Shown piece by piece: positions 1 to 64,000 of a stretch of 64,000 bases of DNA. The translations under genes were made by a program, and so were the position numbers. The notes beneath the pieces were generated by a model. The model ran no database searches. It was not told the DNA's origin and saw nothing but the letters and a program-made list of their open reading frames with translations. This DNA comes from an uncultured Nitrospiraceae bacterium (GTDB taxonomy: Bacteria; Nitrospirota; Thermodesulfovibrionia; Thermodesulfovibrionales; UBA6898). Within the stretch, counting starts at the first letter, position 1; each line of letters starts with the position of its first letter. The stretch lies in the NCBI GenBank assembly GCA_963811165.1, contig CAWEQH010000010.1, positions 928,001-992,000 on the forward strand, given 5' to 3'.

Positions 1-653
1 GTAAAGGCCCCTTTCTTATACCCGAACAGCTCACTTTCAACAAGAAGGTCAGGGATCAGTCCGATGTCGACGCTCACGAAGGGCTTCCCGGACCTCGCGC
101 TCAGGTTCTGTATGGCACCTGCCACCACCGACTTTCCCGTGCCTGTCTCCCCCTGGATTATTACCGAAAAATTCGTCTGCGCCACCTGCTTGATCCTGTC
201 GACGACCGTCTTCATTGCGCCGCTTCGGCCGATCTGGTGTTCAAGCGACGACTCAAGCGCTGTGGTGGTCCTTTTGACCTCAATCTCAAGCCGCCGCTTT
301 TCTAGGGCCTTCCTGAGGGTAAAAACGAGCCTGTCGAATTCGGGAGGCTTAATCAGAAAATCATAAACACCGTGCTTTATCGCATCAACCGCGGTAGGGA
401 TGTCGCCGTATGCGGTAAGAATAATAACGGGCACGTCCGGGCCGATTTTCCTGATCTCCTGCATCGCATCGATACCGTTCATGTAAGGCATATTCAGATC
501 GAGCAGAACCGCATCCGGGGGGTCCTTTCTGAAGAGTTTGATGGCGCTGATGCCATCCCCGGCCTCGGTCGTAGCGAAGCCCTCTTCTTTCAACACGTCC
601 CTGACTACACCTCTTAAGTCCCTGTCGTCATCGACAACGAGTATTCTTTCCAT
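1..653 (-). CDS. Sigma54-dependent (NtrC-family) response regulator, partial (runs off left edge)
   Basis: Not in ORF track; translated manually from ATG at 653. MERILVVDDD... REC domain (LLDLNMP), then AAA+ Walker A GETGTGKS and ESELFGYKKGAFT. The start abuts the kinase stop at 654-656. Confidence 0.93.
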   Translation of the reverse strand, partial: MERILVVDDDRDLRGVVRDVLKEEGFATTEAGDGISAIKLFRKDPPDAVLLDLNMPYMNGIDAMQEIRKIGPDVPVIILTAYGDIPTAVDAIKHGVYDFLIKPPEFDRLVFTLRKALEKRRLEIEVKRTTTALESSLEHQIGRSGAMKTVVDRIKQVAQTNFSVIIQGETGTGKSVVAGAIQNLSARSGKPFVSVDIGLIPDLLVESELFGYKKGAF

Positions 654-2240
654 TTATCGGTCCTCTTCGCCTGCGTCCTCTGCCGCCCCGTCTTCCACAT
701 CTCCCTCTGATGCTCCAACTAGGGGCAGGTATATTGCAAACTCCGTTCCCTCCCCCTTCTTCGTATCAACTTCTATCCGTCCTTTATGCCGTTCTATTAT
801 ACCGTATACAATCGAAAGTCCGAGGCCTGTTCCCTTGCCCACGTCCTTTGTAGTGAAATAGGGCTCAAATATCCTCTCTTTGACCTGTTCATCCATGCCG
901 GGCCCCGTATCACTTACTGAAATTACCGCGTATGTCCCGGGATTGAGAGACTTGCTTCCCTCCCCCACACTGGCGGACCTTGTAGTTACCGTAATCACCC
1001 CTCCGTCGGGCATCGCATCGCGCGCGTTCGAACAAAGGTTCATAAGGACCTGCTCCATCTGAAGGCGGTCCGTCAGTGCTGTCAGACGTTCCTCCGAAAG
1101 AGAGATAATCAACCCGATCTCTTCTCCCGCGATATTCAGAAGCATCGGCCGCAGGTCTCTGATGATAGTATTTATGTTCATCGGGTGTAAATTGATTGTA
1201 TGCGTTTTGCTGAAGGCAAGCAGTCCGCGTATCAGGTTCTGGGCCTTTGTTATCGAATTATGCACCTGCTCGGTATACTGCCTCAAGTTGACCTGCTCTT
1301 GAAGCTTCTTCTCCATAAGGTAGATGGACCCCCTGAGGGTTGCGAGGATATTGTTGAAGTCATGTGCAATTCCCCGTGCTAGGGTCCCTATCGCCTCCAT
1401 CTTCTGGGCATGTCTGAGCCGCTCTTCGAGGGCCTCTTTTTCCTCTTCCCTCTTTTTAAGGTCCTCGTACATAATGTTGAAATCGACGGCGAGTCTTCCT
1501 ATCTCGTCCATCGACTCCACAGGGACTTTCTCGATCGTCTCCCCCCTGCCAAGAGACCTCACGGATAGGGCAAGTCTCGTGAGAGGCTGGGTGACCCTGT
1601 GGATGGCGATATAGATGGCGATGCTGCCCGCAAGGAGAAAAACCAGAGCAATGAGGGCGTTCCTTAATATAATGACTTTCATCTCCCGCCTAAGTATGTC
1701 CTTATCGAGTATGACCTCTACGTAACCGATCACACTTCGTTCGCTTGACGGAGCGGAGACATCAAAATAAAGCGCCTCCTCTGCATTTCTATAGGTCTCA
1801 AGATAGACAGGGGCGAGAAAAACGATGGTATCTTCCCTTTCCACAGGCTCGGGTATCCTGTCGCCGGGGTCTGGCGCAAATGCTTCAGGGACAAGCGAGG
1901 TCGTCTTCGGGACCTCTTGCTCCGTGGTCTTCCTGGTCTCAACGAGCAGCGCCTTCTTCTCCATGTTATATATCGCTACGGCGAGGACGTTCTTCTGGCC
2001 CATTATCCCCTGCACCGCATCTTTAAGCATGTCCTTGTTCTCAGCGAAGACCCACGTCCTGGTATTGTAGGCGAGCAGGTCGGCAAGCATCTTTCCCTCG
2101 TTGTAAAGGTCTTTTCGGACTGCCCTGTTTTCATGATAGATGAAAAAGGCTGTGAAGCCCGCAAAAACCAGGAAGATCGAGACCGCAAACGACCTGAATA
2201 CTTTGAAACTGAAACTATTTTTTGTCCTTTCAGTCAACAT
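654..2240 (-). CDS. Membrane sensor histidine kinase (periplasmic domain, HAMP, HisKA, HATPase)
   Basis: Two TM segments around a periplasmic loop, HAMP (PLTRLA...DEIGRLA), H-box GIAHDFNN, N box NARDAM, G boxes DTGPGM and GTGLGL. Confidence 0.93.
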   Translation of the reverse strand: MLTERTKNSFSFKVFRSFAVSIFLVFAGFTAFFIYHENRAVRKDLYNEGKMLADLLAYNTRTWVFAENKDMLKDAVQGIMGQKNVLAVAIYNMEKKALLVETRKTTEQEVPKTTSLVPEAFAPDPGDRIPEPVEREDTIVFLAPVYLETYRNAEEALYFDVSAPSSERSVIGYVEVILDKDILRREMKVIILRNALIALVFLLAGSIAIYIAIHRVTQPLTRLALSVRSLGRGETIEKVPVESMDEIGRLAVDFNIMYEDLKKREEEKEALEERLRHAQKMEAIGTLARGIAHDFNNILATLRGSIYLMEKKLQEQVNLRQYTEQVHNSITKAQNLIRGLLAFSKTHTINLHPMNINTIIRDLRPMLLNIAGEEIGLIISLSEERLTALTDRLQMEQVLMNLCSNARDAMPDGGVITVTTRSASVGEGSKSLNPGTYAVISVSDTGPGMDEQVKERIFEPYFTTKDVGKGTGLGLSIVYGIIERHKGRIEVDTKKGEGTEFAIYLPLVGASEGDVEDGAAEDAGEEDR

Positions 2241-3171
2241 GTTCCGCCCTGTGTAGGATGTCGTCCCTCACCTTTATTCCGAATTTTCTGATAATCTTCC
2301 CGTTGACCGCAAGGACCGCACTTCTGGCGTCTGTCCTTACAGCCTTGGGGTTCTTCTCTGCGACCAGCTTCCGTGCTATCTCTCCTGCCTGAACGCCTAT
2401 GTCGAAAGGCGAGCTATAGAGACCGGCGGCGGACCCCATCTCGACATATTTCTTCGAAAATGTAAATATAGGGACCTTATTCCTGAATGAGAAAAGGAGA
2501 AGGTATTTCACTGTCTCGGGGTTAATCACGGTCGTATCGGGAAGCATCCAAAAGACGTCTATTTTGTCCTTCATCGAATCCACAAGAGCAGGGATATCGG
2601 CCTGTCTTGAAGCTTTTCTAAGGACAAGTTCTACGCCCCTGCCCTGTGCTGATTGCGAGGCTTCCTTTATATATGCCTCCGAGTTTCTGGGGTCGTATAT
2701 CACACCTATTCTCCTTAAGCCGTGGAAGACGTCGAGCATGGAGCCTATATACTTGTCGGGCTGGATATACATACTGACGCCGGAGAGGGGCTTCGCTCCG
2801 GCACTCAGGGTCTGGGAATTGGGGACCATGGCATATATGACCGGGATGTCCCTGACCGACCTTGCGAGGTTAAGTGCGTCCATCCCGATGGCAAAGACCG
2901 CCACTATGTCGGAATCATGGACTTTACTAAGGATGTCTGAGGGCTCCGCCTCGGCCATGACCACTTCACTTACGTCATGATCGCAGGAAGTCCTAAACCC
3001 CTCAAGCGCATCGTTATAAGGCTTTATTTCTGCACTTTTTATCGCGACGATCTCGCCCGCCTCTGACGAGGCTGCGAAACCAATGAGGAAGAGCAACGTA
3101 ATTATTACAAAAAAAGAAGATCTCTTGTTCAATCCGTCCCCACGGAGAATTTTATCAGTTGAATATAACAA
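2230..3171 (-). CDS. ABC-type periplasmic substrate-binding protein (ABC_sub_bind-like), no adjacent permease or ATPase
   Basis: Signal peptide (likely TTG start at 3132, ...AASSEA); RRIGVIYDP, DVFWMLPD and IGVQAGEIA motifs typical of the family. Overlaps the kinase start. Confidence 0.8.
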   Translation of the reverse strand: MLYSTDKILRGDGLNKRSSFFVIITLLFLIGFAASSEAGEIVAIKSAEIKPYNDALEGFRTSCDHDVSEVVMAEAEPSDILSKVHDSDIVAVFAIGMDALNLARSVRDIPVIYAMVPNSQTLSAGAKPLSGVSMYIQPDKYIGSMLDVFHGLRRIGVIYDPRNSEAYIKEASQSAQGRGVELVLRKASRQADIPALVDSMKDKIDVFWMLPDTTVINPETVKYLLLFSFRNKVPIFTFSKKYVEMGSAAGLYSSPFDIGVQAGEIARKLVAEKNPKAVRTDARSAVLAVNGKIIRKFGIKVRDDILHRAEHVD

Positions 3172-3219
3172 AAGCGGGTGAATAACACAATAATATTATA
3201 GATTATTCGACAATTACGC

Positions 3220-3247
3220 GTAGGGGCGTGTTGCAACGTGCCCCTGC
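3220..3247. repeat. GTAG-type REP-like palindrome
   Basis: gtaggggcgtgttgcaacgtgcccctgc, an imperfect inverted repeat; related copy at 21056-21083. Confidence 0.6.
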
Positions 3248-3303
3248 ATTTACTCGCCCCCCTGCCTCTATAGAATTACCCTGTGTTTTGTGTCTTACCA
3301 CTA

Positions 3304-3393
3304 CCCCTCCGCACCTCCCCTTACAAAAGGGAAGATTTCAGGAGGCCATTTCCCTGGCTTCATCCCCTCCTTAGCAAGGAGGGGTGAGGTGAG
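3304..3393. repeat. CCCC(T)CCTT-n3-AAGG(A)GGGG palindromic repeat doublet
   Basis: cccctccttagcaaggagggg at 3364-3384 and degenerate ctccccttacaaaagggaag near 3315-3334; related copy at 24356-24388. Confidence 0.6.
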
Positions 3394-3406
3394 CTAGTTT
3401 CTTCTC

Positions 3407-4723
3407 TTACTTCCCGACCAGTCCGTACTTTATGTCTTGCTTCACAACGGCCTCGAGCGTGGCGTCAAGGTATGGTTTCTTGCAGTCAACTCCTTCCATA
3501 TTTCCATCACGGACGAGTTTCATGTGACGGCATCCTCCGAAACAGAGGGGGAGATACACGCAGCTTAGACACTCTTCATTCTTCCAGCAGTCTTTGCCGT
3601 GAGGCTGCATTTTATACTTGATGCCGGTCCTGAGATCGCCGACCTTGAATTCCTCGCGGCCGACTAGCGAGGGGCACTTGTAGATACTTCCATCGTAATT
3701 CACAAGATAGTTATCTTTCATGTCTAGTGAACATACACCAGGAACCGTACTTCGCGGGCCCTTGTAGCCCCGCTTAAGCACCTCCCCGCTCAGATAGACA
3801 CTCGCCTCAAAGAGCCAAGGCTCATTAAAGCTGCAGCATCCTTCATTGAAATCAGCCGGTCCGTATCCGTAACTCTCTGCCGTCACCGGATTGAACCTCA
3901 CGGACTCAACTTTGTCTGGAGTAAGGCCATTGGCGAGCATAAAATCGAGAAGATAGGGAAATTCACGGTAATTGTCCTGCATATAATTTCCGCCGACCTG
4001 GATGCCGATCATTTCACAAACTTCTTTCAGGTTTCCAAAAATCCTTTCAAAGCTGCCCTTGCCGGAGGTAAAAGGCCTGAAAAGGTCGTGTAGTTCCTTA
4101 GTACCGTCGAGCGTAACAACGGCTCCTCTCACCCCATGAGGTGTAAGCCTGGACACTACATGCGGGGTGAGAAGGGTCCCGTTCGTAACAATATAGGCCG
4201 CATATCCTATACCCTTTTCTTCGGAAAACCCTTTTATCCTTTCTGAAACGCAGGCCACAAGGTCCAAGCTCAGAAGGGGCTCCCCACCATAAAAGGTTAT
4301 CGCTATCTTCTCATCGCCGGTCCTTCCGTCAAGCCCTTCCGCCCATCTTTCAACAAAGCCGATAAAAAGGTCGGCGGTCTCCTGTGTCATATAGAATTTC
4401 CCCTTGCGCTGGCCTTCGAAACAATACTTGCATGCAAGGTTGCAATCGAGGTTCATCACGATCTTCGCGGCGAAGGTGCGGGAAATTGCATTGAGGTCAT
4501 CGATAAAACCGAGCATCTCTTCATGCTCTGAATCAGCACCTTCGCTAAGGAAACCGAGGGCCGACAGGGTCTTCAGCTCCTCCCCTGAGATGCGGCCGGA
4601 TTCGATCTCAGCGAACATGCCTGAAGGAATGCTGATTATCGAACCCTTTTTCGCAGAAAAAAGGATGAGCGCTCCAGGCTCATCCCAGTTGTTAAAGATC
4701 CTCAGATACCTTGTTAAAATCAT
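3407..4723 (-). CDS. Radical SAM/SPASM peptide maturase (geopeptide-maturase-like), about 438 aa
   Basis: CNLACKYC (CxxxCxxC), FYGGEPLL, VTNGTLL, TLDG; C-terminal SPASM (C...DGSIYKC...VGD...CLSCVYLPLCFGGC...C). True start is probably ATG 4723 (MILTRY); the ORF-track extension to 4864 overlaps the precursor gene. Confidence 0.92.
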   Translation of the reverse strand: MILTRYLRIFNNWDEPGALILFSAKKGSIISIPSGMFAEIESGRISGEELKTLSALGFLSEGADSEHEEMLGFIDDLNAISRTFAAKIVMNLDCNLACKYCFEGQRKGKFYMTQETADLFIGFVERWAEGLDGRTGDEKIAITFYGGEPLLSLDLVACVSERIKGFSEEKGIGYAAYIVTNGTLLTPHVVSRLTPHGVRGAVVTLDGTKELHDLFRPFTSGKGSFERIFGNLKEVCEMIGIQVGGNYMQDNYREFPYLLDFMLANGLTPDKVESVRFNPVTAESYGYGPADFNEGCCSFNEPWLFEASVYLSGEVLKRGYKGPRSTVPGVCSLDMKDNYLVNYDGSIYKCPSLVGREEFKVGDLRTGIKYKMQPHGKDCWKNEECLSCVYLPLCFGGCRHMKLVRDGNMEGVDCKKPYLDATLEAVVKQDIKYGLVGK

Positions 4724-4736
4724 ATATCTTCGAAAT

Positions 4737-4767
4737 AACCGGGGAGAAGCAGTTTCGCTCCCCGGTT
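4737..4767 (-). promoter_or_regulatory. Stem-loop between precursor peptide and maturase (mRNA-stabilising or partial terminator)
   Basis: Perfect 10-bp inverted repeat aaccggggag...ctccccggtt, 8 nt after the peptide stop. Confidence 0.7.
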
Positions 4768-4775
4768 CCGGGGCA

Positions 4776-4877
4776 TTACCTCGCCAGCTTCCCTGTCGGC
4801 GCTGAGGTACAGCACGCCATTGCAGCCAGGTCTTTCTTTTCCACTCCCTTTTCCAGGATAACAATCCGCTTTACCAT
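4776..4877 (-). CDS. RiPP precursor peptide, 33 aa: MVKRIVILEKGVEKKDLAAMACCTSAPTGKLAR (geopeptide-like)
   Basis: Manual translation: GGAGGT RBS shortly upstream of ATG (4877), TAA at 4776-4778. Charged leader plus Cys-Cys core, directly upstream of the rSAM/SPASM gene. Confidence 0.88.
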   Translation of the reverse strand: MVKRIVILEKGVEKKDLAAMACCTSAPTGKLAR

Positions 4878-4921
4878 TCTTCCACCTCCAATTAAGAAAT
4901 GCGCATCCCAATGGACACGGG

Positions 4922-6814
4922 TCACAATTTTACCCTCAAGCCTCCCTCTATCCATCTTTCGGCATTCTTGTAGTTTTCTATCCAGTACTGAGCGCCGTTG
5001 AACAGATTGTGCATTGTCAAGAAGACCTCTGCGCTATATGAGTTGCCCCTATAGACAGTCTTTATCGCATTGAAATCGAAGATAAAGCCGTTGTATTTGG
5101 CGTTGAAATCTGCAGATGCATTCCACCATATATAATGACCCTTCAGGAGTGCCCGGAAAGATTTTTTGTCGTCGTACTGGAGACCTATATCATAAGTATA
5201 CGTGGGATTGCCGCTTATCTCTTCTCCTGTTTCACGGTCCTCGGTGTGGATGAAGGAGGCAGCGGCCGAAAGCGTGAAATTATATATAGGGACAGTCTTG
5301 ATCGCCGCCTCGAGTCCTTGCCTTCTCACCCTGTCCCTATTAATGTAAGTCCATGTCCCTTCATCGATTGAAATGTCCTCCCTCGTTATCGCGTCGCGGA
5401 TATCGTGCCTGAATCCCGAGACCTTCAGCCAGAGGTATTTCAACGCGCCGGTCTCGACCCCGAGCTGGTAAGACCAAACCTTTTCAAGTTTGAGATCAGG
5501 GTTATTCACAAAGAATGGGCCACTGGCATAGAGAAATGTCACCGCCGGAATATTGAACCCTCTTGCAACAACACCTCTTAGTATTGTCTTGTCCGCGATC
5601 TCATAGGTAGCGCCCAGGCTAGGGCTAAGGGTATTCGACTTTAGGCTCGTTCCGTCAACATCGACACTGTCAACCCGCAGACCGGGGATGACCGTAAATC
5701 TCCCCAGCGAGATGGTATCGTTCAGATAAGCTGCTGCTATATGCTCGTCGAATTTCGTATCCCCAAAATAAGATCCCTTCACGCGATATAAGTCATAGTC
5801 TCCGCCAAAGACAAGGGAGTGGATTCCCTGTCTGAACTCACCCTTTACGCTCGCCCCATATTTATTGTCCTGAAGGTTGCTCGGTGTGACTGTTCCCTCA
5901 ACAAGGTCCGTCGTGGTACCGGATGACAACTTCTGCTCGGCCCTTGCAGAAACGTCAACCGAAATAGTATCGCTCAGCCTGCTCTTGACGCCAAGAGAGG
6001 AAAGAAGGACCTCATCCTGCGTATCGAAACTGAGGCCGAAGGCCTCGAAGTCACCGCCCTGGTTTCGCGCCTTATTATAAAAAAGGCTGTAAGTGACAAC
6101 TGTGTCTTTCGAAAAATCATAAGAAAGTTTTCCGTAAAGACTGTTTCGGGAACTTATATCATGGGTCGTCAGACCGTCGGTCTGGAGCCTGCCGCTATAG
6201 AGATAGTAGCCGATCTGATCTTTTTTTCCGCTCAACTCGGCCCTGAAGTCGCCGGTGTTCCTTTCGCCGTACGACCCGGAGATGACCCCGCGAGTTCCAT
6301 CACCCGAGGGAGTCTTTGTAATAACATTGACTATGCCCCCCAACGATGAACCCCATACCGAAGATGCCGGCCCCTTGATCACCTCGACCTTATCGATCAT
6401 CTGCACCGGTATAAGGTCAGCGTCAGCAAAGCCCCCGGAAAGGTCACTGATACGGACGCCGTCGATGAGTATGACTACATGATCGACCCTGGAACCCTGT
6501 ATCTGTGCGTTTGCTATACTGCCCGGACTTCCGCCGCCAAAGCTCACCTGCACCCCGTTCACCGTATTCAAAACATCTCCGAGCGTATGGGCATTCATAA
6601 GTTCGATGTCTTCTTTAGTCACGACCTCCACATTCTCCGCAATGCGCGTGATCGACTTGAGGCTCCTTGTTGCGGATATGACCTGGATCTCGTCTTCCTT
6701 GAAATACATAAGAAGGAAACTCTTCTCTTCCTCAGACATTGCAAACGCAGGGGTAGAGAAAGGTGATAGGATGAAGATCAAAAAAAGAACGAATGCGGTC
6801 TTACTGAAAGACAT
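4922..6814 (-). CDS. TonB-dependent outer-membrane receptor
   Basis: Signal peptide, VISATRS plug start, VILIDG, IDKVEVIKGPASSVWG, beta-barrel, NLFN...GLRVKL C-terminus. Confidence 0.93.
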   Translation of the reverse strand: MSFSKTAFVLFLIFILSPFSTPAFAMSEEEKSFLLMYFKEDEIQVISATRSLKSITRIAENVEVVTKEDIELMNAHTLGDVLNTVNGVQVSFGGGSPGSIANAQIQGSRVDHVVILIDGVRISDLSGGFADADLIPVQMIDKVEVIKGPASSVWGSSLGGIVNVITKTPSGDGTRGVISGSYGERNTGDFRAELSGKKDQIGYYLYSGRLQTDGLTTHDISSRNSLYGKLSYDFSKDTVVTYSLFYNKARNQGGDFEAFGLSFDTQDEVLLSSLGVKSRLSDTISVDVSARAEQKLSSGTTTDLVEGTVTPSNLQDNKYGASVKGEFRQGIHSLVFGGDYDLYRVKGSYFGDTKFDEHIAAAYLNDTISLGRFTVIPGLRVDSVDVDGTSLKSNTLSPSLGATYEIADKTILRGVVARGFNIPAVTFLYASGPFFVNNPDLKLEKVWSYQLGVETGALKYLWLKVSGFRHDIRDAITREDISIDEGTWTYINRDRVRRQGLEAAIKTVPIYNFTLSAAASFIHTEDRETGEEISGNPTYTYDIGLQYDDKKSFRALLKGHYIWWNASADFNAKYNGFIFDFNAIKTVYRGNSYSAEVFLTMHNLFNGAQYWIENYKNAERWIEGGLRVKL

Positions 6815-6931
6815 ATTTCGAATCCTCCGAAAGTTTTTTATTTGTCTATTTTTACGCCGTTTTTTCAGCCCTTCTAAATATTAATTTTTCGAAGTATATT
6901 CTATTCAAACCGCTGCTGTCTAGAGAAAAAT

Positions 6932-6948
6932 AAGCAATTGCGCATCCC
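6932..6948 (-). promoter_or_regulatory. Possible sigma54 (-24/-12) promoter for the receptor-peptide operon
   Basis: Minus strand GGGATGCGCAATTGCTT gives GG-N10-GC with TTGCT, but the -24 flank departs from TGGCACG. Confidence 0.35.
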
Positions 6949-7134
6949 TGCAGTTATGGGTAAGACCCACCCCTCCCAAGTGGGAGACAAGACAGAACTC
7001 GGGACACACTTGCGATGCCTCCACTTAGCATGCACTGAAAAAGATCAATTCTACGATGGAGGGAGGTCACTCATTGCTCACGATATCAGGAACGCTCCGC
7101 CGGCGACGATATTTAAGCGGCTTCAATCCAGAAT

Positions 7135-7170
7135 AAAAAAAGGGTCTGCAGACAAACTCTGCAGACCCCT
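7135..7170 (-). terminator. Rho-independent terminator of the atp operon
   Basis: gggtctgcaga-caaac-tctgcagaccc stem with an A7 tract on the plus strand (U tract on minus). Confidence 0.85.
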
Positions 7171-7201
7171 GCTAATCTATATACTTCATACTTCCCGAAA
7201 G

Positions 7202-7615
7202 CTATTTGACTCTTCTGATTTCTACAATTTGGGCCCTGGTGACCGCCCGTTCGAGCGCTGACTCGGCCCTTGCGAAGTCGACATTCTCGGCGTGCTTCAG
7301 CCTTTCTTCAGCCCTCTTTCTGGCTGCGATGGCCCGCTCGACGTCGATCTCCTCGGACTTCTCGGCGCTGTCCGCAAGGATCATCACCTTTTCGTGGCCG
7401 ACCTCCGCATAGCCCCAGTTCACAAAGAAGAACTTGGACTCGTTACCTTTCTTGCAGGCCAGCATGCCTATCTTGAGCGTCGTGACAAAGGGCACGTGAC
7501 CGGGAAGGACCCCGAATTCACCTTCGCTTCCTGAAGCGGTGACTTCGTCGACCTCGTCGCTGAAGACCAGACCCTGCGGGGTCACTATTTCGAGAAGGAT
7601 TTTTCCCTCTGCCAT
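7202..7615 (-). CDS. atpC: ATP synthase F1 epsilon subunit
   Basis: LEIVTP, GEFGVLPGHVP; last gene of the operon. Confidence 0.97.
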   Translation of the reverse strand: MAEGKILLEIVTPQGLVFSDEVDEVTASGSEGEFGVLPGHVPFVTTLKIGMLACKKGNESKFFFVNWGYAEVGHEKVMILADSAEKSEEIDVERAIAARKRAEERLKHAENVDFARAESALERAVTRAQIVEIRRVK

Positions 7616-7618
7616 CGT

Positions 7619-9037
<1,419 letters not shown>

Positions 9038-9088
9038 CTACCCCCAAATGTATTTTCACTTAGTGTATTCATTGCGTATCCTTTATCT

Positions 9089-9959
9089 TTATCCCTTTAG
9101 GGCCTCGACGCCGCCGACAATATCCATGAGTTCCTTGGTAATGGTGGCCTGTCTCGCCTTGTTATACTGGAGCGAAAGAGCATCGATCATATCGTTGGCA
9201 GCCCTTGTCGCATTTTCCATCGCGGCCATCCTGGCGGCTTCTTCCGACGCCTGCGATTCAAGGAGCGCCCTGAAGACCTGGATCTCGACATTCTTCGGAA
9301 CAAGCCTGCTGAATATCTCCTGCTTAGAAGGCTCATAGATAAAGTTGTACACAGGAAGAGACTCTTCGCTCGCCTTGATCGGCTCAAGAGGAAGCAGTCT
9401 CTGGACCACAACCTGCTGTGCGATAGCGGACTTGAACTCGTTATATATAAGCACGACCTCGTCGATCGTTTCGTTCGTATAATTTTCGATAATATCCGCC
9501 GCTATCTCCTGGGCGTTCCCATACGATATCTTCCCGGAGATGCCGGTCCATGCTTTTGCCATCTCGATTCCGCGCCTTTTGTAATAGTCGCGGGCCTTTC
9601 TTCCGACAATGCTGATACCGACCTCATAACCTTCTTTCTTCAGCCCCTCGGTATGCCGTGTGCGCAGCCTTAAGTATATTGGTGTTAAAGGCGCCGCAAA
9701 GCCCTCTGTCGCTCGTCAGCACGAGCACCTGGATGTTCTTCCTCGGCCTCACTGCGAGAAGTGGGTGAATCTCCCCCTCCGCGCTGCTTGCGAGGCTGGA
9801 CAGTATGCCATTCATCCTGTCGGCATACGGCCTCATCTCAAACATCCTTTGCTGGGCCTTCCTGAATTTCGCGGCGGCGACCATCTTCATCGCCTTTGTG
9901 ATTTTGCTCGTGCTCTGTACCGCTTTTATTCTTCTTTTTATGTCTCTCAGTGTCGCCAT
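9089..9959 (-). CDS. atpG: ATP synthase F1 gamma subunit, split by a +1 frameshift near 9655-9663
   Basis: N-part KITKAMKMVAAAK, SDRGLCG; C-part ARMAAMENAT, NKARQATITKEL. Removing one base joins them via RHTEGLKKEGYEVGISIVGRKARDYY. Confidence 0.93.
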
Positions 9960-10010
9960 GTTCTTATCCTTTATCGTGACCGTTAATGAGTGATATTCCT
10001 TTTTTTCTAC

Positions 10011-10035
10011 TCACTATTCACTAATCACTATTACT
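10011..10035. repeat. Short tandem heptamer repeat (TCACTAW x3)
   Basis: tcactat tcactaa tcactat tact, between atpA and atpG. Confidence 0.5.
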
Positions 10036-10039
10036 GTCT

Positions 10040-11549
10040 TTAAGGCTGAAACCCTTTCTTGAAGTCCGTGATCGCAGCGACCAGTTTGGCCTTGAGATCA
10101 TCGTCGATCGCCTTCTTTCTGTTCGAGTTCCTTCAAGACGTCGGCCTTGCGGTCCTTCATATAGCGGAGGATCTCCTCCTCGAATTTCCTTACGGATTCG
10201 ACGGGTATGTCGTCGATGAATCCCTGTGTAGCGGCAAATAGTACCGTGACCTGTTCAACCATGGACATAGGGACGTACTGGCCCTGCTTAAGGAGTTCGA
10301 CCATCCTCTTACCTCTTTCGATCTGAGCGAGGGTAGACTTATCGAGGTCGCTTCCGAACTGCGCAAACGCAGCAAGTTCCCTGAACTGTGCAAGGTCGAG
10401 CCTGAGCGTACCGGCCACCTGCTTCATAGCCTTCGTCTGGGCGGCGCCGCCGACACGACTGACCGAAAGTCCGACGTTGACCGCGGGTCTCACGCCGGCA
10501 TAGAAAAGTTCCGGTTCGAGGTATATCTGACCGTCAGTGATCGAGATAACGTTAGTCGGGATATAGCCCGAAACGTCACCGGCCTGCGTCTCGATGATCG
10601 GCAGTGCCGTCAAAGACCCGCCGCCGAGCGCATCAGAAACTCTCGCGGCCCTTTCAAGAAGCCTCGAATGGAGATAGAAAACGTCGCCAGGGAAAGCCTC
10701 TCGACCCGGCGGACGTCTAAGAAGAAGTGAGAGCTGCCTGTAGGCGGTCGCCTGCTTACTCAAGTCATCATATATGATCAAAGCGTGTCTGCCGCTGTCC
10801 CTGAAAAATTCTCCCATTGCGCAACCGGTATATGGGGCGATATATTGAAGTGGGGCAGGCTCGCTCGCCGTTGAGGAAACGATGATCGTATGTTCCATGG
10901 CGCCGTTTTCTTCGAGCGTCTTCATGACGCGGGCGACGTTCGAACGCTTCTGACCGATCGCCACATAGATGCAGGTCACGTCCCCGCCCCTTTGGTTGAT
11001 GATCGCATCTATGCCGATTGCGGTTTTTCCCGTCTGACGGTCGCCGATGATAAGCTCTCTTTGTCCCCTTCCGACCGGGATCATCGAGTCTATAGCCTTA
11101 AGTCCCGTCTGAAGCGGCTGGTTGACCGGCTGCCTTTCGATGATACCTGGGGCGACCATGTCGACGATCCTCAGTTCCTTGGTGTTGATGGGGCCTTTCC
11201 CGTCGATAGGCTGGCCGATGGCGTTGACGACCCTTCCGCGAAGTTCATCGCCTACGGGGACCGACATGATCCTGCCGGTACGCTTCACCACGTCCCCTTC
11301 ATGGATAAGTGAGTCTTCGCCGAAGAGGACCGCTCCGACGCTGTCTTCTTCCAGGTTGAGGGCCATGCCCATAACTCCGCCGGGGAACTCTAAAAGTTCC
11401 GACGACATGCATTTGTCGAGGCCGTAGACCCTGGCGATACCGTCACCTACGGAGATTACCGTGCCGACTTCGCTTACATCGACCTTCTTTTCAAAGTCAG
11501 TTATCTGTTTCCTTAAAAGCTCACTTATCTCGTCTACTTTAATCTCCAT
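10040..11549 (-). CDS. atpA: ATP synthase F1 alpha subunit, +1 frameshift near 10116-10118
   Basis: [20 protein letters not shown]. Removing one A restores the C-terminus [25 protein letters not shown] (502 aa). Confidence 0.97.
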
Positions 11550-11553
11550 CTGA

Positions 11554-12093
11554 TCACCCCTTTATAAGCTCATCTTTTAGAAGCCTAAGTTGGCCTTTTA
11601 CGCTGCTGTCATACATGGTGCTGCCCACCTTTACGAGAACCCCGCCAAAAAGAGATGGGTCGAGCACATATTCAATGTCGACGTCCCTCTCGATCAGTTT
11701 CTTCAGTGACGCCTTGAGTCTCTCCTCGTGGTTCTTGCTCACCTCAACCGGCGTCATAACCACCGCCTTTGCGCGCTTCTTCTTTTCCAGATAAAGCGCG
11801 GTCGCAATTTTTATGATGTCAGAAAGGGCCGCGATCACCTTGATAGCGGTAAGGTGCATAACAAACTTGACGACCTTGTCGGAAAGTCCTGCCTTCGCGG
11901 CTACCTGCTGGAACGCCTTTTCCCTCTCTGCACCTGTAAAGCCCGGGTTCACGAGAAGGCTGCCGAACTCCCTGCTCTTTTGCATCAGGTCCGCAACCAT
12001 GCCGAGTTCGGCCAAGGCCTTGGGCATCTCCTCGACGCCCACTACGCTGATCAATGTCTTTGCGTATTTCTTTGCCTGTTTTACCGGTTTCAA
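11554..12093 (-). CDS. atpH: ATP synthase delta subunit
   Basis: [33 protein letters not shown]; operon position. Confidence 0.95.
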
Positions 12094-12686
12094 TTTTTTC
12101 CCTCGATCTTTGTAACGGATTCTTCAAGCAACTTCAGCTGCTCTTCCTTTGTCAGTTTCTCCCTGAGTTTCTTTTCGGCGAGCTCCATTGCTATCTCGAC
12201 AGCCTCTTTCTTGATCGTCGCCTTCGCCAGCTTCACCTCGAAATCTATGTTTGTCTTCGCCTGTTCCAAGATCTTTTCCTTCAGTTTGTCGCCCTCTTCT
12301 GTTAGCCTGCCCTTCTCATTTTCACCTGACAGTTTCGCGGAGGCGATGATCTCCTCAACCTCTTTGTCCATCGTCTTGAGCCTGCCTTCTACTTCGGCAA
12401 GAGCCTTCTGCGCAAGTTCCTTGGCCTCCCTCGCCTCCTTAAGGCTCTGTTCAATAAGCTCAGTTCTCTTCCTGAAAAATCCCTTGATATCGCCTTTCTT
12501 CATCGCATATGTCAAAAGGACGATGAGGAGTATGAAATTTATGACGGGCCAGAAATACGCCTTTAAGAGCGAGGGCTCAGCCTCTGTGCCTTCACCTGCA
12601 AACACCGCAACACAGGTGAAAAGTAAAAAACAAGCAGTAAACAGTGCGTAATGAAAGACCTTTGAACTCTGAACTTTTTTCATCAT
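12090..12686 (-). CDS. atpF: ATP synthase F0 subunit b
   Basis: WPVINFILLIVLL TM followed by a long charged coiled coil; N-terminal extension. Confidence 0.92.
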   Translation of the reverse strand: MMKKVQSSKVFHYALFTACFLLFTCVAVFAGEGTEAEPSLLKAYFWPVINFILLIVLLTYAMKKGDIKGFFRKRTELIEQSLKEAREAKELAQKALAEVEGRLKTMDKEVEEIIASAKLSGENEKGRLTEEGDKLKEKILEQAKTNIDFEVKLAKATIKKEAVEIAMELAEKKLREKLTKEEQLKLLEESVTKIEGKN

Positions 12687-13105
12687 GCCTTTACCAACTT
12701 CCTGACGATCTCATCGGAGAATTTCTCTACGTCTCCTCTGAGCGCCTGTGTTGCCTTTGCGACCTCGGCCTTCAGCTCCTCCCTCGCCTTCTGGAGCAGG
12801 TCGGCTGCTGCTGCTTCAGCGCTGGAAAGGGCCTGCTTCTGGGTGTTAAGGCCTTCATTCCTCATGTTCTCAAATACACCCTTTGCCTTCTTCCTCGCCT
12901 CTGCAATCTCCTTGTTCATCTTTTCGATGCCGGCCTCTTTGCTGGCGTCCATGTCCTTGGCGGCATCGAGGAACCCCTTGGTCGAGGCCTCTCTGTCCTT
13001 GAATATCTTGAGAAGCGGTTTATAAAGAATGATATTGAGGACGAACATCAGGACAATAAAATTTGCAGCTAAAATTAAAAGCCAGTTGACGTGTATGTCA
13101 AGCAT
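12683..13105 (-). CDS. atpF: ATP synthase F0 subunit b'
   Basis: ANFIVLMFVLNIILYKPL TM plus coiled coil; first gene of the operon. Confidence 0.9.
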   Translation of the reverse strand: MLDIHVNWLLILAANFIVLMFVLNIILYKPLLKIFKDREASTKGFLDAAKDMDASKEAGIEKMNKEIAEARKKAKGVFENMRNEGLNTQKQALSSAEAAAADLLQKAREELKAEVAKATQALRGDVEKFSDEIVRKLVKA

Positions 13106-13148
13106 CTTATCCCTCTTTTATCGAGATTTTTTGCTTAGAAACTCACGA

Positions 13149-13177
13149 AGATTAGCATAGGGACAAAAGTTTGTCAA
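13149..13177 (-). promoter_or_regulatory. Sigma70 promoter of the atp operon
   Basis: Minus strand TTGACA-17 bp-TAATCT with extended -10 TG. Confidence 0.7.
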
Positions 13178-13377
13178 GATTTTTTATATTTAAAAATAAG
13201 AGGTTACCTAAAGATTTACCTATAGGCTGATAAGTAATTTTTATTATTATTCTATAAAAACCTGAATTTGCGGGCCCAATTCGTGTTTATTGTAAAGACA
13301 AGGCTTTCTTGACCCGCATCACGGGACTGGGATAAAATGAGCAGTATGGTAAGTGGAAGGTCTGCGCCGGTAATATA

Positions 13378-13764
13378 ATGAGTCCTATTTTCTCAGTGCT
13401 GCTCATGGTAAATAATTACTGTCATGACATCGCTACGGCGATGCTTGCGGCAAGCGGCATTACGATGTGGGTAATAATGAGGCAGCTCGAAAAAACAGGA
13501 AGCCGCGAAGTCCTGTCACTGCTGTTTTCCCTCTATGGCAGCATTTCAAAGATCGTCACATTCTCTCTTATATGGATCGCCGTCGGCGCAGTACCGAGGA
13601 TCCTGACATTCTCGACTTTCGAATTCGCCGATGCCCTTGCCGATAACCGCCTGCCCGGATTGATGGCCAGGCATATCTTTTCTTTCGCGATGGCCCTTGC
13701 CGGCGCATATCTCTGGATCTCGCTTATCAAAAGGATAAAAGAGTTAAGGGGCCAGACGTTATAG
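13378..13764 (+). CDS. Hypothetical membrane protein
   Basis: 128-aa ORF with several hydrophobic segments, upstream of mutS2. Confidence 0.7.
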   Translation: MSPIFSVLLMVNNYCHDIATAMLAASGITMWVIMRQLEKTGSREVLSLLFSLYGSISKIVTFSLIWIAVGAVPRILTFSTFEFADALADNRLPGLMARHIFSFAMALAGAYLWISLIKRIKELRGQTL

Positions 13765-13798
13765 GTGCATAGGCCTGCCCTTCCCGCCTGAAAAAACC

Positions 13799-16159
13799 AT
13801 GGATAAGACCTCTCTTGATTCCCTCGAATTTCATAAACTCCTTGAACTGGTCGCAGGATTGACACACAGCGAAGCCTCGGAAAAAGCCGTGCGGGAAATC
13901 GTCCCCTTCGACCGGATGCAGGACATACTCACAAGACAGGGCCGCGTCCTGGAAATCATGCGGATGTCCGATGAGGGGACGCCTCTGAGGATTTCCTATT
14001 TCCCAGACATATCTTCCCTTATCGCCAAGGTCAGGCCCGAAGGCGCCGTGCTCGACGGGCATGAGGTCGCAGGTTTTATTCCGGTGCTCGACATTTCCGG
14101 AGACATCTCCTCGCAGACTCACGAAAACGACTGGCTGCCCTTTCTCAGGGAATTGGCCTCAGGACTCACAGGCTTTCCCGACCTGCTTCGCATGCTAAAA
14201 AGGTCCGTCGACAGCGAGGGCAATATCCTCGACAGCGCATCCGCCCTGCTTGCCGACCTGAGAGAACAGATAAGGAGGCTCGAGGGCCGCATCAGGAAAA
14301 AGCTCGAGGAGATGGTGAGGGACGACAATATCGCCATCTTTCTCCAGGACAATTTTGTTACGAAGAGGTCCGGCAGGTGGGTGATACCGGTGCGGATGGA
14401 TGCGAAGGGACAGGTAGCCGGCGTCGTGCACGACGTTTCAAAATCGGGAGAGACCGCCTTTATGGAGCCGCTTGCGATCATCCATATCGCAAACGAACTC
14501 GAGAACCTCGTTGCAGAGCAGAAGGCCGAAGAAATACGCATCCTGAGGAGCATTTCCTCCAAGATCCGGGAGTCGGCTGAGGGCATCAGCGCCGAATATT
14601 CTGTCCTCGTTCATCTGGACCTCCTTAATGCGATCAGCGGCCTGGCCGACAAACTGCACATGGAAATACCTCGGGTTATGGACTCCGGCAGCATCACCCT
14701 TATTGGAGCGCGACATCCCCTTTTGCTTCTGGCACTGAGGAGAACAGGCGGGTCAAGGGAAGTCGTCCCACTGGATGTCAGTCTCGGGGACGATAACACT
14801 GTTATGGTAATAACCGGATCGAACGCCGGCGGCAAGACAATCTCAATAAAAACGGTCGGCCTGCTCTTAGTCATGGCTCTTTCGGGAATGCCGGTCCCTG
14901 CTTCCTCCTCATCGGCCTTTCCCCTCGTACGCAGGTTGCTGGTGGACATAGGCGACGAACAGTCGATCGAAAGCAGCCTGTCGACATTTTCCGCGCATGT
15001 GGCCAACATATCGAGGATACTGAAGGCCGCGGAGCCGATGTCCCTTGTCCTCATCGATGAACTCGGTACCGGCACCGACCCCGACGAGGGTGGCGCTCTG
15101 GCATGCGCGGTGCTGAAGGAATTGAGGGAAAGCCGTGCGCTTGTCTTTGCGACAACCCACCTGTCCGAAATAAAGGGATATGTGCACAGGACGGAAGGGA
15201 TGGTGAATGCGTCCATGGAATTCGACCAGAAATCCCTAAGCCCGCTCTACAGGCTGCGTATAGGAGAACCAGGACAGTCCCACGCCCTCGAAACGGCAAA
15301 GAGATACGGACTTCCCGAACGCATTATCGATTCCGCAAAGGCCATGCTCGGCGGCATCAAAATCGAGTTCGATGCCCTCATCTCAGACCTCAACCGAAAG
15401 AGGGCCGACTATGAAAAAGGCATCGCTGAACTCGAAAAACAGAAGGCCGACCTCGACGAGAAAAAGAGGTTGATCGAAAAGAGACTTTCCGAGGCGGAAG
15501 CACTGAGAAAGGAGTCGCTCGAAAAGGCCTACACCGAGGCTTCTGAAATCGTGAGTGTGGTGAAGAGGCAGATGCATGCGCTCATGGAAGATATGAAGAA
15601 AGCGGAGAAGGCCAAAAGCCGGGACATACTAAAGGAAGTCGGCGAAAGCCAAAAGCAGATATCCCAAAAACTCAGGGAATATGATACGGCTGACATGGGC
15701 TCTCCCTCAGTGGATGACCTCAAAGAGGGCGACACTGTTTTTGTGAGGTCGTTAGGCTATGACGCATCGGTGCTGAAGATCAGCAGTAATCAGCGCCTGA
15801 GAGTTATAGCGGGCGACAAGGAGATAGAGATACCCGTGAGTGATGTCGGTATCGGGCGTGGAAAACCTGTAGGCAAGGATGCCGTTCAGATAAAGACAGA
15901 CACCGGCGATGAACCCGTTTCAACCAGGCTCATGCTTATAGGCACGAGGGTCGAAGAGGCCCTTTCGAGGCTTGAGCCGTTCCTAAACCATGCCTCTCTG
16001 GCGGGTCTTTCAGAGGTGACCGTAATCCACGGGTTGGGGACGGGAGCTCTGTCGCGCGCGGTAAGGGAACATCTTGAAGGACATCCACTGGTAAAGAAAT
16101 TTCGTAAGGGGGAACAGTCCGAAGGGGGCAACGGGGTAACGATTGTAACTCTGACATAA
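13799..16159 (+). CDS. mutS2: Endonuclease MutS2
   Basis: ITGSNAGGKT, DIGDEQSIE, DELGTGTDP, coiled coil, Smr domain IHGLGTGAL...GGNGVT. Confidence 0.97.
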   Translation: MDKTSLDSLEFHKLLELVAGLTHSEASEKAVREIVPFDRMQDILTRQGRVLEIMRMSDEGTPLRISYFPDISSLIAKVRPEGAVLDGHEVAGFIPVLDISGDISSQTHENDWLPFLRELASGLTGFPDLLRMLKRSVDSEGNILDSASALLADLREQIRRLEGRIRKKLEEMVRDDNIAIFLQDNFVTKRSGRWVIPVRMDAKGQVAGVVHDVSKSGETAFMEPLAIIHIANELENLVAEQKAEEIRILRSISSKIRESAEGISAEYSVLVHLDLLNAISGLADKLHMEIPRVMDSGSITLIGARHPLLLLALRRTGGSREVVPLDVSLGDDNTVMVITGSNAGGKTISIKTVGLLLVMALSGMPVPASSSSAFPLVRRLLVDIGDEQSIESSLSTFSAHVANISRILKAAEPMSLVLIDELGTGTDPDEGGALACAVLKELRESRALVFATTHLSEIKGYVHRTEGMVNASMEFDQKSLSPLYRLRIGEPGQSHALETAKRYGLPERIIDSAKAMLGGIKIEFDALISDLNRKRADYEKGIAELEKQKADLDEKKRLIEKRLSEAEALRKESLEKAYTEASEIVSVVKRQMHALMEDMKKAEKAKSRDILKEVGESQKQISQKLREYDTADMGSPSVDDLKEGDTVFVRSLGYDASVLKISSNQRLRVIAGDKEIEIPVSDVGIGRGKPVGKDAVQIKTDTGDEPVSTRLMLIGTRVEEALSRLEPFLNHASLAGLSEVTVIHGLGTGALSRAVREHLEGHPLVKKFRKGEQSEGGNGVTIVTLT

Positions 16160-16160
16160 T

Positions 16161-16189
16161 AAAAGGCAGGGGTAAACCCCCTGCCTTTT
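16161..16189. terminator. Bidirectional Rho-independent terminator
   Basis: aaaaggcagggg-taaac-cccctgcctttt between convergent genes. Confidence 0.85.
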
Positions 16190-16210
16190 ATGGTAAGACG
16201 ATCACTTATC

Positions 16211-16567
16211 TTACTTCTTTTCGTCGGCTTTCTTTTCGCCAGCTGCCTTGTCTTCAGCCGCCTTCTTCTTGGCTGCCGCCTTCTCCTCAGCTGCTGCCTT
16301 CTTGGCTGCCTTCTTCTCAGCTGCTGCCTTCTTCTTGGCTGCCTTCTTCTCAGCTGCTGCTTTCTTCTTGGCTGCCTTCTTCTCAGCTGGAGTCATCTTC
16401 TCAGGAGCTGCCTGGTCGTCAGCTGCCTTCTTGTCGGTAGAGACTGCCTTCTTGTCAGCTGCCTTCTTGTCGGCTGCCATCGGAGCTGTTGTATCAGCAG
16501 CGAACGAAACTGCTGAAATAGCAAACACGAAAAGAACTGCAACGATCATCGCGATAAACTTCTTCAT
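16211..16567 (-). CDS. Secreted Lys/Ala-rich low-complexity protein (118 aa)
   Basis: ATG 16567 with RBS; signal peptide MKKFIAMIVAVLFVFAISAVSFA; repeats of AEKKAAKKKAA and ADKKA. Confidence 0.85.
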   Translation of the reverse strand: MKKFIAMIVAVLFVFAISAVSFAADTTAPMAADKKAADKKAVSTDKKAADDQAAPEKMTPAEKKAAKKKAAAEKKAAKKKAAAEKKAAKKAAAEEKAAAKKKAAEDKAAGEKKADEKK

Positions 16568-16620
16568 TGATATCACCACCTTCCTAAATAGATTGGTTAC
16601 TACTTCCGTTTGCTTCCATA

Positions 16621-16636
16621 TCCAAGAAATGTGCCA
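16621..16636 (-). promoter_or_regulatory. Possible sigma54 promoter of the Lys/Ala-rich protein
   Basis: Minus strand TGGCACATTTCTTGGA: canonical -24 TGGCAC, -12 TTGG variant. Confidence 0.5.
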
Positions 16637-16752
16637 TCCTGAATAGACAATAAAATCAATTCCTTGCAACCACCCAAATTAATAATATATATATTTCATC
16701 CTCTTTTGAGAAATAGTTATACCTTTTAGGGAATTAGGAAACTAAGAGCTGC

Positions 16753-17286
16753 TCAGTCCCCCTCAAACTCGGTCAACGAAAATATCTTATATCCTTTTTC
16801 TTCGAGCCTCTTTTCCCCGCCAACTTCGGGAAGGTTGACGATAAAGGCCATTTCAGAGACTATTCCCCCGAGTTTCTCGATCAGGGTGGCCGCGGCAAGA
16901 GCAGTCCCCCCTGTTGCCAGGAGGTCGTCGATGAGGAGGACCTTCTCTCCCTTTGTTATGGCGTCCCTGTGCATCTCAATAACGTCCGTCCCGTATTCGA
17001 GTTCGTACTCATGACTGACCGTCTCGGCAGGGAGCTTGCCCTTTTTTCTCACCGGGACAAAACCTTTGCAAAGGGTATAGGAGAGAGCTCCTCCTATAAT
17101 GAACCCGCGGGATTCGATGCCAACGATAACGTCGAAATCCACGTCTCCTTTTATATACCTTTGGGTCAGACCGTCTATCACAAGCCTGAACCCGACGGGG
17201 TCCTTTATGAGTGTCGTGATGTCCCTGAACATTATCCCTTTCTTAGGATGATCAGGGATAGTCCTTATCTTCGATTTGATCGGCAT
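16753..17286 (-). CDS. apt: Adenine phosphoribosyltransferase
   Basis: FRDITTL, ESRGF, RKKGKLP, LEYG, LIDDLLATGGT. Confidence 0.97.
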   Translation of the reverse strand: MPIKSKIRTIPDHPKKGIMFRDITTLIKDPVGFRLVIDGLTQRYIKGDVDFDVIVGIESRGFIIGGALSYTLCKGFVPVRKKGKLPAETVSHEYELEYGTDVIEMHRDAITKGEKVLLIDDLLATGGTALAAATLIEKLGGIVSEMAFIVNLPEVGGEKRLEEKGYKIFSLTEFEGD

Positions 17287-17299
17287 CGCCTTCCTCCTG

Positions 17300-18064
17300 T
17301 CACCTGCATGAGCAGTCCGTATTATTGATTTTCGGAATCGTCTTTATTATCAGTCCCTTAACGTTTTCCGCGTTCTTTTTCATTATGGACAGTATCATCT
17401 CCCACGTTACCGGCTCTTCTCCTTCTTTCCAGCAGTCGTAATCCGTCGACATAGCGATAGTCTGGTAGCAGATGCCGGCTTCCCTCGCGAGAACTACCTC
17501 GGGGACGGTAGACATGTTGATCACGTCCGCACCGAGTTTCCTGAACATGAAAGATTCGGCCTTCGTCGAAAACCTTGGTCCTTCGATCGTCACGACAGTG
17601 CCCTTTTTATGATGCCTGAGCCCGAGCTGTTTTGCAGAGTCTACGAGCAGCGCGCGGAGATACCCGCAGAAGGGTTCTGCCATTGGGGTATGGATCACCT
17701 TTTTGTCATGGAAGGTAAGGAGCCTGCGCCTGGTAAAGTCGATGAACTGGTCTACGAAGACCAGGTCTCCCGGCCTCATCTTTTCCCTCAGGGACCCAAC
17801 CGCGGTAGTAGCCAGGATGTGAGTGCACCCCTCCTTTTTGAGCGCATGGATATTCGCCCGGTAATTCACACCCGTAGGATAAATGGAATGGTCCTTCCCG
17901 TGCCGTGCCAGTATGACGGCATCGACACCGTGTATCTCCCCTATAGTAAGTGCAGACGACGGATTTCCATAGGGAGTCCTTACCTTCTTTTCTTTCATGC
18001 CTTTCATCAGCCCGGGGTCGTCCAGGCCCGAGCCGCCGATAATGCCTATCTTTACGTTGGCCAT
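17300..18064 (-). CDS. mtnP: S-methyl-5'-thioadenosine phosphorylase
   Basis: [39 protein letters not shown]. Confidence 0.95.
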
Positions 18065-18146
18065 GCACTCTCCTCAAACAGTTCGATTCGCGTAAAAAGA
18101 TATCCGAAGGGAAGAAGGCTTGTCAAGAAAACGGACGCCCGACGAC

Positions 18147-18794
18147 CTACCCTTTTTTCGCCTGCCCCCGGAGCCAATCCATCCACTGAGAAATGCCCTC
18201 GCCGGTCCTGCAGGAGACTTCGAATATCTCTAGTTTGGGGTTGAGGGATGAGGCGTCTCGTTTGATCTTGCCGATATCGACGTCCGTATGAGGCAGCAGG
18301 TCGATCTTATTGAGGATAAGCGCCGAGGACTCCTGAAACATAAGGGGATATTTGAGAGGCTTATCATGGCCCTCGGCAATGCTCAGGAGCATCACCTTCA
18401 TGTCCTCGCCGACCTTGAATTCGGCCGGGCAGACGAGATTGCCCACGTTTTCGATAAACAGGACGTCTATCTCACTAAGCGGAAGGTCCCCCAGCACATC
18501 GGAGATCATGTTTGCGTCGAGGTGGCAGGCCCCTCCCGTATTGATCTGTACGACCGGGGCCCCGAATTTTTCGATTCTCTCCGCATCATCGCTGCCGGCG
18601 ATATCGCCTTCTATGACGCCGATCCTAAGGTCTTTTTTGCCCGAGAGGGTTTTTTCGAGCAATGACGTCTTTCCCGCACCCGGCCCGCTCATGAGATTGA
18701 CTACGAACACCCCTGCACGGTCGAATATTTTCCTGTTTTCAAGCGCAATCCTGTCGTTTGCTTCGAGGATCTTTGTTGCGACCTTAACTTTCAT
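18147..18794 (-). CDS. hypB: Hydrogenase nickel-incorporation GTPase HypB
   Basis: GPGAGKTS, NTGGACHLDA, ENVGNLVCPA, KPLKYP. Confidence 0.96.
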   Translation of the reverse strand: MKVKVATKILEANDRIALENRKIFDRAGVFVVNLMSGPGAGKTSLLEKTLSGKKDLRIGVIEGDIAGSDDAERIEKFGAPVVQINTGGACHLDANMISDVLGDLPLSEIDVLFIENVGNLVCPAEFKVGEDMKVMLLSIAEGHDKPLKYPLMFQESSALILNKIDLLPHTDVDIGKIKRDASSLNPKLEIFEVSCRTGEGISQWMDWLRGQAKKG

Positions 18795-19135
18795 GAAACC
18801 TCCATATCGATTACATCCAGTTCGCGTCCACCGGTCATGCGGAACGACCCTCCCCCGCAGCGCGGACAGCCCAAAACATACTCCTCTTCGGTGGTAAAGG
18901 TATTATTGCAATCAAAACAGTGGCCCGAGACAGGGACCTCTTCTATCTCAAGGACCGCCTCTTTCGCCAAGGAGTCCTCTTTAAGCGCTTCGAATGCAAA
19001 AACAAGGGCGTCAGTCATAATGCCCGACGCCCTGCCGATCTTCAGGTGTATCGATTCTATCTTGCGGTAACCGCTCCTTTTACACTGACTGGAAACTATT
19101 TCAAGCAGGCTTGCAGCTATCGAAGCCTCATGCAT
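18791..19135 (-). CDS. hypA: Hydrogenase nickel chaperone HypA
   Basis: True start MHEASIA at 19135; CFDC and CPRC zinc pairs; GGREL. Confidence 0.95.
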   Translation of the reverse strand: MHEASIAASLLEIVSSQCKRSGYRKIESIHLKIGRASGIMTDALVFAFEALKEDSLAKEAVLEIEEVPVSGHCFDCNNTFTTEEEYVLGCPRCGGGSFRMTGGRELDVIDMEVS

Positions 19136-19445
19136 TTTGCTCTTTGGAAAGTCTCTCTTTCTCCCTATCGTAGGCCTCTTTGCCCGCCTCAATCGCCGAC
19201 TTCACGATAGATTTCTTCTGTTCGTAAAGTCCCTTGCCCTCGTCTACATAGGACGTGAGCTTCTCCTTGGTCTTCTCAACGTAATCCGTTGTCTTGTCCT
19301 TTACGTCGTCCGTAAGATCCTTGATCTTCTTCCTCGTTTCTTCACCGGACTGCGGGGCAAGAAGGAGCGCAAGCCCCGCCCCGACCAAACCGCCCAAAAG
19401 AAACGACAACAGCATCGAACCTGAACTGTAACCCTCGTCTTTCAT
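19128..19445 (-). CDS. YtxH-like protein
   Basis: FLLGGLVGAGLALLLAPQSGEETRKKI signature. Confidence 0.9.
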   Translation of the reverse strand: MKDEGYSSGSMLLSFLLGGLVGAGLALLLAPQSGEETRKKIKDLTDDVKDKTTDYVEKTKEKLTSYVDEGKGLYEQKKSIVKSAIEAGKEAYDREKERLSKEQNA

Positions 19446-19825
19446 TCTCTCTCTCCTTTTTTCAGTATATGAGCTAATAAATATCCGAGTCCGGCCCTCA
19501 TCCCGGCCTTCATGCTGACGGCCTTGACGGCAGTCGACGCGCCTAAACTCCCGATAAGAGTGTTCACCGCGCCGACCGTCCTGCCCATTTCGCCGACTGA
19601 ATGAGAAAGCTGCTTCACCTCTTCGGTAACAACACCGACATTGTCGGTAATTGTTCTGGCGCTTTTAAGCATAAGATTGAGTTCCTCCAGGGCAGGATTG
19701 AGATTCTCCTCGGTCATCTTCCTAAGAGAAACGACCGTCCTTTTGAGCTCTATAAGTAAAGGAATAAGATATGCCGCTACGCCTATCAAGACAGCGGCTA
19801 TCACTGCCATCAAGACTATATTCAT
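19442..19825 (-). CDS. DUF948/YoxC-like membrane-anchored coiled-coil protein
   Basis: N-terminal TM then heptad helix; usual partner of YtxH. Confidence 0.8.
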   Translation of the reverse strand: MNIVLMAVIAAVLIGVAAYLIPLLIELKRTVVSLRKMTEENLNPALEELNLMLKSARTITDNVGVVTEEVKQLSHSVGEMGRTVGAVNTLIGSLGASTAVKAVSMKAGMRAGLGYLLAHILKKGERE

Positions 19826-19944
19826 CCCGCCTCCTCCTCACCATTATATCACAGATTCTCCCGATGTCTCGAAAGACCCGCGGTATTTAAATTTTAGTGA
19901 TAAATATATTACATGTAAAGCATTTTATGGTATCCTGTAACGCG

Positions 19945-21054
19945 ATGGTAAATGAATTTTACATGAAAAAGGCCCTTGCCCTCGCAGCCCGTGCAAAGGG
20001 GATGACGAGCCCCAACCCTATGGTGGGCGCCCTGCTTGTAAAAAACGGCAAGGTGGTTGCCGAAGGGTATCACAAAAAGGCGGGGACGCCTCACGCAGAG
20101 GCAATTGCAATAGAAAACGCCGGACAGAGGGCAAGGGGCGCAACCCTTTACGTCAGTCTTGAACCCTGCTGCCACAAAAACAAAAGAACGCCCCCCTGTA
20201 CCCGAAAGATAATCTCCTCCGGAATAAAAAAGGTCGTCATCGCCATGAAAGACCCCAATCCAAAGGTATCGGGAAAGGGGATGGAGGAACTCGAAACCGC
20301 AGGGCTCAAGGTTGTTTCGGGCGTGCTCAGCGACAAGGCGGCCGAACTCAATGAATTTTACATAAAACATATAACGACAGGAATGCCCTTTGTCGTCCTT
20401 AAGGTCGCTATGACACTCGACGGAAAGATAGCCACGCCGGAAGGAGAATCAAAATGGATCACGGGCGAAAAGGCCAGGACTGCCGTGCACGCCCTTCGGG
20501 GCTCTGTCGATGCGATACTGACGGCCATCGGAACGATAAAGTCCGACAACCCGCAGCTGACCTGCAGGACCGAAGAGGACAACAACCCTGCCCGCGTCAT
20601 CATCGATCCTTCTTTGGAGGTAAGGCCTGACTCGAATGTATTGTGTATCCCGCCCGAGACGGTCATCGTGATGAGACGGCCGGAAGAGACAAGCGCCGGG
20701 CCTGAAATTCTCGAGAAAAAAAGGGTATTGCTCCATAGGGGAGCACAAATCATAGAGTATAGCGGAGACAAAGTCGACATGAAGTGGCTTATGAAAGAGC
20801 TGGGCACAAGGGGCATCATTTCCGTCTTGGTAGAGGGAGGCTCTTCCCTTAATTCATATTGTCTCGAAAGCGGGATAGTGGACAAGGTCATGTTCTTCGT
20901 TGCGCCGAAGATCATCGGCGGAAAGAGCTCATTCCCGGCGGTCGGCGGCAGGTCGTTTAGGAGGCTCGAAGAGGCTTACCGGATACATAACGTCGGGGTA
21001 AAAAGGATCGGCGAGGACATCCTCATCGAGGGGTACTTACATAACCATTCTTAA
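19945..21054 (+). CDS. ribD: Riboflavin biosynthesis deaminase/reductase RibD
   Basis: SPNPMVGA, PHAE, LEPCCH...TPPC, TLDGKIA, VEGG. Start uncertain (19897 or 19945). Confidence 0.97.
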   Translation: MVNEFYMKKALALAARAKGMTSPNPMVGALLVKNGKVVAEGYHKKAGTPHAEAIAIENAGQRARGATLYVSLEPCCHKNKRTPPCTRKIISSGIKKVVIAMKDPNPKVSGKGMEELETAGLKVVSGVLSDKAAELNEFYIKHITTGMPFVVLKVAMTLDGKIATPEGESKWITGEKARTAVHALRGSVDAILTAIGTIKSDNPQLTCRTEEDNNPARVIIDPSLEVRPDSNVLCIPPETVIVMRRPEETSAGPEILEKKRVLLHRGAQIIEYSGDKVDMKWLMKELGTRGIISVLVEGGSSLNSYCLESGIVDKVMFFVAPKIIGGKSSFPAVGGRSFRRLEEAYRIHNVGVKRIGEDILIEGYLHNHS

Positions 21055-21055
21055 A

Positions 21056-21083
21056 GTAAGGGCAATTCCTGGATTGCCCCTAC
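21056..21083. repeat. GTAG-type REP-like palindrome
   Basis: gtaagggcaattcctggattgcccctac. Confidence 0.65.
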
Positions 21084-21109
21084 AAACGATCAACCAGTGG
21101 TGATGTGAC

Positions 21110-22081
21110 ATGAAAAACATCTTGGCAGCTGACATCGGCGGCACACACAGCCGGTTTGCGCATTTCAGCTCCGACGAAAAGGGCAACCTTTCCCTTCTTG
21201 ATACCAGGTGGCTCAATACGGCCGATGCCTCCTCCTTTGCACAGCTAATAGACAGCCTGAAAACGTCCGGCATGTCTCTTAGGCCCGGGGATGCGGATAT
21301 AGTCGTTATCGCAATCGCCGGACCGGTCGAACAGGGCATGAGAAGTTCGCCCCCTTTAATACCGTGGGAGGTGGATCTTTCCTCAGCACGTACGGACTAT
21401 GGCTTCAGACAATTTGCCTTGATCAATGACTTTATCGCCCAGGCGCTGGCCTGCCTTACGGAAGTGGGCGGGTCGGCAATGGAGATTCTTCACGGCGAAC
21501 CGGTAAAAAACGCCCTAAAGGCAGTTATCGGAGCGGGTACGGGGCTGGGACACGCTGCCCTTGTGCCTGACGGGAAAGGTCAATATTTGGCAGCGGCCTC
21601 AGAGGCGGGCCATGCGAATTTTCCATTTGTCTCGAAGCGGGAGTACGAATTTCAGGAGTTCCTTCTCAAGGAACGGGGTGATCGGTACATTACCGGAAAT
21701 ACGGTCGTCTCGGGGCAGGGACTGAGCTACATCCATCGTTTCCTCACGGGCGAGAAGCTTGCCCCCGCCGGGGTCTCAGAAAAATTCCCTCACCATCCGG
21801 AGACGCTCGAATGGGCCGCCAGGTTTTACGGGAGGGCTTGCAGGAACTTCGCCGTCGGCACCCTGGCTTTGGGCGGTCTCTATATCGCCGGAGGGGTGGC
21901 CGCAAAAAGTCCGGAACTGGTTACCCATAAATATTTCGAGGAAGAATTCCGGGCTTCGGATACGCTCTCTGCCCTGCTCGAAAAAATTCCCGTATACCTC
22001 ATTACTGACGAAAACAGCGGGCTATGGGGGAGCGCACTATTCGGGCTCCGACTGTTAAACAATTACCCGCGTGAAAAGTGA
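21110..22081 (+). CDS. glk: Glucokinase (Glk family)
   Basis: ADIGGTHSRFA, LINDF, GAGTGLG, SEAGH, GGLYIAGGVA. Confidence 0.93.
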   Translation: MKNILAADIGGTHSRFAHFSSDEKGNLSLLDTRWLNTADASSFAQLIDSLKTSGMSLRPGDADIVVIAIAGPVEQGMRSSPPLIPWEVDLSSARTDYGFRQFALINDFIAQALACLTEVGGSAMEILHGEPVKNALKAVIGAGTGLGHAALVPDGKGQYLAAASEAGHANFPFVSKREYEFQEFLLKERGDRYITGNTVVSGQGLSYIHRFLTGEKLAPAGVSEKFPHHPETLEWAARFYGRACRNFAVGTLALGGLYIAGGVAAKSPELVTHKYFEEEFRASDTLSALLEKIPVYLITDENSGLWGSALFGLRLLNNYPREK

Positions 22082-22118
22082 TGCAGGTGGCCGCCAATGC
22101 GTTTCTTTCGAGGCTGTT

Positions 22119-22421
22119 CTACCCCGGCAGCTTGGCAGCGAGGACCTCTATCTTCTCGATAATAGGCGGCTGCGACAGCAGATCAGGCGCCTTCGCCATC
22201 AGTGCTGCGGCGACACGTCCGGAGAGATGGGCCTGACGGCCTGATTCGTCCGGAAAGGCATCGAATATACCGAAAGTAGAAGGCCCGAGACGGATCGCAA
22301 ACCAGGCTGTAGTTGCAGGCTCCTCCTGGACGACCTGCAGTCCTCCGCGGAGAAAGTTTTCGACCTCGGCCTCCTTCCCGGGTTTTGATTCCAACCGAAC
22401 AAACAACGCTACTGTGACCAT
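22119..22421 (-). CDS. Antibiotic biosynthesis monooxygenase (ABM) family protein
   Basis: Start MVTVALFVRLESKPGKE with strong RBS; FGIFDAFPDESGRQAHLSG. Confidence 0.85.
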   Translation of the reverse strand: MVTVALFVRLESKPGKEAEVENFLRGGLQVVQEEPATTAWFAIRLGPSTFGIFDAFPDESGRQAHLSGRVAAALMAKAPDLLSQPPIIEKIEVLAAKLPG

Positions 22422-22632
22422 GTCTATTCTCCTTTCTCCTGACCTGCTGGTTCTGTTTCGTACTCCTACGAAAAATGTTACCACGAAAATACGGCGCCGC
22501 ATATCCCGGTTTATTCACAAACTTGGTCCGGTGCCGGAAAGGGATGAATTTAAATGGTAGTGGGTCAGTTTACCCACTACCATTTATTACGATTTCTCTG
22601 GTCTGAGTCACTTTGTTCTGATAGAATAGGAC

Positions 22633-23385
22633 ATGTCGTCCAAGTCCAATATAAACATAGTCTCGGGTCTCTGCCAGGAATTCAGCAGCAATTGCAGCGT
22701 CGGCGGCATCACGTACCATGTGCAGACCGAAGATATGGGCACTAAGACATGCAAGATCATCTCCCGTGTGTATCAGAAGGGAGAGGTAGTCATGAGCCGA
22801 AAGTCGGACTACTCCCACATCGTGGAACTGAAAGACCGGAAAGAGAAGCTTAAGACCCTCATGGAGAACCATCACAAGGCAACGATCGACACTTTTACAA
22901 AGGGCATGTCGAAGAAGCAAAAGACCAAATCCGACTATTTCGAAGAGGCCAAGAAACTCTTACGGAAAGGCAGTGGAAAGGCGGCCATGGGGACGCTTCG
23001 GGAGTCACTCGAGAATTTCCCTTCTGACCCTTTTCTTATGTCGTATTACGGCTGTCTGGTCGCTGTCGTCGAAAACAATCCGAAAGAGGGGATAAGACTA
23101 TGCCGGGAGGCTATCGGCGGGATCCGGAATTCATTGCCCTTCGGCAGTGAATTCTTTTACCCTGCCCTCTACCTTAATCTGGGGCGGGCCTGTCTGAAGG
23201 GCAACCGCAGGGCAGAGGCCGTCGATGCGTTTCAGACAGGTCTGAAGAACGACCCTGATAATCATGATCTCTTATGGGAGTTGAGGAAACTCGGCATGAG
23301 GAAAAAACCTCCGGTCCCTTTTCTGCAGAGAAGCAACCCGGTCAACAAATATATAGGCCTGCTCGTTTCAAAAGTCGCCAGGTAA
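22633..23385 (+). CDS. TPR-containing hypothetical protein
   Basis: C-terminal TPR-like helices (YLNLGRA...AVDAFQTGLKNDPDN). Confidence 0.75.
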   Translation: MSSKSNINIVSGLCQEFSSNCSVGGITYHVQTEDMGTKTCKIISRVYQKGEVVMSRKSDYSHIVELKDRKEKLKTLMENHHKATIDTFTKGMSKKQKTKSDYFEEAKKLLRKGSGKAAMGTLRESLENFPSDPFLMSYYGCLVAVVENNPKEGIRLCREAIGGIRNSLPFGSEFFYPALYLNLGRACLKGNRRAEAVDAFQTGLKNDPDNHDLLWELRKLGMRKKPPVPFLQRSNPVNKYIGLLVSKVAR

Positions 23386-23388
23386 ACG

Positions 23389-24267
23389 CTATCCGACTAT
23401 AATACGGTAAATCTCCCGATACCTCTCGATCGCCTTTTCGACTATATGGCCGGGAAGGACCGGTCCGGGATAAGTCTGGTCCCAATCGAGAGTCAGCAGA
23501 TAGTCCCTGATAATCTGTTTGTCATAGCTGTCCTGCCCCTTCCCCGGCTCATACGTCTTCATCGACCAAAACCGCGACGAATCCGGGGTGAGCACTTCGT
23601 CTATGAGTATGAGCTTGCCGCCATACATGCCGAATTCGAATTTGGTGTCTGCGATGATAATACCTTTCTTTTCGGCCATGTCTCCGGCCTTTTTATAAAT
23701 CCTGAGGCTTGCGTCCTTTAGTCTTTCTGCCTTCTCATCGCCGACCATATTTTTCATCCTGTCGAAGCCTATATTTATGTCGTGTCCTTCTTCGGCCTTC
23801 GTGCTCGGCGTAAATATCGGCTCCGCAAGCCGCGATGACTCGACGAGACCAGAGGGAAGAATAATGCCGCATACCGTACCCTTCGCCTTATATTCTTTCC
23901 ATCCGGACCCCGAAAGATAGCCCCTGACGATGCATTCGACCGGCATGGGGTCGGCCTTTTTTACAAGCATGCTCCTCCCTTCAAGTACTTCCCGGTATTT
24001 GTGCAAAACCGCGGGGTAATCTTTTACCTCGGTCGCCACGATATGGTTTTCGATTATGTCCCTCACCTGGCCGAACCAGTAAAGCGATATCTGGGTCAGG
24101 ACCTTGCCCTTCCCTGCGATTCCGTTTGGCAGTACCACGTCGAAGGCGGATATACGGTCTGTAGCAATGATGAGGAGGAATTCCCCAACCTCATACACGT
24201 CCCTCACCTTGCCCCTTCTGAGGAGCTTTATGTCCGGCAGATTAGTTTCAACGATCACTTTTTCCAT
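23389..24267 (-). CDS. purC: SAICAR synthase
   Basis: [35 protein letters not shown]. Confidence 0.97.
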
Positions 24268-24355
24268 GAGTGCCCTCTTAGCCCGTAAAATTTAATACAC
24301 AAATAAGGCTTGATACGGTATTCGAACGGTTTCTTTTGCCGATATTCCTACAGTA

Positions 24356-24388
24356 CCCCCCTTACCAAGGGGGGATGTAAGGGGGGTG
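24356..24388. repeat. CCCCCCTT-n3-AAGGGGGG palindromic repeat
   Basis: ccccccttaccaaggggggatgtaaggggggtg; same family as 3364-3384. Confidence 0.6.
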
Positions 24389-24482
24389 AGGCAAAAGCCT
24401 CGGAGTCCCGAAAGTCGGGACGAGAATGAGAGAGAATGCCGTGTCACGCCTTACTCTTACCATAGTTTATTGAAAATGTGGT

Positions 24483-25910
24483 TCAGCCAAGTTTTTTCTT
24501 GAGCAGCTCGTTTAGCATCTTAGGGTTGGCCTTCCCCTTCGTCGCCTTCATCACCTGCCCGACGAAGAACCCCAAAAGTTTTTCGTCTCCGGACCTGAAC
24601 CTCTCGACCTCCTGCGGATGCCCGGCGATCACTTCGTCGACCGCCTTTTCGATCGCGGATTCATCGCTTATCTGCAGAAGACCTTTTTCCTTTACGATTT
24701 CTTCTGCGTTCTTCCCGCTCCTATACATTTCTTCAAAGACCGTCTTGGCGATCTTTCCGCTGATGGTCCCCTTCTCTACGAGCACCAGCATCCCGGCCAG
24801 TTGTGCCGGCTTTAGCGGGCATTCATCTATGAATTTATTGTCCTCGTTCAAAAGTCTCATGAGATCGCCCATCATCCAGTTGGAGACCGCCTTGGGCTGG
24901 CCGCCGGCCTTTATCGCCTCCTCGAACCACCCGGCAATCGCCTTCTCTGAAGTGAGAAGGTCGGCATCGTATTCGGGTATCCCATACTCCGATACGAAAC
25001 GGCTTCTCCTTGCATCAGGCAGCTCGGGAAGCCCGGCCTTTATCTCCTCTACCCAGCCCGGATCGGCCGTGATCGGCACCAGGTCAGGCTCGGGAAAATA
25101 CCTGTAGTCATGGGCCTCTTCCTTTGAGCGCATCGATTCCGTAATGCCCTTTCCCGAATCCCAGAGCCTCGTCTCCTGGACGATCTTTCCGCCCTCTTCG
25201 ATCACCTTTATCTGCCTCTTTATCTCGTACTCGACCGCTTTTTCGACAAACCTGAAGGAATTGATGTTCTTCACCTCGGCGCGGGTACCGAATTCCTTCT
25301 GACCGACCGGCCTTACCGAAACGTTTGCGTCGCACCGAAGCGAGCCCTCTTCCATGTTGCCGTCGCATACGCCCAAATACCTAAGTATAGACCTGAGCTT
25401 CTTCATATACTCGGACGCCTCTTTAGGACTGCGGATGTCGGGCTCGGAGACTATCTCCATCAGGGGGACTCCGGCCCTGTTCAAATCCACAAAGCTGTAG
25501 TTGCCCCCTCCTTCGTGGATGTTTTTTCCGGCGTCCTCCTCCATATGTATCCTCGTGATGCCTATCCTTCTGGCCCCGCCGTCCGCCGCGATCTCGATAA
25601 AGCCGTGCTCGCAGATCGGGTGTTCGAATTGGCTTATCTGATAGCCCTTCGGGAGGTCGGGATAGAAATAATTCTTCCGGGCAAACCGGCTGTAAGAGGA
25701 TATGCTGCAGTGCGTCGCCAGTCCGGTCCTTATCGCAAATTCAAGCGCCTTTTTATTAAGGACCGGAAGGACACCCGGCATGCCTATACAGATCTCGCAG
25801 GTCTGCGTATTGGGCTCGGAGCCGAACTTTGTAGAGCAGCCGCAAAACACCTTCGTATCCGTAAGCAACTGGGCATGAACTTCTAGTCCTATTACCGCCT
25901 CGTATTTCAC
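24483..25910 (-). CDS. gatB: Asp/Glu-tRNA amidotransferase subunit B
   Basis: [40 protein letters not shown]. Confidence 0.98.
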
Positions 25911-27361
25911 AGCGCCGGCCTCCTCTTATGCCAGTCTGTAGATTGCTCATAGGCAGAAGACGCCCTAAGCAGCGTCTCTTCACCGAAGTGTTGTCCGATC
26001 AACTGGAGCCCTATCGGCAGACCTCCGGATGTAAACCCGCAGGGGATCGAAATGCCCGGGACACCCGCAAGGTTAACCGATATCGTAAAGATGTCGGCCA
26101 GATACATCTGCAGAGGATCTTCCGTCTTTTCTCCGATCCTGAAGGCGGCGGTCGGAGAAGTAGGGGTCACAACGATATCGACTTTCTTGAACGCATTTTC
26201 GAAATCGTTTTTGATGAGCGTCCTCACCTGTTGCGCCTTTTTATAATATGCGTCGTAATAGCCGGATGAAAGCGCGTAGGTGCCGATCATGATCCTCCTT
26301 TTCACCTCTGCGCCGAACCCCTGGGCCCTTGATTTCATGTACATGTCGATCAGGTCCTTGCCTTCGGCCCTGAAACCGTACTTGACGCCGTCATAACGGG
26401 CAAGGTTTGAACTCGCCTCCGAAGTCGCAAGCACATAGTAGGTGGCCACGGCATAACCGGTATGAGGGAGGGAAACCTCGACGGGCACTGCGCCCAGCGA
26501 CTCGAATTTTCCGATAGCCTCTTTCACGGCCCTTTCGACCTCGGGGTCGAGTCCTTCGATGAAGTACTCCTTCGGTATGCCGATCTTAAGCCCCTTGATA
26601 TCTCTTCCTACGACCGAGGCAAAGTCGGGGACGTCCACGGGAGCAGACGTGGAGTCGCGGGGGTCCCTGCCTGACAAGACATTCATGAGTATCGCGCAGT
26701 CCCGCACATTCTTTGTTATCGGACCTATCTGGTCCAAAGAGGACGCAAAGGCGACAAGGCCATAGCGTGAGACCCTGCCGTAGGTCGGCTTCAGGCCTAC
26801 GACCCCGCACAACGACGCAGGCTGTCTTATCGATCCGCCGGTATCGGAGCCCAAGGCCGCGATACATTCACCCGCGGCAACCGCAGCAGCGGACCCGCCG
26901 CTGGACCCTCCGGGTATCCTTCCGGTGTCCCATGGGTTTCTCGTCGTATGAAATCCTGAATTCTCAGTCGATGACCCCATCGCAAACTCGTCGAGGTTCG
27001 TCTTTCCCGTAAGCACATAGCCGTCTTTCCGCAGCCTTGCGGTAACAGAACTTTCATAAGGAGGAACAAAGTTCCGAAGGATCTTCGACGAGCAGGTGGT
27101 CTTTATCCCCTTAGTGCACATGTTGTCCTTGATCGCGATGGGAATTCCCAGGAGTGTACCGGACCTGCCTTCAGACCTTTCTTTGTCGGCGGCACCGGCC
27201 ATCTCAAACGCCTCATCCCGCGTCAGGGTAACGTAGGCCCTGATCTTCTCCTCCACCGCGTCGATCCTTCCATAGACAGAGGAGATGACCTCCACGGCAG
27301 AGATCTCCTTTTTTTCGAGCATCCGCTTAAGATCATGGATTCCAAGATTGAAAAGCTCCAA
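25907..27361 (-). CDS. gatA: Asp/Glu-tRNA amidotransferase subunit A
   Basis: Amidase signature [24 protein letters not shown] start with GGAGG RBS. Confidence 0.98.
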
Positions 27362-27389
27362 AAAAACCTCCGGGAAAATTGGGATTTAA

Positions 27390-27420
27390 AAGTTTAGCAC
27401 TCGCAGATTGCTGATTGCAA
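27390..27420 (-). promoter_or_regulatory. Probable sigma70 promoter of gatAB
   Basis: Minus strand TTGCAA-18 bp-TAAACT with extended -10 TG. Confidence 0.5.
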
Positions 27421-27474
27421 TATTTTCACAGTTGAAAGAATATCTATCTATATTATTATTCGTTAGTTCTCACC

Positions 27475-27690
27475 GCCGGAGCCCTTTTTGATAATTTTAG
27501 GTTTGCGACAAAGGCCGAAGGTTAAAAATTTCAGGCTGTCTGAGCCCCGAAAACTTTCGGGGCGAGTTCCTAAAATTTACTGAGGCCGACCGAGCAAACC
27601 GTGAAGAAATTATCATGGGGTGCCCTTCTTTCGGCTACATTTCTTGGAGCAAGCAAGAAATGTAGCTCGGGTATGGGGCGAAGCTCCATA
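27475..27690. repeat. Structured intergenic element (MITE- or REPIN-like)
   Basis: Nested hairpins: aaattt..ccccgaaaactttcgggg..aaattt; gctacatttcttg-gagcaag-caagaaatgtagc; atggggcgaagctccat. Confidence 0.5.
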
Positions 27691-27743
27691 AAAAAGATAA
27701 TTGATCATATCTTGCATATTCTTCACCACTAACTTTTCACTAT

Positions 27744-28175
27744 TTACTTCTTCTTATTAAAATCGACCCTGACGACTTTATTGCCGGACGATTTCGCAGG
27801 CTTTCCGCCGGGTTTCGACGCCCGTTTTTTCGCGTGGAGTTCGTTTTTTCCAGGATGCGGTGCCTCCTCGGACGCCGAAAACTGGGCAGAGAGCTCAGGA
27901 GAAAATACCGATATGATCGACTCAAGCGGGATAAAACATTGATGAGTGACGGCACCGAAAACGAGTTTTGCCGATATCCCGTCCCCGCCCCACTCGAAAT
28001 TCATCCTTCTGTTAAACACAAGGACAATCCCCTTTTCCTTCTCCTCGGGCAAAAACCCCCGCTCGCCGATGACGACGTCCGGAGAATAACGCGCAAGGAT
28101 AAAGACCCTGCCGACAAGATCGAGCATGTCAAAGAATATCCTTTTTTTCAGTTCATTCAGGTTCGATACCGTCAT
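27744..28175 (-). CDS. SspB-like ClpXP adaptor (stringent starvation protein B family)
   Basis: IVLVF..., ISAKLVFG...CFIPLESIISVF, disordered tail ending KVVRVDF. Confidence 0.7.
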   Translation of the reverse strand: MTVSNLNELKKRIFFDMLDLVGRVFILARYSPDVVIGERGFLPEEKEKGIVLVFNRRMNFEWGGDGISAKLVFGAVTHQCFIPLESIISVFSPELSAQFSASEEAPHPGKNELHAKKRASKPGGKPAKSSGNKVVRVDFNKKK

Positions 28176-28413
28176 CTCGTTCTCCGGCGGCCGGCTTCTC
28201 CTGCCGGTCCCTCATCATCTCTTCAGCCGCAGCCCTGTCCTCTTCCTTTACAAGCACCTTCACTTCTCCCATCTTCCCCATATTCACCGGATAGGGCGTC
28301 ACCTTCGAAGACCGTATCTCGGCCTTTATGCCGCCGCTTTCCAAGAGGTCTTTGATCATCTCGGCCTCTAAGGAATCATATGTCACGATCAATTCAATCC
28401 ATTTACCGGGCAT
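28153..28413 (-). CDS. DUF2007-like putative signal-transducing protein
   Basis: Start MPGKW at 28413; EAEMIKDLLESGGI...VKVLVKEEDRAAAEE. Confidence 0.8.
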   Translation of the reverse strand: MPGKWIELIVTYDSLEAEMIKDLLESGGIKAEIRSSKVTPYPVNMGKMGEVKVLVKEEDRAAAEEMMRDRQEKPAAGERDDGIEPE

Positions 28414-28714
28414 GGTTAAGCATAAAATTATGGAGAAGACTAAGTCAAAATTTTTGGCCCCGAGTCGGACAACTTCCTTAGAAGACCTTCGCCCCTCTAC
28501 CGGGGAACTCACACGGGCATTGCCTCCGTGTTCGCTTAAAAAAATATTATTTTCCCCTGCCGCAAGCGCATGGCTTTCTAACGGGATGAATTGCAGCAAC
28601 CTGCTTTGTGAAATTGGGATCACGGGTTCGTGTTACACCGACACCCATTTAGAGGACAAATAAATACTTCAGCCGTGATGGAAGAGATATCGATTACCGA
28701 TTAAACTCTGCAAC

Positions 28715-28744
28715 AAAAAAGGGCGAGTGAAGATTGCTCGCCCT
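28715..28744 (-). terminator. Rho-independent terminator
   Basis: agggcgag..ctcgccct stem with an A tract on the plus strand, downstream of the PPC-domain gene. Confidence 0.75.
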
Positions 28745-28762
28745 GCGGAATTAGTATTCCCG

Positions 28763-31093
28763 TCACTGTGCCATCCAGTATTTTTTCTCTCCGGGGTTTG
28801 CGCAATTTGGTCCCAGGATATAGTACCCTTTGATTGTATGGGGATATATCAGTGTTCCCGTATAGTATGAAACACAATCCTTGCCGTCTGTCGGCGTGAG
28901 TGTGATAGTCGAGCCGGCCTGCGTCCAGCTGCCATGATAGTCCGGCCTTGCCATGTCGGAAGAGGCGAAAATATCGTACTGATGATTTGTATAAAACTTC
29001 AGATAGTTCGGCACGGGATAACAGGACGTGGATGTCTCGTCACAGCTCTTGTATATGTCCCAGCTATAAGTGAACAGGTCGACGGTATTTGTCGTCTCAG
29101 GTTCCATACGGACCTCGTCGTAGGCCCAACTCCCGATGACCTCACCGTAGCGCATGACCACATCCTCGATGGCATAATCCAATAGCGCAAGGGCATCGAC
29201 AAAGCTGAAAAGTGGTGAGGGAGTCTCTAAAAGTTGAGTATTGATATAGGCCGTCGGCAGGTCATGGGCCAGATCCTCGAAAGTCCTCTTGAGATTGTCC
29301 CGGCCCAGTGCCGACCAGAGATTGCCATTGCCGGTGTACCATTCACTGGTAGCGTACATCGCCAGATTGCAGGCTAAGTTCATTATAGGTTCTGTCGCCT
29401 CGGTGAGATCTCCCGTGGCCCAAAGAAGTCTGAAGCCTTCAAAAAACATGGAGGCGAGATCTATATTGTTCAGGGCGTTGACGAGCTTCGGGTCCTTTTG
29501 GTTGCCGAGTTCGAGCCCTTCTATTTCAAGGCCGGTTATCTGGCTCGGCAGCCCCCGAAGCAACGCGAGCACCTGAGAGCCGATGCTATCCTCGCCTGAG
29601 AGTATTGAGAAGAAATGCGGCAACAACCGCCAGGTTGCCCCGAATGTCTCTATCGTAAGGGAGCTTGAGTCTAAGTCGAGGCTCTCTTCGTTGTCGTTAC
29701 TCGCATTAAACCATTCCCCCGTATACCCCAACTTGGGGCCAAAATACGTGCCGATAAGCCGGAGCAGATTATTATCGAAATAGCGGGCCGGAGGTGACAC
29801 AAAGAAGGGGCCGCTCCCGTCCGTGCCCTCTATCGCAGCCCACCGATGGAACTGGTTCGTGGCATCCACTATTTTCTCGGCGAGCCTTGTGAGCTTAACT
29901 CCGGTCTTTAGGGTCAAAGGGTTCGCATAAGTGAGGAGTTGATCACTGGTTGCGGCATCGAGCCCTGAAGCGGCGGCCGAAGGATTATCACCAAAGTAGT
30001 CCATGACAAATAGCCCGACGGACCTGCGGGTCGTATCATCGGAGATGGCTACGTTGCCGAGTGCGGTGTTATAAAGATAGGCCTTTCCCGACTTGACAAC
30101 CCCAACCAGGGTATTCTCCGGCACCGAGGCAGTTTGGTCGTAGTACTGCCCCTTAATAAGTATTTGTGAGTTAGGAATAAACAATGTCCCGTCAGCGAAG
30201 CCCGCGCTGCCGTCGGCGACATTTTCCGGTCCGGGCTTTACGTAGTAGGAAGTAGTCCAGATGTAATAGATGTCCGTTCGCCCGGCAGGTCCCGCCCCGA
30301 AATAGAGGTCATACCTCCCCGGGGGAAGTCCCGAAAGAGGACGATCCCCAAAGATATTCTCACTCAAAGGCCCCGTAACATTCCTGCGCCAAGGGACATA
30401 GCCGGCGGAAAACGGTTTTAATTGGTTATTTTCCGCCAGTAGATAGATGTTCTTTGAGTCAATAGGATTGGCACGGACTCCGACGTAGAGGTCAACCGGG
30501 GCCGCAAATCTCTGGGTCTCGACCTTGACCGTAATTGTCTTACTACCCGAGACGGAGGGTTGGATACAAATCGGCTTGGAACTCGCGGCATCATAGTTTG
30601 CGACGCACGTTCCGGTTGGTTGATAAGCCCAGATTTCCTGTCCGGTCGGAACCGGCAGTGCGCCTATCGGCACCTCCACAGTGGCGGTCAAGGTGAAAGA
30701 AGTTCTTGTGCCGTTCAGATTCAGTGTCGCGACATACCACACGCCTTCGCGAAGGGGAGGGGTTGTCTCAGGTGTCAGCACAATCGTTTCATCCGCCGTC
30801 CACCCTATCGATCTAGCGTCAGCATTCGCGTACAATTGCTCCGGAGTATTGCCTTGGGCGGGACTGCCGTACTTCAAATAGAGATCGAGATCGCCGCTTC
30901 CGTTTCTGATGGTGACAGTAAGTTTTGTGGCACCTGAAGGTATGTAGATATCCGTATTGGCATATGTCATGGACTCGAGATACGTGTCGAAGGGAACACC
31001 GCTTTGGAGCGACGCTTCAGAGTTGAGGGGAAAAGTAAGAACCAAGAAAAAGACAGATATAATTAGTGATGATACTGCTCGCGCGTGTCCCAT
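28763..31093 (-). CDS. Large secreted protein with an N-terminal PPC (pre-peptidase C-terminal) domain
   Basis: Signal peptide (..LNSEA); IPSGATKLTVTIRNGSGDLDLYLKYG PPC signature; remainder unrecognised. GGAGGT RBS before ATG 31093. Confidence 0.75.
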   Translation of the reverse strand: MGHARAVSSLIISVFFLVLTFPLNSEASLQSGVPFDTYLESMTYANTDIYIPSGATKLTVTIRNGSGDLDLYLKYGSPAQGNTPEQLYANADARSIGWTADETIVLTPETTPPLREGVWYVATLNLNGTRTSFTLTATVEVPIGALPVPTGQEIWAYQPTGTCVANYDAASSKPICIQPSVSGSKTITVKVETQRFAAPVDLYVGVRANPIDSKNIYLLAENNQLKPFSAGYVPWRRNVTGPLSENIFGDRPLSGLPPGRYDLYFGAGPAGRTDIYYIWTTSYYVKPGPENVADGSAGFADGTLFIPNSQILIKGQYYDQTASVPENTLVGVVKSGKAYLYNTALGNVAISDDTTRRSVGLFVMDYFGDNPSAAASGLDAATSDQLLTYANPLTLKTGVKLTRLAEKIVDATNQFHRWAAIEGTDGSGPFFVSPPARYFDNNLLRLIGTYFGPKLGYTGEWFNASNDNEESLDLDSSSLTIETFGATWRLLPHFFSILSGEDSIGSQVLALLRGLPSQITGLEIEGLELGNQKDPKLVNALNNIDLASMFFEGFRLLWATGDLTEATEPIMNLACNLAMYATSEWYTGNGNLWSALGRDNLKRTFEDLAHDLPTAYINTQLLETPSPLFSFVDALALLDYAIEDVVMRYGEVIGSWAYDEVRMEPETTNTVDLFTYSWDIYKSCDETSTSCYPVPNYLKFYTNHQYDIFASSDMARPDYHGSWTQAGSTITLTPTDGKDCVSYYTGTLIYPHTIKGYYILGPNCANPGEKKYWMAQ

Positions 31094-31228
31094 ACCCACC
31101 TCCAATGGCTGGACATAGAGGGGAGGGTCGCTATTGCCCTCTCAATTGACTTCTATCATGGATACATGCGGTTGTCAATTTATAATTTGAGGTTCCTACG
31201 TCATTTCACAGAGTAAAGCAAGAGCTCG

Positions 31229-31633
31229 TTATCCTACTGATTTCAACTTGAACGCTTCAATTCTGAGTTCCCTGATAATGGCCTCATTGGCGGCCGGAAA
31301 ATCGAACGCGTCAAGTCCCTCTGGCGCGACCCACGCAGAGGCATCGTGCACACGAAGGGTAATCTCTCCCGAAAGATGCCTTACTCGGTACGCAAGCAGT
31401 TCCACCTTGATATGAGGATACTCATAAGTGCTTGAGCAGATAAAGGCCCCGACTTCCGTTTCGATGTCGAGCTCTTCGCGCAACTCGCGCCTGAGGGCCT
31501 CCTCGGGAGTCTCTCCGCTTTCGAGCTTGCCTCCCGGGAACTCCCATTTGTGGGCGAGCTTGTCCCCTTTCATTCTCCGCACGATAAGGAACTTCCCGTC
31601 TCTTTCGATCACTCCCGCGACTACCTTGACCAT
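31229..31633 (-). CDS. mutT: MutT/NudG-type Nudix hydrolase
   Basis: [28 protein letters not shown]udix box; FPAANEAII. Confidence 0.88.
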
Positions 31634-31858
31634 AATAACCTCAATTCACCATAACCTTTGCGTGGGGACTTCATCTGAGCGGATTCAGCGACGCGTATTG
31701 CATCACCATCCTGGTGATGCGCGACGGTGCCCTCGGAGGTCCGGCGTTGCGCCGGATCGAGAATGAGCGAAGATGTTGTCCTCATGCATGCATTTTTGAT
31801 GACAAATTCTGGAATAACCCCCTCATTTGATTTATTGGCGCTGCCCCTTTTATCTTAA

Positions 31859-32737
31859 ATGTGCAGCATGAAAAAGGGAAGAAACCTGCAGCTTGAATTC
31901 GAAGCCGTCCTCACGCACGAGGGTATCTCGCGCCGTTCGATCTCTCTCTTTAGAAAAATGATCTATGACCACTACCAGCGGGAGGAACGCCCATTGCCAT
32001 GGCGGAAAACCAGAAACCCATACAGGGTGCTGGTCTCTGAGATCATGCTCCAGCAGACACAGGTCGGGCGCGTGCTCGATAAATACGGGCTTTTCATCAA
32101 TGCCTTCCCTGATTTTGCGGCCCTGGCAGAGGCCCCAATTTCAGAAATCCTGAACGCATGGCAGGGACTTGGCTATAACAGACGGGCCATTTCACTGAAG
32201 AAGATTGCGGAAACGGTGGTGCAACAGTATAGGGGCAGACTCCCTTTAGACCCTGAGGTCCTTATTACACTTCCGGGCATCGGCAAATATTCAGCGTATG
32301 CGATCTGCACCTTCATAACCGACAAGCCGTCTCTCTTTATCGAGACGAACATCAGAAGGGTATATATCCATTTCTTTTTCCGGGACAGACAGGGTATCGG
32401 GGACAAGGAGATACTCCCGATCCTGGAAAAAACCATCGACGCCAAAGATCCCCGTCAATGGTATTATGCGCTCATGGACTATGGCGTCAAATTGAAGGCT
32501 GAAGTCGAAAACCCTAACAGGAGGTCTTCCGGTTACCGGAAACAGTCGCCATTCAAGGGCTCCGCAAGGCAAGCGAGAGGCGCAATACTAAGGGCGCTGA
32601 TAGGGTCGCCGGGCATGACAAAAAGTCAAATAAGAAAAGAGGTCCCCGGACACGCCGGCGATATCGACATGATACTCGCATCTCTCGTCAGGGAAGGGTT
32701 CCTCGAGAAAAAGGCTCAACGGTTCAGGGTCCCCTGA
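31859..32737 (+). CDS. mutY: A/G-specific adenine glycosylase, short MutY-like
   Basis: LPWR, VSEIMLQQTQV, WQGLGYNRRA, HhH LPGIGKYSA, ALMDYG; no Cys4 Fe-S motif. Confidence 0.85.
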   Translation: MCSMKKGRNLQLEFEAVLTHEGISRRSISLFRKMIYDHYQREERPLPWRKTRNPYRVLVSEIMLQQTQVGRVLDKYGLFINAFPDFAALAEAPISEILNAWQGLGYNRRAISLKKIAETVVQQYRGRLPLDPEVLITLPGIGKYSAYAICTFITDKPSLFIETNIRRVYIHFFFRDRQGIGDKEILPILEKTIDAKDPRQWYYALMDYGVKLKAEVENPNRRSSGYRKQSPFKGSARQARGAILRALIGSPGMTKSQIRKEVPGHAGDIDMILASLVREGFLEKKAQRFRVP

Positions 32738-32882
32738 GAAAAAACATATCGTGTTTTCTACAGTCGAAATATCGTGCATATCGCTTAAGAAATGATCCCG
32801 CTAATTGTGTTAAGATAGTCTGCCCTGAAGGCAAATTACCAGCAATAAAGTCTAACTTTTCAGAGGAACTGGAGGCAACGAA

Positions 32883-34889
32883 GTGAAGAAGACCAACATT
32901 GACGAGCTCTCTATCAACACCATAAGGATGCTTGCGGCCGATGCCGTGCAGAAGGCCAATTCAGGACATCCGGGGATGCCGATGGGAGATGCGCCCATGG
33001 CATACACTCTTTGGTCTAAGTTCCTCAGGCACAACCCCAAAAACCCATTCTGGCATAACCGCGACAGGTTCGTTCTTTCTGCGGGTCACGGGTCCGCTCT
33101 CTTATATAGCCTCCTGCACCTTACAGGTTATGACCTGTCTTTGGATGACATCAAGAACTTCAGACAATGGGGGAGCAAGACCCCGGGCCATCCGGAATAC
33201 GCGCCGGAATGCGGGATAGAAACCACCACCGGTCCGCTCGGCCAGGGGTTCGCAACGGGCGTCGGCATGGCCATGGCCGAGAGATACCTCTCTGAGATGT
33301 TCAATAAACCGGGGTTCCCCGTAGTCGATTACTCTGTCTTCGGCATCGTCTCAGACGGCGACCTGATGGAGGGCGTTTCATCAGAGGCGGCGTCTCTTGC
33401 GGGACATCTGAAACTCGGAAAGATAGTGTATCTCTACTCCGACAACAAGATCACGATAGAAGGTCCTACCGGCCTTTCCTTTACGGAAGACGTGGCAAAG
33501 AGGTTTGCAGCCTACGGCTGGCAGGTCCTCCGGGCGGGCGGCAATGACGTAAAACAGATAGAAGAGGCGATAAAGAATGCAAAGAAGGAAAAAAACAGAC
33601 CTTCGCTTATAATGGTCCGGACGAACATCGGGTTCGGAAGTCCCCACAAACAAGACACTCCGGATGTCCATGGTTCTCCCTTAGGTGAAGAAGAACTCTG
33701 CCTGACCAAAAAAAATCTCTGCTGCCCTCCTCAGAAGAAGTTCTGTATCCCCGGGGCCGTGGCAGCCCATCTAAAAAAGGCGGTAAAAAAGGGAAAAGTC
33801 GGGGAGACCGCCTGGCATGCCCTCATAAAGAGATACTCAAGGAAATATCCCGATCTCGGGAAAAAATGGGATGATCTTTCGAAGGGCAAGCTTCCCTCGG
33901 GATGGGAGAAAAAGATACCCGTCTTCAAGCCTGCCGACGGACAGGTTGCAACGAGAAGCGCCTCGGGCAAGGTATTGAACTCAATAGCCGATACGCTGCC
34001 CCAGCTGATCGGCGGGTCAGCGGACCTTGCGCCATCCAATAATACCTACCTGAAAAAATATCCCGACCTGGGTCTCGCAAAGCACGGGAGAAACATTCAC
34101 TTCGGCGTGAGGGAGCATGCGATGGGGGCCGCCCTAAACGGCATGGCGCTTAGCAAGATGCTGATACCTTACGGCGGCACGTTCTTCGTTTTTGCCGACT
34201 ATGTAAAGCCGGCGATACGGCTCTCTTCTCTTATGAAACAGCATGTCATCTACGTGCTCACCCACGATTCAATAGGCCTTGGCGAGGACGGGCCGACCCA
34301 CCAGCCGATAGAACACCTCACGGCGTTGAGGGCGATGCCGAACCTGTCGGTAATAAGGCCCGCGGACGCAAACGAGACGGCCGTTGCATGGAAGGCGGCC
34401 ATCACCGATACGGCCAGGCCGCACGCACTCATACTAAGCAGGCAGAACCTTCCGGTCCTGGACAGGCAGAAATACGCGCCGGCCGAGGGCCTCTTGCAGG
34501 GAGGCTTCATACTCTCGGACTCAAAGGGGCTTCCCGATATAATCCTTCTTTCATCCGGCTCCGAGATACACCTTGCGCTTGCCGCCGCCGAGTCCTTAAG
34601 AAAAGACGGGGTGAAGGCGCGTGTCGTCAACATGGCCTGCTTCGAGTTTTTCGATGCCCAGCCCGAAGCATACAGGAATAAAGTCCTTCCGCCTGCCGTC
34701 GAAACGAGACTTGCAGTCGAGGCAGGCGCGACACTCAGCTGGCATAAATACGTCGGCCTGAAGGGAGAGATTATCGGCATCGACCGTTTCGGCGCCTCGG
34801 CTCCTGCGAAAGTGCTTTTCGAGAAGTTCGGGTTCACCGTAGAAAACATCGTCGGCAGGGCAAAGAGGTTGTTGAAGAAAAAACGCTGA
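32883..34889 (+). CDS. tkt: Transketolase
   Basis: [39 protein letters not shown]. Confidence 0.98.
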
Positions 34890-34990
34890 TCGGTAATTTA
34901 TAAATAGACGGTCAGACAGTCAGCAAGTAAAGAGCAGGGCTTCCCCGCACACACACTGATTCCACGGTCCCGTCAAGGCAGCCCCTAGTT

Positions 34991-35080
34991 TGTCGTTCCT
35001 GCAATCTTGATCCCCTCCTCCGGCGGGTCGACGAGGAGACCGGATCTGCCTACCGGACAGGCAGGCAAGCCGGAATGACA
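34991..35080. repeat. TGTC(A/G)TTCC...GGAATGACA palindromic element with nested CTGCCT..CAGGCAG hairpin
   Basis: Termini tgtcgttcc and ggaatgaca are inverted; internal ctcctc..gaggag and ctgcctaccggacaggcag hairpins. Confidence 0.6.
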
Positions 35081-35111
35081 GAGAAAAAGTCAGTCCTGTA
35101 TAATAAGGCAT

Positions 35112-36977
35112 ATGTCTAACCTTGATCAGGAACTTGAAAAGGCCGAGGGGAAGGCCCCATCGAGAAAATTCATCTATATCTTTGTCTTTGTATGCGCACT
35201 TTTCGGAGCTACCGGGGGGTTCGTCTATTGGGCGCTTTCGGACCTGCCGAGGGTAAACGCCATAGAAGAATACGTTCCGGCCGAATCGTCCAAGATCTAT
35301 TCCAGCGACGGCAAAATCCTGGCGGAATTTTATTATGAGCGCAGGACCTTCGTCCCGCATTACAAGATACCCGATCATGTCAAAAAGGCGTTTATCGCGA
35401 TCGAGGACGTCCGCTTTTACAGCCATCCCGGCGTCGACTTCATCGGGATAGTCAGGGCGATGGTGCAGGACGTCAGGGCGCGCGGAATGGTCCAGGGCGG
35501 CAGCACGATTACTCAGCAACTTGCGAAGATGCTTTTTTTTAAACCGGAAAAATCCATCACGAGAAAGATCAAGGAGGCGGTAATCTCGCTCCAGATCGAG
35601 AAGCGTTATACAAAAGACGAGATCCTCGGCATATATCTCAACCAGGCATATTTTGGTACCAGGGCCTTCGGCATAGAGGCCGCGTCCCAGGCATACTTCG
35701 GGAAATCCGTGACGGAGTTGTCCGTCGGAGAGGGTGCCCTCCTTGCAACGCTGCCGAAGGCGCCGACACAATATTCCCCCTTCAGGAACCCGGAGAAGTC
35801 AAGGGAGCGCCGCACAGCCGTCTTGAACATCATGCTGAAACAGAAGTTCATCACCCGCGACCAGTATGAGAGTGCGCTTCGGGAGCCGATCCCCTCCTCC
35901 CCTCATTTCAGGAAATACGAGGCGCCCTATTTCGTAGAGCTCTTGAGGCAGCAGATGGAACACAAATACGGAACTGCGATCTATACCTCCGGATACAAGG
36001 TCCGTTCCACGATCGACTCCTCTATGCAGCGCATTGCGGAAGAGGCCCTCGAAAGAGGCGTAAAAAATATCGAAAAGAGGGTCAGGCCCGGCATTCAGGC
36101 ATCTCTTATCGCGGTCGATATCCGCACCGGGCATATCAAGGCGATGGTCGGCGGTTTCGATTTTTGGCAGAACCAGTTCAACAGGGCCACCCAGGCACTA
36201 AGGCAGCCGGGGTCTGCGTTCAAGCCCTTCGTATATTGCACCGCACTGGAAGACGGCATGTCGCCCGAAGACGTCATCGCAGATGCTCCGATATCGTTCA
36301 GAGGCGCCCGTCCCGGTCAGAGGTGGTCTCCAAAGAATTATGACGGAAAATACCATGGCACTGTCACGCTGAAGACCGCCATCGCCAAGTCGTTAAACGC
36401 CGCAACGGTGAGACTCGCCAGCAAAGTAGGGATAGAGAATATCATCGATACCGCAAAAAAACTGGGGATAACGGCTGAGCTCCAGCCCTACCTGCCGATT
36501 GCCCTGGGCGCTTCGGACGTTACCCTGATCGAAATGGTCGGAGCGTATTGCGGGTTGGCCACTGGGAAGAAGATGAGGCTCATACCCTATGAACGCATAG
36601 AAAACAGGGACGGGATCGTTATCGACGAGGTATACCCTCATTTCGAGGAAATCCTGAAAGAAGACACTGTCGATAAACTGAAGGTACTTCTCGGGGCCGT
36701 GGTCCGGGAAGGGACCGCAGTAAAGGCGAGGGAACTGGGGAGGCCGGTCTATGGAAAGACCGGGACAACAAACGATTTTACGGACGCATGGTTCATAGGG
36801 TTCGACGACGGACTCGCCGTCGGCGTATGGGTCGGAAGGGACAACCACAAACCTATCGGCAATAAAGAGACGGGGGCACAGGCCGCGCTACCCATATGGA
36901 TTGAATTTATGAAAAGGGCCGTTCCTGAAGCGCCGCAGCAAGACCCTATAGGCAAAACAACTGGCAAGACGAACTGA
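35112..36977 (+). CDS. mrcA: Class A penicillin-binding protein (PBP1A family)
   Basis: Glycosyltransferase EDVRFYSHPG and GGSTITQQ; transpeptidase SAFK, SLN, KTG. Confidence 0.93.
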   Translation: MSNLDQELEKAEGKAPSRKFIYIFVFVCALFGATGGFVYWALSDLPRVNAIEEYVPAESSKIYSSDGKILAEFYYERRTFVPHYKIPDHVKKAFIAIEDVRFYSHPGVDFIGIVRAMVQDVRARGMVQGGSTITQQLAKMLFFKPEKSITRKIKEAVISLQIEKRYTKDEILGIYLNQAYFGTRAFGIEAASQAYFGKSVTELSVGEGALLATLPKAPTQYSPFRNPEKSRERRTAVLNIMLKQKFITRDQYESALREPIPSSPHFRKYEAPYFVELLRQQMEHKYGTAIYTSGYKVRSTIDSSMQRIAEEALERGVKNIEKRVRPGIQASLIAVDIRTGHIKAMVGGFDFWQNQFNRATQALRQPGSAFKPFVYCTALEDGMSPEDVIADAPISFRGARPGQRWSPKNYDGKYHGTVTLKTAIAKSLNAATVRLASKVGIENIIDTAKKLGITAELQPYLPIALGASDVTLIEMVGAYCGLATGKKMRLIPYERIENRDGIVIDEVYPHFEEILKEDTVDKLKVLLGAVVREGTAVKARELGRPVYGKTGTTNDFTDAWFIGFDDGLAVGVWVGRDNHKPIGNKETGAQAALPIWIEFMKRAVPEAPQQDPIGKTTGKTN

Positions 36978-37122
36978 CCGGCGTCGATGAGACCTGATTA
37001 AGAACCAGGGACGGAACCGGGTTGTTTTGCTGGGTTGAGACGACACAATGAGCAAGAATTAGGACACTGGGTGAGCAGCCTGAGATTGGTTTCCTCATCA
37101 TCTACGATACGTATCTTTTCCC

Positions 37123-40100
37123 TCATCTATCCAGTATCTCTCTCACCTTTATCAAAAGGTCTTGCGGCCTCATAGGTTTATGGATAAAGTCAAAGCCGGA
37201 TTCTGCCAGTTCCTTGCCTTTGATAATGTCCATTGTATACCCGCTCACAAAGAGTATTTTTATCCCCGGGCTCGCTTCCCTGAGCACCTCACCGACCTCT
37301 TTCCCGTTCTTCTTCGGCATGATCATGTCAAGCATGACAAGGTGGATCCTCTCCCTGTTTTCCATGAATTTTGCGATCGCATCTTCTCCGTCCACGGCGA
37401 CAATGACACTGTAGCCGAGGGACTCCAGGACCATCCTTGTCAGGTCCCTCAGGGAAGCGTCGTCCTCGGCGACGAGGACAGTCTCATTTCCGCCCTTGAT
37501 AGCGTCAGGCGTCTGCCTTCTTGCCGATAATGCCGGCTCTTCAGTGAGAGGCAGATATATTTTAAATACAGTGCCTTGTCCCGGTTCGCTGTAGACCTTG
37601 ATAAATCCACTATGCTGTTTGATTATTCCGTAGGAGATTGCAAGCCCGAGCCCTGTTCCTTCTCCGAGACCTTTCGTTGTAAAAAAAGGCTCAAATATCT
37701 TCTTCTGAGTTTCAGCATCCATTCCGCGCCCTGTATCAGAAACCGTAATAGCCGCATATTTTCCCGGTATTCCATATCCATTTACGGCTATAAATTCATA
37801 ATCTATTTCCTGAATACCGGTGCCTATCGTCAGCCGTCCGCCGTTGGGCATTGCGTCCCTGGCATTTGTCGCAAGGTTCATAAGTGCCTGTTCTATCTGC
37901 CCGGCATCTGCCATCACTACCAACCTTCTTTCCGCTAGATCAAAATTAAAATCGATATCCTCGCCGATGATTCGGACAAGCATTTTATGGATGCCGGTGA
38001 CAGTATCATTGACGTCAATCGGCTTCACTTCAGTAATCTGTTTTCTGCTGAAGGTAAGGAGTCTTTTGGTGAGATTCGCGGCCCTCTCGGCGGCAGCGAG
38101 CACTTCATTCATCTGTCCCTTTAAAAAAATATCGGCTTCCAGCCTGTCGAGCACCATGGAACCATACCCTATGATCACATTGAGGATATTATTGAAATCG
38201 TGCGCAATTCCCCCTGCCAGCGTGCCGACCGCCTCCATCTTCTGGGCGTGACGGAGTTGGGCCTCAAGTTTCTTGCGTTCCGTTACGTCCCGCAGAATTC
38301 CCTCCATACCGAGAAAAGCGCCTTTTTCATCCTCTTTTACAGTGCTCGATGTTTCAATCTCTATCGGTTCCCCGTTTTTCTTCTTAAGCCTCATCTGGTA
38401 ACCGCTCACAGATTTCTTAATCTTCAGCTCCGCCCTGAAGGCATCTCTGTCCCCGGGGTCTCTCCAGTATTCCAGGCCCTTTCTGCCGATTATCTCATCG
38501 GGACTTTCGTGGCCGAACATCTTTGCCCCTGCAGGATTCATCAGGATGAAGACACCGTCGGCATCTATTTGATAGATGCCATCGAGGGTTGAGTCAAAGA
38601 GGTCTCTGTATTTCTTTTCGCTCTTCTGCAGCGCCGATTCCGCCTCCGCTTGCGCGGCATGCAGCCTGATAGCGGCGATGCCGTAAGACAGGTCCGCAGC
38701 CAGATCATTTAGCAGTTGGACCTCTTCATCTGAAAATGGGTCCTCGTGCCGGGAATAAATGTTAAGGGAACCGAAGGCTTTTCCCTCTGCCAGGAGTGGG
38801 ACGGCGATTATCGCGGCATATCCACGCTTGAAGGCCTCCTCGCGCCAGAGTGCGAATGCAGGATTGCTGTGGATGTTTCGAATTACGGAAGGTTTGCCCG
38901 TTCTGATGGCCGTCCCGACAGGACCGCGGCCGCTTTCCCTGTCCGACCACGTGATATGAATAAAATCAAGATAGCCATCCTCAAAGCCTGAGTGGGCCAC
39001 CGGCCTAACGGTTCTGCCTTCATCGTTTTCGGCGAAACCGATCCATACCAGGGCATGGCCGCAGTCCTCGACGATGATCCGGCAGACTTCATTGAGATAC
39101 CATTGTTCATCCCTGGCGCTCATCATGGCCCGGCTGCTATTGCTTTTCGCCAGTAATGTCCGGTTCAGCTTCCGGAACTCCTCCTCCTTCTGCCTGCGCT
39201 CGGTAATGTCGCGGATATTGCACTGGATCACCTTGCGGTGGCCTGCCTGATAGACATTGCTGACGAACTCCACGTCGATCCGCCGGCCATCGGCGGTTTC
39301 GAGCGGCATATCTCCGTAACGGGCGAATCCTTTCTGTTGCAATTCCTCAAAATTGGCCTTATTGGCGACGATATTCTTGAAGAATCCCAGTTCCCAAATC
39401 TTCTTCCCGAGGAATGCCTCGTGCGAGAAACCCAACTTCTCGATGAGAAACGGGTTTACGTCCATCACCATCCCTGTCCCGGCATCGAGGATCAGAATAC
39501 CGTCTTTGGCCGCCTCGAAGAGTCTCCGATAGCGTACCTCCGAAGCCCTCAGCGCCTCAGCCGCCTCACATTTCTCCCGGTAAAATTGAGTGCGCTGCCA
39601 CCTCCAGACGAGCCCCACGCCGCCGCCCGCGCTTGTGAGCAGGGCCATTACAAGAACGACTGTCATCCACAGTTTTTCCCTCATCGGTGCGTGTATTTCA
39701 GAAAAATCCATGTGAGAAACCAGAAACCATGAAGAACCGGGGACAGCACGCACATCGGCTATTACCGGAACACCCCGGTAGTCTATGCCCTCCATTATTC
39801 CCTGGCGGCCCAGGGCCGCTTGAGCGGCAGGCAATTCTTTTTGGTCCAGCGATCTGCGCAGGTTGAGGGCCGCGGTTTTCCGGAATCTGAGTTCATTCAG
39901 ATAGACGACTTCATTTCCTTCCCGCCGGACGAGTATAGTTTCGGCCGTCTTGCTCGGCGTCCGCCAGCGGTTGAGAAACGGATAGAGATACTGTTCGGGA
40001 TCGATGCGCAAGACAAGGGTCCCCACTGCGCTTCCGTTGCCACTTCCGTCGAGGATGGGGACAAGGACCGCCAAATAGACACGCCCGTCATATTCATTCC

Positions 40101-41271
40101 GGTAGAAATCCTCCAAGGCCACCTGTTTTGTACGCAGTGCTTCGGCAGCGCCCAGAACCCTACGCTGTGAGGTCGGCGGCCTCACCCCAGGCACTGACAT
40201 CAGTTCTTTTCCGGCGGCATCAAGCAGGTAGACCCGGTCGTATTGATCGCCTTCCCGAACATGGCGCAGCCACATTCGAAGCCTCATCTCCGTTTCTTTG
40301 TCCTCAGGCTTTTGCAAATAGCGCTGGACTAATCCCGAAAAATTCAGGTTCTTATAGAAAAGCGCGGCATCTCCCAGCCGCTCTTTTCGCCAATGAACAA
40401 GTTCTTCCACTTTCAGATCGGAGACGGCGGTAAGCTGGAGTTCCACCTCTGTCCGGTAGCGTATTTCGTAGTTCCGGGAATACAGGAACCCCGCAGTCAC
40501 AATGCCGGCGGCGAGGAGGACAAAAACCAGGAGGAACGTGTATGAGGCGCGTGTGCCGGATTCGGCATTCGGGCGGGCTGGCCAGGCATGGGGCGCCGCC
40601 AAAGCAAGCAGCGCTGTCCCAAGGGCAATGAACGCCAGGCCGGTAAGCGCCGCCGGAGGGACAAAGGCGCTGCCATAGAGCATCGGCGTTCCATAGAGAT
40701 AAGCCAGAAAGAGTGCAGAGCCGGTCGCAATTACGCAACAGGCAAGCCACCAGGCGATGCCGGCCGTCCGGCGTCGGTCGCGCGGCGACGATAGCGACAT
40801 CAGATACGACAGGGACGAGAGCAGAAAACAGAAGGCCGTGACCGGCGACATATACCCCGCCTGCAGTTCACCCGGTTTATTCACGACCACGAAGCCAAGG
40901 TGTTCGGCCTCAATTCGTATGCCGAGCAAGGCCAACACCAAGAGCAGCGCCGAGATCAGTGCTCCCGCGGCATTGATAACCAGGCCTGTCCGGTACGTCG
41001 AGCGGAGAAACGGCATGTGTGTGCGGAGAGATATCATAACGGCATACATCACGAATAGCACCGCCGTGCTCGGGGCCACCGGTATTTTGCCGGGGCCAAG
41101 GCTTGCAAGAACCGGAAGTCCGAGCACCCATCCGAGAAGTGCGACGAGGCCGATTCCGGCGGCAAGCGCTGCGCAGATATTGATAAGGAGCCGGAAACGG
41201 ATTGGTCCCCACCCGTTTGGCAACGGCCCCGAGGCGCCGTTTTCTTTTTTTTCCGGCATTTCAGCTACCAT
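37123..41271 (-). CDS. Hybrid sensor kinase (multi-TM, Cache-like, PAS, GAF, PAS, HisKA, HATPase, REC)
   Basis: GIAHDFNN, NARDAM, GTGLGL; C-terminal REC (VAEDD, LDMIMP, FIHKP). Confidence 0.93.
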   Translation of the reverse strand: MVAEMPEKKENGASGPLPNGWGPIRFRLLINICAALAAGIGLVALLGWVLGLPVLASLGPGKIPVAPSTAVLFVMYAVMISLRTHMPFLRSTYRTGLVINAAGALISALLLVLALLGIRIEAEHLGFVVVNKPGELQAGYMSPVTAFCFLLSSLSYLMSLSSPRDRRRTAGIAWWLACCVIATGSALFLAYLYGTPMLYGSAFVPPAALTGLAFIALGTALLALAAPHAWPARPNAESGTRASYTFLLVFVLLAAGIVTAGFLYSRNYEIRYRTEVELQLTAVSDLKVEELVHWRKERLGDAALFYKNLNFSGLVQRYLQKPEDKETEMRLRMWLRHVREGDQYDRVYLLDAAGKELMSVPGVRPPTSQRRVLGAAEALRTKQVALEDFYRNEYDGRVYLAVLVPILDGSGNGSAVGTLVLRIDPEQYLYPFLNRWRTPSKTAETILVRREGNEVVYLNELRFRKTAALNLRRSLDQKELPAAQAALGRQGIMEGIDYRGVPVIADVRAVPGSSWFLVSHMDFSEIHAPMREKLWMTVVLVMALLTSAGGGVGLVWRWQRTQFYREKCEAAEALRASEVRYRRLFEAAKDGILILDAGTGMVMDVNPFLIEKLGFSHEAFLGKKIWELGFFKNIVANKANFEELQQKGFARYGDMPLETADGRRIDVEFVSNVYQAGHRKVIQCNIRDITERRQKEEEFRKLNRTLLAKSNSSRAMMSARDEQWYLNEVCRIIVEDCGHALVWIGFAENDEGRTVRPVAHSGFEDGYLDFIHITWSDRESGRGPVGTAIRTGKPSVIRNIHSNPAFALWREEAFKRGYAAIIAVPLLAEGKAFGSLNIYSRHEDPFSDEEVQLLNDLAADLSYGIAAIRLHAAQAEAESALQKSEKKYRDLFDSTLDGIYQIDADGVFILMNPAGAKMFGHESPDEIIGRKGLEYWRDPGDRDAFRAELKIKKSVSGYQMRLKKKNGEPIEIETSSTVKEDEKGAFLGMEGILRDVTERKKLEAQLRHAQKMEAVGTLAGGIAHDFNNILNVIIGYGSMVLDRLEADIFLKGQMNEVLAAAERAANLTKRLLTFSRKQITEVKPIDVNDTVTGIHKMLVRIIGEDIDFNFDLAERRLVVMADAGQIEQALMNLATNARDAMPNGGRLTIGTGIQEIDYEFIAVNGYGIPGKYAAITVSDTGRGMDAETQKKIFEPFFTTKGLGEGTGLGLAISYGIIKQHSGFIKVYSEPGQGTVFKIYLPLTEEPALSARRQTPDAIKGGNETVLVAEDDASLRDLTRMVLESLGYSVIVAVDGEDAIAKFMENRERIHLVMLDMIMPKKNGKEVGEVLREASPGIKILFVSGYTMDIIKGKELAESGFDFIHKPMRPQDLLIKVREILDR

Positions 41272-41426
41272 AACATATCCAAATGGCTTGGTTCATATAA
41301 AATGGGTTACGGGATTCCGGTAACGACTGGTCTGCCAATAAAGGAAACCTTGGCTGGGCAATGTCTGCTCCCTTGATCCATATATCCATAGGCTATCAAC
41401 CGATTAAAGGCACTGTCAAATATGGA

Positions 41427-43055
41427 CTAAAACCCTCTTTTATTTCTTTTTTGGGCATACATCAATGAATCCGCCGCAGTTACTAGTTCATCGATCGTGA
41501 CAGGGTGTTCCGGGTCGTAATATGCTACGCCGACACTTAGGGACAGTTTGTGCTGGCGATCAATTTTTTCGTTTTGTCTGGCGATATTCCTTTGCAGGCG
41601 CGAGGTGATCACATCCAGGTTATCGCCGGCGGTGCCAATAGGGATAATCACAAACTCATCTCCTCCGATGCGTCCAATGATATCGGAATTTCGGAAAGTC
41701 TCTTTTAGGATAACGGCGGCCTCTTTTATGACCCTGTCGCCTTCCTCATGACCCAGTGTATCATTGATTACCTTTAGCCCGTCTAAATCGGCATAAAGTA
41801 TAAATATTCCTCTCCTCAGGCGATCGGCCATTTTCAACTCCTGTACTGCCAGGGTCATAAAGCCCCGCCGGTTGTAAAGGCCGGTGAGTTCATCTCTCAA
41901 TGACATGGACCGCAACTCTTCTTCCATATGCTTGCGCTCAGTCACGTCCCTCAGTATCCCTTCGATCCCTAAAAAATTGCCGCTCTCATCTTCTATTATC
42001 CGGCTTGATGACTCAAGCTCTACGGGTTCTCCGTCTTTCTTCCTGGCCTTCATCGGATACGCACTCACGGATTTCCTGATTTTCAATTCCGCCCGATACA
42101 CGTCCCGGTCCTTAGGGTCTCTCCAATACTCCAACGCGTTCCTTCCGATTATCTCCTCAGGAGTCTCATAGCCGAAGATTCCCGCCCCTGACCGGTTCAT
42201 CATCGTGAAAAAGCCTTCAGCATTTACCTGAAAGATTCCATCCCGGGTGGAATCAATAAGAGTCTTATATCTCTCTTCGCTTTTCCGAAGGGCCTCGTCG
42301 GCTTGCTTCCTTTCGGTTATGTCGCGTGTAACGTGAACGACTTGCCGAATGCTCCCGTCGGGGTCCTTGATGGGGGAGGTGGATACCTCGGCATAAATCT
42401 TTCTTCCGCCTTTGTCATAGTGTATATGCTCCGACATAGCGAACCTACCGGTGGTATCCACGGTTTCCAAAAGAGGGCAAAGATCGTGCGGAGGGGAGCA
42501 GATGTCAGTCCTGTTATGCGTGACCTCGTAACAAGTCTTACCAATCACTTTATCCAGGGTCAATCCATATCGCGCAAGAAAGGGTTCGTTCGCATCTTGA
42601 ATTTTGTAAGTATTCGTATCGATGATCAATACCTCGTCGTTGAGACTGTCGAGGGCGGTCCTCAGGAATTCACGGGATAGCTGCAGGTCTCGAGTGCGCT
42701 CGATAACACGCTTCTCAAGAGACTCGTTTGTTAATCTCAGCTCCTCTTCAGCTGACCGCATCCTTATGATTGTGCCGCGAGTGAGGCTAATCACGATGAA
42801 AACGAAGAAGGCGCCACCTATAAATACGGGGCCCGTGATCAGTTCGACGGGTAACGGTATGCGTTTGACAAGAATAATGACAAGGCAAATATAACCGGCG
42901 AGAAAAAAGAGCATCAAAACGATCATCATACGCCATCGGCGCTTCAGTTCGGGAGGAACAAAACTCTGGATCTTCCTGCCCCTCAAGATGGCAGCGAACA
43001 TGAGCGCAGCGCCAAACAGAACAAGTCCGCTGGTTGCAAGCGCTAGGGCAGACAT
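41427..43055 (-). CDS. Membrane diguanylate cyclase (TM-PAS-PAS-GGDEF)
   Basis: DELTGLYNRR, NDTLGHEEGD, RNSD I-site, intact GGDEF. Confidence 0.95.
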   Translation of the reverse strand: MSALALATSGLVLFGAALMFAAILRGRKIQSFVPPELKRRWRMMIVLMLFFLAGYICLVIILVKRIPLPVELITGPVFIGGAFFVFIVISLTRGTIIRMRSAEEELRLTNESLEKRVIERTRDLQLSREFLRTALDSLNDEVLIIDTNTYKIQDANEPFLARYGLTLDKVIGKTCYEVTHNRTDICSPPHDLCPLLETVDTTGRFAMSEHIHYDKGGRKIYAEVSTSPIKDPDGSIRQVVHVTRDITERKQADEALRKSEERYKTLIDSTRDGIFQVNAEGFFTMMNRSGAGIFGYETPEEIIGRNALEYWRDPKDRDVYRAELKIRKSVSAYPMKARKKDGEPVELESSSRIIEDESGNFLGIEGILRDVTERKHMEEELRSMSLRDELTGLYNRRGFMTLAVQELKMADRLRRGIFILYADLDGLKVINDTLGHEEGDRVIKEAAVILKETFRNSDIIGRIGGDEFVIIPIGTAGDNLDVITSRLQRNIARQNEKIDRQHKLSLSVGVAYYDPEHPVTIDELVTAADSLMYAQKRNKRGF

Positions 43056-43140
43056 CCGTTGATCCCCTGATTGTCGCTATGCTGCTCAGTTCGCTTGTTC
43101 ACTTTTGCGCATCCAATGGGGTCGATTATGTATATCATGC

Positions 43141-44850
43141 CTATTTATGAAAAACGGGACTAAAAGGGATCTTTGAAATAACCTCTTCGACAGTAGTTAT
43201 CCCTTCTGCGACCTTCTGCCATGCATCTTCAAAGAGCGTCACCATGCCGGATTCCCGTGCCGCCTCCCACACATCATCTTCAGAGGCATTCTTGGCAACC
43301 AGCCTCCTGATCTTAGCGTTCATGGGAAGGAACTCGAAAACACCGGTTCTGCCTTTATACCCCGAATTGTGGCACTCTTTGCATCCGATGCCCTTATAGC
43401 ATTTCTCCAGCGGCGGGAATTCCTGTCTTATGTCGTCAGGCACTTCCACCTCTGTCAAACAGGCCGGACATATCTTCTTAAGGAGTCTTTGGGCAAAGAT
43501 GCCCGAAACAGAGGAAGTCACGAGAAAAGGTTCCAGCCCTATATCGACCAATCTGGTAATAGTTGAGACGGTATTGTTGGTATGCAGTGTGGTTAGCACC
43601 AAATGGCCCGTCATTGCGGCCCTCACCGCAATTTCCGCAGTCTCCGAATCTCTTATTTCACCTACCATGATGATGTCCGGGTCCTGCCTGAGTATTGAGC
43701 GCAGTACCGCGGCGAACGTCAGCCCTATGGGCTCGTTGATCGCTACCTGGGTTATGCCGCGGAGCTTGTATTCAACCGGGTCTTCCGCAGTAATGATATT
43801 TTCAGTCTCCGTCCTCAGATGCTGCAGGAACGCGTACAGTGTAGTCGTCTTTCCGCTGCCCGTCGGACCGGTGACGAGAAGCATGCCCTGAGGCTGATTG
43901 AATATCTCTATCATGGGCTTGAGGAGACTATTGGGGATCCCCATTTGGGTGATAGGGATAAGACCTGTGGAACGGTCCAGCAGCCTGATTACGATCTTTT
44001 CGCCATACACTGACGGGAGTGTCGATATCCTCAGGTCAATGACATTATCGGTGAGTCGGAGGGTGCTCCTGCCGTCTTGCGGGAGTCTCCGGTTCGTGAT
44101 GTCAAGGTTGGAGATGATCTTTATCCTCGATATGACAGACTCCTGGATATGCTTCGGATACTGGATAATGTTCCTCAAGTCCCCATCTATCCTATATCTG
44201 ACCTGCACATAATTGTCTTCCGGCTCGATGTGGACGTCGCTTGCCCTCAGTCTCACCGCATCCGCAAGCAGCATGGATACAAGTTTGACTATTGGAGGGG
44301 CCTCACTCAGCTGGTAGAGCGACTGAACATTTATCTCCTGGGGCGAATCCGGAGGCTCCCCTCTGAGGAACTCAACCCCGTCATACTGGGGCATCTCTTT
44401 CATGAGGTCCCACACTTTATCGCCGGTCCCGTAATTTTCTTCAATAGCGCCCAGGATCTCGGACTCGGCAGAGACGGCCACCGATATATTCAGGCCGGCG
44501 TTGAATGCGAGTTTGTCAATGGTTTGCATGTCCAGAGGATCGGCCATTGCAAGCAGCAGCTTTTTCCCTTTCAGTTCAAGGGGCAGCACGATTTTCTGTT
44601 CTGCCATTTCCTTTGGCACTATGGTAAGCAATTCCTTTGTCAATGTGTATTCGCCGCACTTGACAAGGGGGAGGGAAAGCTGCCGGGAGAGGGCCTCTGC
44701 GATCTGGAGCTCATTTGCGTAGCTAAGTTCGACGAGGACCTTGCCGAGTCTCTTGTTTCGCCCCTTCTGTGCGGTGAGTGCGGCATCGAGTTGTTCGCTG
44801 GTTATAAGCCCGGCTTCTACCAATATCTGACCTATTTTTTTCTTTAACAA
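43141..44850 (-). CDS. PilB/GspE-family secretion/pilus ATPase with MshEN N-terminus
   Basis: ASDVHIEP, RLPQDGR, GPTGSGKTTT, LRQDPDIIMVGEIRD, zinc CxxC pairs; N-terminal IGQILVEAGLI...RLGKVLV. Confidence 0.95.
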   Translation of the reverse strand: MLKKKIGQILVEAGLITSEQLDAALTAQKGRNKRLGKVLVELSYANELQIAEALSRQLSLPLVKCGEYTLTKELLTIVPKEMAEQKIVLPLELKGKKLLLAMADPLDMQTIDKLAFNAGLNISVAVSAESEILGAIEENYGTGDKVWDLMKEMPQYDGVEFLRGEPPDSPQEINVQSLYQLSEAPPIVKLVSMLLADAVRLRASDVHIEPEDNYVQVRYRIDGDLRNIIQYPKHIQESVISRIKIISNLDITNRRLPQDGRSTLRLTDNVIDLRISTLPSVYGEKIVIRLLDRSTGLIPITQMGIPNSLLKPMIEIFNQPQGMLLVTGPTGSGKTTTLYAFLQHLRTETENIITAEDPVEYKLRGITQVAINEPIGLTFAAVLRSILRQDPDIIMVGEIRDSETAEIAVRAAMTGHLVLTTLHTNNTVSTITRLVDIGLEPFLVTSSVSGIFAQRLLKKICPACLTEVEVPDDIRQEFPPLEKCYKGIGCKECHNSGYKGRTGVFEFLPMNAKIRRLVAKNASEDDVWEAARESGMVTLFEDAWQKVAEGITTVEEVISKIPFSPVFHK

Positions 44851-45120
44851 GTTGTTCCCTCCCCTATTGACTTAGTTATGAGGTAACTGTTTATTAAAAA
44901 TATCGGTATTTCCCCCTAAAAACTTAAGGCGGCAATATGAAGCTGCGACTTCCTGTGAGAAAGCGGCATAGGCATCGCCTCTTCGTCTCTGAGGGATCGT
45001 CGGTATTTGTGGTATCGGACAATTAGGGAAAAGGCAGTCTTTCTTTACGAAATGACCGGCTCACTTGCCGTTACGTCGGATCAAATCGATAGACGGGATT
45101 TTTCTGACAGCTTGTAAGCA

Positions 45121-45150
45121 AAAAAGGCAGGCCCGACGGCCTGCCTTTTT
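45121..45150. terminator. Rho-independent terminator (bidirectional geometry)
   Basis: aaaaaggcaggcc-cgac-ggcctgccttttt. Confidence 0.85.
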
Positions 45151-45177
45151 CGTCTTCGACCGGCAGTGACTTCTTCT

Positions 45178-46092
45178 TTACTTCTTCTTCACGCCAGAGG
45201 GTTTCTCCGGGGCAGCCTGGGGCATTTCGGCCTTTTTCGGCTCCGGTGAAATCTTTGCGAGTACGTCTTTGTTGATCTCTACCTTATAATTTTTTCTGAT
45301 TTCAGCTATATAGTTGTCGAAAGCCTCTTTCTGCTTCTCTCCCGTAAGTCTCTGGTAAATGACGTCCTTCACCCTGTCGAACTCAACAACGGGTCCGGTC
45401 TTCCTGCCGGTGACCTTGATGATATGATATCCATACGCTGTTTTGACGGGACCGCTCAATTCTCCGACCTTAAGGCCGGCAGCTGCCTTCTCAAATTCCG
45501 GCACGAGCTGTCCCCGCGCGAAGAACCCGATGTCCCCGCCATTTACCGCCGACTTAGCGTCGAGGGATTCCTTCTTTGCGATCTCTTCGAACTTCTCTCC
45601 CTTTTTGAGCCTCGCCAAAACCTTGTTCGCCTCGGCCTCCGTCTTTACCAGGATATGGCTCGCCCTTATCTGGCTCGTTGTCGTGAAGTCCTCCTTGTGT
45701 TTATCGTAGTAGTCTTTCACTTCCTGTTCCGTCACCTTGCTTTTGGACATTATCTCTTTCTCGAGAAGTTGCGAGGCGAGGGTCAGTTTCTTGAATTCTT
45801 CGAGCTTCCTGTCGAAGTCAGGGCTCTTGTCTATGCCCTTTTTCAGGGCCTCCTGGTAGAGGATCTCCTTCTTTATTATCTCGTCAAGGAACTTCTCCTT
45901 GCCTGCCTCACCCTCGAACAACTGCTGCGCGTAGTCGGGCAGAGACTTCATTTCCCTCTCGAAATCGGCCTCCGTGATGTTTGCACTTCCGACCTTCGCA
46001 ACAACGGGCCCCTGCGCAATCTTATCGGCCGTCTTTTGCGTGCAGGAAAAAAGTAGCCCCGCAAATAAGATGCTCACCATAATCCTTTTCAT
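45178..46092 (-). CDS. PpiC-type peptidyl-prolyl isomerase lipoprotein (PrsA-like)
   Basis: Start MKRIMVS at 46092, lipobox LFSC; RASHILV, GGDIGFF, GYHIIK. Confidence 0.92.
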   Translation of the reverse strand: MKRIMVSILFAGLLFSCTQKTADKIAQGPVVAKVGSANITEADFEREMKSLPDYAQQLFEGEAGKEKFLDEIIKKEILYQEALKKGIDKSPDFDRKLEEFKKLTLASQLLEKEIMSKSKVTEQEVKDYYDKHKEDFTTTSQIRASHILVKTEAEANKVLARLKKGEKFEEIAKKESLDAKSAVNGGDIGFFARGQLVPEFEKAAAGLKVGELSGPVKTAYGYHIIKVTGRKTGPVVEFDRVKDVIYQRLTGEKQKEAFDNYIAEIRKNYKVEINKDVLAKISPEPKKAEMPQAAPEKPSGVKKK

Positions 46093-46236
46093 TACTATAT
46101 CCTCCAAGTATATTTTTTGCTGCATCGTCCTATTGTATATCAAATAGCACAATATTTGTCGTAGTGTCCTAAGGACACTACCATATTTTTCGCCCTTTTG
46201 ACAGGGAAAGTTTCTTTATGATAAATTAAATAGATT

Positions 46237-47532
46237 ATGGGCACAATGAGAAAATTTGACCGATCAAAAGACCTTTTTAAGAAGGCGTCGGCACTCATCC
46301 CCGGCGGGGTAAACAGCCCTGTCCGCGCATTCAAGGCCGTCGGGGGGAATCCCCTCTTCATCGAAAAGGCGCGAGGTCCCAGGATCTATGACGCCGATGG
46401 AAACTCCTACCTTGATTATGTGCTGTCCTGGGGACCGATGATACTCGGTCACGCACATCCCCGGGTTGTAAAGGCCCTCAAAAAGGCCGTTGAAAAAGGC
46501 ACAAGCTTCGGCGCTCCCACCGCGCTCGAAATCGAACTCGCGGAACTGGTGCTTAAGGCGTATCCCTCTATGGACAAGGTGCGCATGGTAAATTCAGGCA
46601 CCGAAGCGACCATGAGCGCCATCAGAGCGGCAAGAGGTTTCACCGGAAGAGACAAGATCATCAAATTTGAAGGGTGCTACCATGGCCACGCCGACGGTCT
46701 CCTTGTAAAGGCGGGGTCGGGCGCAATGACGTTCGGACTGCCTGACAGCCCCGGGGTGCCGAAGGCTTACGCGAAAAACACCATCACCCTTCCCTATAAC
46801 GACGTCAAGGCATTGAAGGCCATGATAGAAAAAGAATGGCGCTCCGTCGCCTGCGTTATCGTTGAACCGGTCGTCGGCAACATAGGCTGCGTGCTTCCGA
46901 GACCCGGCTTCCTTGAGGCGCTGCGGAAACTCACCCGCAGACACGGCATCGTCCTTATATTCGACGAGGTGATGACCGGCTTCAGGGTCTCATTCGGCGG
47001 TGCGCAGGCATCTTACGGCATCGACCCGGATATGACCTGCCTCGGGAAGGTAATCGGGGGAGGCCTGCCGGTAGGCGCCTACGGGGGCAAGAAGAAGATC
47101 ATGTCGATGGTGTCTCCGGAAGGCCCGGTGTATCAGGCCGGCACGTTATCGGGTAATCCTCTTGCTATGACCGCAGGCATCGAAACGATCAAGGAATTAT
47201 CCATTAAAGGCAGTTACCGGCAACTGGAAAATAGATCGGCACTTCTCGAAAAAGGGCTTGTCGATGCAGCCCGGAGGGCCGGCGTCAAGACCCGTTTTTA
47301 CAGGGCGGGAAGCATGTTTTGCACGTATTTTACAGATACCGAGGTGGTTGACTATGCGACTGCAAAGACCTCCGACACCGGGAAATTTTCGAAGTTCTTT
47401 GCAGAGATGCTGCAAAGGGGCATAAACCTGGCTCCCTCTCAGTTTGAGGCGGGCTTCATGTCTCTGGCGCATACCGATAAAGACATAGAAACTACCGTAA
47501 AAGCAGCATACGAAGCGTTTAAAAAAATATAA
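46237..47532 (+). CDS. hemL: Glutamate-1-semialdehyde 2,1-aminomutase
   Basis: [36 protein letters not shown]. Confidence 0.98.
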
Positions 47533-47567
47533 AAAAAGATTCAAAAAGATTTAGGGGAGGCTTTTAA

Positions 47568-48566
47568 ATGTTTAATCCGTTCAGCCTTATAGGAAGGCTC
47601 TATAACTGGTTCAGTGAAGGTATCTCGGCAAAGGCGAAAATCATCATTGCGGTAATAGGACTGGCCATGATGGCCGGTATGGGTTTTACCGCTTACAAGA
47701 TCAACGACTATTTCGAACACGACCCCAACGCCTGCATGACCTGCCACGTCCATGACGAGCAGAACAAGAAATGGGCACACAGCGAGCACAAGACAGTCAC
47801 CTGCCACGAGTGTCATCACGCGACAAAGAAGGAGCAGATGGTGCAGATGTACCGTTTCGCATTCCTCGGAGTCAAGTCGGTTTCGCCGCGCCATGGCGAA
47901 ATACTCGTCGCATGGAAGGTCTGCTATCAGTGCCATTGGGAGAGGAACCCGAAATATCCTCAAGCCAAGAACATCAGCCATTCGCGGCTTCATGCCAGGC
48001 ATTATTACATGGAGCAGATCGAATGCATTAAGTGTCACGGGTACAACATCCACCAGTTCACGGCTGAGCCGCGTTTCTGCGTGAGATGCCACGAGGGCAG
48101 GGAGGTCCACGGGGCCGGCATGGAGGGTCTGGCGTGTCTGAACTGCCATACCGACAGGACAGTAGACCTAAAGCCCGGGCGTGCGAAATGTCTCTACTGT
48201 CATGGTGGGGAGAAAGTAAGAAAGGAACTCATCGCCGGAGGAACTCTGGATGTGACCCATTACCAGCCCGACGAAAACACGATCAAGAGGGCCATCAAGA
48301 TCAATGTCCCCGACGATGCTCCGATGCAGTTCTACTGCTACGAATGTCACAAGCCGCACAAGACCGCGCGTCCGAACTGGGGCAACTGTACGACTTGCCA
48401 CAGGAACATCATGAGTGTGGGCAAACATTCGCTGCATATCCAGGACATGAATATGAAGTGCAAGAACTGCCACAAACCGCATGTCTGGAGGGTCTCTCCG
48501 GAGCAGGCAAGGAAGGACTGCGTCAAGTGTCACGAATACAGGGACCCCAAGAAGTTCCTGTCTTAG
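47568..48566 (+). CDS. Membrane-anchored multiheme cytochrome c (11 CxxCH), NapC/NirT-like N-terminus
   Basis: Counted motifs: CMTCH, CHECH, CYQCH, CIKCH, CVRCH, CLNCH, CLYCH, CYECH, CTTCH, CKNCH, CVKCH; one N-terminal TM. Confidence 0.93.
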   Translation: MFNPFSLIGRLYNWFSEGISAKAKIIIAVIGLAMMAGMGFTAYKINDYFEHDPNACMTCHVHDEQNKKWAHSEHKTVTCHECHHATKKEQMVQMYRFAFLGVKSVSPRHGEILVAWKVCYQCHWERNPKYPQAKNISHSRLHARHYYMEQIECIKCHGYNIHQFTAEPRFCVRCHEGREVHGAGMEGLACLNCHTDRTVDLKPGRAKCLYCHGGEKVRKELIAGGTLDVTHYQPDENTIKRAIKINVPDDAPMQFYCYECHKPHKTARPNWGNCTTCHRNIMSVGKHSLHIQDMNMKCKNCHKPHVWRVSPEQARKDCVKCHEYRDPKKFLS

Positions 48567-48580
48567 AAAAATAATCACAC

Positions 48581-48614
48581 AGGGCCGGGGAAGGATTTCC
48601 CGGCCCTTTTTTTT
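48581..48614 (+). terminator. Rho-independent terminator
   Basis: agggccggg..cccggccct followed by a T run. Confidence 0.85.
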
Positions 48615-49024
48615 CGTTTATCCCTGATCCCTTGGACAAAATGTCGCGCCTTTTATAATGGCCTTTCGGGTTTAGTGCGGCGGGAAATCCCGATGTCACG
48701 ATGCCATCCGTCACGTGCACTTGCACCGCAGCACAGATTCTCTGCAGGTCCAAAAAGATAGAGCACCCTATCCACAATAATAACTGCAATTTTAAAGTTT
48801 TTACTTATTGAAACTTCAAATTGACACGCTGCTCGCGCGGATGATAAGTTCATATATGGTAACTACGCCACGTCAATATCTTCAGAACCGGAACTATGAC
48901 GTATAGACAGGAAAAAGCCCCCCCGATGGAGATTCACAAAAAATCGCTTAGGAGAGGAGGTATCGAGGGGCGTTTAGTTTGTTAGTGGTACGGCAGATTA
49001 TTCTTAAAATAACGGGAGAACCGA

Positions 49025-49339
49025 ATGACAAGGACGGCAAAGCTTAGAATCATCATCGCAACATGTTTCCTATATGCAAGTCTTTTTTTTGTATCCGGCG
49101 CTTTTGCAGTAACGGAAAACGAGTGTATAAACGGAGGCGGCTCTGTCTCTGAGGGCAGCGGGTGCAAATTCTGTGTTGGAGGAAAATTCGACCTTACCGA
49201 GATCACGTACTCCGGAAAAAACGATGTCCAACTCCCCGGCGCGGCTTCTAAAGGAAGAGACAAGAAACCCTCCAAGACCTCTTCCGGAACAGCCGCCGGG
49301 CCGGACGCAGCCGACCGAAAGCAGCCTTCTTCCCCCTAA
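49025..49339 (+). CDS. Small secreted Cys-motif hypothetical protein
   Basis: GGGAG RBS, signal peptide ending AFA, ECINGGG...GCKFCVGG. Confidence 0.65.
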   Translation: MTRTAKLRIIIATCFLYASLFFVSGAFAVTENECINGGGSVSEGSGCKFCVGGKFDLTEITYSGKNDVQLPGAASKGRDKKPSKTSSGTAAGPDAADRKQPSSP

Positions 49340-49496
49340 AGAAATGTCAGAACGCAAAGTTGGCGCGAAGCGCCTCGAGTGTGAATGAAGAAATGTTCAT
49401 CGGCCAATATAATCGCGTTTTTTTTCGTCCATTTGCGTGCATGCCGAATAGGTGATACTATGGAAAAATATATTGATCAAACCGAGGTACTACTGA

Positions 49497-49970
49497 ATGA
49501 AAAGTCACGTCTTTCGTCCGCTGGTGGTTGTAGTCGGTCTCGTCTGTCTCATCCTGATTTTCCGAATGTTCTATGTGCCGAAGGATTTCGGCGTTCATGG
49601 AAGGGGGTACATGTACGGGTGGTACCGGAAAAATAATATCCAGTTCTGGAAAGATTTCAAGGTCAAGTATCAGGGCACTGAATACTGCAAGGACTGTCAT
49701 TCCGACAAGTACGAGAGCATCATGACAACGCCCCATGCGATCATCCCGTGCGAAGACTGTCACGGTCCGGCAATCGAGCATCCCTCGGAGCCCCAGAAAC
49801 TTGCAATCGACAAAAGCAGGGGACTCTGTCTGAGGTGTCACAGTTCGTTGCCCTATCCGACAAGCGGCAGGTCGGAGATCAGGGGAATAGATCCCGACAC
49901 CCATAACCCGGACGTTGAATGCGTCATGTGCCATAACCCGCATAAACCGTCTCTGGAGGGACTGAAATGA
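49497..49970 (+). CDS. Tetraheme cytochrome c subunit (CbcS-like)
   Basis: N-terminal TM; CKDCH, CEDCH, CLRCH, CVMCH. Confidence 0.92.
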   Translation: MKSHVFRPLVVVVGLVCLILIFRMFYVPKDFGVHGRGYMYGWYRKNNIQFWKDFKVKYQGTEYCKDCHSDKYESIMTTPHAIIPCEDCHGPAIEHPSEPQKLAIDKSRGLCLRCHSSLPYPTSGRSEIRGIDPDTHNPDVECVMCHNPHKPSLEGLK

Positions 49971-50749
49971 ACAGAAGAGACTTCCTGAAAAAATCGGTCG
50001 TAGTCGCGGGAGGGCTGGTCCTGCCGCTTACTGCCTTCAAGATTCTGACCCCGAAAGAACTATTCGCCTCCATGGGAGACAAGGCAAAGGTGAGGTGGGT
50101 CTTCCTTGTCGACACCTATAAATGCGTCGGCTGCGGCATGTGCGTAAAGGCGTGTAAACTCGAAAATGAGATCCCCTACGACGCCAATGTGACGCGGACG
50201 TGGGTGGAACGATATGTCATCACGAAGGAAGGGAAGACCTTCGCCGATACCCCCAAAGGGGCGAGGGACGGCTTCATTACATCGAAGATAGACCTCGGTG
50301 AAGGCAGGTATCAGGACATAAAGAAGGAAGACATCGACAAGGCGTTTTTCGTGCCGAAACTCTGCAACCAGTGCGAAAACCCTCCCTGCGTTCAGGTCTG
50401 CCCTGTGGGGGCTACGTACCAGACGGATGACGGCATCGTCCTGGTCGACAGGACGTGGTGCATCGGCTGCGGCTATTGCATCATGGGTTGTCCTTACGGG
50501 GTGCGTTTCTTTCATCCGGTATACCACACCGCCGAGAAGTGCAATTTCTGCTACCACAGAATAACGAAGGGCCTGAAGACGGCGTGTGTCCAGGCCTGCC
50601 CGTTCGGTGCGCGACAGATCGGAAACATCAAAGACCCCAACGACCCGGTGGCGAAGGTCATCATGAAAGAAAGGGTCGGCATACTGAAAGAAGAATACGG
50701 CACAAAGCCGCAGGTCTATTATATCGGTCTTGACAGGGAGGTGAAATAA
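49967..50749 (+). CDS. Tat-exported 4x[4Fe-4S] subunit (NrfC/DmsB family, CbcT-like)
   Basis: NRRDFLKK Tat motif; CVGCGMCVKAC, CNQCENPPCVQVCP, CIGCGYCIMGCP, KCNFC. Confidence 0.95.
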   Translation: MNRRDFLKKSVVVAGGLVLPLTAFKILTPKELFASMGDKAKVRWVFLVDTYKCVGCGMCVKACKLENEIPYDANVTRTWVERYVITKEGKTFADTPKGARDGFITSKIDLGEGRYQDIKKEDIDKAFFVPKLCNQCENPPCVQVCPVGATYQTDDGIVLVDRTWCIGCGYCIMGCPYGVRFFHPVYHTAEKCNFCYHRITKGLKTACVQACPFGARQIGNIKDPNDPVAKVIMKERVGILKEEYGTKPQVYYIGLDREVK

Positions 50750-50750
50750 G

Positions 50751-52004
50751 ATGGTCCACGGAGAACTTTGGACAGTAAAGGAACTTTTTGTCTATCCGAA
50801 TGAGTACATTTACTGGAGCATACAGATCGTCATGTACCCATTCATGACGGGACTCGTCGCCGGGGCCTTCGTGCTCTCGTCGCTTTACCACGTCTTTGGG
50901 ATAAAGCAGCTGAAGGAGATGGCCCGTTTCGCGCTCGTCTTCTCGTTTGCCCTCCTCTTTGCAGCGCCTATGCCGATCGTGCTGCATCTGCAGCATCCCT
51001 TCAGGGGGATAAACGTATTAATGACCCCGCACTTCACCTCGGCCATAGCCGCCTTCGGTATCGTCTTTTTCACCTATGGGGCGATCGTCGCATCCGAACT
51101 TTGGTTTCTTTACAGGAAACACTTTGTCGAGATCGCGCTGCCGCTTAAAGAGAAACAGGACAAGACCTTCTCAGAGTGGCTGAAATTTTTCCTCTTTTGC
51201 ACACTCACCCTCGGCGTTTACGATGTGAGCGAGGAGGCGCTAAAGAAGGACGAGAAGGCGATCAAGGTGCTCGCCGGAGTCGGCATCCCTGTGGCCTGTT
51301 TTCTCCACGGGTATGCGGGCTTCATCTTCGGCTCGGTCAAGGCAAACGCACTCTGGATGACCCCCCTTATGCCGGTCATCTTCATTATGTCGGCCATCGT
51401 CTCAGGCATAGCTCTTTGCATGCTCACCTACATCGTGACGATGGAGATAAGAAAGTTCCTTGCGTCGCGGAAGAAAACACCGTATCAGCTTTACCAGTCG
51501 AAGGAAGAAATAAAGGGGGTAGAGGTGAGCGTGATACGCATGACTGCGCGATATCTCCTGTTTTTCTTTGTCTTCGCCATAAGCCTCGAACTCCTCGATC
51601 TTATCTTCAGAGGGTATACCGCGGTGAAATCCTGGGACGTCCTTCGGAGCGTCATCTACGGAAGGGACTTCACGGACATATTCATTCTCCAGTACGGCAT
51701 CGGCAACCTCATCCCCATGATCCTTTTCCTGATCCCGGGCCTGACGATAAGGAGAGCGGTCCTCGGGGTGATACTGGTGCTCTTCGGGGTCTTCATGATG
51801 AGGTGGAACGTCGTGATCGGGGGACAGGCCTTCTCCCTCTCTTTTGCGGGCTACATGCATTACAAGATGCCGATTATCCCTCATGACTGGGAGACTTTCA
51901 AGGAGGGGCTCTTCGGCGCCCTGTCGATCTTGGTTATGCCTTTTGTATTGTTCTGGATAATTGCAAAGATATTCCCTGTTTTCGAGTTGAAAGAATCCCA
52001 TTAG
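50751..52004 (+). CDS. NrfD/PsrC-family membrane anchor (CbcU-like)
   Basis: WSIQIVMYPFMTGLVAG, HLQHPFR, multiple TMs, RWNVVIGGQ. Confidence 0.93.
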   Translation: MVHGELWTVKELFVYPNEYIYWSIQIVMYPFMTGLVAGAFVLSSLYHVFGIKQLKEMARFALVFSFALLFAAPMPIVLHLQHPFRGINVLMTPHFTSAIAAFGIVFFTYGAIVASELWFLYRKHFVEIALPLKEKQDKTFSEWLKFFLFCTLTLGVYDVSEEALKKDEKAIKVLAGVGIPVACFLHGYAGFIFGSVKANALWMTPLMPVIFIMSAIVSGIALCMLTYIVTMEIRKFLASRKKTPYQLYQSKEEIKGVEVSVIRMTARYLLFFFVFAISLELLDLIFRGYTAVKSWDVLRSVIYGRDFTDIFILQYGIGNLIPMILFLIPGLTIRRAVLGVILVLFGVFMMRWNVVIGGQAFSLSFAGYMHYKMPIIPHDWETFKEGLFGALSILVMPFVLFWIIAKIFPVFELKESH

Positions 52005-52009
52005 CCCTT

Positions 52010-52052
52010 AAGTGTGAAGGGCCGGCTGAATCCGCCGGCCCTTCACACTTTT
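52010..52052. terminator. Long-stem terminator between convergent genes
   Basis: aagtgtgaagggccggc-tgaatcc-gccggcccttcacactt (17-bp stem). Confidence 0.85.
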
Positions 52053-52384
52053 TACCGGATTTCCGAGGCCCCCTCTTCCCCCCTGGAAAGCACTTTGTAT
52101 CCTTTTTTTTCAAGTTGGCTTATGCCTTTCTCCAAGCTTCCATATTTTTTGATAAGTTCATCCGCATCGAAAAATTCGGGCAGCCGCTCATATTTGATAT
52201 CGGTAACAACTTCTCTCTTCCCTTTCCTTCCGATGAGGGGTTGTATTAAGCGAACGGAATACTTTTTCCCCAGCCGGTTGATTTCCCTTAGTTGCTCCCT
52301 GAGGCTTAATTCAGCTCTCAGGAACTCATCCAGTTCGGCGTCAAGCGCTTCTATAGGGTCCTGGTTGCGTACCTTAATTTTCAT
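52052..52384 (-). CDS. Hypothetical protein (110 aa)
   Basis: GAGGAG RBS before ATG 52384 (MKIKVRNQDPIE). Confidence 0.7.
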   Translation of the reverse strand: MKIKVRNQDPIEALDAELDEFLRAELSLREQLREINRLGKKYSVRLIQPLIGRKGKREVVTDIKYERLPEFFDADELIKKYGSLEKGISQLEKKGYKVLSRGEEGASEIR

Positions 52385-52820
52385 GGGCAAATGACTCCTC
52401 AATTGATAGTATTCCTGTCCCCTTACCTCAGCGGATATTTTTACCCCTTTCACGATCCCGTCTGAGTTCCGCATCCCACTCTTCGTTCTCCCCGAGGGAA
52501 GCGGATATTAATCGATTTACAAAAATTACAATTAAGAAACGAGACCTGACAGCTCCCGGATTTGTAGGAAAAAAATCTTTTATCAACACTTCTTAGTAAC
52601 CTGTTAGTAACGTATCGAGGGTCCCTGACGGGTCTTGCATTATCACGACAGGGACCATTTTGCACAATAAATAGGCACAACAAATAATGAATAAGATCAA
52701 ATTGTTATGGCCTCAAAAAGCCATTCTTACATCCCGGGTCCTCCAATAGCTTCGCCAACCGTTGAAGGAAAAGGTTTACAAATATAAATATTATAAATTG
52801 CTAATGCCTTGAGGGACCAC

Positions 52821-53783
52821 TTACTTTAATTTCGCCCCGCTTATCTCGACAATCTCTTTCTCTATCTCGCCGGGCATGCCCATATTTTTCATGAACGCCC
52901 ATTTGCCGGCATCTTCAAAATATACCTTCATCCTGTACATCTCATCGAGCGTCACGACTTTTACCATGCCGTTTTCCCTTAACACAATGACCTCCACAGG
53001 AAATGCCGGGGAGTGATCTATCCCCGGACATGGATTGTACTTCGATTCTCTCTTTTCTCCGGCGATCTTGAAGGCCCGCGCCTCTGTCTTTTGTTTGTCC
53101 AGCCCGTACAAGATCGCGTTGTTGCCTAGTTCAAGGGAATAGACAAGACGCCAACCCTTGCTGTTGCCGGTAATCCCGTCCTTGACCTTCGCCGCGATAT
53201 CGTGGAAATTTGAACCTTTGTCCTCCTTTTTGTATATCTCCGTAATCTTGCCGCTAAAAGCTCCACCGCCCATCCCTCCGACATACCCCTTGCTCCTTAT
53301 CTCTCCTGACTGCTGGTTGACTATGGCGCCTTTTATCGCCGATGCCAAAAGAGCAGACAATTCCTTCATCTCGGCGACCGAGAGGTCCTTCTCAACCGTA
53401 TCTCCCAATACCGTCCTATTCAGAGACGCCGGATTCAGAAACGATATGCTCGTCCCCTTTTCATCCGTAAAAATTCCGACCCTTAGGGGCAGTGCAAACG
53501 CTGAGTACGGACCATGGGACATGATTTTCCGCGTATAGTCAGGAGAATTGACGACGATTGTATGGGCCTTGAACCCGCATCCTTCAGGCACAGCTGCCGC
53601 ATAAGAAGCAAGCACATGCCACCCGTTTTTGGCGAGGACGCCTTCAGTATTTTTTATGGCCTCGTCGAAGGTACCGCCCACTTTTTCCGCGACCTTCACA
53701 TACACGCCATATTCTTCGGCATGGACTCCAAAAGACATGGCCAGAGAAAAAAAGAGTATTAAGAAACCACACAGCCTTTTCAT
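52821..53783 (-). CDS. Periplasmic protein, possibly tandem DUF302-like domains
   Basis: Signal peptide ..GVHA; two similar halves (GWHVLASY...FALPLRVGI and GWRLVYSL...PAFPVEVIV). Confidence 0.6.
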   Translation of the reverse strand: MKRLCGFLILFFSLAMSFGVHAEEYGVYVKVAEKVGGTFDEAIKNTEGVLAKNGWHVLASYAAAVPEGCGFKAHTIVVNSPDYTRKIMSHGPYSAFALPLRVGIFTDEKGTSISFLNPASLNRTVLGDTVEKDLSVAEMKELSALLASAIKGAIVNQQSGEIRSKGYVGGMGGGAFSGKITEIYKKEDKGSNFHDIAAKVKDGITGNSKGWRLVYSLELGNNAILYGLDKQKTEARAFKIAGEKRESKYNPCPGIDHSPAFPVEVIVLRENGMVKVVTLDEMYRMKVYFEDAGKWAFMKNMGMPGEIEKEIVEISGAKLK

Positions 53784-53943
53784 CGTCTCCCCCTTTGTTG
53801 CTTTGTTTAGTTATTTAGACTTTTATTAACTGTAAAATATTTTCCCACTGCAGTCAACATAAAAACTGAGAGGCGGGCATTTATGCTTCTTGAGAAAATA
53901 GAAACTTTCCTGCATAGTAGTATGATAATTTTCGTTACTTGCT

Positions 53944-55341
53944 GTGGGAGATATAACCGGGATGAATGAAGAGGTCGTAGAGAAGCGGCAGATGCTCCGG
54001 CTCGGTCTGCGGCTGTTCAATACGCTGACCACTTTGAATGTATGGCATTTCCTCTGGATTTCAATCGTCTTATCGGAATTACTGACCTCGCTCATGGGGC
54101 TGCTGCTCAAAGGCTCGGTCACCTATGATTATCTCGTTACGGGCGGTGTGGTTTCATTGATCGTTGCCGGCATCGTCATTTTTTTCCTCAAGGTCACGAT
54201 GCAGGTCAGAGTGGACAATAAAATTCTCCTCGCAGAGATCGAAACGCAACGCGAGACAACGGAAGGCCTTACGAAGGCGTTGGATTTCCAGTCCCTCCTC
54301 ATGGAAACAATTCCCGACCTGCTGTACGTGCTAAATCCTGCAGGCAATCTTATCAAATGGAACAGGCTTGCAGAGGAAACCACAGGGTATAGTCACGACG
54401 ATTTGGAGGGGAAACAGGCGTTGACTTTTATTGCGGAAGAAGACAGGGATGAGGCGGCGGCAGGACTTGAAGAGGCCTACTCAAAAGGAAGGGCCTCGCG
54501 TGAGGTCCGACTGCTTACCAAGGACGGCAGAAAGGTCGTCCATCTCTTCAGCGGCGGGTCGATACGGGATGCCACGGGAAGGTTCATGGGTTTCATCGGC
54601 ATCGCCAGGGATATCTCGAAACTGAAGAAAATGGAAGAGGAGATGCACAGGGTCCAGAAACTCGAATCATTGGGCATCCTTGCAAGCGGTATCGCCCATG
54701 ACTTCAATTTTCTCCTGTCCGCAGTTTTAGAAAACATCCACATCGCCGTACTTAATGTGGACCGGCGGGACGTAATGCGGGAAGCTCTTCAGAAGGCCCA
54801 GAAGGCGTCGGTCCGGGCAAAGGACCTGACCAGACAATTAATCACCTTTTCCCGCGGGGGGTTTCCGGTAAAGAGATTGACGGCGATCGGAGAAATCATC
54901 AGGGAATACTCCGACCTGGCGATACGAGATTCTAATATCGGATGCACCTACCACATCGCGCCTGACCTTTGTCAGGTCGATGCAGATGGGGAACAGATCG
55001 GGCGGGTGATCAATACAATCGTCCTTAATTCCATCGAGGCGATGCCGGGTTGGGGAATGCTTATGATATCTGCTGAAAATACACAGGTCTTATCGGATGA
55101 GCTGCCGCCATTACCCGAAGGCAGGTATGTCAAAGTCTCTGTTGCGGACCATGGTCCGGGCATCCCGCAGGAGCTCCTTCCGAAGATATTTGATCCGTAT
55201 TTCACCACGAAACAAAACGGGAGGGGCCTTGGGCTTACGATTGCATACGCGATTATCAGGAACCATAGCGGCCATATCCGGGTGGAATCGGAACCGAAAA
55301 AGGGGACCGTCTTTCATATCTATCTTCCCGCAGGCAGTTGA
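53944..55341 (+). CDS. PAS sensor histidine kinase
   Basis: N-terminal TMs, PAS (WNRLAEETTGYS), GIAHDFN, GRGLGL. Confidence 0.92.
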   Translation: MGDITGMNEEVVEKRQMLRLGLRLFNTLTTLNVWHFLWISIVLSELLTSLMGLLLKGSVTYDYLVTGGVVSLIVAGIVIFFLKVTMQVRVDNKILLAEIETQRETTEGLTKALDFQSLLMETIPDLLYVLNPAGNLIKWNRLAEETTGYSHDDLEGKQALTFIAEEDRDEAAAGLEEAYSKGRASREVRLLTKDGRKVVHLFSGGSIRDATGRFMGFIGIARDISKLKKMEEEMHRVQKLESLGILASGIAHDFNFLLSAVLENIHIAVLNVDRRDVMREALQKAQKASVRAKDLTRQLITFSRGGFPVKRLTAIGEIIREYSDLAIRDSNIGCTYHIAPDLCQVDADGEQIGRVINTIVLNSIEAMPGWGMLMISAENTQVLSDELPPLPEGRYVKVSVADHGPGIPQELLPKIFDPYFTTKQNGRGLGLTIAYAIIRNHSGHIRVESEPKKGTVFHIYLPAGS

Positions 55342-55369
55342 CCAAATCAGATTAAAGGAGGACCGGAAT

Positions 55370-56002
55370 TTGATCGGGAGGCTTCGTAAACACCAGTTGA
55401 TGGTCGCGGTCCGGACGGAAACGCCCGAACAGGCCTACAAGGCGGCAGCGGCGTGCATTGAAGGAGGGATCAGGTTCATCGAGATCACCTTCTCGGTCCC
55501 CGATGCGGAGGAAGTAATACGGAAATTGAGCGCTGACCCCAGGGTTGAGGTGGGCGCCGGGACCGTCTTAAATACCGCAGACGCAAAGAAGGCCCTTCGG
55601 GCAGGCGCCATGTACATAGTGAGCCCGAATTTCGATGAAGAAGTGGTCGCCCTCACGAAGAAAGAGGGCGCGGTCTCGGTCCCGGGGGCATGTACACCTA
55701 CAGAGATCTATCGGGCTTACAAGGCCGGCGGCGACGTAATAAAACTCTTTCCATTTGTGGAGATCGGGGGCCTTGATTTCCTGAAGGCGATCAGGGGCCC
55801 GTTTCCCTATATACACTACATGCTCTGCGGGGGAGCGAAACTGGAAAACATTTCGGGATACCTCTTAGCGCGTGCAACCGGCATCCTTGTAGGCTCTGCG
55901 ATAATCAGGCGCGATCTCGTCGAGGCATCTGACTGGCCTTCAATTACCGGGATTGCGGGGAAGTTCGTTGCGAAGGCCGTAGAGTTTTCCAGGGGGAAAT
56001 GA
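55370..56002 (+). CDS. eda: KDPG/KHG aldolase
   Basis: TTG start with AAGGAGG RBS; GGIRFIEIT, VGAGTVL, IVSP, TPTEI, KLFP Schiff-base Lys. Confidence 0.9.
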   Translation: MIGRLRKHQLMVAVRTETPEQAYKAAAACIEGGIRFIEITFSVPDAEEVIRKLSADPRVEVGAGTVLNTADAKKALRAGAMYIVSPNFDEEVVALTKKEGAVSVPGACTPTEIYRAYKAGGDVIKLFPFVEIGGLDFLKAIRGPFPYIHYMLCGGAKLENISGYLLARATGILVGSAIIRRDLVEASDWPSITGIAGKFVAKAVEFSRGK

Positions 56003-56147
56003 AGGTAATGGTGCAGTTATACCATTGCCACAATGAACGTACGCTTCACGGGCAGTCCATGAATTGTGTATAATTGCATGGCAGTGTTTTTCCCTGCATC
56101 TTAAGGATTAACAGGGATATGAATATCCCTATGAGGAGGTAACATAT

Positions 56148-57098
56148 ATGTTTCGCCCGCAGATTAAGGTTCTGGATTGCACCGTCCGCGACGGCGGTCT
56201 GATAAATAATTGGCAGTTCAGCGATGATTTCGTAAGGAAGGTATTTCTCGCCCTTTCGCACGCCGGAGTGGACTATATGGAGATAGGATACAAGTCTTCC
56301 GAGAAGTATTTTTCCCGTAATGACAACGGCGACTGGAAATTTTGCACCGAAGAAGACCTCAAAAGAATTATCGGCGGGACCGAAAGCCGCATGAAACTAT
56401 CAGCCATGGCCGACATAGGCCGTATCGACCAGGAAGATATTCCCCTAAAGAAAGATAGTCTCCTCGATATGATCAGGGTGGCCTGCTATGTGAAAGAGGT
56501 GGACAAAGGTATTCGCCTGGCCCACGAGTGCATCGACAAAGGCTATGAGGCTACCATCAATCTTATGGCTGTTTCAAAGGTGCTCGAAAGAGACCTCGAC
56601 GAGGCCCTCGACGACCTCTCTAAGAGCCGGGTGGAAACTGTCTATATCGTAGACAGTTTCGGTGCTATGTATTCCGAGCAGATCCATTTCCTCGCCAAGA
56701 AGTACCGCGAGGCGCTGACCGGAAAGGAACTGGGCATCCATGCACACAACAACCAGCAACTGGCCTTCGCCAACACAATAGAGGCGATAATCGCCGGGGC
56801 CAACCGTATCGATGCCACCCTATACGGCATGGGCAGGGGTGCGGGGAATTGCCCTCTGGAGCTTCTCCTTTCGTTCCTGAAAAACCCGAAGTTCGACATA
56901 AGGCCCATCTTTGAGGTCATACAGGAATTGTTCATCCCTCTAAAGACCGAGGTCGAATGGGGCTATCACATACCTTATATGATCACGGGCGTACTGAACG
57001 AGCATCCCAGAAGCGGGATGAAGGCTATGGCAGAAAAAGCCCTGCCCGACATGAGGAAATTTTACGAAGACCTCCTCGACGATACACCCCTCGAATGA
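56148..57098 (+). CDS. DRE-TIM metallolyase (HMGL-like; 4-hydroxy-2-oxovalerate-aldolase-like)
   Basis: LDCTVRDGG, VDSFG, GIHAHNN, GMGRGAGN. Confidence 0.85.
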   Translation: MFRPQIKVLDCTVRDGGLINNWQFSDDFVRKVFLALSHAGVDYMEIGYKSSEKYFSRNDNGDWKFCTEEDLKRIIGGTESRMKLSAMADIGRIDQEDIPLKKDSLLDMIRVACYVKEVDKGIRLAHECIDKGYEATINLMAVSKVLERDLDEALDDLSKSRVETVYIVDSFGAMYSEQIHFLAKKYREALTGKELGIHAHNNQQLAFANTIEAIIAGANRIDATLYGMGRGAGNCPLELLLSFLKNPKFDIRPIFEVIQELFIPLKTEVEWGYHIPYMITGVLNEHPRSGMKAMAEKALPDMRKFYEDLLDDTPLE

Positions 57099-57108
57099 AA
57101 TATCGTCC

Positions 57109-57648
57109 TCACAGCTCGACCATGAAGCCCTCTCTCCGGTGAAAATCCGGCTTTGGACCGGGATGCGTAAGTGCCCAGTAGTTGATCTTGCCGCTCCTCT
57201 CTTTGATGACGGCGCTGAGCGCAATCTGTAAAGCCTGTCCGGCCGGGACTATCTTTTTCAGGTCGAGTTCCAGAGAAAGCTGCAGACCGTCCGGAGGGGT
57301 GTATATGCTAAACGGCAGAGAAGTAAAGGCCTGATCTTCCTGCATCCCCTGCCGGTATGAGGTAAAGAGATAGACATTCCAGTTACCGGCGGGGGAGAGG
57401 TTGAATTCCCAGTATTTATCAGAATTTCTCGTGCCGATGAAGAATTCGAAACATGTCTCCTCCCAAAGACCATATTTCCTGGACGGCACATCTGCAAGTG
57501 CCGGAATGACAATTTCCGCAAGGGGGCCCAAAAGCAAATAGCTGAAGGAAAGTGTATCGGTTCGCCTTCCGACGCTGCATGTTAAATTCAGATGTGGCTG
57601 GGGTCTGTCTGAAGGGAACGGCTTGAGGGAAAAGCTCCGGCCCTTCAT
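57109..57648 (-). CDS. DOMON-like domain protein
   Basis: LWEETCFEFF, YWEFNLSPAGNWNVY, YWALTHPGPKPDFH. Confidence 0.82.
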   Translation of the reverse strand: MKGRSFSLKPFPSDRPQPHLNLTCSVGRRTDTLSFSYLLLGPLAEIVIPALADVPSRKYGLWEETCFEFFIGTRNSDKYWEFNLSPAGNWNVYLFTSYRQGMQEDQAFTSLPFSIYTPPDGLQLSLELDLKKIVPAGQALQIALSAVIKERSGKINYWALTHPGPKPDFHRREGFMVEL

Positions 57649-58814
57649 CCGATGTCCCGGATGATGTTTCGTATGACGTTCTCCTGTGATTCTATCCCCT
57701 CGGTGAGTTTGAACTGGACAAGGGCCCTGGCAAGATTTTGTTCCGGCCGACTGACCTTAAAGTATAGGTCGCCTTCGAGGTGATCCGTAAAGAACCTGAG
57801 GCCGAGCTCAAAGGCCATCAGGCGGATCGAATCGTAGAGATATCCAATATCCTGCCCGCTAAGGAACCCTCTTGCCATAGGGAGGTAGCCCTGCAGGATA
57901 GCGCGGCAGAGGTCAGGGTCAAAACGGACAGCCTCCCATTCTTCGGTTTCTTCTCCGAGGCGATTACAGCCGGAGCGGAGGCAATCACCGATATCATAAT
58001 GGACCAGCCCGGGCTTTACCGTGTCAAGGTCGACGATGCCGACGGCCTGTCCTGTCGCCGTGTCCATCATGATGTTGTTCACCTTCGGATCTCCGTGGAT
58101 CGTCCTCAGATGCAACCTGCCCTGCTCCCTGGCGTCCTCAAGGACGTGTGCCCAGCCCTTTCGCTTCTCGATAAACTGAACACAATACTTTACTTCAGAG
58201 GATCCGGCCGCGCTATGTGTAGCCAGGGCCTCGTCATAGAGCCGCAGGTAGCGGGGCGTAATATGGAACCCTTCCAGCGTATCTGCCAGCCTTTCCGGAG
58301 ACAGATCGCTGAGGAGGGTGTGGAACATGCCGAGCGCATAGCCGACTTCTACCGCGTGATCAGTGTCCTTGATAGTGTCAAAAGCCTGGGAGCCTTCAAT
58401 AAAACTGATCACGCGCCAGAACGACCCATCGGAATCAATCCAGTAGTCCCGGCCGTCCTCTGTCGTTTGCACGGCCGGAACTTCCCACCTCCGGCCCGCA
58501 GGCAGGGGCTTATGACTGAGACGCCGGCGAATATGCTCGGTGGAAACGCGCATATTCTGCATAAGAAGTTCCGGCCTGCGAAACACATGGGTGTTGATGC
58601 GTTGCAGGATAAAATGTTTTTCCCCTTCGGAATCCACTGTAACAAGGAACGTAGTATTGATATTGCCGTTGCCGTATTCCGAAACATCGGTGACCCGGCC
58701 TCCCAGTTTGAACTGTTCCGCAACCGAGAAGAGACCGCCCAAGACTTTACCTCCGGGAAGTGCGCATACACATGGGTCAGGATTGCCTGGTTCCCGCTTT
58801 ATGCGCCTCGACAT
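57645..58814 (-). CDS. Aminoglycoside-phosphotransferase-fold kinase (N-acetylhexosamine 1-kinase-like)
   Basis: GNGNINTT, LQRINTHVF, HGDPKVNN, DLDTV, RFFTDHLEGD. Confidence 0.85.
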   Translation of the reverse strand: MSRRIKREPGNPDPCVCALPGGKVLGGLFSVAEQFKLGGRVTDVSEYGNGNINTTFLVTVDSEGEKHFILQRINTHVFRRPELLMQNMRVSTEHIRRRLSHKPLPAGRRWEVPAVQTTEDGRDYWIDSDGSFWRVISFIEGSQAFDTIKDTDHAVEVGYALGMFHTLLSDLSPERLADTLEGFHITPRYLRLYDEALATHSAAGSSEVKYCVQFIEKRKGWAHVLEDAREQGRLHLRTIHGDPKVNNIMMDTATGQAVGIVDLDTVKPGLVHYDIGDCLRSGCNRLGEETEEWEAVRFDPDLCRAILQGYLPMARGFLSGQDIGYLYDSIRLMAFELGLRFFTDHLEGDLYFKVSRPEQNLARALVQFKLTEGIESQENVIRNIIRDIG

Positions 58815-59727
58815 AATGGGCTGCCGCCAGGGCCGCTATGCATCCGTCTGCGGCGGCAACCACGATCTGGTTTGCAAACTTTTGCCTGACGTCGCCGATC
58901 GCAAAGATGCCCGGAACGCTCGTAGCACACTTCTCATCGGTAATTACGAAGCCCTGTTCATTCATGCGGACCCCCGATGGGATCAACTGATTATTGGGCG
59001 AATACCCGATAAAGATAAAGACTCCGTCGGTCGCCAATTCTCCTTTTTCTCCGCTTACGGTATTTTCTAAAGAGACGGATTCAACCGCGCTTCCGCTTCC
59101 CCTGATTTCCGTAATCATCGTATTCCAAAATATTTCTATCATGGGCTCACTCATCAGGCGGCTTTGGAGTATCTTGCTCGCCCGGAGCGTATTTTTTCTG
59201 TGAACGAGATATACCTTCCTCACCAGCCTGGAGAGATAGAGCGCCTCTTCTACGGCCGTGTCTCCCCCGCCGACGACAACGACCGTCTTGTCCCTGAAGA
59301 AGAAACCATCGCAGGTAGCACAATAGGAAACGCCGAGTCCGAGGTATTCGCCTTCTCCGGGGACGCCGAGCTTCCGCACAGACCCGCCCGCAGCGAGGAT
59401 CAGGGCAACCGCTCTGAGCACCTGACCGCCGGCAAGCCTGACCGAGTGAAGATCGGACCCCGCACTGACCTCTGCGACCTCCTGCTGGACCACATTGAGG
59501 CCGAATGAACGGGCGTGACTGACCATTCTTTCGGCCAGATCAAATCCCGTTATGCCCTCTACCCCGGGGTAGTTCTCCACGTCTTTTGATATGGCAATCT
59601 GACCTCCGAGCAAACCTCTCTCAAAGAGGACCGTTTTTAGTGCGGCCCTCTGACAGTAAAGCCCGGCGGCGAGCCCTGCAGGCCCTCCCCCCACAATGAT
59701 CACTTCATATGTCTCATTACTTGCCAT
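58777..59727 (-). CDS. trxB: Thioredoxin-disulfide reductase
   Basis: Start MASNETY at 59727; GGGPAG, CATCDG, GGGDTA, FAIGD. Confidence 0.95.
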   Translation of the reverse strand: MASNETYEVIIVGGGPAGLAAGLYCQRAALKTVLFERGLLGGQIAISKDVENYPGVEGITGFDLAERMVSHARSFGLNVVQQEVAEVSAGSDLHSVRLAGGQVLRAVALILAAGGSVRKLGVPGEGEYLGLGVSYCATCDGFFFRDKTVVVVGGGDTAVEEALYLSRLVRKVYLVHRKNTLRASKILQSRLMSEPMIEIFWNTMITEIRGSGSAVESVSLENTVSGEKGELATDGVFIFIGYSPNNQLIPSGVRMNEQGFVITDEKCATSVPGIFAIGDVRQKFANQIVVAAADGCIAALAAAHYVEAHKAGTRQS

Positions 59728-59953
59728 ACCACTTCCTCCAGGATGATTGCGGATGTATAAATTTTTCCAATTATATATTAGCATAAGGCAGCGACTGTCA
59801 TAAGGGCGCACCCGGCAAGGACGCGGACAAAAAAGAGGATGTCTCTGATAAAGACATTAGTTGGTAAAAAGTATACAATAGTAGCAGCCTTGATTTTGTC
59901 CGGAAGGAGATTTTTCATGGCCGGAAATAACCCGGAGAGTTTGGAGAGCAGCG

Positions 59954-60271
59954 GTGAATAAAAACTATCGCAGGTACCAGAGGTATTCAATCTGCGCCCA
60001 AGCGGTGCTCATAAGGCAGGGGGGCGTATCCCCGGAGAGATTGACCGTGCAGGTAAACACCATCTCCCAGGGAGGGATGGGGTTTTACACCAGCGTGCTT
60101 CTCGATAAAGCCACTCCTGTCTCCGTTGAGCTTGTGGTTGATTCATCCGGGAGACCGGACGTCTTTGAGGGGAGGATCGCCTCGGTCTCCTCACAGGGAA
60201 ACGATTATTTTACCGGCATCGCCTTCACTAACGATATCTCTTATGACCACTTTGTCGGGCTCATCGGCTGA
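59954..60271 (+). CDS. PilZ domain protein
   Basis: RRYQR (RxxxR) and TISQGG (xxSxxG) motifs; 105 aa. Confidence 0.8.
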   Translation: MNKNYRRYQRYSICAQAVLIRQGGVSPERLTVQVNTISQGGMGFYTSVLLDKATPVSVELVVDSSGRPDVFEGRIASVSSQGNDYFTGIAFTNDISYDHFVGLIG

Positions 60272-60369
60272 GTCATTCTGTTGAGCCTCTCACCGCTTCG
60301 CGTCCTCTGATTGTTACGCCTTTGTGACCGGCTTTTTACCTGATATACTTATACTCATATGAAGCATAA

Positions 60370-62106
60370 TTGCGCGACGGCGTGAACCCCGGCCGGAGAG
60401 GGACGAAAGCGAAAGGACATTTAGTGAAAGACCCTGTGAAGACTAAACAACAGCTTCTGCATGAACTTAAGGAGATGCGCACCAAGCTTGAGCAACTGGA
60501 AGCGTGCAGGAGGGAGTTCGAGGGTGCACGCCACCGGTACGAGAGACTCCTCGATGCCGCTCCCGACGCGATGATCTTTGTAAACCGCTCCTACGAGATC
60601 GTCCTTGTGAATCCGCAGATGGAAAGACTCTTCGGATACACCCAGGAAGAAGTGGTCGGGAAGGAGTTGGATATTCTGATCCCTGAGCGATTTCGGGGTC
60701 AGCACCGGAAATTTGTCGAGGGATACTTTTCGAACCCCAGAGTACGCGCCATGGGTGGGGACCTGAAGATTTTCGGCCTGAAGAAGGACGGTACTGAGTT
60801 CCGCGGGGACATCAGTCTCAGCCCGATACGGATCGAAGGGGAATTGCTCGTTACCGCGGCGATAAGGGACATTTCGGAGCGGGTAGAGGCCCAGGAGCAG
60901 ATCGAGCGAAACTTTCACATACAGCGGGTAATAAACGTCCTCCTAAAAACATCCCTCGAACCCGTATCCCTTGAGGCGCAGCTAGGCGGCGCACTTGACC
61001 TGATTCTTTCCGTGCCTTATCTGTCACTTCAGTCAAAGGCCGCCATCTACCTCGTTGAGGGCGAGCCGAAAGAACTCTCTTTGAAATCGGAGCGGGGACT
61101 GACCTTGCAGGAGCGAAACTCATGCGGGAAAGTCCCCTTTGGAAAATGCCTCTGCGGCCGCGCCGCCGCCGCATGCGAAGTCGTTTTCGCGGAATGCGTA
61201 GGCGAAGGCCATGAGATAACGTTTGAGGAGATGTCTCCCCATGGACATTACTGCGTGCCTATCGTCTCCGGCGGAAAGTCCCTCGGCCTGATCAACGTCT
61301 ATCTTCAGCGATGGCATAAAAGGAACCCGGCAGAAGAGGCGTTTCTGTCGGCCGTTGCAAATACCCTGGCAGGTGTCATCGAGCGCCGCAGGACCGAAGA
61401 GGAGAAAAAGCAGCTTCAGGAGCGGCTCCTGCAGAGTGAAAAGCTGGCGGCACTCGGCAGGATAACGGCCAACGTTGCTCACGAGATACGCAACCCTTTG
61501 ACTTCGGTCGGCGGGTTTGCCAGGAGACTGCAGAAAAAGGTCCCCGAAGGTACGGCGGAGCGGCAATACGCAGATTCAATTGTATCGGAAGTCGCTGCTC
61601 TTGAAAATATCCTCAGGGCGGTCCTCGGTTATTCCCGGGTTTCTGTTCCCATACTCGTCAGGGAAGATGTCCGCGAGGTACTCGATGACGTTCTACAGAC
61701 GTATGAAGAGATGTTGACGAAGCACGCGATAAGGATCGAAAGGGCATACGGCGACGTACCCGAGGTACGGACCGACAAGGAACAGGCGAAGGAGGCAATA
61801 GGCAATATCATATTGAATGCCGTCGACGCCATGCCAGCCGGAGGTACGCTCACGGTCGCCGTTTCCCGGGAACGGGTGAACGATATATCTCATGTTGCAG
61901 TGCACATCAGTGATACAGGCGAGGGCATCACGGAAGAAAACCTGGATAAGATTTTCGAACCCTTTTTCACTACGAGGGTTGCAAAGAGAGGAATAGGCCT
62001 GGGGCTTCCGATAAGCAAAAAACTCATGGAAGAACTTGGCGGTTTCATTTCTGTCAAGAGCCTTCCCGGGAAAGGTTCGACCTTCTCTGTCTTCTTCCCT
62101 TCATAA
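60370..62106 (+). CDS. Cytoplasmic PAS-GAF histidine kinase
   Basis: FixL-like PAS (LIPERFRGQH...RAMG), Cys-rich GAF, VAHEIRNPL, GIGLGL. Start may be GTG 60424. Confidence 0.92.
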   Translation: MRDGVNPGRRGTKAKGHLVKDPVKTKQQLLHELKEMRTKLEQLEACRREFEGARHRYERLLDAAPDAMIFVNRSYEIVLVNPQMERLFGYTQEEVVGKELDILIPERFRGQHRKFVEGYFSNPRVRAMGGDLKIFGLKKDGTEFRGDISLSPIRIEGELLVTAAIRDISERVEAQEQIERNFHIQRVINVLLKTSLEPVSLEAQLGGALDLILSVPYLSLQSKAAIYLVEGEPKELSLKSERGLTLQERNSCGKVPFGKCLCGRAAAACEVVFAECVGEGHEITFEEMSPHGHYCVPIVSGGKSLGLINVYLQRWHKRNPAEEAFLSAVANTLAGVIERRRTEEEKKQLQERLLQSEKLAALGRITANVAHEIRNPLTSVGGFARRLQKKVPEGTAERQYADSIVSEVAALENILRAVLGYSRVSVPILVREDVREVLDDVLQTYEEMLTKHAIRIERAYGDVPEVRTDKEQAKEAIGNIILNAVDAMPAGGTLTVAVSRERVNDISHVAVHISDTGEGITEENLDKIFEPFFTTRVAKRGIGLGLPISKKLMEELGGFISVKSLPGKGSTFSVFFPS

Positions 62107-62162
62107 TTGCGGTCCCGCTCCTTTCTTTGCTATTCCCCTCCCAAATATAATAAGATTTCAGG

Positions 62163-62669
62163 ATGGCATTTTTTGAAGATGACAAAGAAAGGGCCGAGTC
62201 TTACCGCGTTCTCGCAGATATTTTCTTCGCCCCTCCCGACGCGGAAAACATGGAGAGTATAAGGGAAGACCTTGGGCTTGAATCGAAGGAAACGCAAGAA
62301 GAGGTCCTCGCCGATTTCAATTCCCTCTTTATCTACCCCGGGGGAGAACTGCCGCCGCTTGAGTCACTTCAGGCCGAAGGCCTGAACATCGCCGATTCCG
62401 TAACAGGGTTCTATTACGGCACAGGACTCACCTTCGACGAGGAATACGAGACCCTGCCCGACCATATCTCCCTTGAATTCCTGTTCATGAGTTATCTCAT
62501 CGATATCGACAACCGGGAACTTCAGCAGAAATTTCTTGAACAACATATCGCCAATTGGGTACCCTATTATTGTGAAAAAGTGATGAACCGGGCAAAAACG
62601 CTCTTTTACCGGGAGATCGTGCAGATCGCGAAGGATTTCATCGACTATGAATTCGAAGGCATAGGATAG
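62163..62669 (+). CDS. TorD/DmsD-family redox enzyme maturation chaperone
   Basis: PPLES, LPDHISLEFLFMSYL, FLEQHIANW, FY. Confidence 0.88.
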   Translation: MAFFEDDKERAESYRVLADIFFAPPDAENMESIREDLGLESKETQEEVLADFNSLFIYPGGELPPLESLQAEGLNIADSVTGFYYGTGLTFDEEYETLPDHISLEFLFMSYLIDIDNRELQQKFLEQHIANWVPYYCEKVMNRAKTLFYREIVQIAKDFIDYEFEGIG

Positions 62670-62682
62670 CACGGGAGAGACA

Positions 62683-62913
62683 TTGGCAAACCTGTACTCA
62701 AAGGATTTTCTCAAGGCGTGGTCGGTAGGCCTGAACCTCGTCTTTTCAACTTTTATCGGTCTGGCCATCGGCTACGGACTCGACAAGCTCTTTAAGGTCA
62801 CCTTTCCCTGGCTTACGATACTCTTTCTGGTACTGGGCATCGTCTCAGGGTTCAGGGACCTTCTGAGACTCGCAAGAAAACAAGACGATGGACCTGATAA
62901 AAAGGATATATAG
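62683..62913 (+). CDS. AtpZ/AtpI-family ATP synthase gene-1 protein
   Basis: VGLNLVFSTFIGLAIGYGLDK...PWLTILFLVLGIVSGF. Confidence 0.85.
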   Translation: MANLYSKDFLKAWSVGLNLVFSTFIGLAIGYGLDKLFKVTFPWLTILFLVLGIVSGFRDLLRLARKQDDGPDKKDI

Positions 62914-63250
62914 AAAATCATTCCTGGTCCTTATCCCCCTTGCCCTGCTTTCGGCGTTTTTAGAATGGAAGAAACTCCCTCTGAGCGTCGTCATAGGCGG
63001 GGCGCTCGGCCTTGCCAACATAAAGGGTCTTGCCTGGGGTGTGAGGGGGCTCATCGGGACCGGAAGGGCAACGGGAAGGATGATCTTCTTCAGCATGTTC
63101 CGCCTCTTCCTTCTTTTTGGGATACTCTCTCTTTTGGTCTACCTGAGAGTCGTAAATGTCTTCGGGATCCTCGCGGGCTTTACCGTAATATTCGCTCTTC
63201 TGATGATAGAGGGCCTCAAATACGCAAAAGACTCAGACAAGACAGAGTAA
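62888..63250 (+). CDS. atpI: ATP synthase protein I
   Basis: Four TMs, GGALGLANI, SMFRL; overlaps the AtpZ-like gene. Confidence 0.75.
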   Translation: MDLIKRIYRKSFLVLIPLALLSAFLEWKKLPLSVVIGGALGLANIKGLAWGVRGLIGTGRATGRMIFFSMFRLFLLFGILSLLVYLRVVNVFGILAGFTVIFALLMIEGLKYAKDSDKTE

Positions 63251-63351
63251 ATTGGAAGGGACGACGGTTCGAAAAAATCAGACAGAAGATATTGTGCGCG
63301 GGAGGGGACTGTCTTTGAGAGGTTTCATTTTCTCGTATTCCCGGCCTTTTC

Positions 63352-63912
63352 TTATTCCGAGATCAGTTTCGCCAGTTTCCTGAAATCGAGGATGAACCCC
63401 TTTTTCCCTTCGGGGAAGCGCATGGCGTAGGCCGGATGAAAAGTAAGGAGATAGGACCTCCCGCCTTCGCATATAACGTTTCCGTGTTCCTTCGTCAGCT
63501 CGACCTTCCTTTCAAGAAGGGCCAGGCATGCAGAGCTCCCCATAAGGACGACGATCTCGGGACGGATGATCGACAGCTGGCTGAAAAGATGGGTCTTGGC
63601 GTGGAGGATGTTTTCCCGCGACGGCGTACCCCGAAGCGGAAGATACTTCACGGGGCTGGTGATGTAGACTTCTTCTTCCGAAAGGCCGGCCTCCGAGATC
63701 ATCAGTCTCAGGAGTTTACCGGACCTTCCAATAAAAGGACGGCCGGTCTTGGCCTCCTGCTTGCCGGGGGCCTCTCCGATAAAAACTATTCTCGCATCCG
63801 GGTTGCCCTCACCCGGCACGGGCTTGCCCGTGCCCCACTTTTTGCACAGGGAACATTTCTCTATCTCTTCGGCTATTTTCAACAGCTCTTTTTTCTTGTT
63901 CATTCTTTTCAT
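63352..63912 (-). CDS. udg: Uracil-DNA glycosylase family 4
   Basis: VPGEGNPDA, GEAPG, GRPFIGRSGKLL, TFHPA. Confidence 0.93.
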   Translation of the reverse strand: MKRMNKKKELLKIAEEIEKCSLCKKWGTGKPVPGEGNPDARIVFIGEAPGKQEAKTGRPFIGRSGKLLRLMISEAGLSEEEVYITSPVKYLPLRGTPSRENILHAKTHLFSQLSIIRPEIVVLMGSSACLALLERKVELTKEHGNVICEGGRSYLLTFHPAYAMRFPEGKKGFILDFRKLAKLISE

Positions 63913-64000
63913 AGTATAATTGATGCGCGGACTTAAATTTATTAAATCAGAGATTGTTTCGAGAAGATTTCTTTTGGGTTGGAAGTGCTATTGCATCTTT

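Follow-up and report, generated by a model that had tools for sequence, protein, structure and literature searches.

The 64,000-nt stretch analysed here (the window), from a contig of an uncultured Nitrospiraceae bacterium, contains a 33-codon gene for a Cys-Cys peptide between a TonB-dependent receptor and a radical SAM/SPASM enzyme of the named family TIGR04280 (Table 1). This ORF is a real gene rather than a chance one, and its product is very probably the substrate of the adjacent enzyme. The overall reading that we tentatively prefer, while granting it slightly less than an even chance, is that the enzyme cyclises the Cys-Cys peptide through sactionine bonds and that the product is imported by the receptor and sensed by the binding protein and kinase. 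In the window, the order receptor, peptide, maturase, PF04392 protein, kinase and sigma-54 regulator runs on one strand after the terminator of the atp operon (7140–7170).

Table 1. Features of the cassette, with their positions in the window (- denotes the minus strand).
Feature	Position	Strand	Basis or remark
Sigma-54-dependent response regulator	3..653	-	cut off by the window edge; full length of 447 aa in the genome
Sensor histidine kinase (periplasmic sCache_4, HAMP, HisKA, HATPase)	654..2240	-	
Periplasmic binding protein PF04392	2230..3171	-	overlaps the kinase start
Radical SAM/SPASM maturase (TIGR04280), 438 aa	3407..4723	-	profile, motifs, predicted structure
GC-rich hairpin in the spacer between peptide stop and maturase start	4737..4767	-	likely partial terminator or 3' stabiliser
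Geopeptide-type precursor, 33 aa	4776..4877	-	profile, coding signature, locus conservation
Cys22-Cys23 codons	4809..4814	-	sole invariant core residues of the family
Shine-Dalgarno sequence GGAGGT	4884..4889	-	6 nt 5' of the peptide ATG
TonB-dependent outer-membrane receptor (plug and barrel), 630 aa	4922..6814	-	
Sigma-70-like promoter match (10/12) upstream of the receptor	6893..6922	-	consensus match only

Read from 4877 to 4776, the minus strand translates as MVKRIVILEKGVEKKDLAAMACCTSAPTGKLAR followed by a stop, and comprises a basic, beta-strand leader (approximately residues 1–15), the Cys22-Cys23 pair and a polar tail of 10 residues. A reading of the same interval on the plus strand was rejected for its internal stop. 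The first-pass annotation had proposed a GGAGGT ribosome-binding site and a leader-like VILEKG segment, and both are borne out: the former lies ahead of the ATG, as SD-like sequences do for most relatives' peptides, and the latter recurs among the relatives as an (I/V)(I/V)LxKG segment. It was also right in regarding the radical SAM ORF as mis-extended, since the ORF list places its start at the TTG at position 4864, so that it crosses the peptide in a different frame, whereas the match to TIGR04280 sets in at the ATG at 4723, which is taken as the start of the enzyme. In the same list, the peptide is present merely as the end of an ORF of 59 aa, the start of which overlaps with the receptor gene. 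The description of the gene as unannotated holds only in part: the protein collection (NCBI and ENA sources) already lists a called protein of the identical 33 residues, although in a nameless cluster of three members. Five of 10 sequences looked up in this collection were present (4 of 9 peptides).

Several observations show the coding nature of this ORF. A profile of 22 relatives' peptides, from which both peptides of the host genome were left out, was searched against the 102,574 six-frame fragments of that genome and retrieved the two at E-values of 7.5e-12 and 1.5e-11, the next best match being at 1.3. Similarly, among 222 SD-led ORFs of 25–45 aa in the genome, two have Cys-Cys 9–15 residues from their end, and these are the two cassette peptides. 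In alignments of the relatives (23 distinct peptides, 7,571 codon pairs), the mismatch at codon positions 1, 2 and 3 was 0.45, 0.34 and 0.68, respectively; third positions thus show double the mismatch of second positions, which is a coding signature. In addition, 1,979 of 3,204 codon pairs encoding the same residue differ synonymously, the leader being kept at the protein level. The 33-aa peptide has no Pfam family, no signal peptide was seen in it, and the ESM Atlas returned unnamed clusters of 30–31 aa at 0.86–0.87, to be taken as leads only.

The enzyme matches TIGR04280, the NCBIfam “geopeptide radical SAM maturase” model (of the hypoth_equivalog type), with 539.2 bits against a cut-off of 400, positions 1–427 of the 428 in the model aligning to residues 1–433, and it also exceeds the cut-off of TIGR04085 (49.9 bits vs 27). 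The only NCBIfam match of the peptide is to TIGR04229, geopeptide, over residues 5–26, with 14.5 bits against a cut-off of 30 (E 0.024). It is therefore called geopeptide-type here and not filed under TIGR04229. Consequently, the novelty implied by the first-pass annotation does not stand: the enzyme belongs to a named family, and the peptide is related, below threshold, to a named precursor. The curated precursor model in fact misses every relative scanned, as it matched 9 of 32 locus peptides (best 23.3 bits) and, at E ≤ 0.001, 8 of 110 cluster peptides (best 24.2 bits), none reaching 30, and it gave no match in a search of the host genome. With its 22 positions, this model leaves out the first residues of the peptide and the tail. 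The system resembles the TIGR04280/TIGR04229 pair in having a full-length enzyme above the cut-off with an adjacent peptide matching the precursor model, and differs from it in the score of the peptide and in its receptor, binding protein and kinase, none of which is mentioned in the names of the two models.

The CxxxCxxC motif of the enzyme comprises C94, C98 and C101, and the SPASM cysteines are residues 331, 350, 385, 388, 394, 398 and 414; these ten positions are invariant in 78 of 78 enzymes. The AlphaFold model (pLDDT 93.5) begins with three strands followed by three helices at residues 7–80 (pLDDT >90), a predicted N-terminal domain of the RRE type. CteB is the top PDB match both by Foldseek (E 2.5e-22) and by sequence, and residues 4–432 align structurally to residues 1–448 of CteB, including its N-terminus (Z 28.5, rmsd 4.8, 385 aligned residues). 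Nevertheless, anSME (28.4) and ChlB (27.7) reach nearly the same Z-score, showing that the fold does not fix the chemistry. The spacing of the seven SPASM cysteines matches the 3+4 scheme of cluster ligands given for CteB and PapB in the available part of PMC10177961, a spacing that would leave a site on auxiliary cluster I for a substrate sulfur. A further cysteine in the linker, Cys296, is kept in 73/78, 29/33 and 75/80 enzymes of three sets. By analogy with SuiB, in which a linker cysteine fills the open cluster site according to the accessible portion of PMC6231123, Cys296 could be an eighth ligand at this site, which would weaken the analogy with CteB. The enzyme thus shares with CteB, PapB and Tte1186 the RRE (predicted here), the radical SAM domain and the seven-Cys SPASM domain with 3+4 spacing, as far as the excerpted source describes them, whereas it is about 22% identical to them, far under the cut-offs of those families, usually carries the extra Cys296, and is accompanied by peptides with an adjacent Cys pair instead of a CxxxD or six-Cys pattern. 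With respect to the RRE-type domain, the ESM Atlas gave a weak lead to PqqD-bearing clusters (0.88–0.89).

Matches to the maturase were found in 49 of the 401 genomes of the phylum, and the two named genome loci returned for it both belong to Nitrospirota. We compared 33 loci, namely the window, the second copy in the same genome, two named contigs and a further 29 loci drawn from the 30 best matches in the phylum, one duplicate of the window having been dropped. At all 33, a small ORF lies between receptor and maturase, encoding Cys-Cys in 32 and Cys-Phe in one, in agreement with the earlier suggestion that a small ORF should be conserved upstream of homologous maturases. Of 483 metagenome loci, 80 were kept, 64 of them with at least 220 nt upstream, and in this set, some sequences of which overlap with the genome loci, a Cys-Cys peptide precedes the maturase at 55 of 64 loci, compared with 0 of 64 reverse-strand controls. 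The nine misses consist of one peptide located 1.2 kb upstream, three variants (Cys-Phe, CxC or CxxC) and five loci with none. The peptide profile, trained on many of the genomes that it matches, finds 28 of the 401 phylum genomes, all of them among the 49 with a maturase, without a match in the remaining 352; 21 maturase-positive genomes were missed, some of them owing to long Lys-rich leaders. Four divergent maturases (29–44% identity) retain the Cys-Cys ORF, and no such ORF was found behind nine of nine receptors read that have no adjacent maturase. Therefore, the peptide follows the enzyme and not the receptor. Two maturase loci (L072 and L074) have no peptide within the 290 and 680 nt examined, and at three others (L027, L102 and L069), the peptide is retained although roughly 1 kb or more separates it from the maturase. 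The separation at L027 and L069 is by an opposite-strand gene pair (PIN toxin-antitoxin-like, by eye) or by an inversion. At another locus (L156:4743-6019, G242), the alignments of maturase and receptor break up into several pieces in different frames, and the peptide is intact.

The relation between peptide and enzyme extends to the variable tail. Across 23 loci, tail similarity tracks the maturase with a partial r of 0.39 when controlled for receptor and binding protein (0 of 500 permutations as high), whereas the values are -0.08 for the binding protein and 0.11 for the receptor, the latter reached by 16% of permutations; as the genomes are related, these correlations overstate independence. 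Polar and hydrophobic tails, separated by a threshold of our own, are grouped on the tree (5 changes, against 8.8 when shuffled; 3/500), although not as one clade. The locus L002 occupies the same site after the atp operon as the window cassette, with 80–81% identity in the binding protein and kinase, 53% in the receptor, 56% in the maturase and a different tail, which suggests that its receptor-peptide-enzyme module was swapped or is fast-changing.

The distribution of the neighbouring genes provides the context for a possible function; the first-pass annotation does not refer to the receptor, binding protein and kinase genes that accompany the pair. A TonB-dependent receptor is located upstream of the peptide at all 33 loci, and the PF04392 binding protein lies downstream within the flank at 27; a kinase is usually present as well. 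At two of the remaining six loci, the binding protein and kinase are located divergently upstream; three loci have no binding protein in 13–16 kb and one is at a contig edge. The linkage thus persists under both gene arrangements. The binding protein has neither an ABC permease nor an ATPase beside it, the window cassette contains no protease or exporter, and no tailoring enzyme, protease or cofactor-using enzyme recurs around 13 extended loci. The host genome (95% complete) encodes TonB and ExbD and has only two PF00593 matches, both in its two cassettes. The second cassette (G000:C10:865177-871117; L003, L043) combines a maturase of 619 bits with a hydrophobic-tail peptide and a half-size MFS behind the maturase; its binding protein and hybrid kinase lie upstream of the receptor in divergent orientation. 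With two cassettes that differ in their tails and account for both receptor matches, this genome is a good test bed. Among 121 genomes of the order, 20 have the maturase, 25 the receptor subfamily and 25 the binding-protein subfamily; 19 and 18 of the 20 maturase genomes have the receptor and the binding-protein subfamily, respectively. In six of the 121, both receptor and binding protein occur but the maturase gave no match; three of these contain whole receptor-binding protein-kinase trios, two are at contig edges and one has an interrupted receptor. The whole trios (L055, L056 and L058, in G031, G086 and G217) are in genomes 99–100% complete and have no peptide behind the receptor. From these six genomes, it follows that the trio eavesdrops or senses something else.

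In the reading that we prefer, leader removal and export would use unlinked proteins, for which the half-MFS behind the second cassette may be mentioned. The mature product would then enter through the TonB-dependent receptor and load the transporter-less PF04392 protein, and the loaded binding protein would switch the kinase and the sigma-54 activator. We consider this post-export route, taken whole, as possible, though short of probable. If the product were the ligand of the trio, uncultured anaerobes of wetlands and the subsurface would have a way to signal with peptides across an outer membrane. The wider generalisation, in which geopeptide cassettes would be a peptide signalling system of outer-membrane anaerobes (release, TonB re-uptake, PF04392 protein and Cache kinase), with two channels possible per genome, as for the polar and hydrophobic tails here, and maturase-less trios as eavesdroppers, is rather unlikely as it stands. 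A sequence-specific signal fits poorly with the lack of covariation between tail and binding protein, with the binding protein of L002, about 80% identical despite the different tail, and with the lack of a linked exporter or protease. In addition, the 58 regions upstream of receptors contain no sigma-54-type promoter, so there is no sign of a positive feedback loop.

Alternatively, the trio could sense an unrelated environmental ligand, the peptide and maturase being an independent insert with a product active elsewhere, e.g., an antimicrobial. As a proposal on function alone, it agrees with any of the chemistries discussed below. It would account for trios without a maturase, the further lone receptors of the subfamily that were seen, cassettes without a binding protein and the lack of covariation between tail and binding protein. 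Nevertheless, an independent insert would not be expected to have a receptor directly upstream at every one of the 33 loci, nor to keep this linkage through both gene orders, nor to occur with a receptor subfamily found in 19 of 20 maturase genomes and in just 25 of 121 genomes overall. We regard it as somewhat unlikely.

Concerning the chemistry, a search of the peptide profile against 1.84 billion representatives gave 111 short clusters (at 50% identity), all of 29–73 aa and all with Cys-Cys. This pair alone is invariant, the tail varying from 7 to 14 residues; of the ACC motif put forward in the first-pass annotation, CC is thus confirmed, whereas the preceding Ala is found in merely 25 of 110 peptides. 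The residue at +3 from the first Cys is Gly, Ala or Ser in 76 of 110 (most commonly Gly, 56/110), and that at +3 from the second Cys in 82 of 110, a small residue being absent at these positions in about a quarter to a third of the peptides. Several departures from the usual precursor were observed. Six genome loci (L020, L024, L031, L032, L039 and L040) and several metagenome loci have long Lys/Ala-rich, histone-H1-like leaders (51–88 aa) with the same Cys-Cys core; L022, L093, L114 and L130 have variant cores, i.e., Cys-Phe (a single Cys, in an 85-aa precursor), CxC and CxxC; and L155:4000-4480 (G308) has a tandem pair of precursor genes that share a near-identical leader but differ in their tails.

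For the peptide of the window, we propose that the RRE-type domain of the enzyme would pair with residues 3–11 as a beta-strand, as the leader of CteB is bound by its RRE as an added strand in the portion of PMC6231123 at hand. Each Cys, held at auxiliary cluster I, would then be joined to the small residue at +3 through the alpha-carbon of the latter, giving C22-S25 and/or C23-A26 sactionines (-2 Da each) like those of streptosactin, whose alpha-thioethers join Cys31 to Gly34 and Cys25 to Ser28 according to the partial text of PMC8172795. Since Gly has no side-chain carbon and is the commonest residue at +3, a link common to the family would go to the alpha-carbon. Some thioether in the product is slightly favoured over none, and the sactionine form, at C22-S25 and/or C23-A26, is the leading candidate with a little under an even chance; Cys oxidation comes next, followed by a ranthionine or a small excised cofactor. 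As described in the part of PMC8172795 available, streptosactin and its enzyme GggB resemble the present system in the small residue three after Cys and in a link to signalling, and differ in that the cysteines of streptosactin are six apart, its rings are unnested and its cluster is controlled by quorum sensing. Here, in contrast, the cysteines are adjacent and the host has an outer membrane, with a TonB receptor, PF04392 protein and kinase; GggB was compared by description.

Cysteine oxidation would be of the kind carried out by SbtM, i.e., to a thioaldehyde and then a 5-thiooxazole, yielding a two-thiol metal chelator that would be re-imported and its metal sensed. Metal chelates are commonly imported by TonB receptors. 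A ligand defined by Cys-Cys would fit both the invariance of this pair within tails of such variable length and the lack of covariation between binding protein and tail; moreover, anSME ties with CteB in fold score and Cys296 could complete cluster I. In the available text of PMC9204691, SbtM is a radical SAM/SPASM maturase that acts on Cys in Geobacter-type anaerobes, as would the enzyme here, and it requires a GGUG motif. In contrast, the GG(U/C)G motif of SbtM is absent from our peptides (GGCC in 2 and GCC in 19 of 111 clusters), and no selenocysteine form was recovered, as no TGA occurs at the Cys positions of 55 metagenome or 32 genome peptides. Similarly, no SbtM-type model is among the best 25 NCBIfam matches of the enzyme, and the 58 regions upstream of receptors contain no clear Fur box (10–13 of 19 positions at best, without a control). 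Overall, this chemistry seems unlikely.

The invariant two-residue core within variable flanks could also indicate that the peptide is a scaffold for a small cofactor cut from its Cys-Cys centre, following the logic of PQQ and mycofactocin. The trio would scavenge and sense this cofactor, and the genomes with maturase-less trios (G031, G086 and G217) would be its consumers. The pocket of the binding protein would suit a small ligand, as its PF04392 relatives with PDB structures are solute-binding proteins, with ligands that we take to be single aromatic amino acids. However, no tailoring, protease or cofactor-using enzyme recurs around the 13 extended loci, the tail covaries with the maturase, and its polar and hydrophobic classes cluster on the tree. 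The patchy presence of the maturase in the phylum and the two unlike cassettes in one genome likewise suit a diversified product better, and an excised cofactor is thus decidedly unlikely. The same low likelihood is given to a ranthipeptide, with thioethers to the beta- or gamma-carbons of T24, S25 or T28 as made by CteB, PapB and Tte1186. Although the closest named or solved relatives of the enzyme are of the PapB/SCIFF/CteB type, and 55 of 110 peptides have Ser or Thr within four residues after Cys-Cys, the other half do not, and Asp or Glu is found in this interval in 1 of 110 and not in the window peptide. No acceptor side chain is therefore conserved, and Gly, the commonest residue at +3, lacks a beta-carbon. 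Of the sactionine and ranthionine put forward in the first-pass annotation, the second is on these grounds the less likely.

We found no paper naming geopeptide, TIGR04280 or TIGR04229, no experiment on this family, nor a description of a radical SAM RiPP cassette with a TonB-dependent receptor in Geobacter or Nitrospirota, in a literature from which subscription journals were largely missing and supplements excluded; the available parts of PMC4289311, PMC3531188 and PMC13188914 do not describe the system. The present analysis contributes the pattern of small residues at +3 with the linkage predicted from it, the maturase-less trios, the covariation of the tail with the enzyme and not with the binding protein, and the genome with two cassettes. 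These data give a specific test, between alpha-thioethers at C22-S25/C23-A26 and Cys oxidation.

Finally, the spacer between peptide and maturase contains a GC-rich hairpin. Structures with z below -2 occur in 27 of 32 spacers downstream of the peptide and in 2 of 32 upstream spacers; a conserved structure upstream of the peptide was consequently rejected. In a consensus of 9 pairs from 23 hand-windowed spacers, changes on both sides occur at 4 pairs. The hairpin of the window has no U-tract, and a wider fold of 68 nt around it is weak (z -1.6); Rfam gave no matches over positions 1–12000 of the window. The hairpin after the peptide stop would raise peptide mRNA over enzyme mRNA, and it likely sets a high peptide-to-enzyme ratio. 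That the peptide is instead no substrate at all, its tandem Cys codons forming a Cys-sensing attenuator leader that controls read-through of this conserved, terminator-like hairpin right before the gene of an Fe-S enzyme, is highly improbable given the protein-level conservation of the leader (with the synonymous differences noted above), the predicted RRE-type domain of the enzyme, the covariation of enzyme and tail, the retention of displaced peptides at L027, L102 and L069 and the tandem copies at L155. In the atp operon (9563–10097 of the window), the gamma and alpha ORFs are shorter or split (gamma into 111 and 157 aa), possibly reflecting frameshifts or assembly errors.
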